From a virus (Duplodnaviria; Caudoviricetes), in the IMG/VR virus record IMGVR_UViG_3300026085_000003, positions 1 through 43,831 of that record: a DNA stretch of 43,831 bases; one strand, given 5' to 3'. The notes under the pieces are model-generated. The model was not told where the DNA came from. It did no database searches and saw only the letters and a program-made list of their open reading frames with translations. Positions 1-43,831 of the stretch are shown here, piece after piece. The first letter of the stretch is position 1, and each line of letters opens with the position of its first letter. Both the position numbers and the translations under genes were made by a program.

Positions 1-407
1 ATTCAGAATTTAATACAATCGGTTTTGATATTGGAGAAAAAGGTAAAAAAGATGATTGGCATAAACTCCATATGGATAATGTTCAACAAATTTTAATGAA
101 GAATAATAAAATTATCTTTTTACAAGAACTGATTCACGCTTGGGGTGTTGAATACCAAGACGGTGGATACCAGACATTACATACACACGCTAATAATACA
201 ATCAATACAGTTTTATTTTTAGATAGTCAACCGGTTAGCGACCGTATGTCAACACTTAATGGTTTATTGTATACTGTTGATAATATGAAATACCAACAGT
301 TTGCACCCGAGCCTGGTAAGATTGTTATTTTTAGTTCGGATGTGTTTCACGGAGTATATCCAAGTAAAGCACCGAGAAGAAGTTTTATGGTAGATTATAG
401 AGTATGA
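1..407 (+). CDS. 2OG-Fe(II) oxygenase-superfamily protein (5'-truncated by window edge)
   Basis: The frame stays open from base 3 to the ORF-track ATG at 72. It has an HxH motif (YQTLHTH), then VLFLD, GKIVIFSS..FHGVYP and RRSF, the layout of small phage 2OG-Fe(II) oxygenases. The stop overlaps the next ATG (ATGA, 404-407). Confidence 0.7.
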   Translation, partial: SEFNTIGFDIGEKGKKDDWHKLHMDNVQQILMKNNKIIFLQELIHAWGVEYQDGGYQTLHTHANNTINTVLFLDSQPVSDRMSTLNGLLYTVDNMKYQQFAPEPGKIVIFSSDVFHGVYPSKAPRRSFMVDYRV

Positions 408-1225
408 GAATTTTAGTAACAGGTTATAAAGGTTTTATAGGACAAAATTTAGTAAACCACCTAATTAAAAAAGGTCACACTGTTGAAGGTTATGATTTTA
501 TTCAGTCAGTATTACCCGACCCAAGCGATTTTGATACGGTAATACACTTAGGAGCCATTTCAAGCACCACTGAAACAGACGTAGAAAAAATACTAGATCA
601 AAATTATGAATTTAGTATGCGTATGTTAACAATGTGCGATCATAAAGGTGTTAACTTTCAATATTCATCAAGTGCAAGTGTTTATGGTCCAGGTAATGAC
701 TTCAGTGAAAATGCAAAATGCTTACCGAAGTCACCTTATGCTTGGTCAAAATACCTATTTGATAGATTTGTAACACTTGCAGGTCCAAAAAATTTCAATT
801 GTTTGGTACAAGGGTTTAGATATTTCAATGTATACGGTGATTTTGAAGAACATAAAGGTGATCAAGCAAGTCCAGTTAGTAAATTTAGCAAACAAGCAAA
901 AGAAAATAAAGAAATTACACTATTTGAAAACAGCGATCAGTACAAAAGAGACTTTATATGGGTTGGCGATGTGTGTGATGTTCACGAAAAGTTTTTAACC
1001 ATAGATCAAAGTGGTATTTTTAACGTTGGTACTGGTACTACTACCAGTTTTCAAGAGGTAGGTGAACTTGTTGCTGAAAAATACGGTGCAAAAATCAAGT
1101 ATATACCAATGCCTACCAATTTGAAAGGACAATATCAGGAATACACCTGTGCAGACTTGACACAATTAAATAAATTTGTTAATATAAATTACAAAACAGT
1201 AAAAGAGTACTTACAAAATGGCTAG
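404..1225 (+). CDS. hldD: ADP-L-glycero-D-manno-heptose 6-epimerase (extended SDR family)
   Basis: ILVTGYKGFIG (TGxxGFIG), HLGAISSTTE, YSSSASVYG, YAWSK (YxxxK), GFRYFNVYG..E.HKG.QAS, RDFI.V.DV, GIFNVGTG and YQEYT.ADL match RfaD/GmhD/HldD signature blocks. Confidence 0.9.
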   Translation: MRILVTGYKGFIGQNLVNHLIKKGHTVEGYDFIQSVLPDPSDFDTVIHLGAISSTTETDVEKILDQNYEFSMRMLTMCDHKGVNFQYSSSASVYGPGNDFSENAKCLPKSPYAWSKYLFDRFVTLAGPKNFNCLVQGFRYFNVYGDFEEHKGDQASPVSKFSKQAKENKEITLFENSDQYKRDFIWVGDVCDVHEKFLTIDQSGIFNVGTGTTTSFQEVGELVAEKYGAKIKYIPMPTNLKGQYQEYTCADLTQLNKFVNINYKTVKEYLQNG

Positions 1226-1643
1226 ACACAGTGGAAAAGTTGAAAAAGGTTGGGGATACGAATTAATTTGGGCAACCAACGACAAGTATGCTGGTAAAAT
1301 TCTTGTTTTTACCAAAAAAGGCAATAAATTTTCAATGCATTTTCATAAAGAGAAGGACGAAACTTGGTTTATTAACAGTGGTAAGTTTCTTTTGCGTTGG
1401 ATTGACACCAAAGAAGCAAAATTATACCAACAAGAACTCAAAGAAGGTGATGTTTGGCACAATCCGCCACTACAACCACATCAACTTGAAGCACTTGAAG
1501 ACAACAGTTCATTAACTGAAGTAAGTACAGCAGATTCTGTGGAAGATAATTTTAGAATTGTTCCTGGTGATTCACAAAAACCTATTGTAACCCCAGAAAA
1601 ACTAGGCAGTTCTATGCCTGCGCCTCACCCCAACGAAGAATAA
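1218..1643 (+). CDS. Cupin-domain protein (sugar isomerase/mannose-6-P isomerase-like)
   Basis: VEKGWGYELIW, SMHFHKEKDETW and PPLQPHQLEALED..LTEVST form the two cupin metal motifs. Overlaps hldD by 8 nt. Confidence 0.8.
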   Translation: MARHSGKVEKGWGYELIWATNDKYAGKILVFTKKGNKFSMHFHKEKDETWFINSGKFLLRWIDTKEAKLYQQELKEGDVWHNPPLQPHQLEALEDNSSLTEVSTADSVEDNFRIVPGDSQKPIVTPEKLGSSMPAPHPNEE

Positions 1644-4600
1644 TATTAGCGTTAACATCATTACCTGATGTCTTATACACGTTAATTGCTAACACGTCCG
1701 GACCGTTCGGGAACGTACCTCTACCACCCAGTGTGGTGTTGGTTAATTCTTTAATAAATGATAGATCCAGCGTAGATCTTTCTCCCGGGTTTGCAATAAA
1801 CGAGAAGATAGTTTCGCCTGGTTGAGCAAACGGTGGTTGTCCAAATTGGAACGTAACCGTTGAACTTGCATTAATTGTTACCAAGGAGTTCTGAGAGAAT
1901 CTAACCAAGTAATATTGACTGGATCCAAAGTTTAATGGACCTTGAACTTGTGATACCGCAGTACCCGGTGGAAACTGTCCAGAAGCATTATCAAGTTCTG
2001 TACCTGCTGTGGCACCTAATGCCTCCCAAGAAGTTGTATCAAAATACAAGTAGTTTGTGTTAGATAATGAACCACCTAGTGCAAACGTATGTGTTTGATT
2101 TGATCCTATGTTTTGAGTTGATGTTTGTGATAATCTAACCAAGTAATAATCGCCGTAATCTGTTAATTGTGTTACATAAGTACCACCAGGCCATTTAGAA
2201 TCCGATAATACACTACCTTGTGTTATGTAAGATGATTCAACCGAAGCCTCTGTTGCATAAAAATAGTTTCTTCTGCCGCCCCACATCCAAGGTGTGGTTG
2301 TTACAGTTGCATTCATTACAGCAGACGTTGTTGCTGTTGCTGTTGTAATCGATGTACCTGAGTTCCAGTCTACCGAACCGCCCGGTGCCACCTGTGCAAA
2401 ACTTGGTTGGCCCCCTTGTGCTAGTCCTGATAATCCACCCCAACCTACGTTATTTGGGTTAAGTGGATAGTTTTGTGGATTCAAAATACCTTGAACAACG
2501 ATACCACCTGTATCATTAGCATTTTGATCCGAAGTAATCTCAAGACCTTCTAGTAGCAACTGTGCTCTGTTTAATAATTCTCTTTCACCTAGGTCACCAA
2601 CAATAGCGTTGGATACTGACGGTGCTAGTCTTAATAGGAACACCGTGTTTTTAGTTGTTGAAATTGTGTTACCAGTTGAAGCGTAACTAAACAAATAACC
2701 ACGATCAGAGTCGAAACCACCATCTGTAATAAACGCAGAACCCCAGTGACTAATAATCGGCGTTGTTGTATTACTAATAAGCACAACACCTTTCTTGGCT
2801 GAGTGTACTACTGGCGGACTTGCTGTGTAAGTTCTTGTTGCACCAGCATTAAAATTAATTAAACTAGCGGACCTTGTACAACCTGTTAAGGTATTTCCTG
2901 ACTTACCTGTATAGGTTACAATTTCATTTTCAATATACAATGTACCCGCATCTGGAAAATCGGTTGCATCTTCCAACACAACTGTTTGCTGTGATAAATC
3001 CATCGCTTCCTTAAGTTTACCGTTGGCACTTTCGTTTGTAATTTCATAACGAACCGGCATATTACCAGTTCTCATAAACGCTTCTGTGTTTACGTTTGAG
3101 TTTCTAATTCTGTGGAAGAACACAAAGTTACCATCGGAACCTCTAAGCATATAATCAATAAATCCAGCACCATACCAACTGTACTGAATACCAATCATCT
3201 GCATTTTAGATATGTCCATATCATAACCACTTGGTCCTGTTCCATCTAACTTATCTAAATTAAAATCACTTTGTTTGGTTTTTTTGTCAATAACCTTGGC
3301 TAGTTTTGCACCAGCAATAGGTCTAACACCTCTAAAGTCTGGTGATACATCCATTGATGTTTGACTTGTTATTCTAGTTACAACGTGTGTCATACCTCTA
3401 ATAACAACTCTGTCACCGACCGCTAATTGATCTTCAAATCTTGTGTTTGTTCCTGTAACAGAGTTACTGTCAGGTTGCATAGCAATGGTACCAGTTAACT
3501 GGAATGTAGCACTACGTAGCACTGCCATAAAATCTCTACCGTTGTATTCCATAAAGATACCGTTTTGATCATCGTATGCACCTGCTCTAACAGTTGCACC
3601 GTGCCAGTTTAATGTTGATACTAACGGGTTTGCTGATAAGGTTGGTGTTGTATTGCCTAGATAATATTTGGATCTAACAGTAAATGTTCTTTCATCAACA
3701 ATAGTGTCAACAGTATAATCACCGTTATAACCTGGTGTAGTAATTCCTAGTAATCTAATTACACCGCCAACCTGTAAACCGTGATCAACGTCATCAGTAA
3801 CAACGGTAATAACACTGTTATACCCTGTGCCATTAGCGGTAACATTTAAAATATCATAACTTGGGGCAAATAGAGCACCAGTGGTATACATAATACCTTT
3901 ACCTGATTGATAACGAATATATTTTTTACTTTGTCTAATCGCCTGTGCACCGTGTTGCGGTCCACCTGTACCCAACTGCACACCACCATCAAATGGTCTG
4001 TGAATAAAGAATGAGTCCGGTCTTGGATAAATTGTACCTAACAGTGTTTCTGTTGTATCAATTGTACCTACCGCTCTTGCTTGATATGAAATACTATCTA
4101 ATGAACTAATAGCAGTAACAATAAACGAACCTGCCGCTAGGGTGTGATTAGTTCCTGTTGATTGAATTGTTGAAATAAATGTTGTTCCTGGAACCATACC
4201 GTGTGCTGAAGGAAAATTAACAGTAATAGTTGCTAATGCTTCATAGTCAATTGTTTCTCCTGCAGGAATTGGTTGTGTTGTGTTTTCTGACATAGTAACA
4301 GTTGAGTAGAAAGTAATTGTATCACCAGTTGCGGCTAAACCTTGATCAATTTGGAAAGTATTAATACCACCTAAACTGTCAACAGTGTTAATTCGTAATT
4401 CTAAATCATTGAGAGGTGTCTCACCACCTAAATCGGTACCACTGATAATAATTCTGTCACCGTTTCTATAATTGTTACCTTCTGTGTTAACAGCAACAGT
4501 GTAAATTTGACTGTTTCTTGTAATTTCAAATGATCCACCGGAACCAATTGGAGCATTATTATTGCCTGAAACTCCAACAAATGTTCCAAATCCTGTGTAT

Positions 4601-7600
4601 GCCGAACCCGCAATACTTAATGTTAAGATACCACCTTGTGCATCAACGCTGTTAACTGTAACCGTTGCATCGTTTGTTGGTGTTGCACCACCTAATTGAT
4701 CACCACCAATGGTAATGGTGTCATTCTGTGCATAATTTTGTCCACTATCAGCACCGCTGTTTGAAATTACAACAGAATAAGTTCCTGCGGATGCAGTAAC
4801 ATCAAATAATGCACCGCTACCTACAAGATTTGTCATACCTTGTCCGTAACTTAAATCTTCATAGTTTTGTACGTTAGCACCTGTACCAACATCAGAATAT
4901 GTTAAAATTTGACCGTTACCGTCAACTGTGTTTACCGTAATTGTAACGTCGTTTGCAGGACTTGTACCATCTAGTTGATCACCCGGAATAATAATTATAT
5001 CACTTGCTGAATAACCAGTACCACCACTAGCCATTGTTACAGTATAAACCGTTCCTGTTTTTTGTACGTCAAAACTTGCTAGTGTACCGCCACCGGTATA
5101 TGTATATGTAAATCCTGTATATGTAAAGTTAGCATCTGTGGCTGTACCAGAAGCACTAACACTTGTAATTTCTCCACTTGCACCAACTGTTGATACTTGA
5201 ACTAAACAGTCGTTTGTTGGTGTTGAACCACCTAGTAGTGTTCCTGGAATGTTAATTCTATCACCTGCTTCATAACCTTGTGATGTATCCGGTGAACTAA
5301 CACTAACAGTATAAACACCTGCTGATTTATTAACATCAAACACAGCATCAATACCCACACCACCGTCTGTTACACCTCCTCTAGAAGTATAACTGAAGTT
5401 ACCGTTACTTGCAGTACCTGTGAAACTTACACTATCAATATCACCTGCTGAAGATAAAAGTGTATCAACTTTAATATCTAAATCGTTTGTTGTATTTTCG
5501 CCGCCGATTAAATTACCTGGAACTTTAATATAGTCACCTACTTTATATCCAGAACCTGGACTATTAACAGCAACAGTATATGTACCGTTTGAGTTTGTCA
5601 CATCAAATGTTGCACTGGTACCATTTGGTTGTTCATTTGTTCCTTCAACAGCAAAATAGGTAACCCCGTCACCTGATAATTCTTGTCCAGTATTACCATC
5701 AAGATTAATTGTATTTCCTAAAACACTTGCAACATACAAAGTCTGTGCATCACCAATGTCCACAGCCATACCTTGTAACACTCCGGTAGCATCATCTACT
5801 GTAATTGAAGAAGAGCCTGTTGGAATATCGCTTGTAATATCTTTTGTTATTTCAGGATTACCACCGTTACCAACAACACCCGTTACCTGTGCACCAGTTG
5901 GAATAAAACTTGGATTTGCTGTGTACGTTAATGGAGCACCTAGTTCTGGTCTAATACCTGTAAATGGTAATCTAGATTGTCCACTTGCTACCGGTAATGG
6001 TAAAGTAAACGATCCGTTTGAACCATTTGATGAAACTGTAAATGTAGGTGCTTCAGAAATGTTAGCACCTGTGTAAAAACCACCTTGACGTAACTGTGTA
6101 TAGTTTGTTGATAATACTTGCCCATTTGTACTACCAACCTTTGCTTTTGCATAAAAAGTAAATTGATTGTCTGCTGGAATTGTTGTAATGACAAACGAAC
6201 CTTCTGCTCTGTTAAATCCTTTAATACTATTTTCAAGTGCCTTAATTGTAATAGGATCACCTTCAACAAATCCGTGATTACCTTGGGTAGTTACTGTAAT
6301 TAAACTTTGACCAACACCGTTTGTACCGGCTGACGCATCTGTAACAACACTAACAACTTCTGTATCAGTACCTGGTACTTCGTAAATCGAAGGATATCCT
6401 CTTAATGTTCCAATCGCCTGCCATTTGGTAGGTTGTAGACCGTACTCAAAGTCAGCATCAAGCATTGATAGTGGTGCACCAACCCTATTTCTTTCAATAG
6501 CGTCAGTACCAAAATCAAATGGTCTTGTTCTTATCTCTTTTTCTTCTTTAAAAATTTGTAAGGCGTCTGTTGCTCTTTGATCTGTTGTATCGTGATACAA
6601 CTTAATGGTTGTTACGTAATCACCGTTTTGTAAAAATGTTGGAAAATCTGTATCTTCATTTGAATTTAAATATGTTTGTTGAAAATTTCTAGAAGAAGTA
6701 TCAACTTTTTTGAATTCAACTTCAGCAACTTTACTAGCATCATTGAAATTAAAAATTTGTAGACCTCTAGTAACGTTTGTAATTAAAAGTAAATCTTCTA
6801 CCCTTACTCTTTCAGCAACTTTAATTTTACCATAACTGTTTTCAACAGTTGCCGGAAGTGCTGATAATCCATTAGTAATTGTATCAACAACAATATCAAA
6901 TAATCCTTCTACAATTTTAATTGCACTAGATTGAATTGCGTCTGTTGTTGCACTAACAAAAGTATGAGGTGACGTATCTGATGAAATACCTACATTGGTT
7001 GTTACCGTTGTAGAAGTAACAGCAGTGATTGTCATATTTTTGTTAAAATATGGATCGTGTCCTGTTGCATTAGGCACGCCTGATGATCTTGGATAAGGGT
7101 GCAAAGAAGCATTATTGTCTTTACCACAGGTAAAAGTTAAACCGGATTCAGCAACCCTAAATGTGTCACCAACTGCAAAATTGTGGCTACCAATAGTTAA
7201 TGTCATTACACCTGTTGCTGGATTATAAGTTGCATCACTTGGAGTATAACTTACTGCTTCTGGTGTAATAGTTTGATCAACAACCTGAGGAATAGCAGTT
7301 TGTGCCGGTTGTGCTTGTACTTGATTTAGTAAAATATAATTTGTATAAAGGGTTTTTAGGAATCCGTGTGTTAAAATTTCAGGCATTCTGTCGCCGTCGA
7401 CCTGAGGTGTTTCTCCGTCCCAATAATGATTAGCAACATAAATTGTTTCTTCGTTACCACCGTATCTTACATCATTAGCAACAGCATCAACAACATACCC
7501 AATATCACGCTGACATTTAGCAACATCGTATGTATATCCGTTCCAACTACCTTGACCTAGTTGTACTTGATCAGCAATCCAAGCCATTGCTTCTGCAATA

Positions 7601-7707
7601 ATAAAAGATCTGTTTGCGTTTAATAATGTCCACGCATTAGGGTACAGATTTCCCAGGTACGACATACCTGGTTTAAACACATATTGATCAATCTTTTTCT
7701 TTGCCAT
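1612..7707 (-). CDS. Very large virion structural protein (tail fibre/baseplate-associated), 2031 aa
   Basis: Rich in G/T/S/V with a beta-structure composition. Has an N-terminal helical module (YDVAKCQRDIGYVVDA..D.RYGGN) shared with the 2264-aa protein, five internal repeats and a lectin-like block (RQSKKYIRYQSGKG..IQYSWYGAG). Preceded by a late promoter and SD. Confidence 0.75.
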   Translation of the reverse strand: MAKKKIDQYVFKPGMSYLGNLYPNAWTLLNANRSFIIAEAMAWIADQVQLGQGSWNGYTYDVAKCQRDIGYVVDAVANDVRYGGNEETIYVANHYWDGETPQVDGDRMPEILTHGFLKTLYTNYILLNQVQAQPAQTAIPQVVDQTITPEAVSYTPSDATYNPATGVMTLTIGSHNFAVGDTFRVAESGLTFTCGKDNNASLHPYPRSSGVPNATGHDPYFNKNMTITAVTSTTVTTNVGISSDTSPHTFVSATTDAIQSSAIKIVEGLFDIVVDTITNGLSALPATVENSYGKIKVAERVRVEDLLLITNVTRGLQIFNFNDASKVAEVEFKKVDTSSRNFQQTYLNSNEDTDFPTFLQNGDYVTTIKLYHDTTDQRATDALQIFKEEKEIRTRPFDFGTDAIERNRVGAPLSMLDADFEYGLQPTKWQAIGTLRGYPSIYEVPGTDTEVVSVVTDASAGTNGVGQSLITVTTQGNHGFVEGDPITIKALENSIKGFNRAEGSFVITTIPADNQFTFYAKAKVGSTNGQVLSTNYTQLRQGGFYTGANISEAPTFTVSSNGSNGSFTLPLPVASGQSRLPFTGIRPELGAPLTYTANPSFIPTGAQVTGVVGNGGNPEITKDITSDIPTGSSSITVDDATGVLQGMAVDIGDAQTLYVASVLGNTINLDGNTGQELSGDGVTYFAVEGTNEQPNGTSATFDVTNSNGTYTVAVNSPGSGYKVGDYIKVPGNLIGGENTTNDLDIKVDTLLSSAGDIDSVSFTGTASNGNFSYTSRGGVTDGGVGIDAVFDVNKSAGVYTVSVSSPDTSQGYEAGDRINIPGTLLGGSTPTNDCLVQVSTVGASGEITSVSASGTATDANFTYTGFTYTYTGGGTLASFDVQKTGTVYTVTMASGGTGYSASDIIIIPGDQLDGTSPANDVTITVNTVDGNGQILTYSDVGTGANVQNYEDLSYGQGMTNLVGSGALFDVTASAGTYSVVISNSGADSGQNYAQNDTITIGGDQLGGATPTNDATVTVNSVDAQGGILTLSIAGSAYTGFGTFVGVSGNNNAPIGSGGSFEITRNSQIYTVAVNTEGNNYRNGDRIIISGTDLGGETPLNDLELRINTVDSLGGINTFQIDQGLAATGDTITFYSTVTMSENTTQPIPAGETIDYEALATITVNFPSAHGMVPGTTFISTIQSTGTNHTLAAGSFIVTAISSLDSISYQARAVGTIDTTETLLGTIYPRPDSFFIHRPFDGGVQLGTGGPQHGAQAIRQSKKYIRYQSGKGIMYTTGALFAPSYDILNVTANGTGYNSVITVVTDDVDHGLQVGGVIRLLGITTPGYNGDYTVDTIVDERTFTVRSKYYLGNTTPTLSANPLVSTLNWHGATVRAGAYDDQNGIFMEYNGRDFMAVLRSATFQLTGTIAMQPDSNSVTGTNTRFEDQLAVGDRVVIRGMTHVVTRITSQTSMDVSPDFRGVRPIAGAKLAKVIDKKTKQSDFNLDKLDGTGPSGYDMDISKMQMIGIQYSWYGAGFIDYMLRGSDGNFVFFHRIRNSNVNTEAFMRTGNMPVRYEITNESANGKLKEAMDLSQQTVVLEDATDFPDAGTLYIENEIVTYTGKSGNTLTGCTRSASLINFNAGATRTYTASPPVVHSAKKGVVLISNTTTPIISHWGSAFITDGGFDSDRGYLFSYASTGNTISTTKNTVFLLRLAPSVSNAIVGDLGERELLNRAQLLLEGLEITSDQNANDTGGIVVQGILNPQNYPLNPNNVGWGGLSGLAQGGQPSFAQVAPGGSVDWNSGTSITTATATTSAVMNATVTTTPWMWGGRRNYFYATEASVESSYITQGSVLSDSKWPGGTYVTQLTDYGDYYLVRLSQTSTQNIGSNQTHTFALGGSLSNTNYLYFDTTSWEALGATAGTELDNASGQFPPGTAVSQVQGPLNFGSSQYYLVRFSQNSLVTINASSTVTFQFGQPPFAQPGETIFSFIANPGERSTLDLSFIKELTNTTLGGRGTFPNGPDVLAINVYKTSGNDVNANIILRWGEAQA
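4340..5625 (-). repeat. Five tandem ~75-80 aa repeats in the 2031-aa protein
   Basis: Recurrent G..A.F(D/E)V....G.YTV.V...G.GY..GD.I.I.G..(L/I)GG.TP.ND....V.TVD..G.I units, visible at protein level. Boundaries are approximate. Confidence 0.8.
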
Positions 7708-7735
7708 TCTGTTCCAAATTCCTTACTGTTTACTA

Positions 7736-7741
7736 TATTTA
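7736..7741 (-). promoter_or_regulatory. Late promoter box TAAATA upstream of the 2031-aa gene
   Basis: ggTAAATAtagt..AAGGA..ATG; the same hexamer recurs upstream of most structural genes and is the core of the T4 gp55 late promoter TATAAATA. Confidence 0.7.
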
Positions 7742-7774
7742 CCAATACTATTATATAAGCGACACAAAACCGTT

Positions 7775-8821
7775 TTACACCCCAAACGCAATACTATATG
7801 CCAGGGCATCGTTGTTAATAGCCTTGTTGATTTCTGTATCAACATAGTCTTTTCGTGTAGCGTGAGCGTTGTTTGTTGGGTTATTATTTACAGTTGCGGT
7901 TGTAAATGTTCCAGCAACTGGTGTTGTTGCTCCAATAACAGTATTATCAATATTTGAATTAACAATATTTGCTGAAATACCTGTTGCAGATATTGTTAAT
8001 TTATTGTTTCCATCAACAGCAAATCTTAGTTGGCTTCCTGTTGTACTATCATCTGCTCCTACCTCAAAATCAATGCTTTCAACATATGAAATTAATGGTG
8101 TATCTACTTTTGTTGTAGCAGTTAGTGTTGGTCCTTTGATAGTTCCGCCAACATTTAAATTTTTAGCAATACCTACACCACCTAGTGCTAATGTTCCACC
8201 TGTGGAAGGTGTTGTACTTTGTGTTGTATTTTCTAATGTTAAAATACCAGAAACGTTTGCGTTAGCATTTACATCTAAATCGTCTCTAAGTTCTGATGCA
8301 CCTGTTACTAATAAAGTTGTAAAAACACCTTCACCTGTAATAGTTGGTTCTGTTAATGTAATATCACCTCTAATTGAACCGGTAATATTTGAATAATAAA
8401 CACCTGCGGCAGTATTTGAAGGAACAGTCCATTCCATTATTCCGTCTGCTCTGTTATGTGCGTCGGTACCTGTGTATACGGTTCCTGCTCTATCTGTAAA
8501 CTTTATACCTGTGCTGATATCAACACCTAGAGCGGTTCTAATGCTCCAAGTAAATGCTCCTGTTAACGAAATATCAAACTTATATGTTTTTGTTTTTTGT
8601 AAGGTAATTGTAGGATTTTGTCCGTTGCTGTCGATTTCAAACGTGCCACCTGAGTCAGTTACCGTAAATGTTTGTATTTCTTCTGTTCCAGAATCACCTG
8701 CAATAGGTACTACACTGGTAATAGATTTTACTGAAATGTTACCTTCAGTATCCACACTAAATCCTGGCGAATCAAAGCCATACTTACTGTGAAAAGGGTT
8801 AGTTGTTATAATAGCCGCCAT
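7775..8821 (-). CDS. Tail-fibre-like virion protein, 348 aa
   Basis: Contains a QNPTITLQKTKTYKFD..YYS module, GGVGIAKNLNVGG triple-beta-helix-type repeats, HATRKDYVD and a C-terminal hydrophobic helix (ALAYSIAFGV). Confidence 0.65.
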   Translation of the reverse strand: MAAIITTNPFHSKYGFDSPGFSVDTEGNISVKSITSVVPIAGDSGTEEIQTFTVTDSGGTFEIDSNGQNPTITLQKTKTYKFDISLTGAFTWSIRTALGVDISTGIKFTDRAGTVYTGTDAHNRADGIMEWTVPSNTAAGVYYSNITGSIRGDITLTEPTITGEGVFTTLLVTGASELRDDLDVNANANVSGILTLENTTQSTTPSTGGTLALGGVGIAKNLNVGGTIKGPTLTATTKVDTPLISYVESIDFEVGADDSTTGSQLRFAVDGNNKLTISATGISANIVNSNIDNTVIGATTPVAGTFTTATVNNNPTNNAHATRKDYVDTEINKAINNDALAYSIAFGV

Positions 8822-8843
8822 TTGCCAAATACTCCGTTAGTAA

Positions 8844-8849
8844 TATTTA
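8844..8849 (-). promoter_or_regulatory. Late promoter box TAAATA, embedded in an RBS-occluding hairpin (8823-8852)
   Basis: gcTAAATAttactaacGGAGtatttggcaaATG. Confidence 0.7.
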
Positions 8850-8857
8850 GCACATCT

Positions 8858-9274
8858 TTACCCTCGTATAGGATTGATACTTTGGAAATATGTGGCTTGA
8901 AAATATACTTTTGTACCTGTTAGTGCTGTACTATCATCCGCAGACGGTGTTACATTAATATCTACATATGAATTGTTAACTGTTGCTGACAAAGTTACTA
9001 AACTTTGCCCTAGATCTGCCTTACCAAAAATGGTTAGATCTGCCTTTGATGGTCCTGCAACAACAATACATTTAATAAATTCTCTATTATTAGGATCATA
9101 GTCTGCAACTATAGAATATTCCACAGACATAAAACTACCAATAAACCATCTATCTAGTCTGGTAGTAGTTCCACCAATTAGATAAACCCACGGCCCAGCG
9201 TATGAAAACTGAGCACCGTTCTTCATTAATACGGTATTGTTGAGTCCTCGGTCAAAGTAATTTTGTATCTGCAT
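8858..9274 (-). CDS. Hypothetical virion-associated protein, 138 aa
   Basis: Beta-rich composition, located in the structural cluster, with its own TAAATA box 5 nt upstream of the ATG. Confidence 0.6.
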   Translation of the reverse strand: MQIQNYFDRGLNNTVLMKNGAQFSYAGPWVYLIGGTTTRLDRWFIGSFMSVEYSIVADYDPNNREFIKCIVVAGPSKADLTIFGKADLGQSLVTLSATVNNSYVDINVTPSADDSTALTGTKVYFQATYFQSINPIRG

Positions 9275-9278
9275 ACTA

Positions 9279-11096
9279 CTATTTAGCGTTTGGTACTTTA
9301 ATTAGTTTTCCGTATTCCGGCAAATATAAGTATTCAATTTCGCTATTTTTCAACGTATGTAGTGCGTCATCTAGAGATTCTACCAATGGCTCACCACCTA
9401 GATTAAAACTAGTATTAAAGATAATTGGACATTCTGTCTTTTCCTTAAACTTTTTAATCAAATTATAGTAATGTGGATTCTGTTCTTCAGTAACTGTTTG
9501 AATTCTGCAAGTACCATCTACGTGAATAATTGAAGGAATTTTTTCTTTAATTCCTGGTTGACAATTTACAGCGTACATCATACTTGGCGATGATTTCATA
9601 CCTCTTAAATCAAACCATTCGTGTACATCTTCTTCAAGAATTGTACCAGCAAATGGACGGAAGTATTCTCTATGCTTTACAGTATTAACAAAATCTTTAC
9701 CGTCTTTTTCTCTTGGATCAAACAAAATGCTTCTGTTACCCAATGCTCTTGGGCCGTTTTCACTTTGTCCTTGGAATAGTGTTACAATGTTTCTAGATGT
9801 TAATAACTCAACTACCATTTCGTTTGAACCTTCTAGAACATCACCACCAATTGCTTCTACTTTTTCTTTAATTTCATCTTCAGTATATGAATGTTTAGGA
9901 CCTAAGTACAAGTTGTCTTTCCAAGTTGTAATAGTTTCGTCTTGTGTAATGCTTCTATGAATGAACATAGCCGCACCCATTGCCGTACCTGCATCGTTTG
10001 AAATAGGTTCAACATATAGATTGATTCCTAAATCTTTTAATCTTTCTAAGTAAAAATAGTTTGCAACACAGTTAAGAGCATAGCCGCCTGATAAAACAAC
10101 ATTCTTTTCGCCTGTCATTTCAACTGCTTTTTCAATTAAACGTGCTACTTGTTCTTGCGTTTCAATTTGCGTAGCGTATGCTAAATCTCTACGATTTTTT
10201 AATACGGTATAGTCACGCTTTTGATCACTACCTGTTGCACCTTGTTCGTTTTCTGTTTCTGAAAATAGTAATGCATTAATTTGTGCACCGTTAGGATAGT
10301 TAGGGCAAATAAAATTTCTATTTGTTAAAGGAATCTTACTTGATTCATCAAACAAAGGTGGAATGTTTTCATTAGGTTCACCATAAGGAAATAGTCCCAT
10401 AGTTTTGCCTGCTTCAATTGAACTAAATCCACAATATTCTGTTGTGGCTTCATATAATTTTGTAATACCTGCTCTGTCACTAATTATGCATTCGTGTTTG
10501 CCATCTTCATTGTACATTGAACTATCAAATGCAGTATTAATTGCTCCTGGACTTGGTCCACGTAATCCAATGTGTTTATATAATGTCTTAAAGTTGCTTG
10601 GATATTCACAACTAAAAATAGTTTCAGTTTCCCAACCAACAACTTGTTCTCCACCAAAGTTAAGTGGAATAAATGTGCCGGCACCATCCACAACAACACC
10701 AACTGCTTTATCAAATCCTGATCTATAAAATGACATAGCGGCGTGTAATTTGTGATGCACAAAACTTAAATCAATTACTTGACTGTGTTGATAAGGATTG
10801 TCTTTTCTATTAATTAATCCTAGTTTACGTGCTAACCCTGTATAAACATTGTCTCCGGTATAATCAATTCTACCTGCTGTTTCTTCAAGACTTTGTGTAT
10901 GTGCTACTACCAAATAATCTAATTTGTCTGTGTAGTCTAAAATTTTAACCATAGAGGCAAAAGGACCTCCATCATATTTTTGTCTTGATAATCTTTCTTC
11001 TTCTACAGAAAAAACAATTTCTCCGTCCTTTAGTAGACACACTCCTGCATTATGACCTCTGGCAATGCCGGCAATCCAGACTGGTTTCTTACTCAT
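9279..11096 (-). CDS. Carbamoyltransferase, NodU/CmcH/TobZ family
   Basis: N-terminal Kae1-like domain (GHNAG..EEERLSRQK, HHKLHAA, VVDGAG, EAGKTMGL.PYG, SGG.ALNCVAN, NDAGTAMGAA). C-terminal YrdC-like domain (GPRALGNRSIL, VKHREYFRPFA, HVDGTCRIQTV, NTSFNLGGEPLVE). Confidence 0.95.
   Translation of the reverse strand: MSKKPVWIAGIARGHNAGVCLLKDGEIVFSVEEERLSRQKYDGGPFASMVKILDYTDKLDYLVVAHTQSLEETAGRIDYTGDNVYTGLARKLGLINRKDNPYQHSQVIDLSFVHHKLHAAMSFYRSGFDKAVGVVVDGAGTFIPLNFGGEQVVGWETETIFSCEYPSNFKTLYKHIGLRGPSPGAINTAFDSSMYNEDGKHECIISDRAGITKLYEATTEYCGFSSIEAGKTMGLFPYGEPNENIPPLFDESSKIPLTNRNFICPNYPNGAQINALLFSETENEQGATGSDQKRDYTVLKNRRDLAYATQIETQEQVARLIEKAVEMTGEKNVVLSGGYALNCVANYFYLERLKDLGINLYVEPISNDAGTAMGAAMFIHRSITQDETITTWKDNLYLGPKHSYTEDEIKEKVEAIGGDVLEGSNEMVVELLTSRNIVTLFQGQSENGPRALGNRSILFDPREKDGKDFVNTVKHREYFRPFAGTILEEDVHEWFDLRGMKSSPSMMYAVNCQPGIKEKIPSIIHVDGTCRIQTVTEEQNPHYYNLIKKFKEKTECPIIFNTSFNLGGEPLVESLDDALHTLKNSEIEYLYLPEYGKLIKVPNAK
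9280..9285 (-). promoter_or_regulatory. Late promoter box TAAATA (5 nt before ATG; leaderless configuration)
   Basis: TAAATA-gtagt-ATG; overlaps the carbamoyltransferase stop codon. Confidence 0.7.
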
Positions 11097-12289
11097 TATT
11101 TTTTCTCCTGTGATGGATTTAGAAATGGAGGTAAGTTATTCGACGCTGAACTTCCAATTCCAAATTGTGATGTAGTTGTATTTGCAACCGAAGCCGGTGT
11201 TGGCATTGGTTGTTGAGGCATCTGCATAGGTTGATGCTGATGCATTTGTCCGTGATCGTGTACTACACCGTGTACAGGACATACTTGTCCTTGTTGTTGT
11301 TCGCCTTCACCTTTAAGTTTTGCTAGTTTAACATCTTCTTTGTGAGGGAATTTTTTAACAAGATCAACGCCTGCTTTAATAATATCATCTTCTTGTTTAT
11401 TAGACATTTCATTAATACCGTCATTCATTCTATCAGTTGACTCGTCTGGTGCAATTCTAATAGGTGCATAACGTCTACTTGTTTCTCCTAAGTCAATAAT
11501 TTTAACTTTATCATCATTAGGATAAGAAATGTTTACAGGATATGTAGAGGCAATAACAGCAACAACAGGAGTTTCTGTTGCATAAGCAATATGTTGTCCT
11601 ACACTATCACAACCTACAAATAAATCTGCGGCCTTAATTAATCCTGACCATTGTCTTAGCGTAATACCGTGTGGTTGTGGAATTGGTACAGTAAACTGTT
11701 CACTGCCAAAATCAATTTGCATTTCGGCCATAACCATTGTAGCATAACCCTTCTTTTGAAATTTTTGAATTAGAGAAACTAAATTAGAATAGTCAATGCT
11801 TCTTGATGTGCTATCATTAAACACACCATCACGGTAATCAATTCCACGCCCGAAAGGTTGAATAATAACAACCTTGTCTTTACCAGTCATTTTCTTAACT
11901 TCGTTCATTGTAATAACACCGTTAAGTTTTTCATCCTTGCTCAACTTCAAGGATGGTCTAGGTAATTTTCTTGGTGCTGATAATTTATTGATTTCAATAT
12001 CAAAAGACTGTGCTAAATTGGCTTCTTGATTATAATAATGCCATACCCTATAAGGTTCTGGACTTACACAGTTTCTTTCTTTGATTTTATCCTGAAATAA
12101 ATTTTTATGCCATACATCGTATGCTCTATGATCTAAATCCGGATGCCCTTTATAAAATTCTGTTCCACCTTCACAAACAATGATAAAATCATCATCTGGG
12201 TGTTCTTCTTTAAATTTTTCAAAAGCGGGAATTGAAGTAATAACTCTACCTGCACCGCCATTGATAAAAAACGCTGTTGATCTGTTCAT
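11096..12289 (-). CDS. GT-B glycosyltransferase, GT9 (heptosyltransferase)-like, with Q/H/P-rich C-terminal tail
   Basis: N-terminal AFFINGGAGRVITSIPA (GT9 GxxGDxxxxxPA position) and C-terminal LIKAADLFVGCDSVGQHIAYA (GT9 DS.xxH.A motif). Its stop overlaps the carbamoyltransferase start (TAATG). Confidence 0.75.
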   Translation of the reverse strand: MNRSTAFFINGGAGRVITSIPAFEKFKEEHPDDDFIIVCEGGTEFYKGHPDLDHRAYDVWHKNLFQDKIKERNCVSPEPYRVWHYYNQEANLAQSFDIEINKLSAPRKLPRPSLKLSKDEKLNGVITMNEVKKMTGKDKVVIIQPFGRGIDYRDGVFNDSTSRSIDYSNLVSLIQKFQKKGYATMVMAEMQIDFGSEQFTVPIPQPHGITLRQWSGLIKAADLFVGCDSVGQHIAYATETPVVAVIASTYPVNISYPNDDKVKIIDLGETSRRYAPIRIAPDESTDRMNDGINEMSNKQEDDIIKAGVDLVKKFPHKEDVKLAKLKGEGEQQQGQVCPVHGVVHDHGQMHQHQPMQMPQQPMPTPASVANTTTSQFGIGSSASNNLPPFLNPSQEKK

Positions 12290-12329
12290 TTTGTTCCTCT
12301 AAATTATCTACGTGTTTATTACGCATAGA

Positions 12330-12335
12330 TATTTA
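12330..12335 (-). promoter_or_regulatory. Late promoter box TAAATA for the GT-carbamoyltransferase pair
   Basis: ggTAAATAtcta...GAGGA..ATG. Confidence 0.7.
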
Positions 12336-12368
12336 CCGGGTAGTTCTGAACGTGATCTAAATTATGGT

Positions 12369-13226
12369 TTAGGTATTTGTGGAAGTGTCCATAGGTGAAT
12401 TTGACACATCTAATGGTTCATCACCGTCCAACTGTACTGCATCGTCCATAGCACTTGCTAAGATCTCTGCAGGCATAATAGGTTGTTGTACCTGTATTTG
12501 TCCTGGAGGTGGATCATCTGACTCTTGAACAGTTTGTGCTCTAGGATCTTGTGGGAAAGGAACCATCCAAGGATCCCATTGAGCAGTTGGAAATTTAGTA
12601 GAAATTGCTTCTAAATCTGCTTTCATTACACCCATAGCAGTTGCTAAATCAGTGTTTCCTAGGTCTGTGTACTCTGTAATTGCAGTAGCACACTCTTCAA
12701 TTAAACGATTTTTTGCATCGTTAAATGTATCCCAATCCATATGTGGATTTTTCCAAGGAAAAGGTTTAACCCATTCGTTAGCAATAAAATCATATTGAAT
12801 ATCACCAACTTCATATGTGTGATCTGGTGTAGGAATAGTTGCACGTGAATAATATACAGTTGTGTCGCTTGGATCTACATCTGTTCTTGTGAATTCTGTT
12901 TGAGGAAAATCTGCTTGATCAATTTCCATCCAAAGTAATGCGGCCAAAAGTGGCTCTGCTCTAGCATCAACTAAAATGCTTCTTTCTGCCTGACCTGCTC
13001 TAGCAACAAGTTTATCTCTTTGTTCCGTAGTACCGTCGTATGCTTCTGTGTCATTTTGCGGTAATACTTTACCTGTGTCAGCGTTAACAAAGCAATAAAA
13101 CTTTGCTGGACCTGTATATGTAAAGTCTGCTGTAAGACCTAATTCACTAGTCTTGTATAGATATTTGTCTGGTAGATCGTAAGTAAAGTCTACATTAATG
13201 TTTGGAATTTCATTTAATCCTGGCAT
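12369..13226 (-). CDS. Putative tail-fibre assembly chaperone (degenerate phage tail assembly chaperone C-terminal domain)
   Basis: W..F.DAKNRLI.E....MKADL.AI..KFP...W.VPFP.DP resembles the W..R..RN.LL..SD..YRQ.LRD.P....V.FP..P chaperone pattern. Lies directly after the adhesin-like genes. Confidence 0.55.
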   Translation of the reverse strand: MPGLNEIPNINVDFTYDLPDKYLYKTSELGLTADFTYTGPAKFYCFVNADTGKVLPQNDTEAYDGTTEQRDKLVARAGQAERSILVDARAEPLLAALLWMEIDQADFPQTEFTRTDVDPSDTTVYYSRATIPTPDHTYEVGDIQYDFIANEWVKPFPWKNPHMDWDTFNDAKNRLIEECATAITEYTDLGNTDLATAMGVMKADLEAISTKFPTAQWDPWMVPFPQDPRAQTVQESDDPPPGQIQVQQPIMPAEILASAMDDAVQLDGDEPLDVSNSPMDTSTNT

Positions 13227-13248
13227 ATTATTCTCCTGTCCCCTTTAT

Positions 13249-14097
13249 TTACGTTTGATACCAAGTAATTCTAATCATTCCTGGAGCACCATAAGATCCA
13301 CAATGGCAGTGTCCTGACCAAGTGTAGAATGTTACGCCGCCAAATCCTGGAACGTACTGTGGTGAAAGTCTTGACCAACCAATATTGTTAGCCGCTGAAC
13401 AGTTAACATAAGTGTCAAAGTGTCTACCACCTACACCTACTCCAACTGTACCACCACATTTGTTAACTAATCCGCCTGGATATGGTAAGAAGTGTTTGTA
13501 ACAACAATGGTCACCACAACTTCTATGTTGCCACCAACCACGCACACCGCCCATACATAGGTCACCACCAAATGCACACGCAACGCCATCGTTTTCTTGA
13601 CATCCACAGCACCAAGAACGACAGTTACAGTAACCTGTTACATAACAACCGTAACCTGGGAAACAATATGAACAACCTGGCTTACCGCCTTCTGCACAGA
13701 AGTTTGATAAACTAGGTCCTTTAATTGAGGATTCACATCCTCTAAATCCGTTTCTACCGTTGTGACAACAAGCACCTTCACCTAAACATAGATCATAACA
13801 GCAACCTGATGTAACACCAATAGTTTTTCTAACGTATGCACCTGAACCACCCGGTGAACCACCCATACAACAGCAGTTTACACCACCGCCGCCACCTGAG
13901 CCCCACGCTTCGAATGTAGCACGAACGGCGTCAACTGGTACAATAAATGCAAAACAGCAGTATTGTTGATAGTTACCAAATGATGGACAACTCCAACAAG
14001 ATGATCTATACATTAATGTACAACCGCCTGGTAAATCTGTTGTAGATTCTCCTTGTGGTAGTACTAAATCTGATACGTAGGATGATAACTGTGCCAT
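13249..14097 (-). CDS. Gly/Cys-rich adhesin-like protein, paralog 3
   Basis: FEAWGSGGGGG..CCC..G.PGGSGAY, NFCAEGG and G.PG.IRITW: a glycine-rich tail-tip (gp38-like) scaffold. About 32 Cys in 282 aa by hand count. Confidence 0.65.
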   Translation of the reverse strand: MAQLSSYVSDLVLPQGESTTDLPGGCTLMYRSSCWSCPSFGNYQQYCCFAFIVPVDAVRATFEAWGSGGGGGVNCCCMGGSPGGSGAYVRKTIGVTSGCCYDLCLGEGACCHNGRNGFRGCESSIKGPSLSNFCAEGGKPGCSYCFPGYGCYVTGYCNCRSWCCGCQENDGVACAFGGDLCMGGVRGWWQHRSCGDHCCYKHFLPYPGGLVNKCGGTVGVGVGGRHFDTYVNCSAANNIGWSRLSPQYVPGFGGVTFYTWSGHCHCGSYGAPGMIRITWYQT

Positions 14098-14102
14098 ACT
14101 AA

Positions 14103-14108
14103 TATTTA
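14103..14108 (-). promoter_or_regulatory. Late promoter box TAAATA (5 nt before ATG)
   Basis: TAAATA-ttagt-ATG. Confidence 0.7.
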
Positions 14109-14117
14109 CCTTCTATT

Positions 14118-14975
14118 TTAACTTTCCTCGTTCCAAGTTACTCTTACAAAACCTGCGTTTCCTGGATAACCGTAACAACAACCGCCACCGCAAGATGTTG
14201 CAGATTGTCCACCAACAGCAGGTGTTAAGCCTGATTCACCAGTCGCCCAACCAATATCAAATACGCATCGTGCCCAGTGTGAGTAACAAGCGTTACCCAT
14301 ATTTTGTGTAGTTGAGTGACCACCATTTTTATTAACTAATCCTCCCGGATAAGCATAACCTAATTTCCAATAACAAGGACCACAGTTACATTGTGCCCAC
14401 ATAAACGATGGTCTACCATAAGTACCACCATCTGCACCGTAGTATAATTGACAACATAAACAACAGTATTGTTCTGTGTAGTAGTAACCACAGTTGTTAC
14501 CTTGACACTGTGAGTAACCCCACATAATCCAACAACAAGTTTTTCCTGGCACACCACCTTCAACACATAAGTTTGTTAATCCTGGTCCTTCAATATAACC
14601 TTTACATCCAATAATACCGCAACAACATCTTGAACAACAAGTAGGTGGTCCTGGATAAAACGCATAACAATCACCTGAATTGAATGCTCCACCATTTGCT
14701 ACGGATTTAATACATTTATAAGCATACGCACCTGAACCGCCTGGTACACCTTGTTGACAACAACAAGCGCCACCGCCTGATCCACCACCTGCCCATACTT
14801 CCATTTTCGCACAGTTGGCTCCGTTTGGCATACACCAATATAGATAACAGTTACCAGCATAATCTGAGTTACAGTAACACTGACAGTGAGGGAAGAAGAC
14901 TACCTGACAACCTGGTTCTAAAGGTCTGATATCATTTGGACTAACTGCGCCTATAAGTGATTTTAAATTTGCCAT
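14118..14975 (-). CDS. Gly/Cys-rich adhesin-like protein, paralog 2
   Basis: MANLKSL start, EVWAGGGSGGGACCC, PGGSGAY, NLCVEGG, YPGGLVNK and G.AGFVRVTW. About 35 Cys in 285 aa. Confidence 0.65.
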   Translation of the reverse strand: MANLKSLIGAVSPNDIRPLEPGCQVVFFPHCQCYCNSDYAGNCYLYWCMPNGANCAKMEVWAGGGSGGGACCCQQGVPGGSGAYAYKCIKSVANGGAFNSGDCYAFYPGPPTCCSRCCCGIIGCKGYIEGPGLTNLCVEGGVPGKTCCWIMWGYSQCQGNNCGYYYTEQYCCLCCQLYYGADGGTYGRPSFMWAQCNCGPCYWKLGYAYPGGLVNKNGGHSTTQNMGNACYSHWARCVFDIGWATGESGLTPAVGGQSATSCGGGCCYGYPGNAGFVRVTWNEES

Positions 14976-14993
14976 ATTATATCATTTCCTCTC

Positions 14994-15845
14994 TTACGGA
15001 TCCAATGTTATTCTTACAAGACCCGGACCGCCTGGGCCTCCACAGTAACAGTTGCCGCCTAGTGCCGAACCTGTGATACCACCTTGTCCTGGTGCTCTCT
15101 GGTGAGAACCACCACCACCGATCATACCTTGTCCTGCTCTACAACCATCAAAGCCACCTGGCATATTATAAGCACAGAATCTGTACATATCCCATCTGTA
15201 ACCTTGCATAGTTAAGTGTCCTGGCATTGGTACGTAGTGTTTGTACCAACAAGAGTTGTTGTTTTGACAGTGTGTTGCAATACCACCAAGTCTACCTGGT
15301 AATCCTGAATCTCCACCAAACCAACAAGCACAACAGTTATCGTATCTTGGGTCTAAACATACACCACAACCGATACAGTTAAACATAAAACATAAAGAAC
15401 AGCCACTAGCGCCGCCTTCTGCACAGAAATTACTGTGCCAATAATTATTACAAATCCAAGTTTTACAACCTCTATAACCACAAGAGAAAACCGGTGAACA
15501 ACAAGCCGGTGGTGCAATACAAATTTGAAATTCTTGTTTACAGTTGTTGTAATTTTGCACACACTTTCTTGTGTATGCACCTGCTCCAGCAGTGAAACCC
15601 CATTGACAACAGCACACACCTGCGCCGCCGCCTCCGCCGCCCCACATTTCTATGAGCATATTGTTTACTGAAGGGTCAGGGTAAAAGCAGTGTTCGTGAC
15701 GACATTGGTCTCTGTTATGCGAAATACCACAGTGTTGTGTAAATGTTACCTGACAGGTATAATATTTCCTGCAGGGACTATTTGGTGAGTTCGCATCGAA
15801 ATCGTTCTTACTCGCTTTGTCTAGTAAACTTTTTAAATTTGCCAT
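14994..15845 (-). CDS. Gly/Cys-rich adhesin-like protein, paralog 1
   Basis: MANLKSL start, EMWGGGGGGAGVCCC, GAGAY, NFCAEGG and GGPGLVRITL. About 31 Cys in 283 aa. Confidence 0.65.
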   Translation of the reverse strand: MANLKSLLDKASKNDFDANSPNSPCRKYYTCQVTFTQHCGISHNRDQCRHEHCFYPDPSVNNMLIEMWGGGGGGAGVCCCQWGFTAGAGAYTRKCVQNYNNCKQEFQICIAPPACCSPVFSCGYRGCKTWICNNYWHSNFCAEGGASGCSLCFMFNCIGCGVCLDPRYDNCCACWFGGDSGLPGRLGGIATHCQNNNSCWYKHYVPMPGHLTMQGYRWDMYRFCAYNMPGGFDGCRAGQGMIGGGGSHQRAPGQGGITGSALGGNCYCGGPGGPGLVRITLDP

Positions 15846-15877
15846 CTGCTCTTATCCTTTTACTTAATGCTTAACTG

Positions 15878-15883
15878 TATTTA
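15878..15883 (-). promoter_or_regulatory. Late promoter box TAAATA for the Cys-rich cluster
   Basis: tTAAATAcag..AAGGA..ATG. Confidence 0.65.
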
Positions 15884-15891
15884 ACCTAAAA

Positions 15892-16218
15892 TTAGATTAA
15901 AATCCAGCCGTAAGTTGCGCCTGAGTACATAATAGTTACAGTAGCATTTTGTAAGTTAAGATCCAAATCTTCTGTTAAGTTTTGAATTTCACTTCCATTT
16001 CTTGCCAAAGTAACGTTATTTGTACTAAACGAACCAGTAACATCAATAACTTGGATAGTATCACCAACTTGTAGTGTAGCATTTGCTGGCAAAGTAATAG
16101 TAAAAGCACCTGCAGACGAGTTTGCTAAAATTCTGTCATTAACTCTAGCCGTATACGCTCCAGAAACTTCCACGATACTAGCACCGCTTGTTCCAGTTGT
16201 TGTAATGTATCTTCCCAT
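15892..16218 (-). CDS. Small tail-fibre connector-domain protein, 108 aa
   Basis: AFTITLPA....VGD.I.VID..GSF.TNN.TL.RNG..I.....DL.L.....V.I.Y....YGW, a stand-alone copy of a domain common in T4-like tail-fibre proteins. Confidence 0.65.
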   Translation of the reverse strand: MGRYITTTGTSGASIVEVSGAYTARVNDRILANSSAGAFTITLPANATLQVGDTIQVIDVTGSFSTNNVTLARNGSEIQNLTEDLDLNLQNATVTIMYSGATYGWILI

Positions 16219-16239
16219 TTTATTTTATCCTTCTAACGT

Positions 16240-16245
16240 TATTTA
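16240..16245 (-). promoter_or_regulatory. Late promoter box TAAATA
   Basis: aaTAAATAacgttagAAGGA..ATG. Confidence 0.65.
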
Positions 16246-16248
16246 TTT

Positions 16249-16566
16249 CTAAACTGCTGTTTCAATGCCCATAACCACTACAGACATATTACCAGTGCTT
16301 GTCCACGCGACTATTTTCTTACCCGCATCTAGTACTAAACCGGTTCTTTCTAAAACTCCTTTGGATAAAACTTCTGTATCATATTCTACCCATTCAGAAT
16401 CTAGAGGAACATCAGCGGCCGCCACTGCTAATCTAACAGCACAAGCCGAATTATCACGGTTGCACATTGAAACAGTGACAACTGAGTATGTACTAGCCGG
16501 CGTTGTATACACGGTAGTATTAGTACCTGTATTAAGATTTGCCGCTCCTAGTCTTCCTGTTGCCAT
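16249..16566 (-). CDS. Small beta-sandwich virion adaptor-like protein (paralog of 30178-30507 and 34203-34550)
   Basis: TTVYT.P....V....CN......V.L....LVLDAG.KI.......VVV.G.E pattern shared by the three small proteins. Confidence 0.6.
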   Translation of the reverse strand: MATGRLGAANLNTGTNTTVYTTPASTYSVVTVSMCNRDNSACAVRLAVAAADVPLDSEWVEYDTEVLSKGVLERTGLVLDAGKKIVAWTSTGNMSVVVMGIETAV

Positions 16567-16581
16567 ATTTTTTCTCCTTTT

Positions 16582-19500
16582 TTACGATAATAAGTATCTT
16601 TGCAACGCTACTATATCACCATCTACTCCGCCTAAGAAATTAACTTTGGCTTTAACTTTGATTTCAACCCCAGTAGTTGTAGATATTTGATCTTCTTTGA
16701 TCTCTACAACACCTGCAGTCATAATATTTACGTTCAATTCGGAATTACCACCACCAATTTGGGAGTTAATATAAGTTCGAATTGCTCGTTGTGTCGGTAC
16801 AACACTATCCGAGTTAGCCGCAAACGTTCCGTCTGTACTAAATTCTGTAATAGTTGCACCTGTTCCTCCAAGTTCTACTGAACCCAGTGAAAGTTCGTTT
16901 AGACCAGCAATATTAAATGCGTCAGCATCAAGTGTCGCAACACCAGTGGACTGTTCAACACTGAACAATTCACCTACTCTAAAGTTACCATCTTGGTCAG
17001 TTGATGTGTAGAATACTCTACCACCACCTGCTTGGTATGTTTCTTTAGTAGCATCCGGTTCGATTGTAGGAATGCCTGGATAATTTGTAGTAGCAAGTCC
17101 ACCAGTACCTACATCTAAGAAGTCGTGTCCTGTTAGTCGAACCTGTGAATATCTAATTCTCAATTCAACCGCATCACCGTGTTCTGGTGCATTGTCAACA
17201 GGAACATCTGGACTTAACTGTAATCTTGCAGTGAATGGTCCACTTCCTAATAATTCTCTCACAGTAACCAACTTGAAGTAAGGATCGTTTAATCCTTTAG
17301 TTGCTGGTACTACTGATAATCCGTTTGTAATTACATTTGTCATTATACCAGTCAAGTATGTTACTTTTGATACTGTACCAGTTTCGCCGTCGTTACCTAA
17401 AATAGTTTGTGTAGTAACAACTGGACTCTGTAAACTTGAATGTGCAGTATTTGTTAAAATGTAATTGTTGATAATATCTCTTAATTCATTAATCGAAGCA
17501 ACAGTCTGTTGTTGTTGACCTGCAACCTGTGAAGTTGCGCCGTCCCAATAAAGTTTTGATGCTTTAATAGTTTCAGTGTTACCACCATACTTAAGATCAA
17601 ATGCCAATGCGTCAACAATGTAACCTGTGTCTCTTTCACACTTGGTTGCATCATATGTAAAGCCTGACCATATACCTGTTCCTGCTGTAATCTGTGCTTC
17701 AATCCAAGCAATAACTTCGTCTTTCAAGTATTCTTTGTTTGTTGTTAATAACTCATATGCATTTGTATAAGTTATGTTTGTAATACCTGAGAATGTTACG
17801 TTCGAACCTGCTTTAGGTGACGCTGTTAACCCTTCAACAAAAATTTGTGATCCTGGTTGATATGTATCTTGATAACCATCGCCTGTAACAGTTGCGTTAG
17901 CAGTTTCGTAACCAATACCTCTGTTACTAATTGTTGGATTACCTAATGCTCCGTTACCAACTCTAACTTCTACCGGTGCTTCAACTGTGTTTGAAGGATC
18001 AGTAATTGTAAGTGTTGGAACTGTTGCATAACCTGAACCTGGTTCAAGAATCTTCATATCAGCAATTTTGCCTGTTGCCACTCTTGCTCTAATAAATGGC
18101 TTACAACCTGTTAAAATTCTATTTTGTGAAGTTGTAGAAGTTTGAATTCTGTACCAAGTTGGTGTATTGCTTGGATTACCAAAAATAATGTTTTGGAATC
18201 TTGAAACACTTCCTAAACCTGTACCGGTTCTTGAAGTCCAAGTAATACCATCTGGTGAAGTTGCCATTTCTTGACCAGTTCCTAAACTGCCAACTGTGAA
18301 TGTTAAATCTGTTCCGCCAGCATTACCAATGTCGCTATCTGCGATTGTAAACACTTCTGTACCATCGTACCAACGACCTGGGTTAACAATAGTAACTGTC
18401 GCGGCACCTACATCACTAATTTCAACTTTAACACCTAAACCAGTACCTGTACCGTTAGGATTAGTTCCGCCGCCTGTATAACTGCTTGGTGAAATGTAAT
18501 AAGTTGCTTCAGGTCTTAATGCATCAGTTCCGCCACCTGTAATTGTTACAGAACCTGCACCACCTTGTGCACCTTGTGTTGCAACAAACTCACCCATACC
18601 GTATGCAATAAACGGACCGTAATCGTTACCTCTGTTACCTGCTAACGGGAATGAAGTGTTTTCTGACCAACTTGAAATATTCATTGACCAAAATTGTCTA
18701 CCGCTGTCTGTTAATACAATAAATCTTCCTCTACCGTAAGCAATTGAACTATAATCTGCTCCACCGCCGCCAGCGTAAGTGTTTAAAGTAGTTAGACCAA
18801 CAGTATTCCAAGTAATACCATCAACTGATCTTGCAATCTGTCCATCTTCTGAAAGTGCAACAAACTCGCCTCTACCAAATACCATATCAACATAGTTTCC
18901 GCCTGCGGTTGCTGGTAGTGTAGTTTGAGTCCAAGTTTGACCGTCTGTTGAGTACATACCTGCTGTACCTAGTGATATTACAACCCATCTACCGTTGCCG
19001 TAAACTGTTTTAACCCAATTACCGCCTGCTGGGAAAGTAACAGCACTCCAAGTATCACCGTTATCATTTGAATAGTTGTGGCTAGTACCTGTGTTTGTGA
19101 TAGCAACAAGATTGTCGCCGCCGTCACCTGCAATTGACTGCCAAGGACCGCCTGCTGTTAAGTTACCTGCCGCTGACCAAGTGCTACCATCTGTTGATTT
19201 AACAATAGTATTAACGTTATTACCCATAACAAATAATCTACCGTTATTGTATCCAGCCGCGAATCTGTTAATTTGTAAATTAGGTCCAATGTTAACTGAA
19301 CTATCAGCAAATCCTGGATGTGGAATAGTTACTCTTGGTTCAATTTCATATTTTGTTGTACCATCAAGTAATGATGAAATAGCAGTACCTGGAATAATAT
19401 GATCCCAACCTGCTGTGCCATCTGATTCTTTGAAAACAGTTGCAGTTTTTGAACCTGCACCGTATGTTCCAATGTAACCATACTGACCAACACCTAAACC

Positions 19501-22500
19501 ACTTGTAATGAAAATTCTCATTCCGTTGTAGTCACCAGTGTTTGCAGTGTCAGTGTTTGAAATTACAATTTGTGTAGCATCACCTGACTGTGCTGTATTA
19601 TTAACAAAACCGTAGTCAGCACCACCAAAGTTGCCTTCACCGTCTGCGTTAACATCAAGGTTAAGCATTCTAATTTGGAAAACTGCTTGATCTCTAAATT
19701 CGTCTCCGATTGCAACAGCGTTAACACCATCGCCACCGAATGTGTAAGTAGAATTTGTATAATTGTTACCTGCGTTTGAATATTCTAATGCTAAAATTTC
19801 ATTTTGATCTGTGATAACATTTTTAATTTGTGCTTCTTGATATCTGTTATTAACTGTACCAGTAACTGCGTTTTCTGAAGGATCAACACCTTCTGCAACA
19901 GTACCAAAGTCACCGTATGATGAGTTACCGTTTGTAGCACGAATCTTACCACCGTTCTCTGCTAGGTATCCAATGTGTCCGTAGTATGAGAACACGGAAA
20001 CAAGTTCTGCTCTACCTAAGTTTGTAATCCAAGCACCAATACCTTGGTCAAGTACCTGTGTAAAGTCGTTGGCAACAATTGAATCATTACCACCATTGTG
20101 TAGGTCTCCGTCTACTTTCATACCAACACATCCTGTACCAAAAGTTGTTACGTTTTGGACATAAGGTGAACGTGTTTGAATCCAAACTCTTGGATCTTCT
20201 GGACCCCAACCTGGATCAAGCGATACAAACGCACCTGCTGTTGGACGTTTTGTACCATAATCATTTGCCGCTGAAAGTGTGCCTGTTAAACCTTGAACTG
20301 TACAGTTTCTTAAACCAGTACCGTTTCTCATATAGAACATATCTTCAGTTAACGAACCATTTACACTGTTTGCATAATATCTTGCATTTAATAATGTGTA
20401 ATAATTTCCACCGTGGATAAGTTCCCAAATAAATCCTTCAATAAAGTATTTTACATCTCTTTGACATTTTGATTGGGTATAAGTGTAAGCAGGATAAGTT
20501 GTGTCAATATATGCTGTAACTTCTTCTGCTAAGAAATCTTTGTTTAAATGTAACATAGTGATAGCACCATAAACGTTATCATCGTATGATGGAACTAAAC
20601 TAGAAGCGTAAGGATTAACTTCTGGTGGTGTACTATCTTGTGTATTGTTGTTTACCCAATAGTCAATATAATCTTGAATTGCTTGAATTTGATTAGCAAC
20701 AAAAGTTCCTTCTGTTGCAGAACCAGTTGCATTGTTTGTAACCTGTGTTTGCGTATTAGATGGTGTTTTAACAATGCTGTTACCTTGAATTACATCACTA
20801 ACGATGGCTTGTAATCTTTCATAACCAGCAAGTGTATAATTTGTATCAGAACTTTGTGTGAACATTGCCGCAGTCGCCGGACGAATGTTTGTTGAACGTA
20901 ATTCGTCTCCAACAACAGCAGTGTGTTCTGGAACAATAATTGGTAACACTTCATAGTAGATACCTGTTTTAACAAATACAGTTTTCTGTACAATTTCTTG
21001 TGCTGGTAAACCATCCAATGATGAGTCTGCTGATGCTACTTGAGTGGTTAAGATATTAACCAATGATTCAAGTTTTGCTTGAGCACCTGTTTCTTCACTG
21101 TATGTTGCATCAATAGTTTGTGGAATTGGAGATCCAACACTGTTTAATGTTGCATAGTTTTGTGATGGAGCCAAGTTACTAATTATTGCATCAACTAATG
21201 TTTTAATATAATTTAAAGCGTTTGCTGAAGCAGTTGCAGTTGCACCTGTACCAAAATCGTCATAATATTCTAATGTTAAATTACGTGTTTCTTTGTTACC
21301 ACCTGCTGACATATCTTTTGTAATTCTGTCAACAACCCAACCAACACGTTTTTTAAAGTCTGCTTTATCAACTGGATATGTAAATCCAACAAATGGCGAT
21401 ACACTATTTGTAACATTGTAATCAATATATTCAACTACTTGTTCTTGAATAAATTGTCTGTTAGCCATTAACAACCATTTTGCATTTGGATATAATGGAC
21501 CGTCTTCGATCATTTTACAAGCGTGTCTTACACTTGCAAAAGGTCTATCAACTGTTGCACCATACTTAGGATATGTACCATCAGTACCATTAGGACCAAC
21601 ATAGTAAACGTGAGTAGTAGAACCCCAAGTTCTCCACTCTGGCATACCTGTATCACTTACTGTTAAAATTTGTCCTTCAACACCAATTGGTAATCTTGTA
21701 GGACCTGATCCTGAATAGTAAAGTAAGTCGCCGTCAGTGGTTAATGCACTTGATTCATTACCACCTGCTAAAATTTTATAATATGTACCAGATACATCAA
21801 GGTCTGGTCTTTTACCACCAACTGATTGATTTGATTGGTGTGTTTGTACAACAACATAAGAGTTTACACCGTAGTAAACAACATCACCTGTGTCATAATC
21901 AGTTAGGTTAGTCCAATCACCATTCCATTCAAAACCTGAGTTTAATCTTTCCCAGTAACTTGTATTAGGTGGTTTAATTGCCGTACCTGCGTGGTCTTGA
22001 ATACACATATAAGTATATCCGCCAACACGTACAACATCACCTACATAGTAATCTTGTGTTGTTGAATCTTCACCCCAGTCACCTCTGTGATTAAATCCTT
22101 TTAGATATAAATCCCAATCATTCTGATTTGAATAAGGTGCTTTACCAATGTTGTTGGTTGTAGCAACATAAGAATAACCACCGTAGGTAACAATGTCACC
22201 TGGTTGATATTGTGATTGAATATTCCAACTATCTTCAAATTCTAAACCTGGAACAAATACTTCCCAGTTTTTTCCAGTTGAAACAGTTGCTACAGAAAAA
22301 GTAATTCCTGAACCTGTTCCACCAATGTTGCCGACAGCAACAGTTAATGTATCACTTACACTATGACCTTGACCGCCTCTTAATGGTGTAACACTTGTTG
22401 CCGCACCACTGCCGTCAATTACAATTTTAAATCTTTGACCTGTACCACTTCCTGTAGATGTTGCTGGTACGTCATTGTAAGTACCTGCTGTTCTTAAAGC

Positions 22501-23376
22501 ATCTGCCGCCGAAATATTATTAACAGTTGCAATAATACCTGTTGCATTTTCGTCAGCCGCTAAACTTGATGTACTTGTATGTTCTGTTGTACAAATCCAA
22601 AGGTTAGCACCATACTTAACAACATCATTAACTTTATATCTTACGTTTGTTGCCCAGTCTGTTTTGTATACAACACCTTTGTGGAAATATTCCCACTTGC
22701 TTGAATCTGCTTCTAGACCATTTGTTTCTGATTCTGCTTTGTGACCAACAATACAAACCATAACCTGACCACCGTATAATACTAGGTCATTTGGTTTATA
22801 TCTTACGTCACCGTTAGTAACGTTGGAAGGTAACCAAGCACCTTTCCAATCAAAACCTTTTGAGTAAATGTCCCATTTAGAAAGATCTGCTTCTAAACCA
22901 TCAATGTCGGTTACAACGGTAGTGCTTGAAGTATGATAAGTGTTACAAAGATAAATGTTACCACCATACTTAACTAAATCATTTTTCTTATATCTTGTGT
23001 TGACTGACCAATCACCTTTCCAGTCAGTATTTTCAGCATAAAGATCCCAGTCACCTTGATTTTGTTCTAGTCCTAATGCTACTGTTCCGGCAGATGTGTG
23101 TCCATTATTAGCAACATAAAGTAAGCCACCGTATTTTACTACGTCACCAACTTTATAATAAGTGCTAATTGCCCAATCGCCCTTCCATTGTTGACCATCG
23201 GACATTGTGTTCCAATTAACACTGTCTAAGTAAAAATCAGATCCGGAAGTATGTGCAGTTACACAAATGTATACCTGACCACCGTATCTTACGATATCGT
23301 CTTTAACGTAGGCTTTAGCGGCTACCCAGTCGCCTTGCCAAACAAATTTAATTCTACCTAGTTTAAATTCTGCCAT
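16582..23376 (-). CDS. Giant multidomain tail fibre/baseplate protein, 2264 aa
   Basis: N-terminal W.G.W...Y..(N/G)D.V.YGG..Y.C...H repeats, beta-helix entry motif (VFVKTG.Y.E.LPI..P...VVGDELRST), S.DG.TW Asp-box repeats and a C-terminal YSQVRLTGHDFLD..GRVFYTSTDQDGNFRVGELF block. Paralog of 23409-29792. Confidence 0.8.
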   Translation of the reverse strand: MAEFKLGRIKFVWQGDWVAAKAYVKDDIVRYGGQVYICVTAHTSGSDFYLDSVNWNTMSDGQQWKGDWAISTYYKVGDVVKYGGLLYVANNGHTSAGTVALGLEQNQGDWDLYAENTDWKGDWSVNTRYKKNDLVKYGGNIYLCNTYHTSSTTVVTDIDGLEADLSKWDIYSKGFDWKGAWLPSNVTNGDVRYKPNDLVLYGGQVMVCIVGHKAESETNGLEADSSKWEYFHKGVVYKTDWATNVRYKVNDVVKYGANLWICTTEHTSTSSLAADENATGIIATVNNISAADALRTAGTYNDVPATSTGSGTGQRFKIVIDGSGAATSVTPLRGGQGHSVSDTLTVAVGNIGGTGSGITFSVATVSTGKNWEVFVPGLEFEDSWNIQSQYQPGDIVTYGGYSYVATTNNIGKAPYSNQNDWDLYLKGFNHRGDWGEDSTTQDYYVGDVVRVGGYTYMCIQDHAGTAIKPPNTSYWERLNSGFEWNGDWTNLTDYDTGDVVYYGVNSYVVVQTHQSNQSVGGKRPDLDVSGTYYKILAGGNESSALTTDGDLLYYSGSGPTRLPIGVEGQILTVSDTGMPEWRTWGSTTHVYYVGPNGTDGTYPKYGATVDRPFASVRHACKMIEDGPLYPNAKWLLMANRQFIQEQVVEYIDYNVTNSVSPFVGFTYPVDKADFKKRVGWVVDRITKDMSAGGNKETRNLTLEYYDDFGTGATATASANALNYIKTLVDAIISNLAPSQNYATLNSVGSPIPQTIDATYSEETGAQAKLESLVNILTTQVASADSSLDGLPAQEIVQKTVFVKTGIYYEVLPIIVPEHTAVVGDELRSTNIRPATAAMFTQSSDTNYTLAGYERLQAIVSDVIQGNSIVKTPSNTQTQVTNNATGSATEGTFVANQIQAIQDYIDYWVNNNTQDSTPPEVNPYASSLVPSYDDNVYGAITMLHLNKDFLAEEVTAYIDTTYPAYTYTQSKCQRDVKYFIEGFIWELIHGGNYYTLLNARYYANSVNGSLTEDMFYMRNGTGLRNCTVQGLTGTLSAANDYGTKRPTAGAFVSLDPGWGPEDPRVWIQTRSPYVQNVTTFGTGCVGMKVDGDLHNGGNDSIVANDFTQVLDQGIGAWITNLGRAELVSVFSYYGHIGYLAENGGKIRATNGNSSYGDFGTVAEGVDPSENAVTGTVNNRYQEAQIKNVITDQNEILALEYSNAGNNYTNSTYTFGGDGVNAVAIGDEFRDQAVFQIRMLNLDVNADGEGNFGGADYGFVNNTAQSGDATQIVISNTDTANTGDYNGMRIFITSGLGVGQYGYIGTYGAGSKTATVFKESDGTAGWDHIIPGTAISSLLDGTTKYEIEPRVTIPHPGFADSSVNIGPNLQINRFAAGYNNGRLFVMGNNVNTIVKSTDGSTWSAAGNLTAGGPWQSIAGDGGDNLVAITNTGTSHNYSNDNGDTWSAVTFPAGGNWVKTVYGNGRWVVISLGTAGMYSTDGQTWTQTTLPATAGGNYVDMVFGRGEFVALSEDGQIARSVDGITWNTVGLTTLNTYAGGGGADYSSIAYGRGRFIVLTDSGRQFWSMNISSWSENTSFPLAGNRGNDYGPFIAYGMGEFVATQGAQGGAGSVTITGGGTDALRPEATYYISPSSYTGGGTNPNGTGTGLGVKVEISDVGAATVTIVNPGRWYDGTEVFTIADSDIGNAGGTDLTFTVGSLGTGQEMATSPDGITWTSRTGTGLGSVSRFQNIIFGNPSNTPTWYRIQTSTTSQNRILTGCKPFIRARVATGKIADMKILEPGSGYATVPTLTITDPSNTVEAPVEVRVGNGALGNPTISNRGIGYETANATVTGDGYQDTYQPGSQIFVEGLTASPKAGSNVTFSGITNITYTNAYELLTTNKEYLKDEVIAWIEAQITAGTGIWSGFTYDATKCERDTGYIVDALAFDLKYGGNTETIKASKLYWDGATSQVAGQQQQTVASINELRDIINNYILTNTAHSSLQSPVVTTQTILGNDGETGTVSKVTYLTGIMTNVITNGLSVVPATKGLNDPYFKLVTVRELLGSGPFTARLQLSPDVPVDNAPEHGDAVELRIRYSQVRLTGHDFLDVGTGGLATTNYPGIPTIEPDATKETYQAGGGRVFYTSTDQDGNFRVGELFSVEQSTGVATLDADAFNIAGLNELSLGSVELGGTGATITEFSTDGTFAANSDSVVPTQRAIRTYINSQIGGGNSELNVNIMTAGVVEIKEDQISTTTGVEIKVKAKVNFLGGVDGDIVALQRYLLS
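21800..23340 (-). repeat. Tandem Trp/Tyr-rich repeats resembling carbohydrate-binding modules (CBM5/12-like)
   Basis: About 8 copies of W.G.W....Y...D.V.YG...Y.C...H.S. Boundaries are approximate. Confidence 0.7.
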
Positions 23377-23397
23377 TGGATGTTCCTTTTACTTTGT

Positions 23398-23403
23398 TAT
23401 TTA
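23398..23403 (-). promoter_or_regulatory. Late promoter box TAAATA
   Basis: ggTAAATAacaaagtaaAAGGA..ATG. Confidence 0.7.
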
Positions 23404-23408
23404 CCATT

Positions 23409-26400
23409 TTAACCTACTCCACCGTCTGCACTACCAAACCCGTGACCGTACGTTTGACCGCCTGTTTCGTCGGTTCCGCCAAAATCATCTGCTAGAGCAA
23501 TATGTGTACCGTGTGCAAAGAAAGCCAGCGCCGCCGCTGTACCGCCTACACCACCTTGTACATTCATTTTCTTCAAGAATCTAATTGGTCTAGTTGGATC
23601 CTCTTCTAATGTTGTCATTGTTAGTGTTTGGAATTCAATACGAATTACACCCGCGACCAAACCGTTAACATTAATACTTGTACCACCACCTGTAATTCTA
23701 TTTGCTACATAGGCTCCGATAGCCTTTTGTGTTGGAACAATTTTATCACTGTTTGCCGCAAATGTTGGATCAATACTGAATTCATTAATTACTGCACCAG
23801 TACCACCTAGCACAACACCACCTAAAGATAGTTCTGTTAAACCTTGTAAATCAAACTGGTCAGCGTTAAGAGTAACAGTACCACGTGCCTGTTCAACTTC
23901 AAATAATTCACCAACCCTAAAGTTACCATCTTGGTCAGTTGATGCATAGAATACTCGTCCACCGTCTGCCTGTGCAACTTCGTTAAACGGTTTAGGAGCA
24001 TTGTCGGCACCTTCAACAAACCCTGCTAGATATCTTTCTGGATAATCTGTTTCGCTAAAGTTACCAGTACCAATATCTAAGAAATCGTGGAATGTTAAAC
24101 GTACCTGTGAATATCTTTGTCTAATTTCAATTGTAGTTTGATGTGCAGGAGATTCTGCAATTCCAATCGGTGGTGAAATGCTTATAATACCTGACAAGTT
24201 TCCAGTTGATCCTGAAACATTTGATGTTTTTGTAACCTTATAAGTTACTCCATCAATACCTGCTATGTCTAAGTTATCACCAGGTCCAGGTAATCTTGAA
24301 AGTTGTTGAACTTGAATATTAGCACCTAGTTGGAATTGATCCGCATAACCGTCACCTGTAATGGTTGCAGTTGCTGATCTAAATCTTGTACCTCTATTAA
24401 CAAATGATGGTTGAGGTAATACACCATTTCCTAAACGTAAATCCCATTTAGGTTCTTGTGTTGATTTAGGATCAGTAATTGTCATTCTTAAAACTTGTGA
24501 TTCGTTAATGTTAAGAACACCTGTTCCACCCATTCCTGAATGTGTATAACAATAGAAATATAAGTTTGCCGGAGCATCAAATTGAACTTCAATTTCTAAT
24601 TTTCTATCAGTCGCTGTTTCAAAGTTAGCAATATAATTTGCATAAGTTACTGATGCACCATCAAGCAAATATCTTACACCTTTATGATATGGTACACCGC
24701 CACCGTGTGTTCCGTCCTGTGTTGTAGAAATCAAGAACGGATGTGCAGGTCCTGGTGTAGAATCTTGTGGGAAATCTAACAGGGTTGGATCATTTAAATC
24801 AAACGTATATGTAATACCTTGTTGTAGTGCTAATGCTGGAGTTTCGTCAGAATCGATGTAGAATACATTTCCTAAATCAGCACCGTCTCTTCCAACAGTA
24901 ACAGTTTTAGTTTCAAACAATTGATACGTTGGTGTTGCACTTGTATAACCTGAACCTGGATCAAGAATTGTAAATGATCCTGCTCTACCGTTTGATACTT
25001 CCATAAATGCAAATGCACCTTTACCTTTTTTGATTATATCAAGAGTATTACTTCCTGATCCTGATAAAGGATTACCTGAACTTGTTACTAAGAATTTGCC
25101 TTCGTTGTTTGGATTACCAAAATTAATTGAAGTATAATTTCTTTGTGGTGTTGTTTCTGAATACCAAGTAATAGCATCTTCTGACCAAGCCACGTTACTA
25201 CCGTTCTTTTCAAATGCTAAGAATATACCTTGTCCGTATCCAATTATATAATTTCCTGCACTTGGTAATGCTCCTGGTACTTCAACCCAAGTATCTTTGC
25301 CGTTTCTAACGTTATAGAAAACTTTATCTGTTGTTTCGTCAACAGCAACAAATCTGTTGTTACCAAATATTAATTGTGTACAAGCAGACAAGTCTAATGG
25401 AACAAAGTTTTCGCCCCAACTAGTACCGTCAGCAGTTTTAAAATAAATTCTGTTAACAGTTGAATCAAAATCATTTGTTAATGCAATAAAGTGTCCTTGT
25501 CCCCAAACCAATCCTCTTACAGTTAGTGCACCAGTTTGTACCATAGGTGTGTCGTATGCTGTCCACGTTTGTGCATCTGTTGATTGCCACCAAGACAGTC
25601 CGTTATCGGACATAATAACATAATATCCATCACCGTATGCAACATAACGCTTGTTAGCAGTTGTTGAGTCTTCAGCAAATTCTGCCATAGACCAAGATAG
25701 TCCATCTGTTGATGTTGCCGAAATACCTTCTTGTGCTACCGCTACAAATCTACCGCCAGCAAAAATAATGTTTTGCCAATTTAATTCTGAACTTTGTATT
25801 TCTGGAGGAGCAGTAGGAAATGTTCCCATTGACCAACTTACACCATCACTTGAATAAGCATATTTTGATGTTCCTGTTGTACCAAATTCACTTTGTGCAA
25901 TAGCAACGAATTTGTTATTACCATAAGCAACATCACTCCAGTCAATCGGCTCAGGCATATTTGTTGTAGACGCACTATATGGTGGTTTACTAAATTCTAC
26001 CAATGGTTGAATTTGATAATATGCTGTGTCTAAAATAGGATCAACAATAGGTGTTCCTGAAATTAAGTGATCCCAACCGTCTTGACCGTTTGAAATTTTT
26101 CTAACCGTTGCAATTTTAGTTGATGGATCATATGTATCAACTATACCATACTGTCCAACACCACTACCTGCAATAATTCTAATTAGTTTACCTGTGTAAC
26201 CTGCTGTTGAATCTTCTTCTGTGTCAGTTTGTGATAATGTTATGCTGGTTGTAGTACCACCTTGTGCGAGACCTTGTACAACGGTGTAATCGGCACCACC
26301 AGCAGTCGATGAATCACCTGGATCCATAATTCTAACTTCTTTTAATGCACCATCTCTAAATTCTAAATATTCTGTAACTAGATCGGAACCTGTACCTGAA

Positions 26401-29400
26401 TAAGATTGAACAGCGGCGTTAGTGTAATGTTCACCTGCGTGTGTATATCCAAATAATACAATTTCGTTATCTTGATCAGTATAAACTGTTCCTACTTCTG
26501 CTTCACCTGATCTGTTATTAATAACAGCAGTAATAGGTGTTTCACTAATGTCATAACCTTCTGCAACTGATCCAAAGTCTCCATAAGAGTTGTTACCATT
26601 TGTAGCACGTATCTTACCGCCAGTTTCAGATAGATAACCGATATGACAGTAATATGTAAACACAGAAACAAGTTCTGTTAAACCTAGGTTTGTACACCAT
26701 ACACCAATACCATCACTGATTACCTGTGTAAAGTCGTTGGAAACAATTGACTTGTTGCCGCCGTCGTGCAAGTTACCATCAATCTTACATCCAACACAAC
26801 CTGTACCTATTGTTGTTACGTTTTGTACATAAGTAGATCTTGATGTGATCCATACACTTGTATCATCTGGACCAGTACCTGGATCAAGTGACACAAACGC
26901 ACCGCCTGTTGGTCTTCTAGTTCCAAACGCATTAACGGCACCTAAACCACCTGTTAATCCTTGAAGCGTAACATTTCTAATACCGCAACCGTTTCTAACA
27001 TAAAACATATTTGAAGTTTCGTATCCAGATGCTGGCATAATTCTTGTCGAACGCAGTTCATCACCAACTAATGCAACATTGGCAGGAATTGAAATAGGTA
27101 ATATTTCTTTGTATTCTCCTGTTTTAACAAATACCGTTGCAGGTGCTCTAGCACCTTGGTCTGCTAGAATATAATCCATTGCATACTTAATTGTTTTGAA
27201 TGGATTGTTTTCTGAAGCACCTTTATCTAGTGCATCAATACCATCTGGACTTACATAGTAAACTTTAGGTATTGAACCTAGTAATGCCCAAGCAGGATGA
27301 ATTGTTTCTGTACTATCAGTTGCTTTAGGAAGTGTTTTAAGAACAGTACCTAGGTCACCAATTGTTATTCTTTCATTTGTACCTTGTGAATAAGATTTAA
27401 TATCACCTAATTCAGCAAGAACGTTTGTTTGAATACCTTTAATGAAGTACGCCCAAAATTCATTTAATGGTTTAGATAAATCAATATCTGGTCTACTATT
27501 AATTGTTGTTGCCGCGTGTCGTTTAATACATTGATATGAAGTGCCTGCCCATTCTACAATATCACCTAATTTATAAACTCTTGCAGAAGAGTCTTCGTTT
27601 TCCTGTAACCATCTACCTTTTAGATATTGTCCAACTGATAATAATTTCCAATTAGTATTTCCTGTAACTGTTACAGTTGCCATCAAACCATCTGTTTCGG
27701 CCATATTAGCGTGATTATAACAAGCATAGTATAATGTGCCTGGAGCATCATCTGGGATATGATAAGTTACTGATCGTGTTCCTGCAGAATTAAATCCTGC
27801 ATTGTATTCTGCAAGTGTAGGAATAATTCTACCATCTAACATATAAATTACTTCGATGCCGTTTTCATATGGTTCACCGGCTGGTGTTGCTAGTATTCCG
27901 TTTGCTACCGTTGATAGATATAATGGATGATCGTTATTGCTAATATCATTTTGTTCAAATGTATATGTTGCACCTTTTGTAAACGCCAAGTTTGGAGTTC
28001 TTGCATTATCAATATAATACTTTTGTAACCCATTGTAGTTTCTTACACCAACGCTGTAAACAGTAGATTGATCTGATGCATCAGGACCATTATTAACTAA
28101 TGATTGGTGATCTCTTGTTGCTTGATAAAGGTATCCTGAATCTCTAATAACATCACCAATTTTATAGTCAATTGGATAGTTCCAATCACCTCTATGATTA
28201 TACCATTTACCTAATATTTCCCAAGTTGTTTCATCTGTTGAAGGATTAACACCCTGGCTAAACTGTATTGCTTTGTATGAATATCCACCGTGTACAACAA
28301 CATCCCCTGGTTGGTATGTTATGCCCGAATCCCAAGCATTATCAAAACCTATACCAGGAATGTAATCGTCAAATTTGTTTGTATCAAACGATCCTTCGGA
28401 AGTGTGTGTTACAGAACATCTATAAACACCTTGACCGTGCGTTACTAGGTCACCTCTATAATATCTAACACCTAACGCCCATTCGCTACGATATTGAATA
28501 CCATCAATTATAATTTCCCAGTTTACTAAATCGTTTTCTAATCCACCTGGATTTTGATCATCAACATAAACTTCGTCAGCGGCTGACATATGAGATACTA
28601 GACATCTATAAGTTACACCACCGTATCTAACTACATCGTTTTCTCTATAATGTGTTGATGTTTGCCAAGCGTTTGCCCACCAATCTGTTTTGTGAACAAC
28701 GTCCCAATAACCTAATCCTTTTTCTTCTAAACCTAAATCTGCTAAATCCGAATCGTGATGAATTCTACATCTGTAAAGCACACCGTTGTATCTAACCAAG
28801 TCGCCAACAATGTAAGAATTTTCAGCAACCCAATCACCTCTCCATTGCGAGCCTCTTACGTGATTGGTCCAATATGCCGCACGTCTTTCAAACCCAAATG
28901 AACCATCTGTTAGTGCAGTATGACCTTGTACACATCTATATACCACACCGCCTCTATGAACCAAGTCATTTAAAATATATTCTTGTGCTGTGTATGGAGG
29001 TGTTGCATTACCTCCTGAAATATAAGGATCAAAGTTTACAGCATCTACAGGTGTAGTTAAATCTGCATCAGCGTATAAACTAAATTCATTATCCGAACGT
29101 CTGCTAATATAATAAGTGTTTCCGTTGTATTGTGTTGTACCGTTGACATCTGATATAACAACAGTTTGACCACTTGATAAATTATGTGCCGCTGTTGTTG
29201 TAACAATTGGTGGTTCTAAGTTTTGAATGTTTGTAATAGCAATTGAAGTACCACCAGTTGAAGGTCTCCACGCACCTCTCCAACGGTAACCTTCTGACAT
29301 TAAATCCCATTTTGTTTTTGCTACCGTTCCTGTAACACTTAATTGTAAAACAGCACCTTGCGGATCAACTGTTTCAATTGTAACTCTAGCATCGTTTACG

Positions 29401-29792
29401 CCGTCAACGCCGCCTAGTTGGCTACCAGTGATTGTGTAAACAATTTTTGGAATATAATTTTGACCTGCAACAGTAATAGCAACTGTGTATCTATCTGCAA
29501 GTCTTGTAACTGTAAATTTTAAATCAGATCCGTTATTACTAGCAACACCTTCTGGTAATCTAGTTGCTAATGTAAATTCTGCTGTTTGTTGATCAGTTGA
29601 TGTGTATGGTTCTGGATATGTATAATCATATAGATAATCCTTAAAGAATCCGTTTGCATCTGATGTATGTGCTTCAATACAGAAATATACTCTACCACCT
29701 GATACCACAATGTCATCAAGTTTATATGTGGTACTTGTTGACCAAGTCCCTTTGTAAGAATACGTAAATCGATCTAGTTTAAATTCAGCCAT
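23409..29792 (-). CDS. Giant multidomain tail fibre/baseplate protein, 2127 aa
   Basis: Same MAEFKL.R start, CBM-like repeats, beta-helix, Asp-box propeller and C-terminal block as the 2264-aa paralog. Also two cupredoxin-like modules (YTF...D...HP...ST..G....LY(Y/F).C..H..M). Confidence 0.8.
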   Translation of the reverse strand: MAEFKLDRFTYSYKGTWSTSTTYKLDDIVVSGGRVYFCIEAHTSDANGFFKDYLYDYTYPEPYTSTDQQTAEFTLATRLPEGVASNNGSDLKFTVTRLADRYTVAITVAGQNYIPKIVYTITGSQLGGVDGVNDARVTIETVDPQGAVLQLSVTGTVAKTKWDLMSEGYRWRGAWRPSTGGTSIAITNIQNLEPPIVTTTAAHNLSSGQTVVISDVNGTTQYNGNTYYISRRSDNEFSLYADADLTTPVDAVNFDPYISGGNATPPYTAQEYILNDLVHRGGVVYRCVQGHTALTDGSFGFERRAAYWTNHVRGSQWRGDWVAENSYIVGDLVRYNGVLYRCRIHHDSDLADLGLEEKGLGYWDVVHKTDWWANAWQTSTHYRENDVVRYGGVTYRCLVSHMSAADEVYVDDQNPGGLENDLVNWEIIIDGIQYRSEWALGVRYYRGDLVTHGQGVYRCSVTHTSEGSFDTNKFDDYIPGIGFDNAWDSGITYQPGDVVVHGGYSYKAIQFSQGVNPSTDETTWEILGKWYNHRGDWNYPIDYKIGDVIRDSGYLYQATRDHQSLVNNGPDASDQSTVYSVGVRNYNGLQKYYIDNARTPNLAFTKGATYTFEQNDISNNDHPLYLSTVANGILATPAGEPYENGIEVIYMLDGRIIPTLAEYNAGFNSAGTRSVTYHIPDDAPGTLYYACYNHANMAETDGLMATVTVTGNTNWKLLSVGQYLKGRWLQENEDSSARVYKLGDIVEWAGTSYQCIKRHAATTINSRPDIDLSKPLNEFWAYFIKGIQTNVLAELGDIKSYSQGTNERITIGDLGTVLKTLPKATDSTETIHPAWALLGSIPKVYYVSPDGIDALDKGASENNPFKTIKYAMDYILADQGARAPATVFVKTGEYKEILPISIPANVALVGDELRSTRIMPASGYETSNMFYVRNGCGIRNVTLQGLTGGLGAVNAFGTRRPTGGAFVSLDPGTGPDDTSVWITSRSTYVQNVTTIGTGCVGCKIDGNLHDGGNKSIVSNDFTQVISDGIGVWCTNLGLTELVSVFTYYCHIGYLSETGGKIRATNGNNSYGDFGSVAEGYDISETPITAVINNRSGEAEVGTVYTDQDNEIVLFGYTHAGEHYTNAAVQSYSGTGSDLVTEYLEFRDGALKEVRIMDPGDSSTAGGADYTVVQGLAQGGTTTSITLSQTDTEEDSTAGYTGKLIRIIAGSGVGQYGIVDTYDPSTKIATVRKISNGQDGWDHLISGTPIVDPILDTAYYQIQPLVEFSKPPYSASTTNMPEPIDWSDVAYGNNKFVAIAQSEFGTTGTSKYAYSSDGVSWSMGTFPTAPPEIQSSELNWQNIIFAGGRFVAVAQEGISATSTDGLSWSMAEFAEDSTTANKRYVAYGDGYYVIMSDNGLSWWQSTDAQTWTAYDTPMVQTGALTVRGLVWGQGHFIALTNDFDSTVNRIYFKTADGTSWGENFVPLDLSACTQLIFGNNRFVAVDETTDKVFYNVRNGKDTWVEVPGALPSAGNYIIGYGQGIFLAFEKNGSNVAWSEDAITWYSETTPQRNYTSINFGNPNNEGKFLVTSSGNPLSGSGSNTLDIIKKGKGAFAFMEVSNGRAGSFTILDPGSGYTSATPTYQLFETKTVTVGRDGADLGNVFYIDSDETPALALQQGITYTFDLNDPTLLDFPQDSTPGPAHPFLISTTQDGTHGGGVPYHKGVRYLLDGASVTYANYIANFETATDRKLEIEVQFDAPANLYFYCYTHSGMGGTGVLNINESQVLRMTITDPKSTQEPKWDLRLGNGVLPQPSFVNRGTRFRSATATITGDGYADQFQLGANIQVQQLSRLPGPGDNLDIAGIDGVTYKVTKTSNVSGSTGNLSGIISISPPIGIAESPAHQTTIEIRQRYSQVRLTFHDFLDIGTGNFSETDYPERYLAGFVEGADNAPKPFNEVAQADGGRVFYASTDQDGNFRVGELFEVEQARGTVTLNADQFDLQGLTELSLGGVVLGGTGAVINEFSIDPTFAANSDKIVPTQKAIGAYVANRITGGGTSINVNGLVAGVIRIEFQTLTMTTLEEDPTRPIRFLKKMNVQGGVGGTAAALAFFAHGTHIALADDFGGTDETGGQTYGHGFGSADGGVG

Positions 29793-29807
29793 TTTCTCTA
29801 ATTACCT

Positions 29808-30167
29808 TTAATCATTTCCTCTTACCCTATCGTGTGGCATATTCAATCTTGCAATAAATTCGCCATCATCGTTAATGTAATAATTAATTCTTCTTGTGTC
29901 CCATTTGTATTGATCAAAGTTTAAGTTTTTAAAAATCTTGTTGTGATTTACATCGCGACCTTCAAAAAAATCAACACCAACTTGGAACCCATCAAAGTTA
30001 TCGTCAATTGCACCAGGTGTATTAATTTGCACACTATCAGTTTGACTCATTTGATCTAATTCGTATAAAAATAGTTCTCCAGCATCAGTTCTACGTAAAC
30101 CGTAGAAATATCTGGTACCCATACTTTCATTCATATTGTCTGCTGTATTACCAATAAAAGTTGTCAT
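29808..30167 (-). CDS. Hypothetical protein, 119 aa
   Basis: GGAG SD, tight packing in the operon, codon usage like its neighbours. Confidence 0.7.
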   Translation of the reverse strand: MTTFIGNTADNMNESMGTRYFYGLRRTDAGELFLYELDQMSQTDSVQINTPGAIDDNFDGFQVGVDFFEGRDVNHNKIFKNLNFDQYKWDTRRINYYINDDGEFIARLNMPHDRVRGND

Positions 30168-30177
30168 ACTCTACTCC

Positions 30178-30507
30178 TTATACCTGTTCCACGTAACTTA
30201 TAATTACGTCTATTGAATCACCGTAACTGCTTTGTACCGATAGCGAATGATATTCATCTAAAATTAATTTTTCACCACCATTCATTGCACGTAAAGTTGA
30301 ATTAGGTGCAATAGGTGTATCCTTAACGTAATATGCAGTAACACTTCCAGCATCGCCTACTAAAACAGAACCTAACACGGTTGCGTCTAATGTGTTTGTC
30401 ATACTAATACCTAACACAATGTTCTTTTTATTTTGTTCCACTGAAAATACTTCGATAGGTTTTTGACCTACGTCTTTAATTACCGATGTTTTAAATAATG
30501 TTGCCAT
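30178..30507 (-). CDS. Small beta-sandwich virion adaptor-like protein, 109 aa
   Basis: MAT.FK..VLGISMTN..YYVKDTPIAPNSTL..GGEKLIL..S.DVIISYVE; paralog of the other two small adaptor-like proteins. Confidence 0.6.
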   Translation of the reverse strand: MATLFKTSVIKDVGQKPIEVFSVEQNKKNIVLGISMTNTLDATVLGSVLVGDAGSVTAYYVKDTPIAPNSTLRAMNGGEKLILDEYHSLSVQSSYGDSIDVIISYVEQV

Positions 30508-30510
30508 ATC

Positions 30511-33500
30511 TTATCCAAATAACAGTGCCGAAACGATTGATAATTCTTCCGCCTCAGCCAATGTTGCTCCTCCTCCTGAACCAACAACAGAACCCCAAGT
30601 TGCCCCGGTCCATATTTCTAATCTGCCTTGCGTTGTATTATAACGCATTAAACCTGCGGCAAGATTACTAGTTGGTCTTTCGTTAAGTGTACCAGTTGGT
30701 ACCCTAACCCCGTATGTTCCAGCAAAATCCCAATAACCTTCGTCTGTAACATCAAGAGTAGTAACACCGTTGCTATTAGTATTAGTTATCGTATTTGTGC
30801 CGGGATTGAAGTGTAAATCGCCAATAATTAATTTGCCAGTTCCGTTAGGAGCCAGCGTTAAATCCGTGTTTCCAGCCTCTGTGCTAATGATACTTGTATG
30901 AATTCTACCAGTATTAAAGCGTGTTGAGTTTAAATCCGCTTTTAGTACGCCGCCGTTGTAAAATCTAAATGTATCATCATTGGTACCAGGTGTTAATTCT
31001 GCTGTAATAAATGTATCTAAGTTTTGGTCAACAACACCACTTACACTACCACCAACAGCATTCCAGAAACCTTGTGAATATAATTCAAATACATTTGAAC
31101 TTGTATTATATCTAAACATACCGTTAACTGGTGAACCTGGTCTATCAGCAGTTGTACCTGATGGAACTTTAAATGCATTTGTATCTACAAAGTCAACATA
31201 TCCTGTACCGTGTGCAAAAATTTCTAGATTGTCGTTATTTTGATATGTTTGTAATGAGTTGTTAACCAAACGTACCAAGTCAACTTCAAACTGTGTAGCA
31301 CTAAATTTGTCTTTGTCTATTGTTGCAACCAAGTTACCTTGTGCATAAAAATTAATTTCATCTTCGTCAGCACCTAAGGCGCTTTCTAAAACAATTTTTG
31401 TGTCTTTATCTTTGTCAGTGATTTGTGCAATACCACCGGTGATTTCTGCATCACCTGTGATTGTTGTCTTGTTGTCACCAATAGGATCAATAATAATTCC
31501 GCCGGCGGTTGATGAAAAAGTATTTCCAGAAAGTCTTAAATTTCCTGTTTCAATTTTTGTTGGATTAATTATTGAAGTATTAGAACCATCTGTAAATTGT
31601 AATCCTAATGTAGAAGCAATTTCTGTTAAAGGTGCAGTAAATGTTACATCACCTGTTGCTTGATTTACATAAAAAGAATTACCAACTCTGTAATCACCTT
31701 TTGAGTCAACTGATGTAAAGAATACTTTACCTCCATTTGATTCAATAACTTCGTTTGTTTGAATTACATCATCTAAATTATTTGTTAAGTCTGCACCAAC
31801 ACCAATGTAACCAAAGTTTTGAGACATAAGTCTAAGACTTACATCTGGACCGTCCGCAACAACACCTCTAATACCGTAAACACACGCACTACCGTTTGAT
31901 CTCATCTCAGCGGCAAATTCTTGTCTGCTGTATCTTACTATACTTGTTGCTGTTGTTCCTGATGTTCCTGCAAGAATACTTCCACCGTCACCTGGTGTTA
32001 AATCTTGTTCGTTTAAATTATCATATCTACCATCAACATAAATTGTATTACCGTCTGCACTTACACTATCAACCAATAAGTTGTATGTTGATGAAGAGTC
32101 AGTTGAAGTAACTGTAACAGTTTCACCTGGTTGAAAACCTGTACCACTTACACCTGTAAATGTAAACCAAGTTTTACCGTCTCCACCTCGACCATCTGTT
32201 CCGGATACCGCTTTAATACCGTCTGAACAGAAATATGTAAAACAGTTTAGCCATTCAACCCTTACGCCGTTGGTCATAAAGATACCAATTTGATTTGGTG
32301 CAAAGATTGTTACTTCATTACAAAGTAATGCGGCTTCAATTGATGATCTCGAAATATATTGACCATCTGCTTTAATACCTCTACCAGCATCACCTTGTGC
32401 ATAACCATAAGGATCAGTTGCAGAAGTAACACTACCTCTGTTTAAAATTGTAATATTATATAGATATGGTGAACGTAAATTAATTGTTCCTACAACAGGA
32501 TTGAAACTAAATGCGTAACCTCTATCAAGACCTGAATTGTAAAACATATCTTTAACTGTAAGATCCTGTACAACAACTCCTTCGTTTAGATAGAAACAGT
32601 TTTGATCGTTCGTTCCTGCTGTTGGTTTAATTGATGTTGCTCTTAATCCTGCACCAACTACTGTTACACCTGCAGGAATTGTCATAGGAAATACTTCAGT
32701 AAATTCTCCTGCGGCAATTTTAACAATATCTCCAGAAGTTGCAACACTTAAAGCGTGTTTGATTGTTAAGAATGCACTGTCAACACTTGTACCTTCTTCT
32801 GTGTCATCACCGTTAGTAGTAACGTGATATGTATTACCTTCTTCTGTTAATAATAAATTTTCAATTCTAACTTTACCTGTACCATTAGCACGGATAGTTA
32901 AATCTTCGTTAGAGTTAATTGTTTGAATTACATTGTCGCCTAATTGTAGTGTACCAATATTAGCATAGTTTGAATCCAATGACTTCCAACGTTTTGTTGG
33001 TATACCTAATCTGTATTTGTCTGATTCATCAGGATTAATATCACTGATTATCTCACCTTGGATTTGAATGTTGTCTGTGTTTCCATCACCAAGTGTAATG
33101 TTACCACCTGCTGTGATGTTACCTGTGGCATATAAGTTACCGCTAACGTTTGTGTTACCTACTAATTCAATAGTACCTGTGCCGTTTGGACGTAGTTCAA
33201 TAGGCGCATTAGAATCTAATGTCGTAATATAATTGTCATTTAATTCTAATGAGTCTACGTGTATTTTTGAATGATAAATTACTGGGTCATTACCAGCGGG
33301 TGTTAACGCAATAGTTCCTAAACTAGAACGTATTTCGTTTCCTTGAAATTCTAAGTTACCAACCTGAAGAGTACCAGCACTTTGATTAAGTGCTCCTACT
33401 TGTAAATTGTCTGCGTAAATTTTGCCTGCTACTTGGAGATCGTGTGTTGGTGAAGTTGTTTTTATACCAACTCTACCGTTGTTAACATCTAGATATAATA

Positions 33501-33582
33501 AGTCAGTTTCAAAAGCCAAATCCACACCATTACGTATGAGATTTGCCTTAAGCAACGGACCCGAAATACGACCGACGGCCAT
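30511..33582 (-). CDS. Tail fibre-like virion protein, 1023 aa
   Basis: GRVGIKTTSP, repeated L.L.PNGTG.I, beta-helix (VVGAGLRAT), GKVFFTSVD..GDYRVG block shared with the giant fibres, two P.GT...RP....G..RYNT motifs and a hydrophobic C-terminus (LSIVSALLFG). Confidence 0.75.
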   Translation of the reverse strand: MAVGRISGPLLKANLIRNGVDLAFETDLLYLDVNNGRVGIKTTSPTHDLQVAGKIYADNLQVGALNQSAGTLQVGNLEFQGNEIRSSLGTIALTPAGNDPVIYHSKIHVDSLELNDNYITTLDSNAPIELRPNGTGTIELVGNTNVSGNLYATGNITAGGNITLGDGNTDNIQIQGEIISDINPDESDKYRLGIPTKRWKSLDSNYANIGTLQLGDNVIQTINSNEDLTIRANGTGKVRIENLLLTEEGNTYHVTTNGDDTEEGTSVDSAFLTIKHALSVATSGDIVKIAAGEFTEVFPMTIPAGVTVVGAGLRATSIKPTAGTNDQNCFYLNEGVVVQDLTVKDMFYNSGLDRGYAFSFNPVVGTINLRSPYLYNITILNRGSVTSATDPYGYAQGDAGRGIKADGQYISRSSIEAALLCNEVTIFAPNQIGIFMTNGVRVEWLNCFTYFCSDGIKAVSGTDGRGGDGKTWFTFTGVSGTGFQPGETVTVTSTDSSSTYNLLVDSVSADGNTIYVDGRYDNLNEQDLTPGDGGSILAGTSGTTATSIVRYSRQEFAAEMRSNGSACVYGIRGVVADGPDVSLRLMSQNFGYIGVGADLTNNLDDVIQTNEVIESNGGKVFFTSVDSKGDYRVGNSFYVNQATGDVTFTAPLTEIASTLGLQFTDGSNTSIINPTKIETGNLRLSGNTFSSTAGGIIIDPIGDNKTTITGDAEITGGIAQITDKDKDTKIVLESALGADEDEINFYAQGNLVATIDKDKFSATQFEVDLVRLVNNSLQTYQNNDNLEIFAHGTGYVDFVDTNAFKVPSGTTADRPGSPVNGMFRYNTSSNVFELYSQGFWNAVGGSVSGVVDQNLDTFITAELTPGTNDDTFRFYNGGVLKADLNSTRFNTGRIHTSIISTEAGNTDLTLAPNGTGKLIIGDLHFNPGTNTITNTNSNGVTTLDVTDEGYWDFAGTYGVRVPTGTLNERPTSNLAAGLMRYNTTQGRLEIWTGATWGSVVGSGGGATLAEAEELSIVSALLFG

Positions 33583-33695
33583 TGTCTATTCTCCTTTAGC
33601 GGGCATCCTGTGCCTCCAACTACCTTACATAGCGAGTTGACCACTGTTTGTCCTTGCAACTGAAAGGTCGTTTTAATTGCAATTAATGTTATTTA
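33583..33695 (-). promoter_or_regulatory. Late promoter (TAAATA, 33690-33695) with a ~100-nt structured 5' leader
   Basis: TAAATA box, 14-bp palindrome TTAATTGCAATTAA (33673-33686), hairpins CAACU..AGUUG (33617-33639) and GGCA-CAGGA-UGCC (33602-33614), then an AAGGAG SD. Confidence 0.6.
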
Positions 33696-33724
33696 TGCCA
33701 AAGTGAAAAAAGGTTTAAGATAGA

Positions 33725-34198
33725 CTATCTATCGAAGTTATGAATAACTGTTACGTCTTTACCGAAAGGAACAGCAGAATCAAATCTAATTAGTTTACCA
33801 CTACCGCCCTGTATAAGTGTGTAGTTAACACCTGCAATTTGTACAACGTTTTCAACAAGTACAAGTACATTTTCTGCGGCTTTTGGTGTTGGGTTTAATG
33901 GACCAAAGTCAGTGATATTAGCATCGCCTGTACCAAGGTTTTGTACAATAATGTTACCTGCTCTGTCAGTTCTTAATGTTTCCCAGTTGTTGTTTGTGTA
34001 TACTTCTAGGTCGTTAATATCTGTGTTATATCTAATTGTACCATTTAACGGAGTAGAAGGTCTATCATCAGTTGTACCAACAGACACTTGAATACCACCT
34101 CGGCCGCCGCCGAATGATACGTTACCGTTGATATCAACAAAAACTGTTTTATCAACTACAAACTTATTCTTTAAAAATGCCTGTTTAACAAATCGCAT
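33725..34198 (-). CDS. Virion structural protein, 157 aa
   Basis: GTTDDRP...NGTIRYNT motif (shared with the 1023-aa protein) plus VLVENVVQ..Y...F..AVP.GK.VTVIH, a baseplate-wedge-like repeat. Confidence 0.6.
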   Translation of the reverse strand: MRFVKQAFLKNKFVVDKTVFVDINGNVSFGGGRGGIQVSVGTTDDRPSTPLNGTIRYNTDINDLEVYTNNNWETLRTDRAGNIIVQNLGTGDANITDFGPLNPTPKAAENVLVLVENVVQIAGVNYTLIQGGSGKLIRFDSAVPFGKDVTVIHNFDR

Positions 34199-34202
34199 AA
34201 TC

Positions 34203-34550
34203 TTACACCTGGATTGTAGATACCATATAGTTTACTGTCGCTGGTGAAGTAGTTTGTGCTTGAACTCTGTCTCCGTTTTCTAGCACGATTCTTTCAGAAT
34301 CCATAATAAATGTTTCACCTGCTGGTATCTTTACCTGGTGCAAAATTTTGTTTTCATCTGAAAAGGCATCACCGTTTTTAACAATGTGTAAATCTAAAAA
34401 AGTGTCAGCGTCTGTTAACACAGAACCACCACCTGAAATATTATCTGTATCTGCATAGTTACAGAAAATCATAGATGTTACAGCATTATCACCACTGCTG
34501 GTGTATAAAGTTGTTATAGTTGCGTCAATAAATCCGTTCGATATTGCCAT
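34203..34550 (-). CDS. Small beta-sandwich virion adaptor-like protein, 115 aa
   Basis: TTLYTS...AVTSMIFCN..IPAGETF.MD.ERIVLENGD.V; paralog of 16249-16566 and 30178-30507. Confidence 0.6.
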   Translation of the reverse strand: MAISNGFIDATITTLYTSSGDNAVTSMIFCNYADTDNISGGGSVLTDADTFLDLHIVKNGDAFSDENKILHQVKIPAGETFIMDSERIVLENGDRVQAQTTSPATVNYMVSTIQV

Positions 34551-34558
34551 ATTCTTTC

Positions 34559-35500
34559 CTAAAACAGCATACCCATAAGTAATGCTTTTTTCTTACTAAC
34601 AAGTTCATCTCTTGTACTAGATGTATTTACAAAAAATAGACCAGAACCGCCCACATCTTCGGATTGGGCATACAACTTAATTCTGCCACTATCAGCCGCT
34701 GGAGCAGTAGGACTTACAGTTCCTTCAATGGATAATACGTCTCTTACCACCACTTCTGCACTGCCATTTGACTCTAAAAACAGCGAATCACCTGATGTAA
34801 CAGGTCTTATAATAGTACCGTCTAATTCTAAATCACCTAGTATAATTTTTTGATTGTTTATTTCAACCCTTAAAATGCCATCAACTTCAGCAATAACTCT
34901 ACTGTAAGGGTCGCCTGATTGTAAATCCTGTACTTCAACTTTGGTATTATCACTTCTAATAATTGGAATTTGAACACCACCTTGGATAGCATCATCAACA
35001 TATTTTTTATTAACTAGATCATCGTCTGTTAGACCTAATTCATAATCTGTTGTTCCTCTAACACTAATCTTTGCAGTAGGAGCCTTGGTTCCTAATAAAA
35101 TTAAATCATCACCGTTAGTTGAAATATGATGTGTTTGTATTGCTGTTAGATTGTTACCTGTTTTAAAAGTAAAAATACCCTGACCAGCGCCACCATTGGG
35201 TAGTGTGTATGATGCATTTTCTTCCCAAAGTACTGTTGCGTCATCAATAGTACCTCTATCAATTCTAACACCAGCAGTGCCTAGTGTAACACCAGCACCT
35301 GTTTCGCCATCGTTAATAGTGATTTCATTATCTTGAATTACCAACTGTTCTGTGCTTACGTTTGTATTAGTACCTTCAACAATTAAGTTACCTGTAACTC
35401 TTGTTGTACCTGTACGTGTACCCGTAGATAGCGTTATTTCACCGCCAGAAGCAGTTACAATTGAATAATCTCCAGAAAGTTTTAATACGTCTTTAGCCAT
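34559..35500 (-). CDS. Tail fibre-like virion protein, 313 aa
   Basis: VTGNLIVEGT..V......I.DN.I.IN.G..AG..IDRG motif, LVNKKYVD, and C-terminal helix DELVSKKKALLMGMLF. Confidence 0.65.
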   Translation of the reverse strand: MAKDVLKLSGDYSIVTASGGEITLSTGTRTGTTRVTGNLIVEGTNTNVSTEQLVIQDNEITINDGETGAGVTLGTAGVRIDRGTIDDATVLWEENASYTLPNGGAGQGIFTFKTGNNLTAIQTHHISTNGDDLILLGTKAPTAKISVRGTTDYELGLTDDDLVNKKYVDDAIQGGVQIPIIRSDNTKVEVQDLQSGDPYSRVIAEVDGILRVEINNQKIILGDLELDGTIIRPVTSGDSLFLESNGSAEVVVRDVLSIEGTVSPTAPAADSGRIKLYAQSEDVGGSGLFFVNTSSTRDELVSKKKALLMGMLF

Positions 35501-35528
35501 TTGTACAAAGGATCCCTTATAACATACT

Positions 35529-35534
35529 TATTTA
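35529..35534 (-). promoter_or_regulatory. Late promoter box TAAATA
   Basis: Lies immediately downstream of the terminator: ..cttgacTAAATAagt.. Confidence 0.7.
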
Positions 35535-35537
35535 GTC

Positions 35538-35566
35538 AAGAGAAAAGGGCAAAGCGAATTTGCCCT
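35538..35566 (-). terminator. Rho-independent terminator after the 148-aa gene
   Basis: AGGGCAAA-UUCGC-UUUGCCCU stem-loop followed by UUUCUCUU. Confidence 0.8.
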
Positions 35567-35592
35567 CTTCCCGAGTTTTGATAAAACTACGA

Positions 35593-36039
35593 TTATGCGT
35601 TAGCGAAATCGTCGTCATCAACTCCAGCCAAGTCGTCGTCACCAGCCTCTTCAACTTGTGCCGCGCCATCGCTCAAGTTAGCAGTAAAGTTCCAAGCAAC
35701 TGACTTACCGTCATATGCGTTAGATCCTGTGCCATCTGGAGCCTCTAGAGTTGCTTTACGTCCTGAAATTTTAGAAACTTGATAAGTTTCTGAATCGTCC
35801 ATTAACATAGTGATACCCATTTCACCAGCCACTAGTGCTGACATTAGTTTACCAGTTGTTAATGTGCAAGTGTATTCAGTGTCTGAAGCACCAATTTCTG
35901 CTACTACAAACTTCTTGCTACCTTTTTGCTTTACGATGTGACCTTCAACAACTGCTGTGCCGTTGTGGAAATCAACTTTAATTTCATTTCCGCCCGCAGT
36001 CGGTTCGCCGAAGTATCTTTTATTAAGTGGTCTACCCAT
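35593..36039 (-). CDS. Probable abundant virion (head-associated) protein, 148 aa
   Basis: Monocistronic unit (own promoter, strong AAGGAG SD, own terminator) just downstream of the capsid gene; acidic C-terminus. Function not recognised. Confidence 0.55.
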   Translation of the reverse strand: MGRPLNKRYFGEPTAGGNEIKVDFHNGTAVVEGHIVKQKGSKKFVVAEIGASDTEYTCTLTTGKLMSALVAGEMGITMLMDDSETYQVSKISGRKATLEAPDGTGSNAYDGKSVAWNFTANLSDGAAQVEEAGDDDLAGVDDDDFANA

Positions 36040-36060
36040 TTGTTTTCTCCTTTATAAGAA

Positions 36061-36138
36061 GTCCGATCCGGGTTCTATCCGGTACGCAGTGGGTTAATAC
36101 TGCATAAGTCCATCACTTATTGATGGAACATATCTGAC
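36061..36138 (-). ncRNA. Candidate structured cis-regulatory RNA (cloverleaf, 78 nt) in the 5' UTR of the 148-aa gene
   Basis: Closing stem GUCAGAU/AUCGGAC with three internal hairpins: UCCAUCA/UGAUGGA, UAUGCAGU/ACUGCGUA (the G-U pair works only on this strand) and CCGG/CCGG. Confidence 0.55.
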
Positions 36139-36142
36139 AACG

Positions 36143-36148
36143 TATTTA
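36143..36148 (-). promoter_or_regulatory. Late promoter box TAAATA overlapping the upstream stop codon
   Basis: gacTAAATAcgtt. Confidence 0.7.
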
Positions 36149-36421
36149 GTCTACTCTTGTGAATAAGTGTAATAAGTGTGTTTGCGAGAACAATTTTATT
36201 GCTTCGTTTATTTTGTTGGCTTGATCTTGATGCTTTATTGCTAAATGATCGCTAGGACGTCTTCTAATATCTATTTCAATGTCTGAAAGTTTTCTTACTT
36301 CGCTTTGTATTGATGAACAAAATTTTATAATATTAAATTTAAACTCAGGAGCGGTCTTACCTAATTCTCTAAGTTCCTGTTCAATGCCTTGCCAATCCAG
36401 TGATGTCACTAGTTGTTTCAT
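36146..36421 (-). CDS. Hypothetical helical protein, 91 aa
   Basis: Fills the gap after the gp23 terminator; TAAATA box 5 nt before the ATG. Confidence 0.65.
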   Translation of the reverse strand: MKQLVTSLDWQGIEQELRELGKTAPEFKFNIIKFCSSIQSEVRKLSDIEIDIRRRPSDHLAIKHQDQANKINEAIKLFSQTHLLHLFTRVD

Positions 36422-36426
36422 AACTG

Positions 36427-36432
36427 TATTTA
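36427..36432 (-). promoter_or_regulatory. Late promoter box TAAATA (5 nt before ATG)
   Basis: TAAATA-cagtt-ATG; no SD is possible because the terminator is directly upstream. Confidence 0.75.
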
Positions 36433-36436
36433 AGTC

Positions 36437-36467
36437 AAAAAAATAGGGCGACCTAAGCCGCCCTATT
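36437..36467 (-). terminator. Rho-independent terminator after the major capsid gene
   Basis: AAUAGGGCG-(8 nt)-CGCCCUAUU followed by a U-tract. Confidence 0.9.
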
Positions 36468-36491
36468 CTAATTACGTTATCTTCGTATGGA

Positions 36492-37664
36492 TTACGAGAA
36501 AGATACGTTAGCAGAAGTGATTGACACTTTGCCTAAGTAATCTGCCGCGTTACCTAATGAAGAAGCAGTATTTGAAAGTTCAATGTAACCGTAACGTGTC
36601 ATAAAGCCAACAACTGGTTCAAAAGTTGCTGGATCTAATACAACGCCTGAAGACATTAGAGGAATGTATGGGCAATAGAACGCCGCCGCATCAGCCTCTG
36701 ATGAACCTTTGTAACCAACTAATACTTGGTTGTCGTCTTGACCTGAATCAGCCAAGTAAGCGTCAACGAATACTTTCATTGCGCCGTTTAACGTACCAAC
36801 CATTTTAGTGTTAGTAGGTGCTTCGAACGTACCTTCAGTTGTTCTTGCAAACGCTGAAGTAGTCGCAGATTGTAGGATAGTTAATGCTTGGTTTGAAACC
36901 ACTGCAAAATTACCTGCACCACGTCTTGTTCTAGCCGCGATCTTGTTAGCAACTCTGTTAATTTGAATTGCCAATGCCGCGTGTTCATCACCAACGAAAG
37001 TTGCAGTACCAGATACTGCCGCTTGGTTGTATGTTTCTTCTACAGAAGCAAGTGATCTCAATGAAGCAAGGATCTCTTGGTCGATCTCAGTAGTAATTTC
37101 CTGAGCAAGAGCGGCCATAATTTCCGCTTCAACATCGATACCTTGTTGTGCTTGAGCATCTTGTGCCGCTTCAAAAGTCCAACGAGCAGATAGTTTACGA
37201 GTTTTCGCCTCTACTGCTTGTTTTAAGATTTGAATCGACATTTTCTTACCAGGTGTACCTTCTAACGCCGCAGTGTTATCTGCTTTGTTTGAAGTTTCGT
37301 TACCTGAGTAACCTTCTGCGATTTTGAATGGTGAAAGTGCTTCTTCACCTGCTACCGCTGTGTCATATGACTCAGCATAGCGTACTCTTAGTGTGTGGAT
37401 TTGACCCACAGGGCCTGTCATAGGTTGTACACCAACGATTTCGTTGGCGATAACTGTAGGCATAACCCTTCTGATTACTGGTAGAATGACTCTGTTTAGA
37501 GTTGCTACATTGCCAGCCGAAGTTGCGCCGCTTGAAGCCGCCTCAGCGAGATACTTGCGAGTGTTCTCGAGAGTGACATCCATTACGCTCTTCTTGTGAC
37601 CATTTAGACCTTCTAATAGAGCAGTTTTCGTTTCTGACCAGTTGTTATTGATAACATCTGACAT
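36492..37664 (-). CDS. gp23: Major capsid protein (T4 gp23-like)
   Basis: RRVMP..IA.EIVGVQPMTGP.GQI, AKTRKL.ARWT.EAAQD..AQ.GID.EAE, EITTEID.EI, RTRRGAGNF, FYCPYIPL and P.TFEPV.GF.TRYG. Confidence 0.97.
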   Translation of the reverse strand: MSDVINNNWSETKTALLEGLNGHKKSVMDVTLENTRKYLAEAASSGATSAGNVATLNRVILPVIRRVMPTVIANEIVGVQPMTGPVGQIHTLRVRYAESYDTAVAGEEALSPFKIAEGYSGNETSNKADNTAALEGTPGKKMSIQILKQAVEAKTRKLSARWTFEAAQDAQAQQGIDVEAEIMAALAQEITTEIDQEILASLRSLASVEETYNQAAVSGTATFVGDEHAALAIQINRVANKIAARTRRGAGNFAVVSNQALTILQSATTSAFARTTEGTFEAPTNTKMVGTLNGAMKVFVDAYLADSGQDDNQVLVGYKGSSEADAAAFYCPYIPLMSSGVVLDPATFEPVVGFMTRYGYIELSNTASSLGNAADYLGKVSITSANVSFS

Positions 37665-37680
37665 TTTCTGTCTCTCCTTT

Positions 37681-38766
37681 TTAGTTCAATCCCGCTAATT
37701 TGCGGAGTTCAATTAAGTTTGACTTTTCTTCTATTTGTGTTTCTTTGTTGCCTGTAACTTCTGTGCCTTCGTTTAATGCCTTTCTTTCTGCTCTTGCAGG
37801 ACTTTCATCCTTCATTACAGCAGGAAGATATTTGTCAAACGCTTTGCCCAACTTTTCAGTTTGGACTGATTCCAAAAGTTCAGACATAATTTCTTTTTTG
37901 TCTTTACCTAATGGAGCCAACAACTCATTCATCACTCTTGTACGCTCTGCTTTGTCAGCCGCCGCTTTAATTTCAGCGTCTTTTGACTCCACAATAGTTT
38001 CCTTCTCTGTGATTGTTTTCTTAGCCTCTGCCAATGCTTCATCTTTCTCAGCAACGATCTTCATTAACTTCGCAGTTTCTGATTTTTCGTTTAAGTAAGA
38101 TGTACCATATTCATTAGCAAACGCTTCGAATATTTTTCTGCCAAAATGGTTTTCACGTGCAGACTTAATGTCTTCTTTCAATTGTGAAAGTTCAACAGCA
38201 AGTTTTTTGTTAACTGCATTTTCTACCACTTTAGCGGACTTTTCGATGAAACGTTGTTTTATTTCAGCGAACTTGTCCTTGGCCTCTTTAACAAGTTTAA
38301 CCTTGGTTTCAGCCAGATCCTTTTTGTCTTCTGCAAACTCGTTGATTTCCTTTGCAAGTTGCTTAACAATAAATGATTCAAGTTTAGCATAGTTTTCCGA
38401 TACTTTTTTACGGTCTTCGTTCAACTCACCAACTTCTTGAGCCAATTGTTTCACGACAAATTGTTTTAATAAATCTGAATGTTCACTTACTTGCTTTTTA
38501 TAAGCAACTCTTGCCTCAGCAAGTGCTGACTTATCCTCGGCAAATTCAGCAATTTCAGACTCCAACCTCTCGGAAACCATTTTGTCAATCGCTTCGATCA
38601 TAACACCTTTGTCGTGTTCGTAGCGTTTTGCAAACTCTTCACGAAGTTCAGCAGTAACAGTGTTTTTGTTCTCTTTAACTTTTTCGTCCCAAGCACTAGT
38701 GATTTGTCCGTGGACTTCTTCACTAATTAAGCCTGTTTCAAATAGTTGTTTAAAAACATCACTCAT
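37681..38766 (-). CDS. gp22: Prohead core scaffold protein (T4 gp22-like)
   Basis: Long E/K-rich coiled coil located between the protease and capsid genes. Confidence 0.85.
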   Translation of the reverse strand: MSDVFKQLFETGLISEEVHGQITSAWDEKVKENKNTVTAELREEFAKRYEHDKGVMIEAIDKMVSERLESEIAEFAEDKSALAEARVAYKKQVSEHSDLLKQFVVKQLAQEVGELNEDRKKVSENYAKLESFIVKQLAKEINEFAEDKKDLAETKVKLVKEAKDKFAEIKQRFIEKSAKVVENAVNKKLAVELSQLKEDIKSARENHFGRKIFEAFANEYGTSYLNEKSETAKLMKIVAEKDEALAEAKKTITEKETIVESKDAEIKAAADKAERTRVMNELLAPLGKDKKEIMSELLESVQTEKLGKAFDKYLPAVMKDESPARAERKALNEGTEVTGNKETQIEEKSNLIELRKLAGLN

Positions 38767-38782
38767 TGGCTTTCTCCTTATG

Positions 38783-39412
38783 TTACTGCAAGCCTTTTAT
38801 GACTCGTAGTATCTGTTCTTGTAGATACTTCTGTGCCTTAGCATCTTTCGATACTTCGTGCGCCATCCTAATCGCACTAAGACCACCTTTTGTATTCATT
38901 AGGTGTTCATAGATGGGAGTTGGATAGGCCCCCGGCGCACTTGGTTGTGCCACCACATCAACTGTGATGATTTCGAAATCGCTAACTTCACCACTGGATT
39001 CGTTAACATTTCCACTACCCCTAGATGAGACACCTAGTTTAACGCCGCTTTCCAGCATTGTTTTAACTAGGTTACCCATTGGAGTTGGCAAAATTTTCAT
39101 CTTGCCAAACCCGTTAGGACCGTCCATCCACATATCTGTGATCATATGCGAAACACGGTCTAAATTTACCTTTAAATCATCTGGGTGATCTACTTCACCA
39201 AGAACCGAATAACCACCTGAGATTTGATCCTTTAGGGTCTTTACAGCGTTGCCTATCTCGGAGACAGGGTAAACACGCTGGTTAGCGTTTTTGACACCAC
39301 CCTGAATACAAATGCCCTTTAAATAAAGAGATTTATTATCCCCTTCACCTTGTGACTCTAAAGTAACCTTTGCTTGGTCGAATGTCAAATTCTCACGTAA
39401 GTAAGATGCCAT
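38783..39412 (-). CDS. gp21: Prohead protease (T4 gp21-like)
   Basis: LYLKGI.IQ..VKNANQRVYP, LGEVDHP, VSHMI, ILPTPMG, KLGVSSRGSG and D.VA.PSAP.AY. Confidence 0.95.
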   Translation of the reverse strand: MASYLRENLTFDQAKVTLESQGEGDNKSLYLKGICIQGGVKNANQRVYPVSEIGNAVKTLKDQISGGYSVLGEVDHPDDLKVNLDRVSHMITDMWMDGPNGFGKMKILPTPMGNLVKTMLESGVKLGVSSRGSGNVNESSGEVSDFEIITVDVVAQPSAPGAYPTPIYEHLMNTKGGLSAIRMAHEVSKDAKAQKYLQEQILRVIKGLQ

Positions 39413-39430
39413 TTAGGCTTCCTCCCTTAA

Positions 39431-40339
39431 TTATTCAGCACTCTTTTTAACAGATGCTGGTTTAAAAGTCGAACCTGCTTTTGAACCTGGTTCATTCTCG
39501 TAAGATTTCCCCATATCCTTGGCAGATGCCGTCTTACCGCCCTTTTCTTCTTTGCCTTGGGCAATATTCTTGCCGTCAGCACCAGAGTCGGTACCACCTT
39601 TCGATGCTACTGGACTGGCTTTGTTATCAGCGCCTTCTTTATTAGATGGAGCAGAAACTTTTTCGACATATTCTCTCATAGTTTCGCCAGCGGATTTTTC
39701 TGTTTGCTCATCTTCTACAGCCACTTCTGGTGTAGCAAGTTCGGCTTCTACTGATTCTTCTTCCTTCTCTTCTTCACCTGCTTCGTCTTCAGCACCTTCT
39801 TCGCCTTCGTCGTCGGCTTTATCACCAACCATAGCGTCAAATTCTGCTTTAAGTTCGTCAAGTGCGTCTTCTAAGTCAACAACACGGTCTTCTAAATCTT
39901 CGTGATCTTCTTCGTGATCATCCATTTTGCCGTCGTCGTTAAAATCGTTGTCACCTTCAGCATCAGCATCAACTGCCGCGATCATATCGTCTGCTGGGTC
40001 ACCACCGATTTCTTCGATTGACTCATCTTCGGAAACTTCTTCATCGTCAGTAGATTCTTCAACTTCATCGTCTTTCGCTTCTTCTACAGCGTCTTCGTCG
40101 CTTTCAGTTGCTTCTTCTACTTCGTCTTCTTTTTCTTCAGTTGCTTCTTCAACTGCTTCTTCTTCTTTTTCTGCAGTCTCATCAACTTCCTCGTCTGCTT
40201 TTTCTTCAGACTCGATTAATCCTTGATAGATTTCTTTTGACTTCTCAACAACGATATCGTGAAAAAGTTCTTCTGCTTTTTCTTTTTCTTCGTTGACAAG
40301 AAGGTCTAATAACTGTTCAAATTTTTGTTTATCTGACAT
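39431..40339 (-). CDS. Highly acidic prohead core protein (gp67/gp68 position)
   Basis: Extreme E/D content with repeated VEEA.E units; N-terminus resembles gp67 (A.ELFHDIVVEK); sits between portal and protease. Confidence 0.65.
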   Translation of the reverse strand: MSDKQKFEQLLDLLVNEEKEKAEELFHDIVVEKSKEIYQGLIESEEKADEEVDETAEKEEEAVEEATEEKEDEVEEATESDEDAVEEAKDDEVEESTDDEEVSEDESIEEIGGDPADDMIAAVDADAEGDNDFNDDGKMDDHEEDHEDLEDRVVDLEDALDELKAEFDAMVGDKADDEGEEGAEDEAGEEEKEEESVEAELATPEVAVEDEQTEKSAGETMREYVEKVSAPSNKEGADNKASPVASKGGTDSGADGKNIAQGKEEKGGKTASAKDMGKSYENEPGSKAGSTFKPASVKKSAE

Positions 40340-40385
40340 CGTTTTTCTCCTTCATTTGTTTGTTATAGGCAAGGCTGTCAATACA

Positions 40386-40391
40386 TATTTA
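40386..40391 (-). promoter_or_regulatory. Late promoter box TAAATA for the head operon
   Basis: ttgTAAATAtgt..AAGGAG..ATG. Confidence 0.7.
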
Positions 40392-40392
40392 C

Positions 40393-40413
40393 AAAAAAAC
40401 CAGTTTTACCGGT
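40393..40413 (-). terminator. Possible weak intrinsic terminator
   Basis: ACCGG-UAAAA-CUGGU followed by a U-run, directly before the promoter box. Confidence 0.45.
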
Positions 40414-40453
40414 AGAAATAGGACAAAAAAGCAGTTTTTTAGAGGGTTTGATG

Positions 40454-41035
40454 TTAAAACACCTCTTTTTCGAACTGCTCATATGTAATATTCCTAAAAT
40501 TTGCATTTGTATTTAATACACTAGGGCAAAAGTCACCCTCTGTAATTACCCTTTTATACTGGATATCCGAGTGGGTTTTGACTATTGTTTCGGTTTGTCT
40601 AAGCCAATTACCGTAGTAAGTTGCAGGTTCGTGGCTTTTTTTGTAGTTGGGTGTATCCGCAAAAACGTTATTAAAACGTTTTCCTCCCATTAGTCCTTCA
40701 AAATCAAAACCTAAAATGAATATCTCATTATAGTAATGATCAGATGCTAAACTTAAAGCAGTAGGTCCGCTACTCCAACCTTTATTAGGACTAAAATAGT
40801 GAAGTCCTACGTACTTGTCATATGCTTTGTTGTAATTTGTCCAGACTTGCCCATCTAAATGATAGTTACTGCCAACAATCTCGTGAACCATTTTAGGATC
40901 AACAGCAACAAGGTAGTCAGGAGCGAAAGTTCTATACACTGCATTACAGGCGTATATTTTTCCCTTACCTACCAAGCGGTTAATTTCTAAACGTGAACGT
41001 GACTGTCCGTTCCCCAAGACAAATGCTCTGCTCAT
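40454..41035 (-). CDS. GNGxS-motif protein (DUF115/MptE/Maf/CstII-like glycosyltransferase-related fold)
   Basis: AFVLGNGQSR, YACNA, PDYLVAVD, SSGPTAL.LA and EIFILGFD follow the motif order of this superfamily. Confidence 0.6.
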   Translation of the reverse strand: MSRAFVLGNGQSRSRLEINRLVGKGKIYACNAVYRTFAPDYLVAVDPKMVHEIVGSNYHLDGQVWTNYNKAYDKYVGLHYFSPNKGWSSGPTALSLASDHYYNEIFILGFDFEGLMGGKRFNNVFADTPNYKKSHEPATYYGNWLRQTETIVKTHSDIQYKRVITEGDFCPSVLNTNANFRNITYEQFEKEVF

Positions 41036-41059
41036 AGTAATAATAATTATGTAGGATTA

Positions 41060-41305
41060 TTAAACTGCTGTGCCGTCTTGAATAGGCTGGGCGTACATCA
41101 TTCTCACAAACTCTAATTCTTTTGTTTGTTCAAGTTCGCGAGCCTCTGCAGTTCTTCTTAAGGTATTAATCTGTTTAAGAGTTAATCTAGTTTTTCTAGT
41201 ATCATCGGAATCGATCACAGAAATATCGTTTTCAGGACTGTATCTTTTGTCGTCCTCAAATTTTGATCCATCTTGGCTAAAATAAAAAAATTCTTTTAAC
41301 AGCAT
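41060..41305 (-). CDS. Hypothetical protein, 81 aa
   Basis: DTRKTRLTLKQIN.LR helix; directly follows the portal gene and is preceded by a perfect TATAAATA. Confidence 0.7.
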   Translation of the reverse strand: MLLKEFFYFSQDGSKFEDDKRYSPENDISVIDSDDTRKTRLTLKQINTLRRTAEARELEQTKELEFVRMMYAQPIQDGTAV

Positions 41306-41310
41306 TATAA

Positions 41311-41318
41311 TATTTATA
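41311..41318 (-). promoter_or_regulatory. T4-consensus late promoter TATAAATA (5 nt before ATG)
   Basis: TATAAATA-ttata-ATG; overlaps the portal stop codon. Confidence 0.85.
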
Positions 41319-43011
41319 CTCCTAAGGTAGGTTCTCCACCACCTTCACCTTCGTCTTCTGCTGGTGGTTCAGGTGCATCAGCGCCGGGTTCTGTTGAACC
41401 TAAGTTGTCTAAATCACTTTGAATACCGCCTGGTGTTACTCCAACACCTCTCATTTCAGTACCAGAGCCGATGTTGTTAAAGTCACCTGCGGAGTTTTCT
41501 TCTCTCCACATAGACTCGTTTTCTGCCATTTCTTCTGCACTTAATCCTAAGAAACGTTTAAGTGCAAAACGTTTTGACATATATGGTATTTCTTGTAAAC
41601 TAGCAAACGTATTAACACGAGCATTATCCATTTCACTTTGTCTATATGCCGCAAAGTTCTGTGGAGTGTTCATTTTTAAATCAAATAAATCGTTATCAAT
41701 GTTTAAACCTTTAGAATTAATGTAAAGTTTAAACTCTCTATCAAAGATGTGTTCAATTAAACTTTGTAAACGTTCACAGTATTTGTTAAATCTTAATTCT
41801 TGAATGTATGCTGTGCCAACCCTGCCATCGTTGTATTGTGCGGCACTGTCATCAGCACCTGTTGGTAGATAAGAACTTGGAATACGTAAACCTCTTAACA
41901 GTTTGTTTGTAAAGTATTTTAAATCGTCAATTTCACCTAGGTTAGTACCACCTGGTAATGTTTCTACCTTAGAACCTCTACCTTCAGCCGTTTGTGGGAA
42001 GAAGTAATCTTCGTTAATAGATAAAGGATTAAAACTAGCATCAATTACATTAGTTCCACCACCTGTTGCACTTGGAATACGTCTTTGATGAATTTCGTTT
42101 TTTACTCTTTCAACAAATCCCATAGCAAGGTGGGTTGGCATATTACCTACGTCGATGTAGAACACACGTCTTTCAGGTGCTCTTTGTACACGATAGATAA
42201 TAATTGCGTCTTCTAATAATTCTTTTTGTTTGTAAACTTTAAAAATAGATTCTAATAGTGAATTACCAAATGGATAGTTTCTATCTAATCCTTCACTTAA
42301 ACTTAAATGTACAACGTGTTCTGCTTCAATGGCTACTTGATTCATTGTTTTTTCAAAACGTGAACCATAGTTTTGTGGTCCTGCACCAACAAACCCTCTT
42401 CCAAATGCACCGCCTGATGCATTATAATCAATCTGTCCGTTTGATGCGTTAGCATTAAGTTGTGTAACTGCTAACTGTTGAAAGTTAGGATTAATGTCTC
42501 TAATAACATACTGCTCAGGTTTTTTACCTTCGCTTTCGTTTACAATTACCTTATCAACTTTGGTTGGGTCAACGTGCATCCATTTAAATGTTTCTGGATC
42601 ACGTACAAAGAAAGCATCACCGTACTTGAATATGTTACGAACAATTTTAAAAATACGTCTTTGAAACTGATTCATATCAGTCCATTGTTGTAATGTGCTT
42701 TTTAAAACTTTAACTTCTGATGATGTACCACTTGCTTTGTAATGTAAATGAAAAGGTGTTTTATTTTCGTTGTTTTGTTGTGTACAAAATTCTGATAGAA
42801 TATCCAGTGCCGCGTTTACTTCACTGTCTAAATCCATTGTATCGTACTGACCATAACGCTCAATACGATTAGGATGTCCTGTGTAAACATCTGGTAAGAA
42901 TGATGAATAGTTAGATCTTGCAGGACCGACAGCATCACTTCCTGGAATTGCTCCAAATTTTCCTGATGTGTCTTGTGGTTTATATTCCTGAAAGTATTTT
43001 TTCCAACTCAT
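41314..43011 (-). CDS. gp20: Portal protein (T4 gp20-like)
   Basis: LLEDAIIIYRVQRAPERRVFYIDVGNMP, EDYFFP...EGRGSKVETLPGG.NLGEIDDL.YF..KL..GLRIP.S and ELRFNKY..RLQ. Confidence 0.97.
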   Translation of the reverse strand: MSWKKYFQEYKPQDTSGKFGAIPGSDAVGPARSNYSSFLPDVYTGHPNRIERYGQYDTMDLDSEVNAALDILSEFCTQQNNENKTPFHLHYKASGTSSEVKVLKSTLQQWTDMNQFQRRIFKIVRNIFKYGDAFFVRDPETFKWMHVDPTKVDKVIVNESEGKKPEQYVIRDINPNFQQLAVTQLNANASNGQIDYNASGGAFGRGFVGAGPQNYGSRFEKTMNQVAIEAEHVVHLSLSEGLDRNYPFGNSLLESIFKVYKQKELLEDAIIIYRVQRAPERRVFYIDVGNMPTHLAMGFVERVKNEIHQRRIPSATGGGTNVIDASFNPLSINEDYFFPQTAEGRGSKVETLPGGTNLGEIDDLKYFTNKLLRGLRIPSSYLPTGADDSAAQYNDGRVGTAYIQELRFNKYCERLQSLIEHIFDREFKLYINSKGLNIDNDLFDLKMNTPQNFAAYRQSEMDNARVNTFASLQEIPYMSKRFALKRFLGLSAEEMAENESMWREENSAGDFNNIGSGTEMRGVGVTPGGIQSDLDNLGSTEPGADAPEPPAEDEGEGGGEPTLGV

Positions 43012-43020
43012 TATAATTCC

Positions 43021-43831
43021 TTACATAGATCTTAGTTCTTCTAACTGATCTTTACTAATTCTAATTAACTCGTCCATTTTACCGGCAAGTCCGCCTGATA
43101 CAACGTTATTTACCGGAGTTCCAGAACTTCCTTTATTATTTGATTGTACACTCTCAGCCTGCATCTTGTCAAGTTGTTCGTCGCTCAAACCGGTCATTGA
43201 TTTAACCATTCCGCGACCTTGTTCGTTTATTGCGGTCTCATTTTCCTTGGCATAGGTTTCATATTTCTTGCCCATTTCCTGTGCAGACGATATCATTCCG
43301 CCTAGATCCATTTTTCCTGACTTCATACCAGACATCATATTACCCATATCGCCCTGCATCATATTAAGCATACCGCCGATTGGTGAATCCTTAGGAATAA
43401 CCGCTTCGTTACCGTGCAACATAGCCAATTTGCCCTTGCCAAAGTTTTCAAATAAATTTCCGCCTTTGCCGGTACCAAAGAAATAACTCGGAAGTTCTTG
43501 AATTTTGTCATTTATAAATCCGTCCAAGAATTGGATCATAACTTCTTTGTCAGCACCTTGGTAATTGCTCTCAATATATTTTTTTAATCCATCTTTAATT
43601 TTCTGTTTCGCATCGCCGGATTTAACGCCTTCTTTTTGTAATTCTTCGTATACGGTATCTAGATAACTGCTAATACCCATACCATCAAATATACCCGTTA
43701 GGCCTCCTCGACCTTCACCTGCTACTCCGGCCTGTCTTCTAAACAGATCCTTATCAATGCCAGCGCCGGTGCCTAAAATCTTATCCCACCAACTGTTGTT
43801 AATGGAGCCACCACTTGCAATATTACTTTCA
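43021..43831 (-). CDS. C-terminal part of a probable tape-measure protein (start lies outside the window)
   Basis: The frame is open from the window edge through 43680. FG.GKLAMLHGNEAVIP motif, helical G/M/Q-rich sequence, and terminal KMDELIR..K.QL. Confidence 0.6.
   Translation of the reverse strand, partial: ESNIASGGSINNSWWDKILGTGAGIDKDLFRRQAGVAGEGRGGLTGIFDGMGISSYLDTVYEELQKEGVKSGDAKQKIKDGLKKYIESNYQGADKEVMIQFLDGFINDKIQELPSYFFGTGKGGNLFENFGKGKLAMLHGNEAVIPKDSPIGGMLNMMQGDMGNMMSGMKSGKMDLGGMISSAQEMGKKYETYAKENETAINEQGRGMVKSMTGLSDEQLDKMQAESVQSNNKGSSGTPVNNVVSGGLAGKMDELIRISKDQLEELRSM

Follow-up and report, generated by a model that had tools for sequence, protein, structure and literature searches.

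Why does a gene in the head and tail region of a giant phage begin with a folded, tRNA-sized leader, and what might that leader do? The window (the whole 43,831-nt stretch of DNA that was analysed, a record of 15% completeness according to CheckV) spans head and tail genes of a T4-like jumbo phage, among them those for the portal, prohead protease, major capsid protein, baseplate and fibres. The source is an uncultured giant marine phage with a T4-like gene set, and its major capsid protein shares 66-68% identity with its counterparts in Sinorhizobium phage Phosso, Vibrio phage 2.275.O and PA5oct. The capsid gene is followed, in this order, by a hairpin, a 91-aa ORF, the sequence TAAATA, the RNA element, a Shine-Dalgarno (SD) sequence and a 148-aa gene (Table 1). 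The preliminary description of this DNA had assigned the element to the gene downstream of the capsid; that gene does lie beyond the capsid gene, but not directly, as the hairpin and the 91-aa ORF stand between them. The TAA of TAAATA doubles as the stop codon of the 91-aa ORF, for whose product there is no PHROG match and no Pfam match above the cut-off. Farther along, the tail region of the window holds three tandem phrog_4205 paralogs and a Nol-like carbamoyltransferase gene (13249-15845 and 9279-11096, minus strand).

Table 1. Features of the RNA element and its surroundings (window coordinates)
Feature	Position	Strand	Basis or remark
T4-like major capsid protein	36492..37664	minus	phrog_138, E 4.6e-98
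Terminator-like hairpin closing the head operon	36440..36469	minus	terminator scan; RNA contig end at 36458
91-aa ORF between capsid gene and RNA element	36146..36421	minus	ORF list
TAAATA, putative T4-type late promoter core	36143..36148	minus	sequence; overlaps stop of the 91-aa ORF
P0 5' strand, optional closing stem, at the putative transcript start	36132..36138	minus	pair probability about 0.75
Rfam RF02980 freshwater-2 match, model positions 1-84 of 84	36037..36127	minus	77.3 bits, E 8.6e-12
P1 hairpin, sequence-variable, missing in some homologs	36109..36127	minus	fold; homolog comparison
P2, sequence-conserved stem with conserved U-G pair; loop L2 = 36090-36099	36083..36106	minus	homolog comparison
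L2 3' end (ACCCA), predicted pseudoknot partner of the start region	36090..36094	minus	duplex -7.1 kcal/mol, pseudoknot loop penalty excluded
P3, covarying stem, 7-nt loop N-UAGAAC	36068..36082	minus	homolog covariation
P0 3' strand, optional closing stem	36061..36067	minus	present in 123/366 homologs
Anti-SD stretch able to pair with the SD	36056..36061	minus	prediction
Shine-Dalgarno AAGGAG	36047..36052	minus	sequence
UGGGU (start codon bases 2-3 and codon 2), predicted L2 partner	36034..36038	minus	homolog comparison
148-aa MGRP-family gene	35593..36039	minus	ORF; family profile

The sequence and position first given for the element (36061-36138, minus strand) are exact, and the four-way junction drawn for it is both the minimum free energy (MFE) and the centroid structure in ViennaRNA. 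The MFE is -25.2 kcal/mol (z -3.84; 1/200 shuffles as good), with a closing stem of 6 pairs and one A-G and with arms of 7, 8 and 4 bp. The folded stretch is a real copy of freshwater-2, a motif of the Rfam type Cis-reg, and this is the sole match in the 43.8-kb record. It covers the whole model with a score above the gathering score of the family (49.9 bits) and has its three hairpins, the UUAUGC/GCGUA stem and the UAGAAC loop. The element also lies directly 5' of the SD and of the AUG at 36039, i.e. in a cis-regulatory position. The suggestion that this might be a new motif is thus superseded by the Rfam entry; a conserved, covarying cis-acting leader is supported.

Homologs were collected in two ways. 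A strict core pattern supplied 120 IMG/VR loci, taken from an estimated 890, and among the loci listed nearly all sit behind TAAATA and before an MGRP-type start. The second collection, designed against circularity, relied on promoter, SD and MGRP start only, with no RNA letters in the pattern. The RNA layout was present there in 200 of 221 distinct leaders with 32-92 nt between TAAATA and SD (115/116 and 85/105 for the two longer spacings); leaders with a short spacing were mostly without the RNA, 83 of 89 having neither core pattern. Among these 200 homologs, which had passed no pairing filter, all seven pairs of P2 form in 185, and the inner three pairs of P3 are formed in 592 of 600 cells, where permutation gives a mean of 336 and a maximum of 367. 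All four pairs of P3 show changes on both sides in 20 hand-picked long-form leaders. Compensatory changes at pairs 5 and 6 of P2 were seen in a pooled set of 366 distinct leaders, which was filtered for P2 and P3 pairing and deliberately enriched for AUGGC starts. Covariation among MGRP-type leaders had been proposed as a check on the fold, and it bears out P2 and P3, which hold with compensatory changes, and not the closing stem. In the pooled set the loop of P3 reads N-UAGAAC, and P1 folds with at least 4 bp in 284 leaders; in the other 82 it is weak or missing while the letters of P2 and L3 persist. Pairing of the P1 loop (AUAAG) with a CUUAU, seen in the window only, was discarded, as by inspection P1 loops vary freely in homologs.

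Three of four large virus records have one strong match each, and the fourth has none and keeps only P3. One locus (L109) carries two tandem copies of the RNA; there are also reduced forms, in that L257 (G003) retains P3 with its loop but has no normal P2, and L463 retains a P2-like hairpin but has no P3. Blastn found no cultured carriers of the leader in the phage collection, and a loose RNA pattern run over five cultured jumbo phages gave 5 matches, against 16 in the reversed control. Two matches in metagenome-assembled genomes that might point to a host (Haliscomenobacter and Rickettsiales) may be binned phage contigs and were excluded from use.

With its size, its multi-arm fold and a 7-nt loop on a short stem, the window copy resembles tRNAs and tRNA-like elements, and mimicry of a tRNA, leading to cleavage by RNase P or Z or to recognition as a tRNA, was among the functions suggested for it. 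Such a reading can draw on the 78-nt four-way junction, which is the MFE structure of the window copy, and on the 7-nt loop, which in 279 of the 366 leaders agrees with a loose anticodon-loop pattern (YUNNNRM). However, U occupies the T54 position in only 31/366 leaders and C the C56 position in 0/366 (T-loop positions 2 and 5 are largely fixed by the search patterns), CCA follows the closing strand in 0/123, and RNA contigs continue from the leader into coding sequence. The closing pair of the 7-nt loop is C-G in 228 leaders versus G-C in 93. ARAGORN finds no tRNA in the window, in agreement with the original statement that this is not a tRNA gene and with the negative result expected there, and it was negative at 10/10 loci tested.

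The closing stem P0 has little of the constancy of an acceptor stem. Its 3' strand is missing in 243 of the 366 leaders, even in one (L288) whose protein is 70% identical, and it shows no covariation. In 78 long-lead copies its variable pairs are formed in 196/312 cells, no better than under permutation (194 +/- 2.7); pairing of P0 reaches 81.5% across 20 long copies picked by hand, and its one doubly changed pair is unpaired in 14/20. A 5' GUY is found in 110/123 copies that have the 3' strand of P0 versus 145/243 that lack it. P0 may form in the long-form subfamily as an optional stem, and the cloverleaf is a property of the window variant, not of the freshwater-2 family. As the family has neither the T-loop letters nor a CCA nor a conserved acceptor-like stem, we regard a tRNA mimic as very improbable.

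The position of the element relative to TAAATA is as first described, the first G of the folded stretch being the fifth base after it, and of the 255 leaders starting with GTY, 189 have a G at the fifth or sixth base. Two marine metatranscriptomes from different studies contain the head operon on one contig (36458-40370 and 36547-40431) and the leader together with the coding region on a separate one (35723-36096 and 35816-36125). These are assembled contigs, by which RNA ends are not shown, and they hint weakly at transcription from TAAATA and at retention of the leader on the message. One head-operon RNA contig ends 16 nt below another TAAATA. Four ORFs of the window (36421, 41305, 14097 and 9274, all on the minus strand) start exactly 6 nt after a TAAATA, with five bases between. 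They are likely to be read from leaderless late mRNAs, because a transcript from that TAAATA would have no room for an SD, and as such they would also pin the transcription start site. A 12-bp hairpin (35542-35570, minus strand) immediately follows the 148-aa gene and precedes the next TAAATA; it looks terminator-like by eye and was unflagged by the scan.

The final bases of L2 are complementary to reading-frame bases 2-5, and the window copy has a perfect 5-bp pairing of ACCCA with UGGGU. Over the 366 leaders, 1099 of 1464 cells are Watson-Crick at shift 0 and at most 728 at other shifts, a sharp register that owes much to plain conservation of both sides. More informative is the contrast at codon 2. 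GC[CA] occurs in L2 of 41/89 AUGGC leaders versus 3/276 AUGGG leaders, and with the register fixed a G at L2[-4] is found in 31/89 versus 1/276. On a tree of the downstream proteins (FastTree; 347 sequences trimmed of their first 4 residues, with 19 short or other rows omitted) the GC[CA] trait, which was chosen post hoc after viewing the data, gave 11 independent pairs with 6.9 same and 0.0 opposite (median p 0.016). For four control traits p was 0.6-1, and for the fixed-register trait the median p was 0.06, the p value also obtained from the first, smaller set. GC[CA] is lacking in 48 of the 89 AUGGC leaders, and L2[-5] does not track base +6 (188 A-A). The helix between L2 and the start is mostly of 3-4 bp. 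Pairing of L2 with the SD was rejected, since the best such helix has at most 2 bp in 275/366 leaders, as compared to 40/366 for the start region. A local UGG/CCA hairpin in the coding start (p 0.87) would compete with the pairing between L2 and the start. The predicted pairing of L2 with the start codon region, which goes beyond the structure displayed by Rfam, is supported statistically by these comparisons.

A stretch able to pair with the SD is found in 115 of 123 tail-bearing homologs (CUUCU in 74, CUACU in 32 and CUCCU in 9); the SD itself is invariant. In the window the pairing is predicted in two registers, with p about 0.65 and 0.19. Both the anti-SD hairpin and the closing stem of the long variant are predictions of folding. 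As would be expected of a translational operator, the predicted structure overlaps or hides the initiation region, with comparative support from the association between L2 and the start; the anti-SD stretch would add to the same effect.

Judging from its relatives, the 148-aa gene product is likely a virion protein. It has 1421 database relatives, but no PHROGs match, no Pfam match above the cut-off, none in PDB by sequence or by Foldseek, and no ESM Atlas match above 0.9; nine BFVD matches at E up to 0.001 are all uncharacterised or unnamed. The MGRP profile finds EST35_0383 of phage PA5oct, annotated as 'structural protein, ESI-MS/MS' (E 7e-17), and also finds genes in Phosso and Atu_ph07. 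PMC7318152 gives 93 virion-linked proteins for PA5oct, and in its main text gp383 goes unnamed. The AlphaFold2 model of the 148-aa protein is confident and mostly beta (pLDDT 87.4, pTM 0.83), and in a fold comparison residues 2-78 matched Tudor/SH3-like structures only weakly (best Z 5.1, rmsd 4.0, 56 aligned).

Among the RNA-headed ORFs of at least 80 aa, 297/345 match the MGRP profile and 32 more, many of them cut by the locus end, share the N-terminal peptide. The RNA heads a different gene type, missing the MGRP profile, in the remaining 16, where L2 pairs with the start by at most 3 bp. Genes of this second type (L488, L489, L504, L513, L605 and others) have MATRK or MAHTRK starts and a GDxFxD motif, which we take to resemble fibre-anchoring domains; two proteins tested gave no Pfam match. 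In PA5oct, Phosso and Atu_ph07, the cultured phages with MGRP homologs, TAAATA is followed by a short leader that lacks the RNA, so the MGRP gene does not need it. The notion that the MGRP start is kept by the RNA was ruled out, given that MGRP genes with short RNA-less leaders exist. Four loci (L391, L393, L402 and L434) encode tandem MGRP paralogs, the first with the RNA and the second with a short RNA-less leader, which makes them a natural control pair for expression tests. By count, K and R are enriched at several columns of the RNA-headed MGRP proteins; co-evolution of basic residues with the RNA gave a null result on the tree (6 independent pairs; 9/291 rows dropped).

The reading that we tentatively favour, giving it somewhat less than an even chance, is that the freshwater-2 leader, located at the likely start of a late transcript, acts as a protein-bound translational operator whose ligand is most likely the surplus virion product of the gene itself. 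Late transcription would start with the G of the leader. Stacking of P2 and P3 would expose their fixed letters for recognition by a protein; L2 would base-pair around the start codon, and in the window variant the anti-SD would mask the SD. The bound protein, most likely surplus own product, would lock this fold and reduce translation. The near-invariant letters in stem and loop suggest a binding surface, formed by the invariant face of P2 and the N-UAGAAC loop. The gene's own product is ranked first among the candidate ligands because most copies head one gene family and because leader-based autogenous control is known in T4.

A switch at the start codon might instead respond to another ligand, be it a different phage or host protein or, in the manner of a riboswitch, a small molecule. 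The near-invariant core letters and the pairing over the start site would suit such a switch, as would the second gene type behind the same RNA and the lack of co-evolution with basic residues of the MGRP protein. However, the genes downstream mostly belong to one virion-type family and have no metabolic theme, and no riboswitch family of Rfam was matched above chance; on balance we consider another ligand unlikely. The leader could also be a ligand-free 5' structure that protects the transcript end and sets the translation rate of an abundant protein, as the element starts at the putative +1 and the leader region is present in RNA contigs of two studies. Plain stabilisers need shape and not fixed letters, whereas here the letters of P2 and L3 outlast a weak or missing P1, and we hold this explanation to be quite unlikely. 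A small self-cleaving ribozyme trimming the 5' end would have in its favour a small conserved core with a pseudoknot; no Rfam ribozyme family was matched, though, and the predicted pseudoknot uses the start codon, which would fit translation control better, so that a ribozyme appears extremely improbable. The operator reading can be extended to a wider and rather doubtful proposal. Freshwater-2 would then be an assembly sensor of aquatic jumbo phages, in which an unassembled virion protein of no known family clamps the three-hairpin leader over the start codon and so matches output to free particle sites, and the fold would represent a new RNA-protein recognition module.

The freshwater-2 motif reportedly originates from the 224-motif screen of Weinberg et al. 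2017. Literature searches for freshwater-2 or RF02980 by name found no relevant paper, and searches by mechanism showed nothing on the motif among the papers listed. In the main text of PMC5737381, whose supplement may describe a phage link or a pseudoknot, the term 'freshwater' has no match, and the motif is absent from passages of PMC10690425. As the motif is catalogued already, the observation itself is not new. The added value lies in a mechanism, open to testing, for an orphan Rfam family that is common among aquatic jumbo phages (one strict pattern puts it at about 890 IMG/VR stretches). The elements of this mechanism are the pairing of a loop with the start codon, the late-promoter context and the link to a virion protein family.

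The window copy resembles the Rfam family in its full-length match, three hairpins, UUAUGC/GCGUA and UAGAAC sequences and an SD and AUG at the 3' end. It differs in a 5' extension and a closing stem that lie outside the model, and the displayed Rfam consensus has neither the pseudoknot between L2 and the start nor the anti-SD hairpin. In addition, the RNA runs that contain the window copy are marine. According to passages of PMC3014915, T4 gp32 and gp43 and E. coli rpsO are subject to autogenous repression through leader structures. In those operators a leader structure, in gp32 and rpsO a pseudoknot, controls the translation initiation of its own gene, as we infer for the element described here. 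In gp32 the pseudoknot is found 67 nt upstream of the start (PMC3014915), whereas the loop of the window element would pair with the start itself. No likeness of sequence or fold to the gp32, gp43 or rpsO operators is apparent, and the product in this case resembles a virion protein and not a known nucleic-acid-binding protein. If it is true that a virion protein uses this fold to repress its own message, autogenous control in phages would extend from replication proteins such as T4 gp32 and gp43 to particle assembly.
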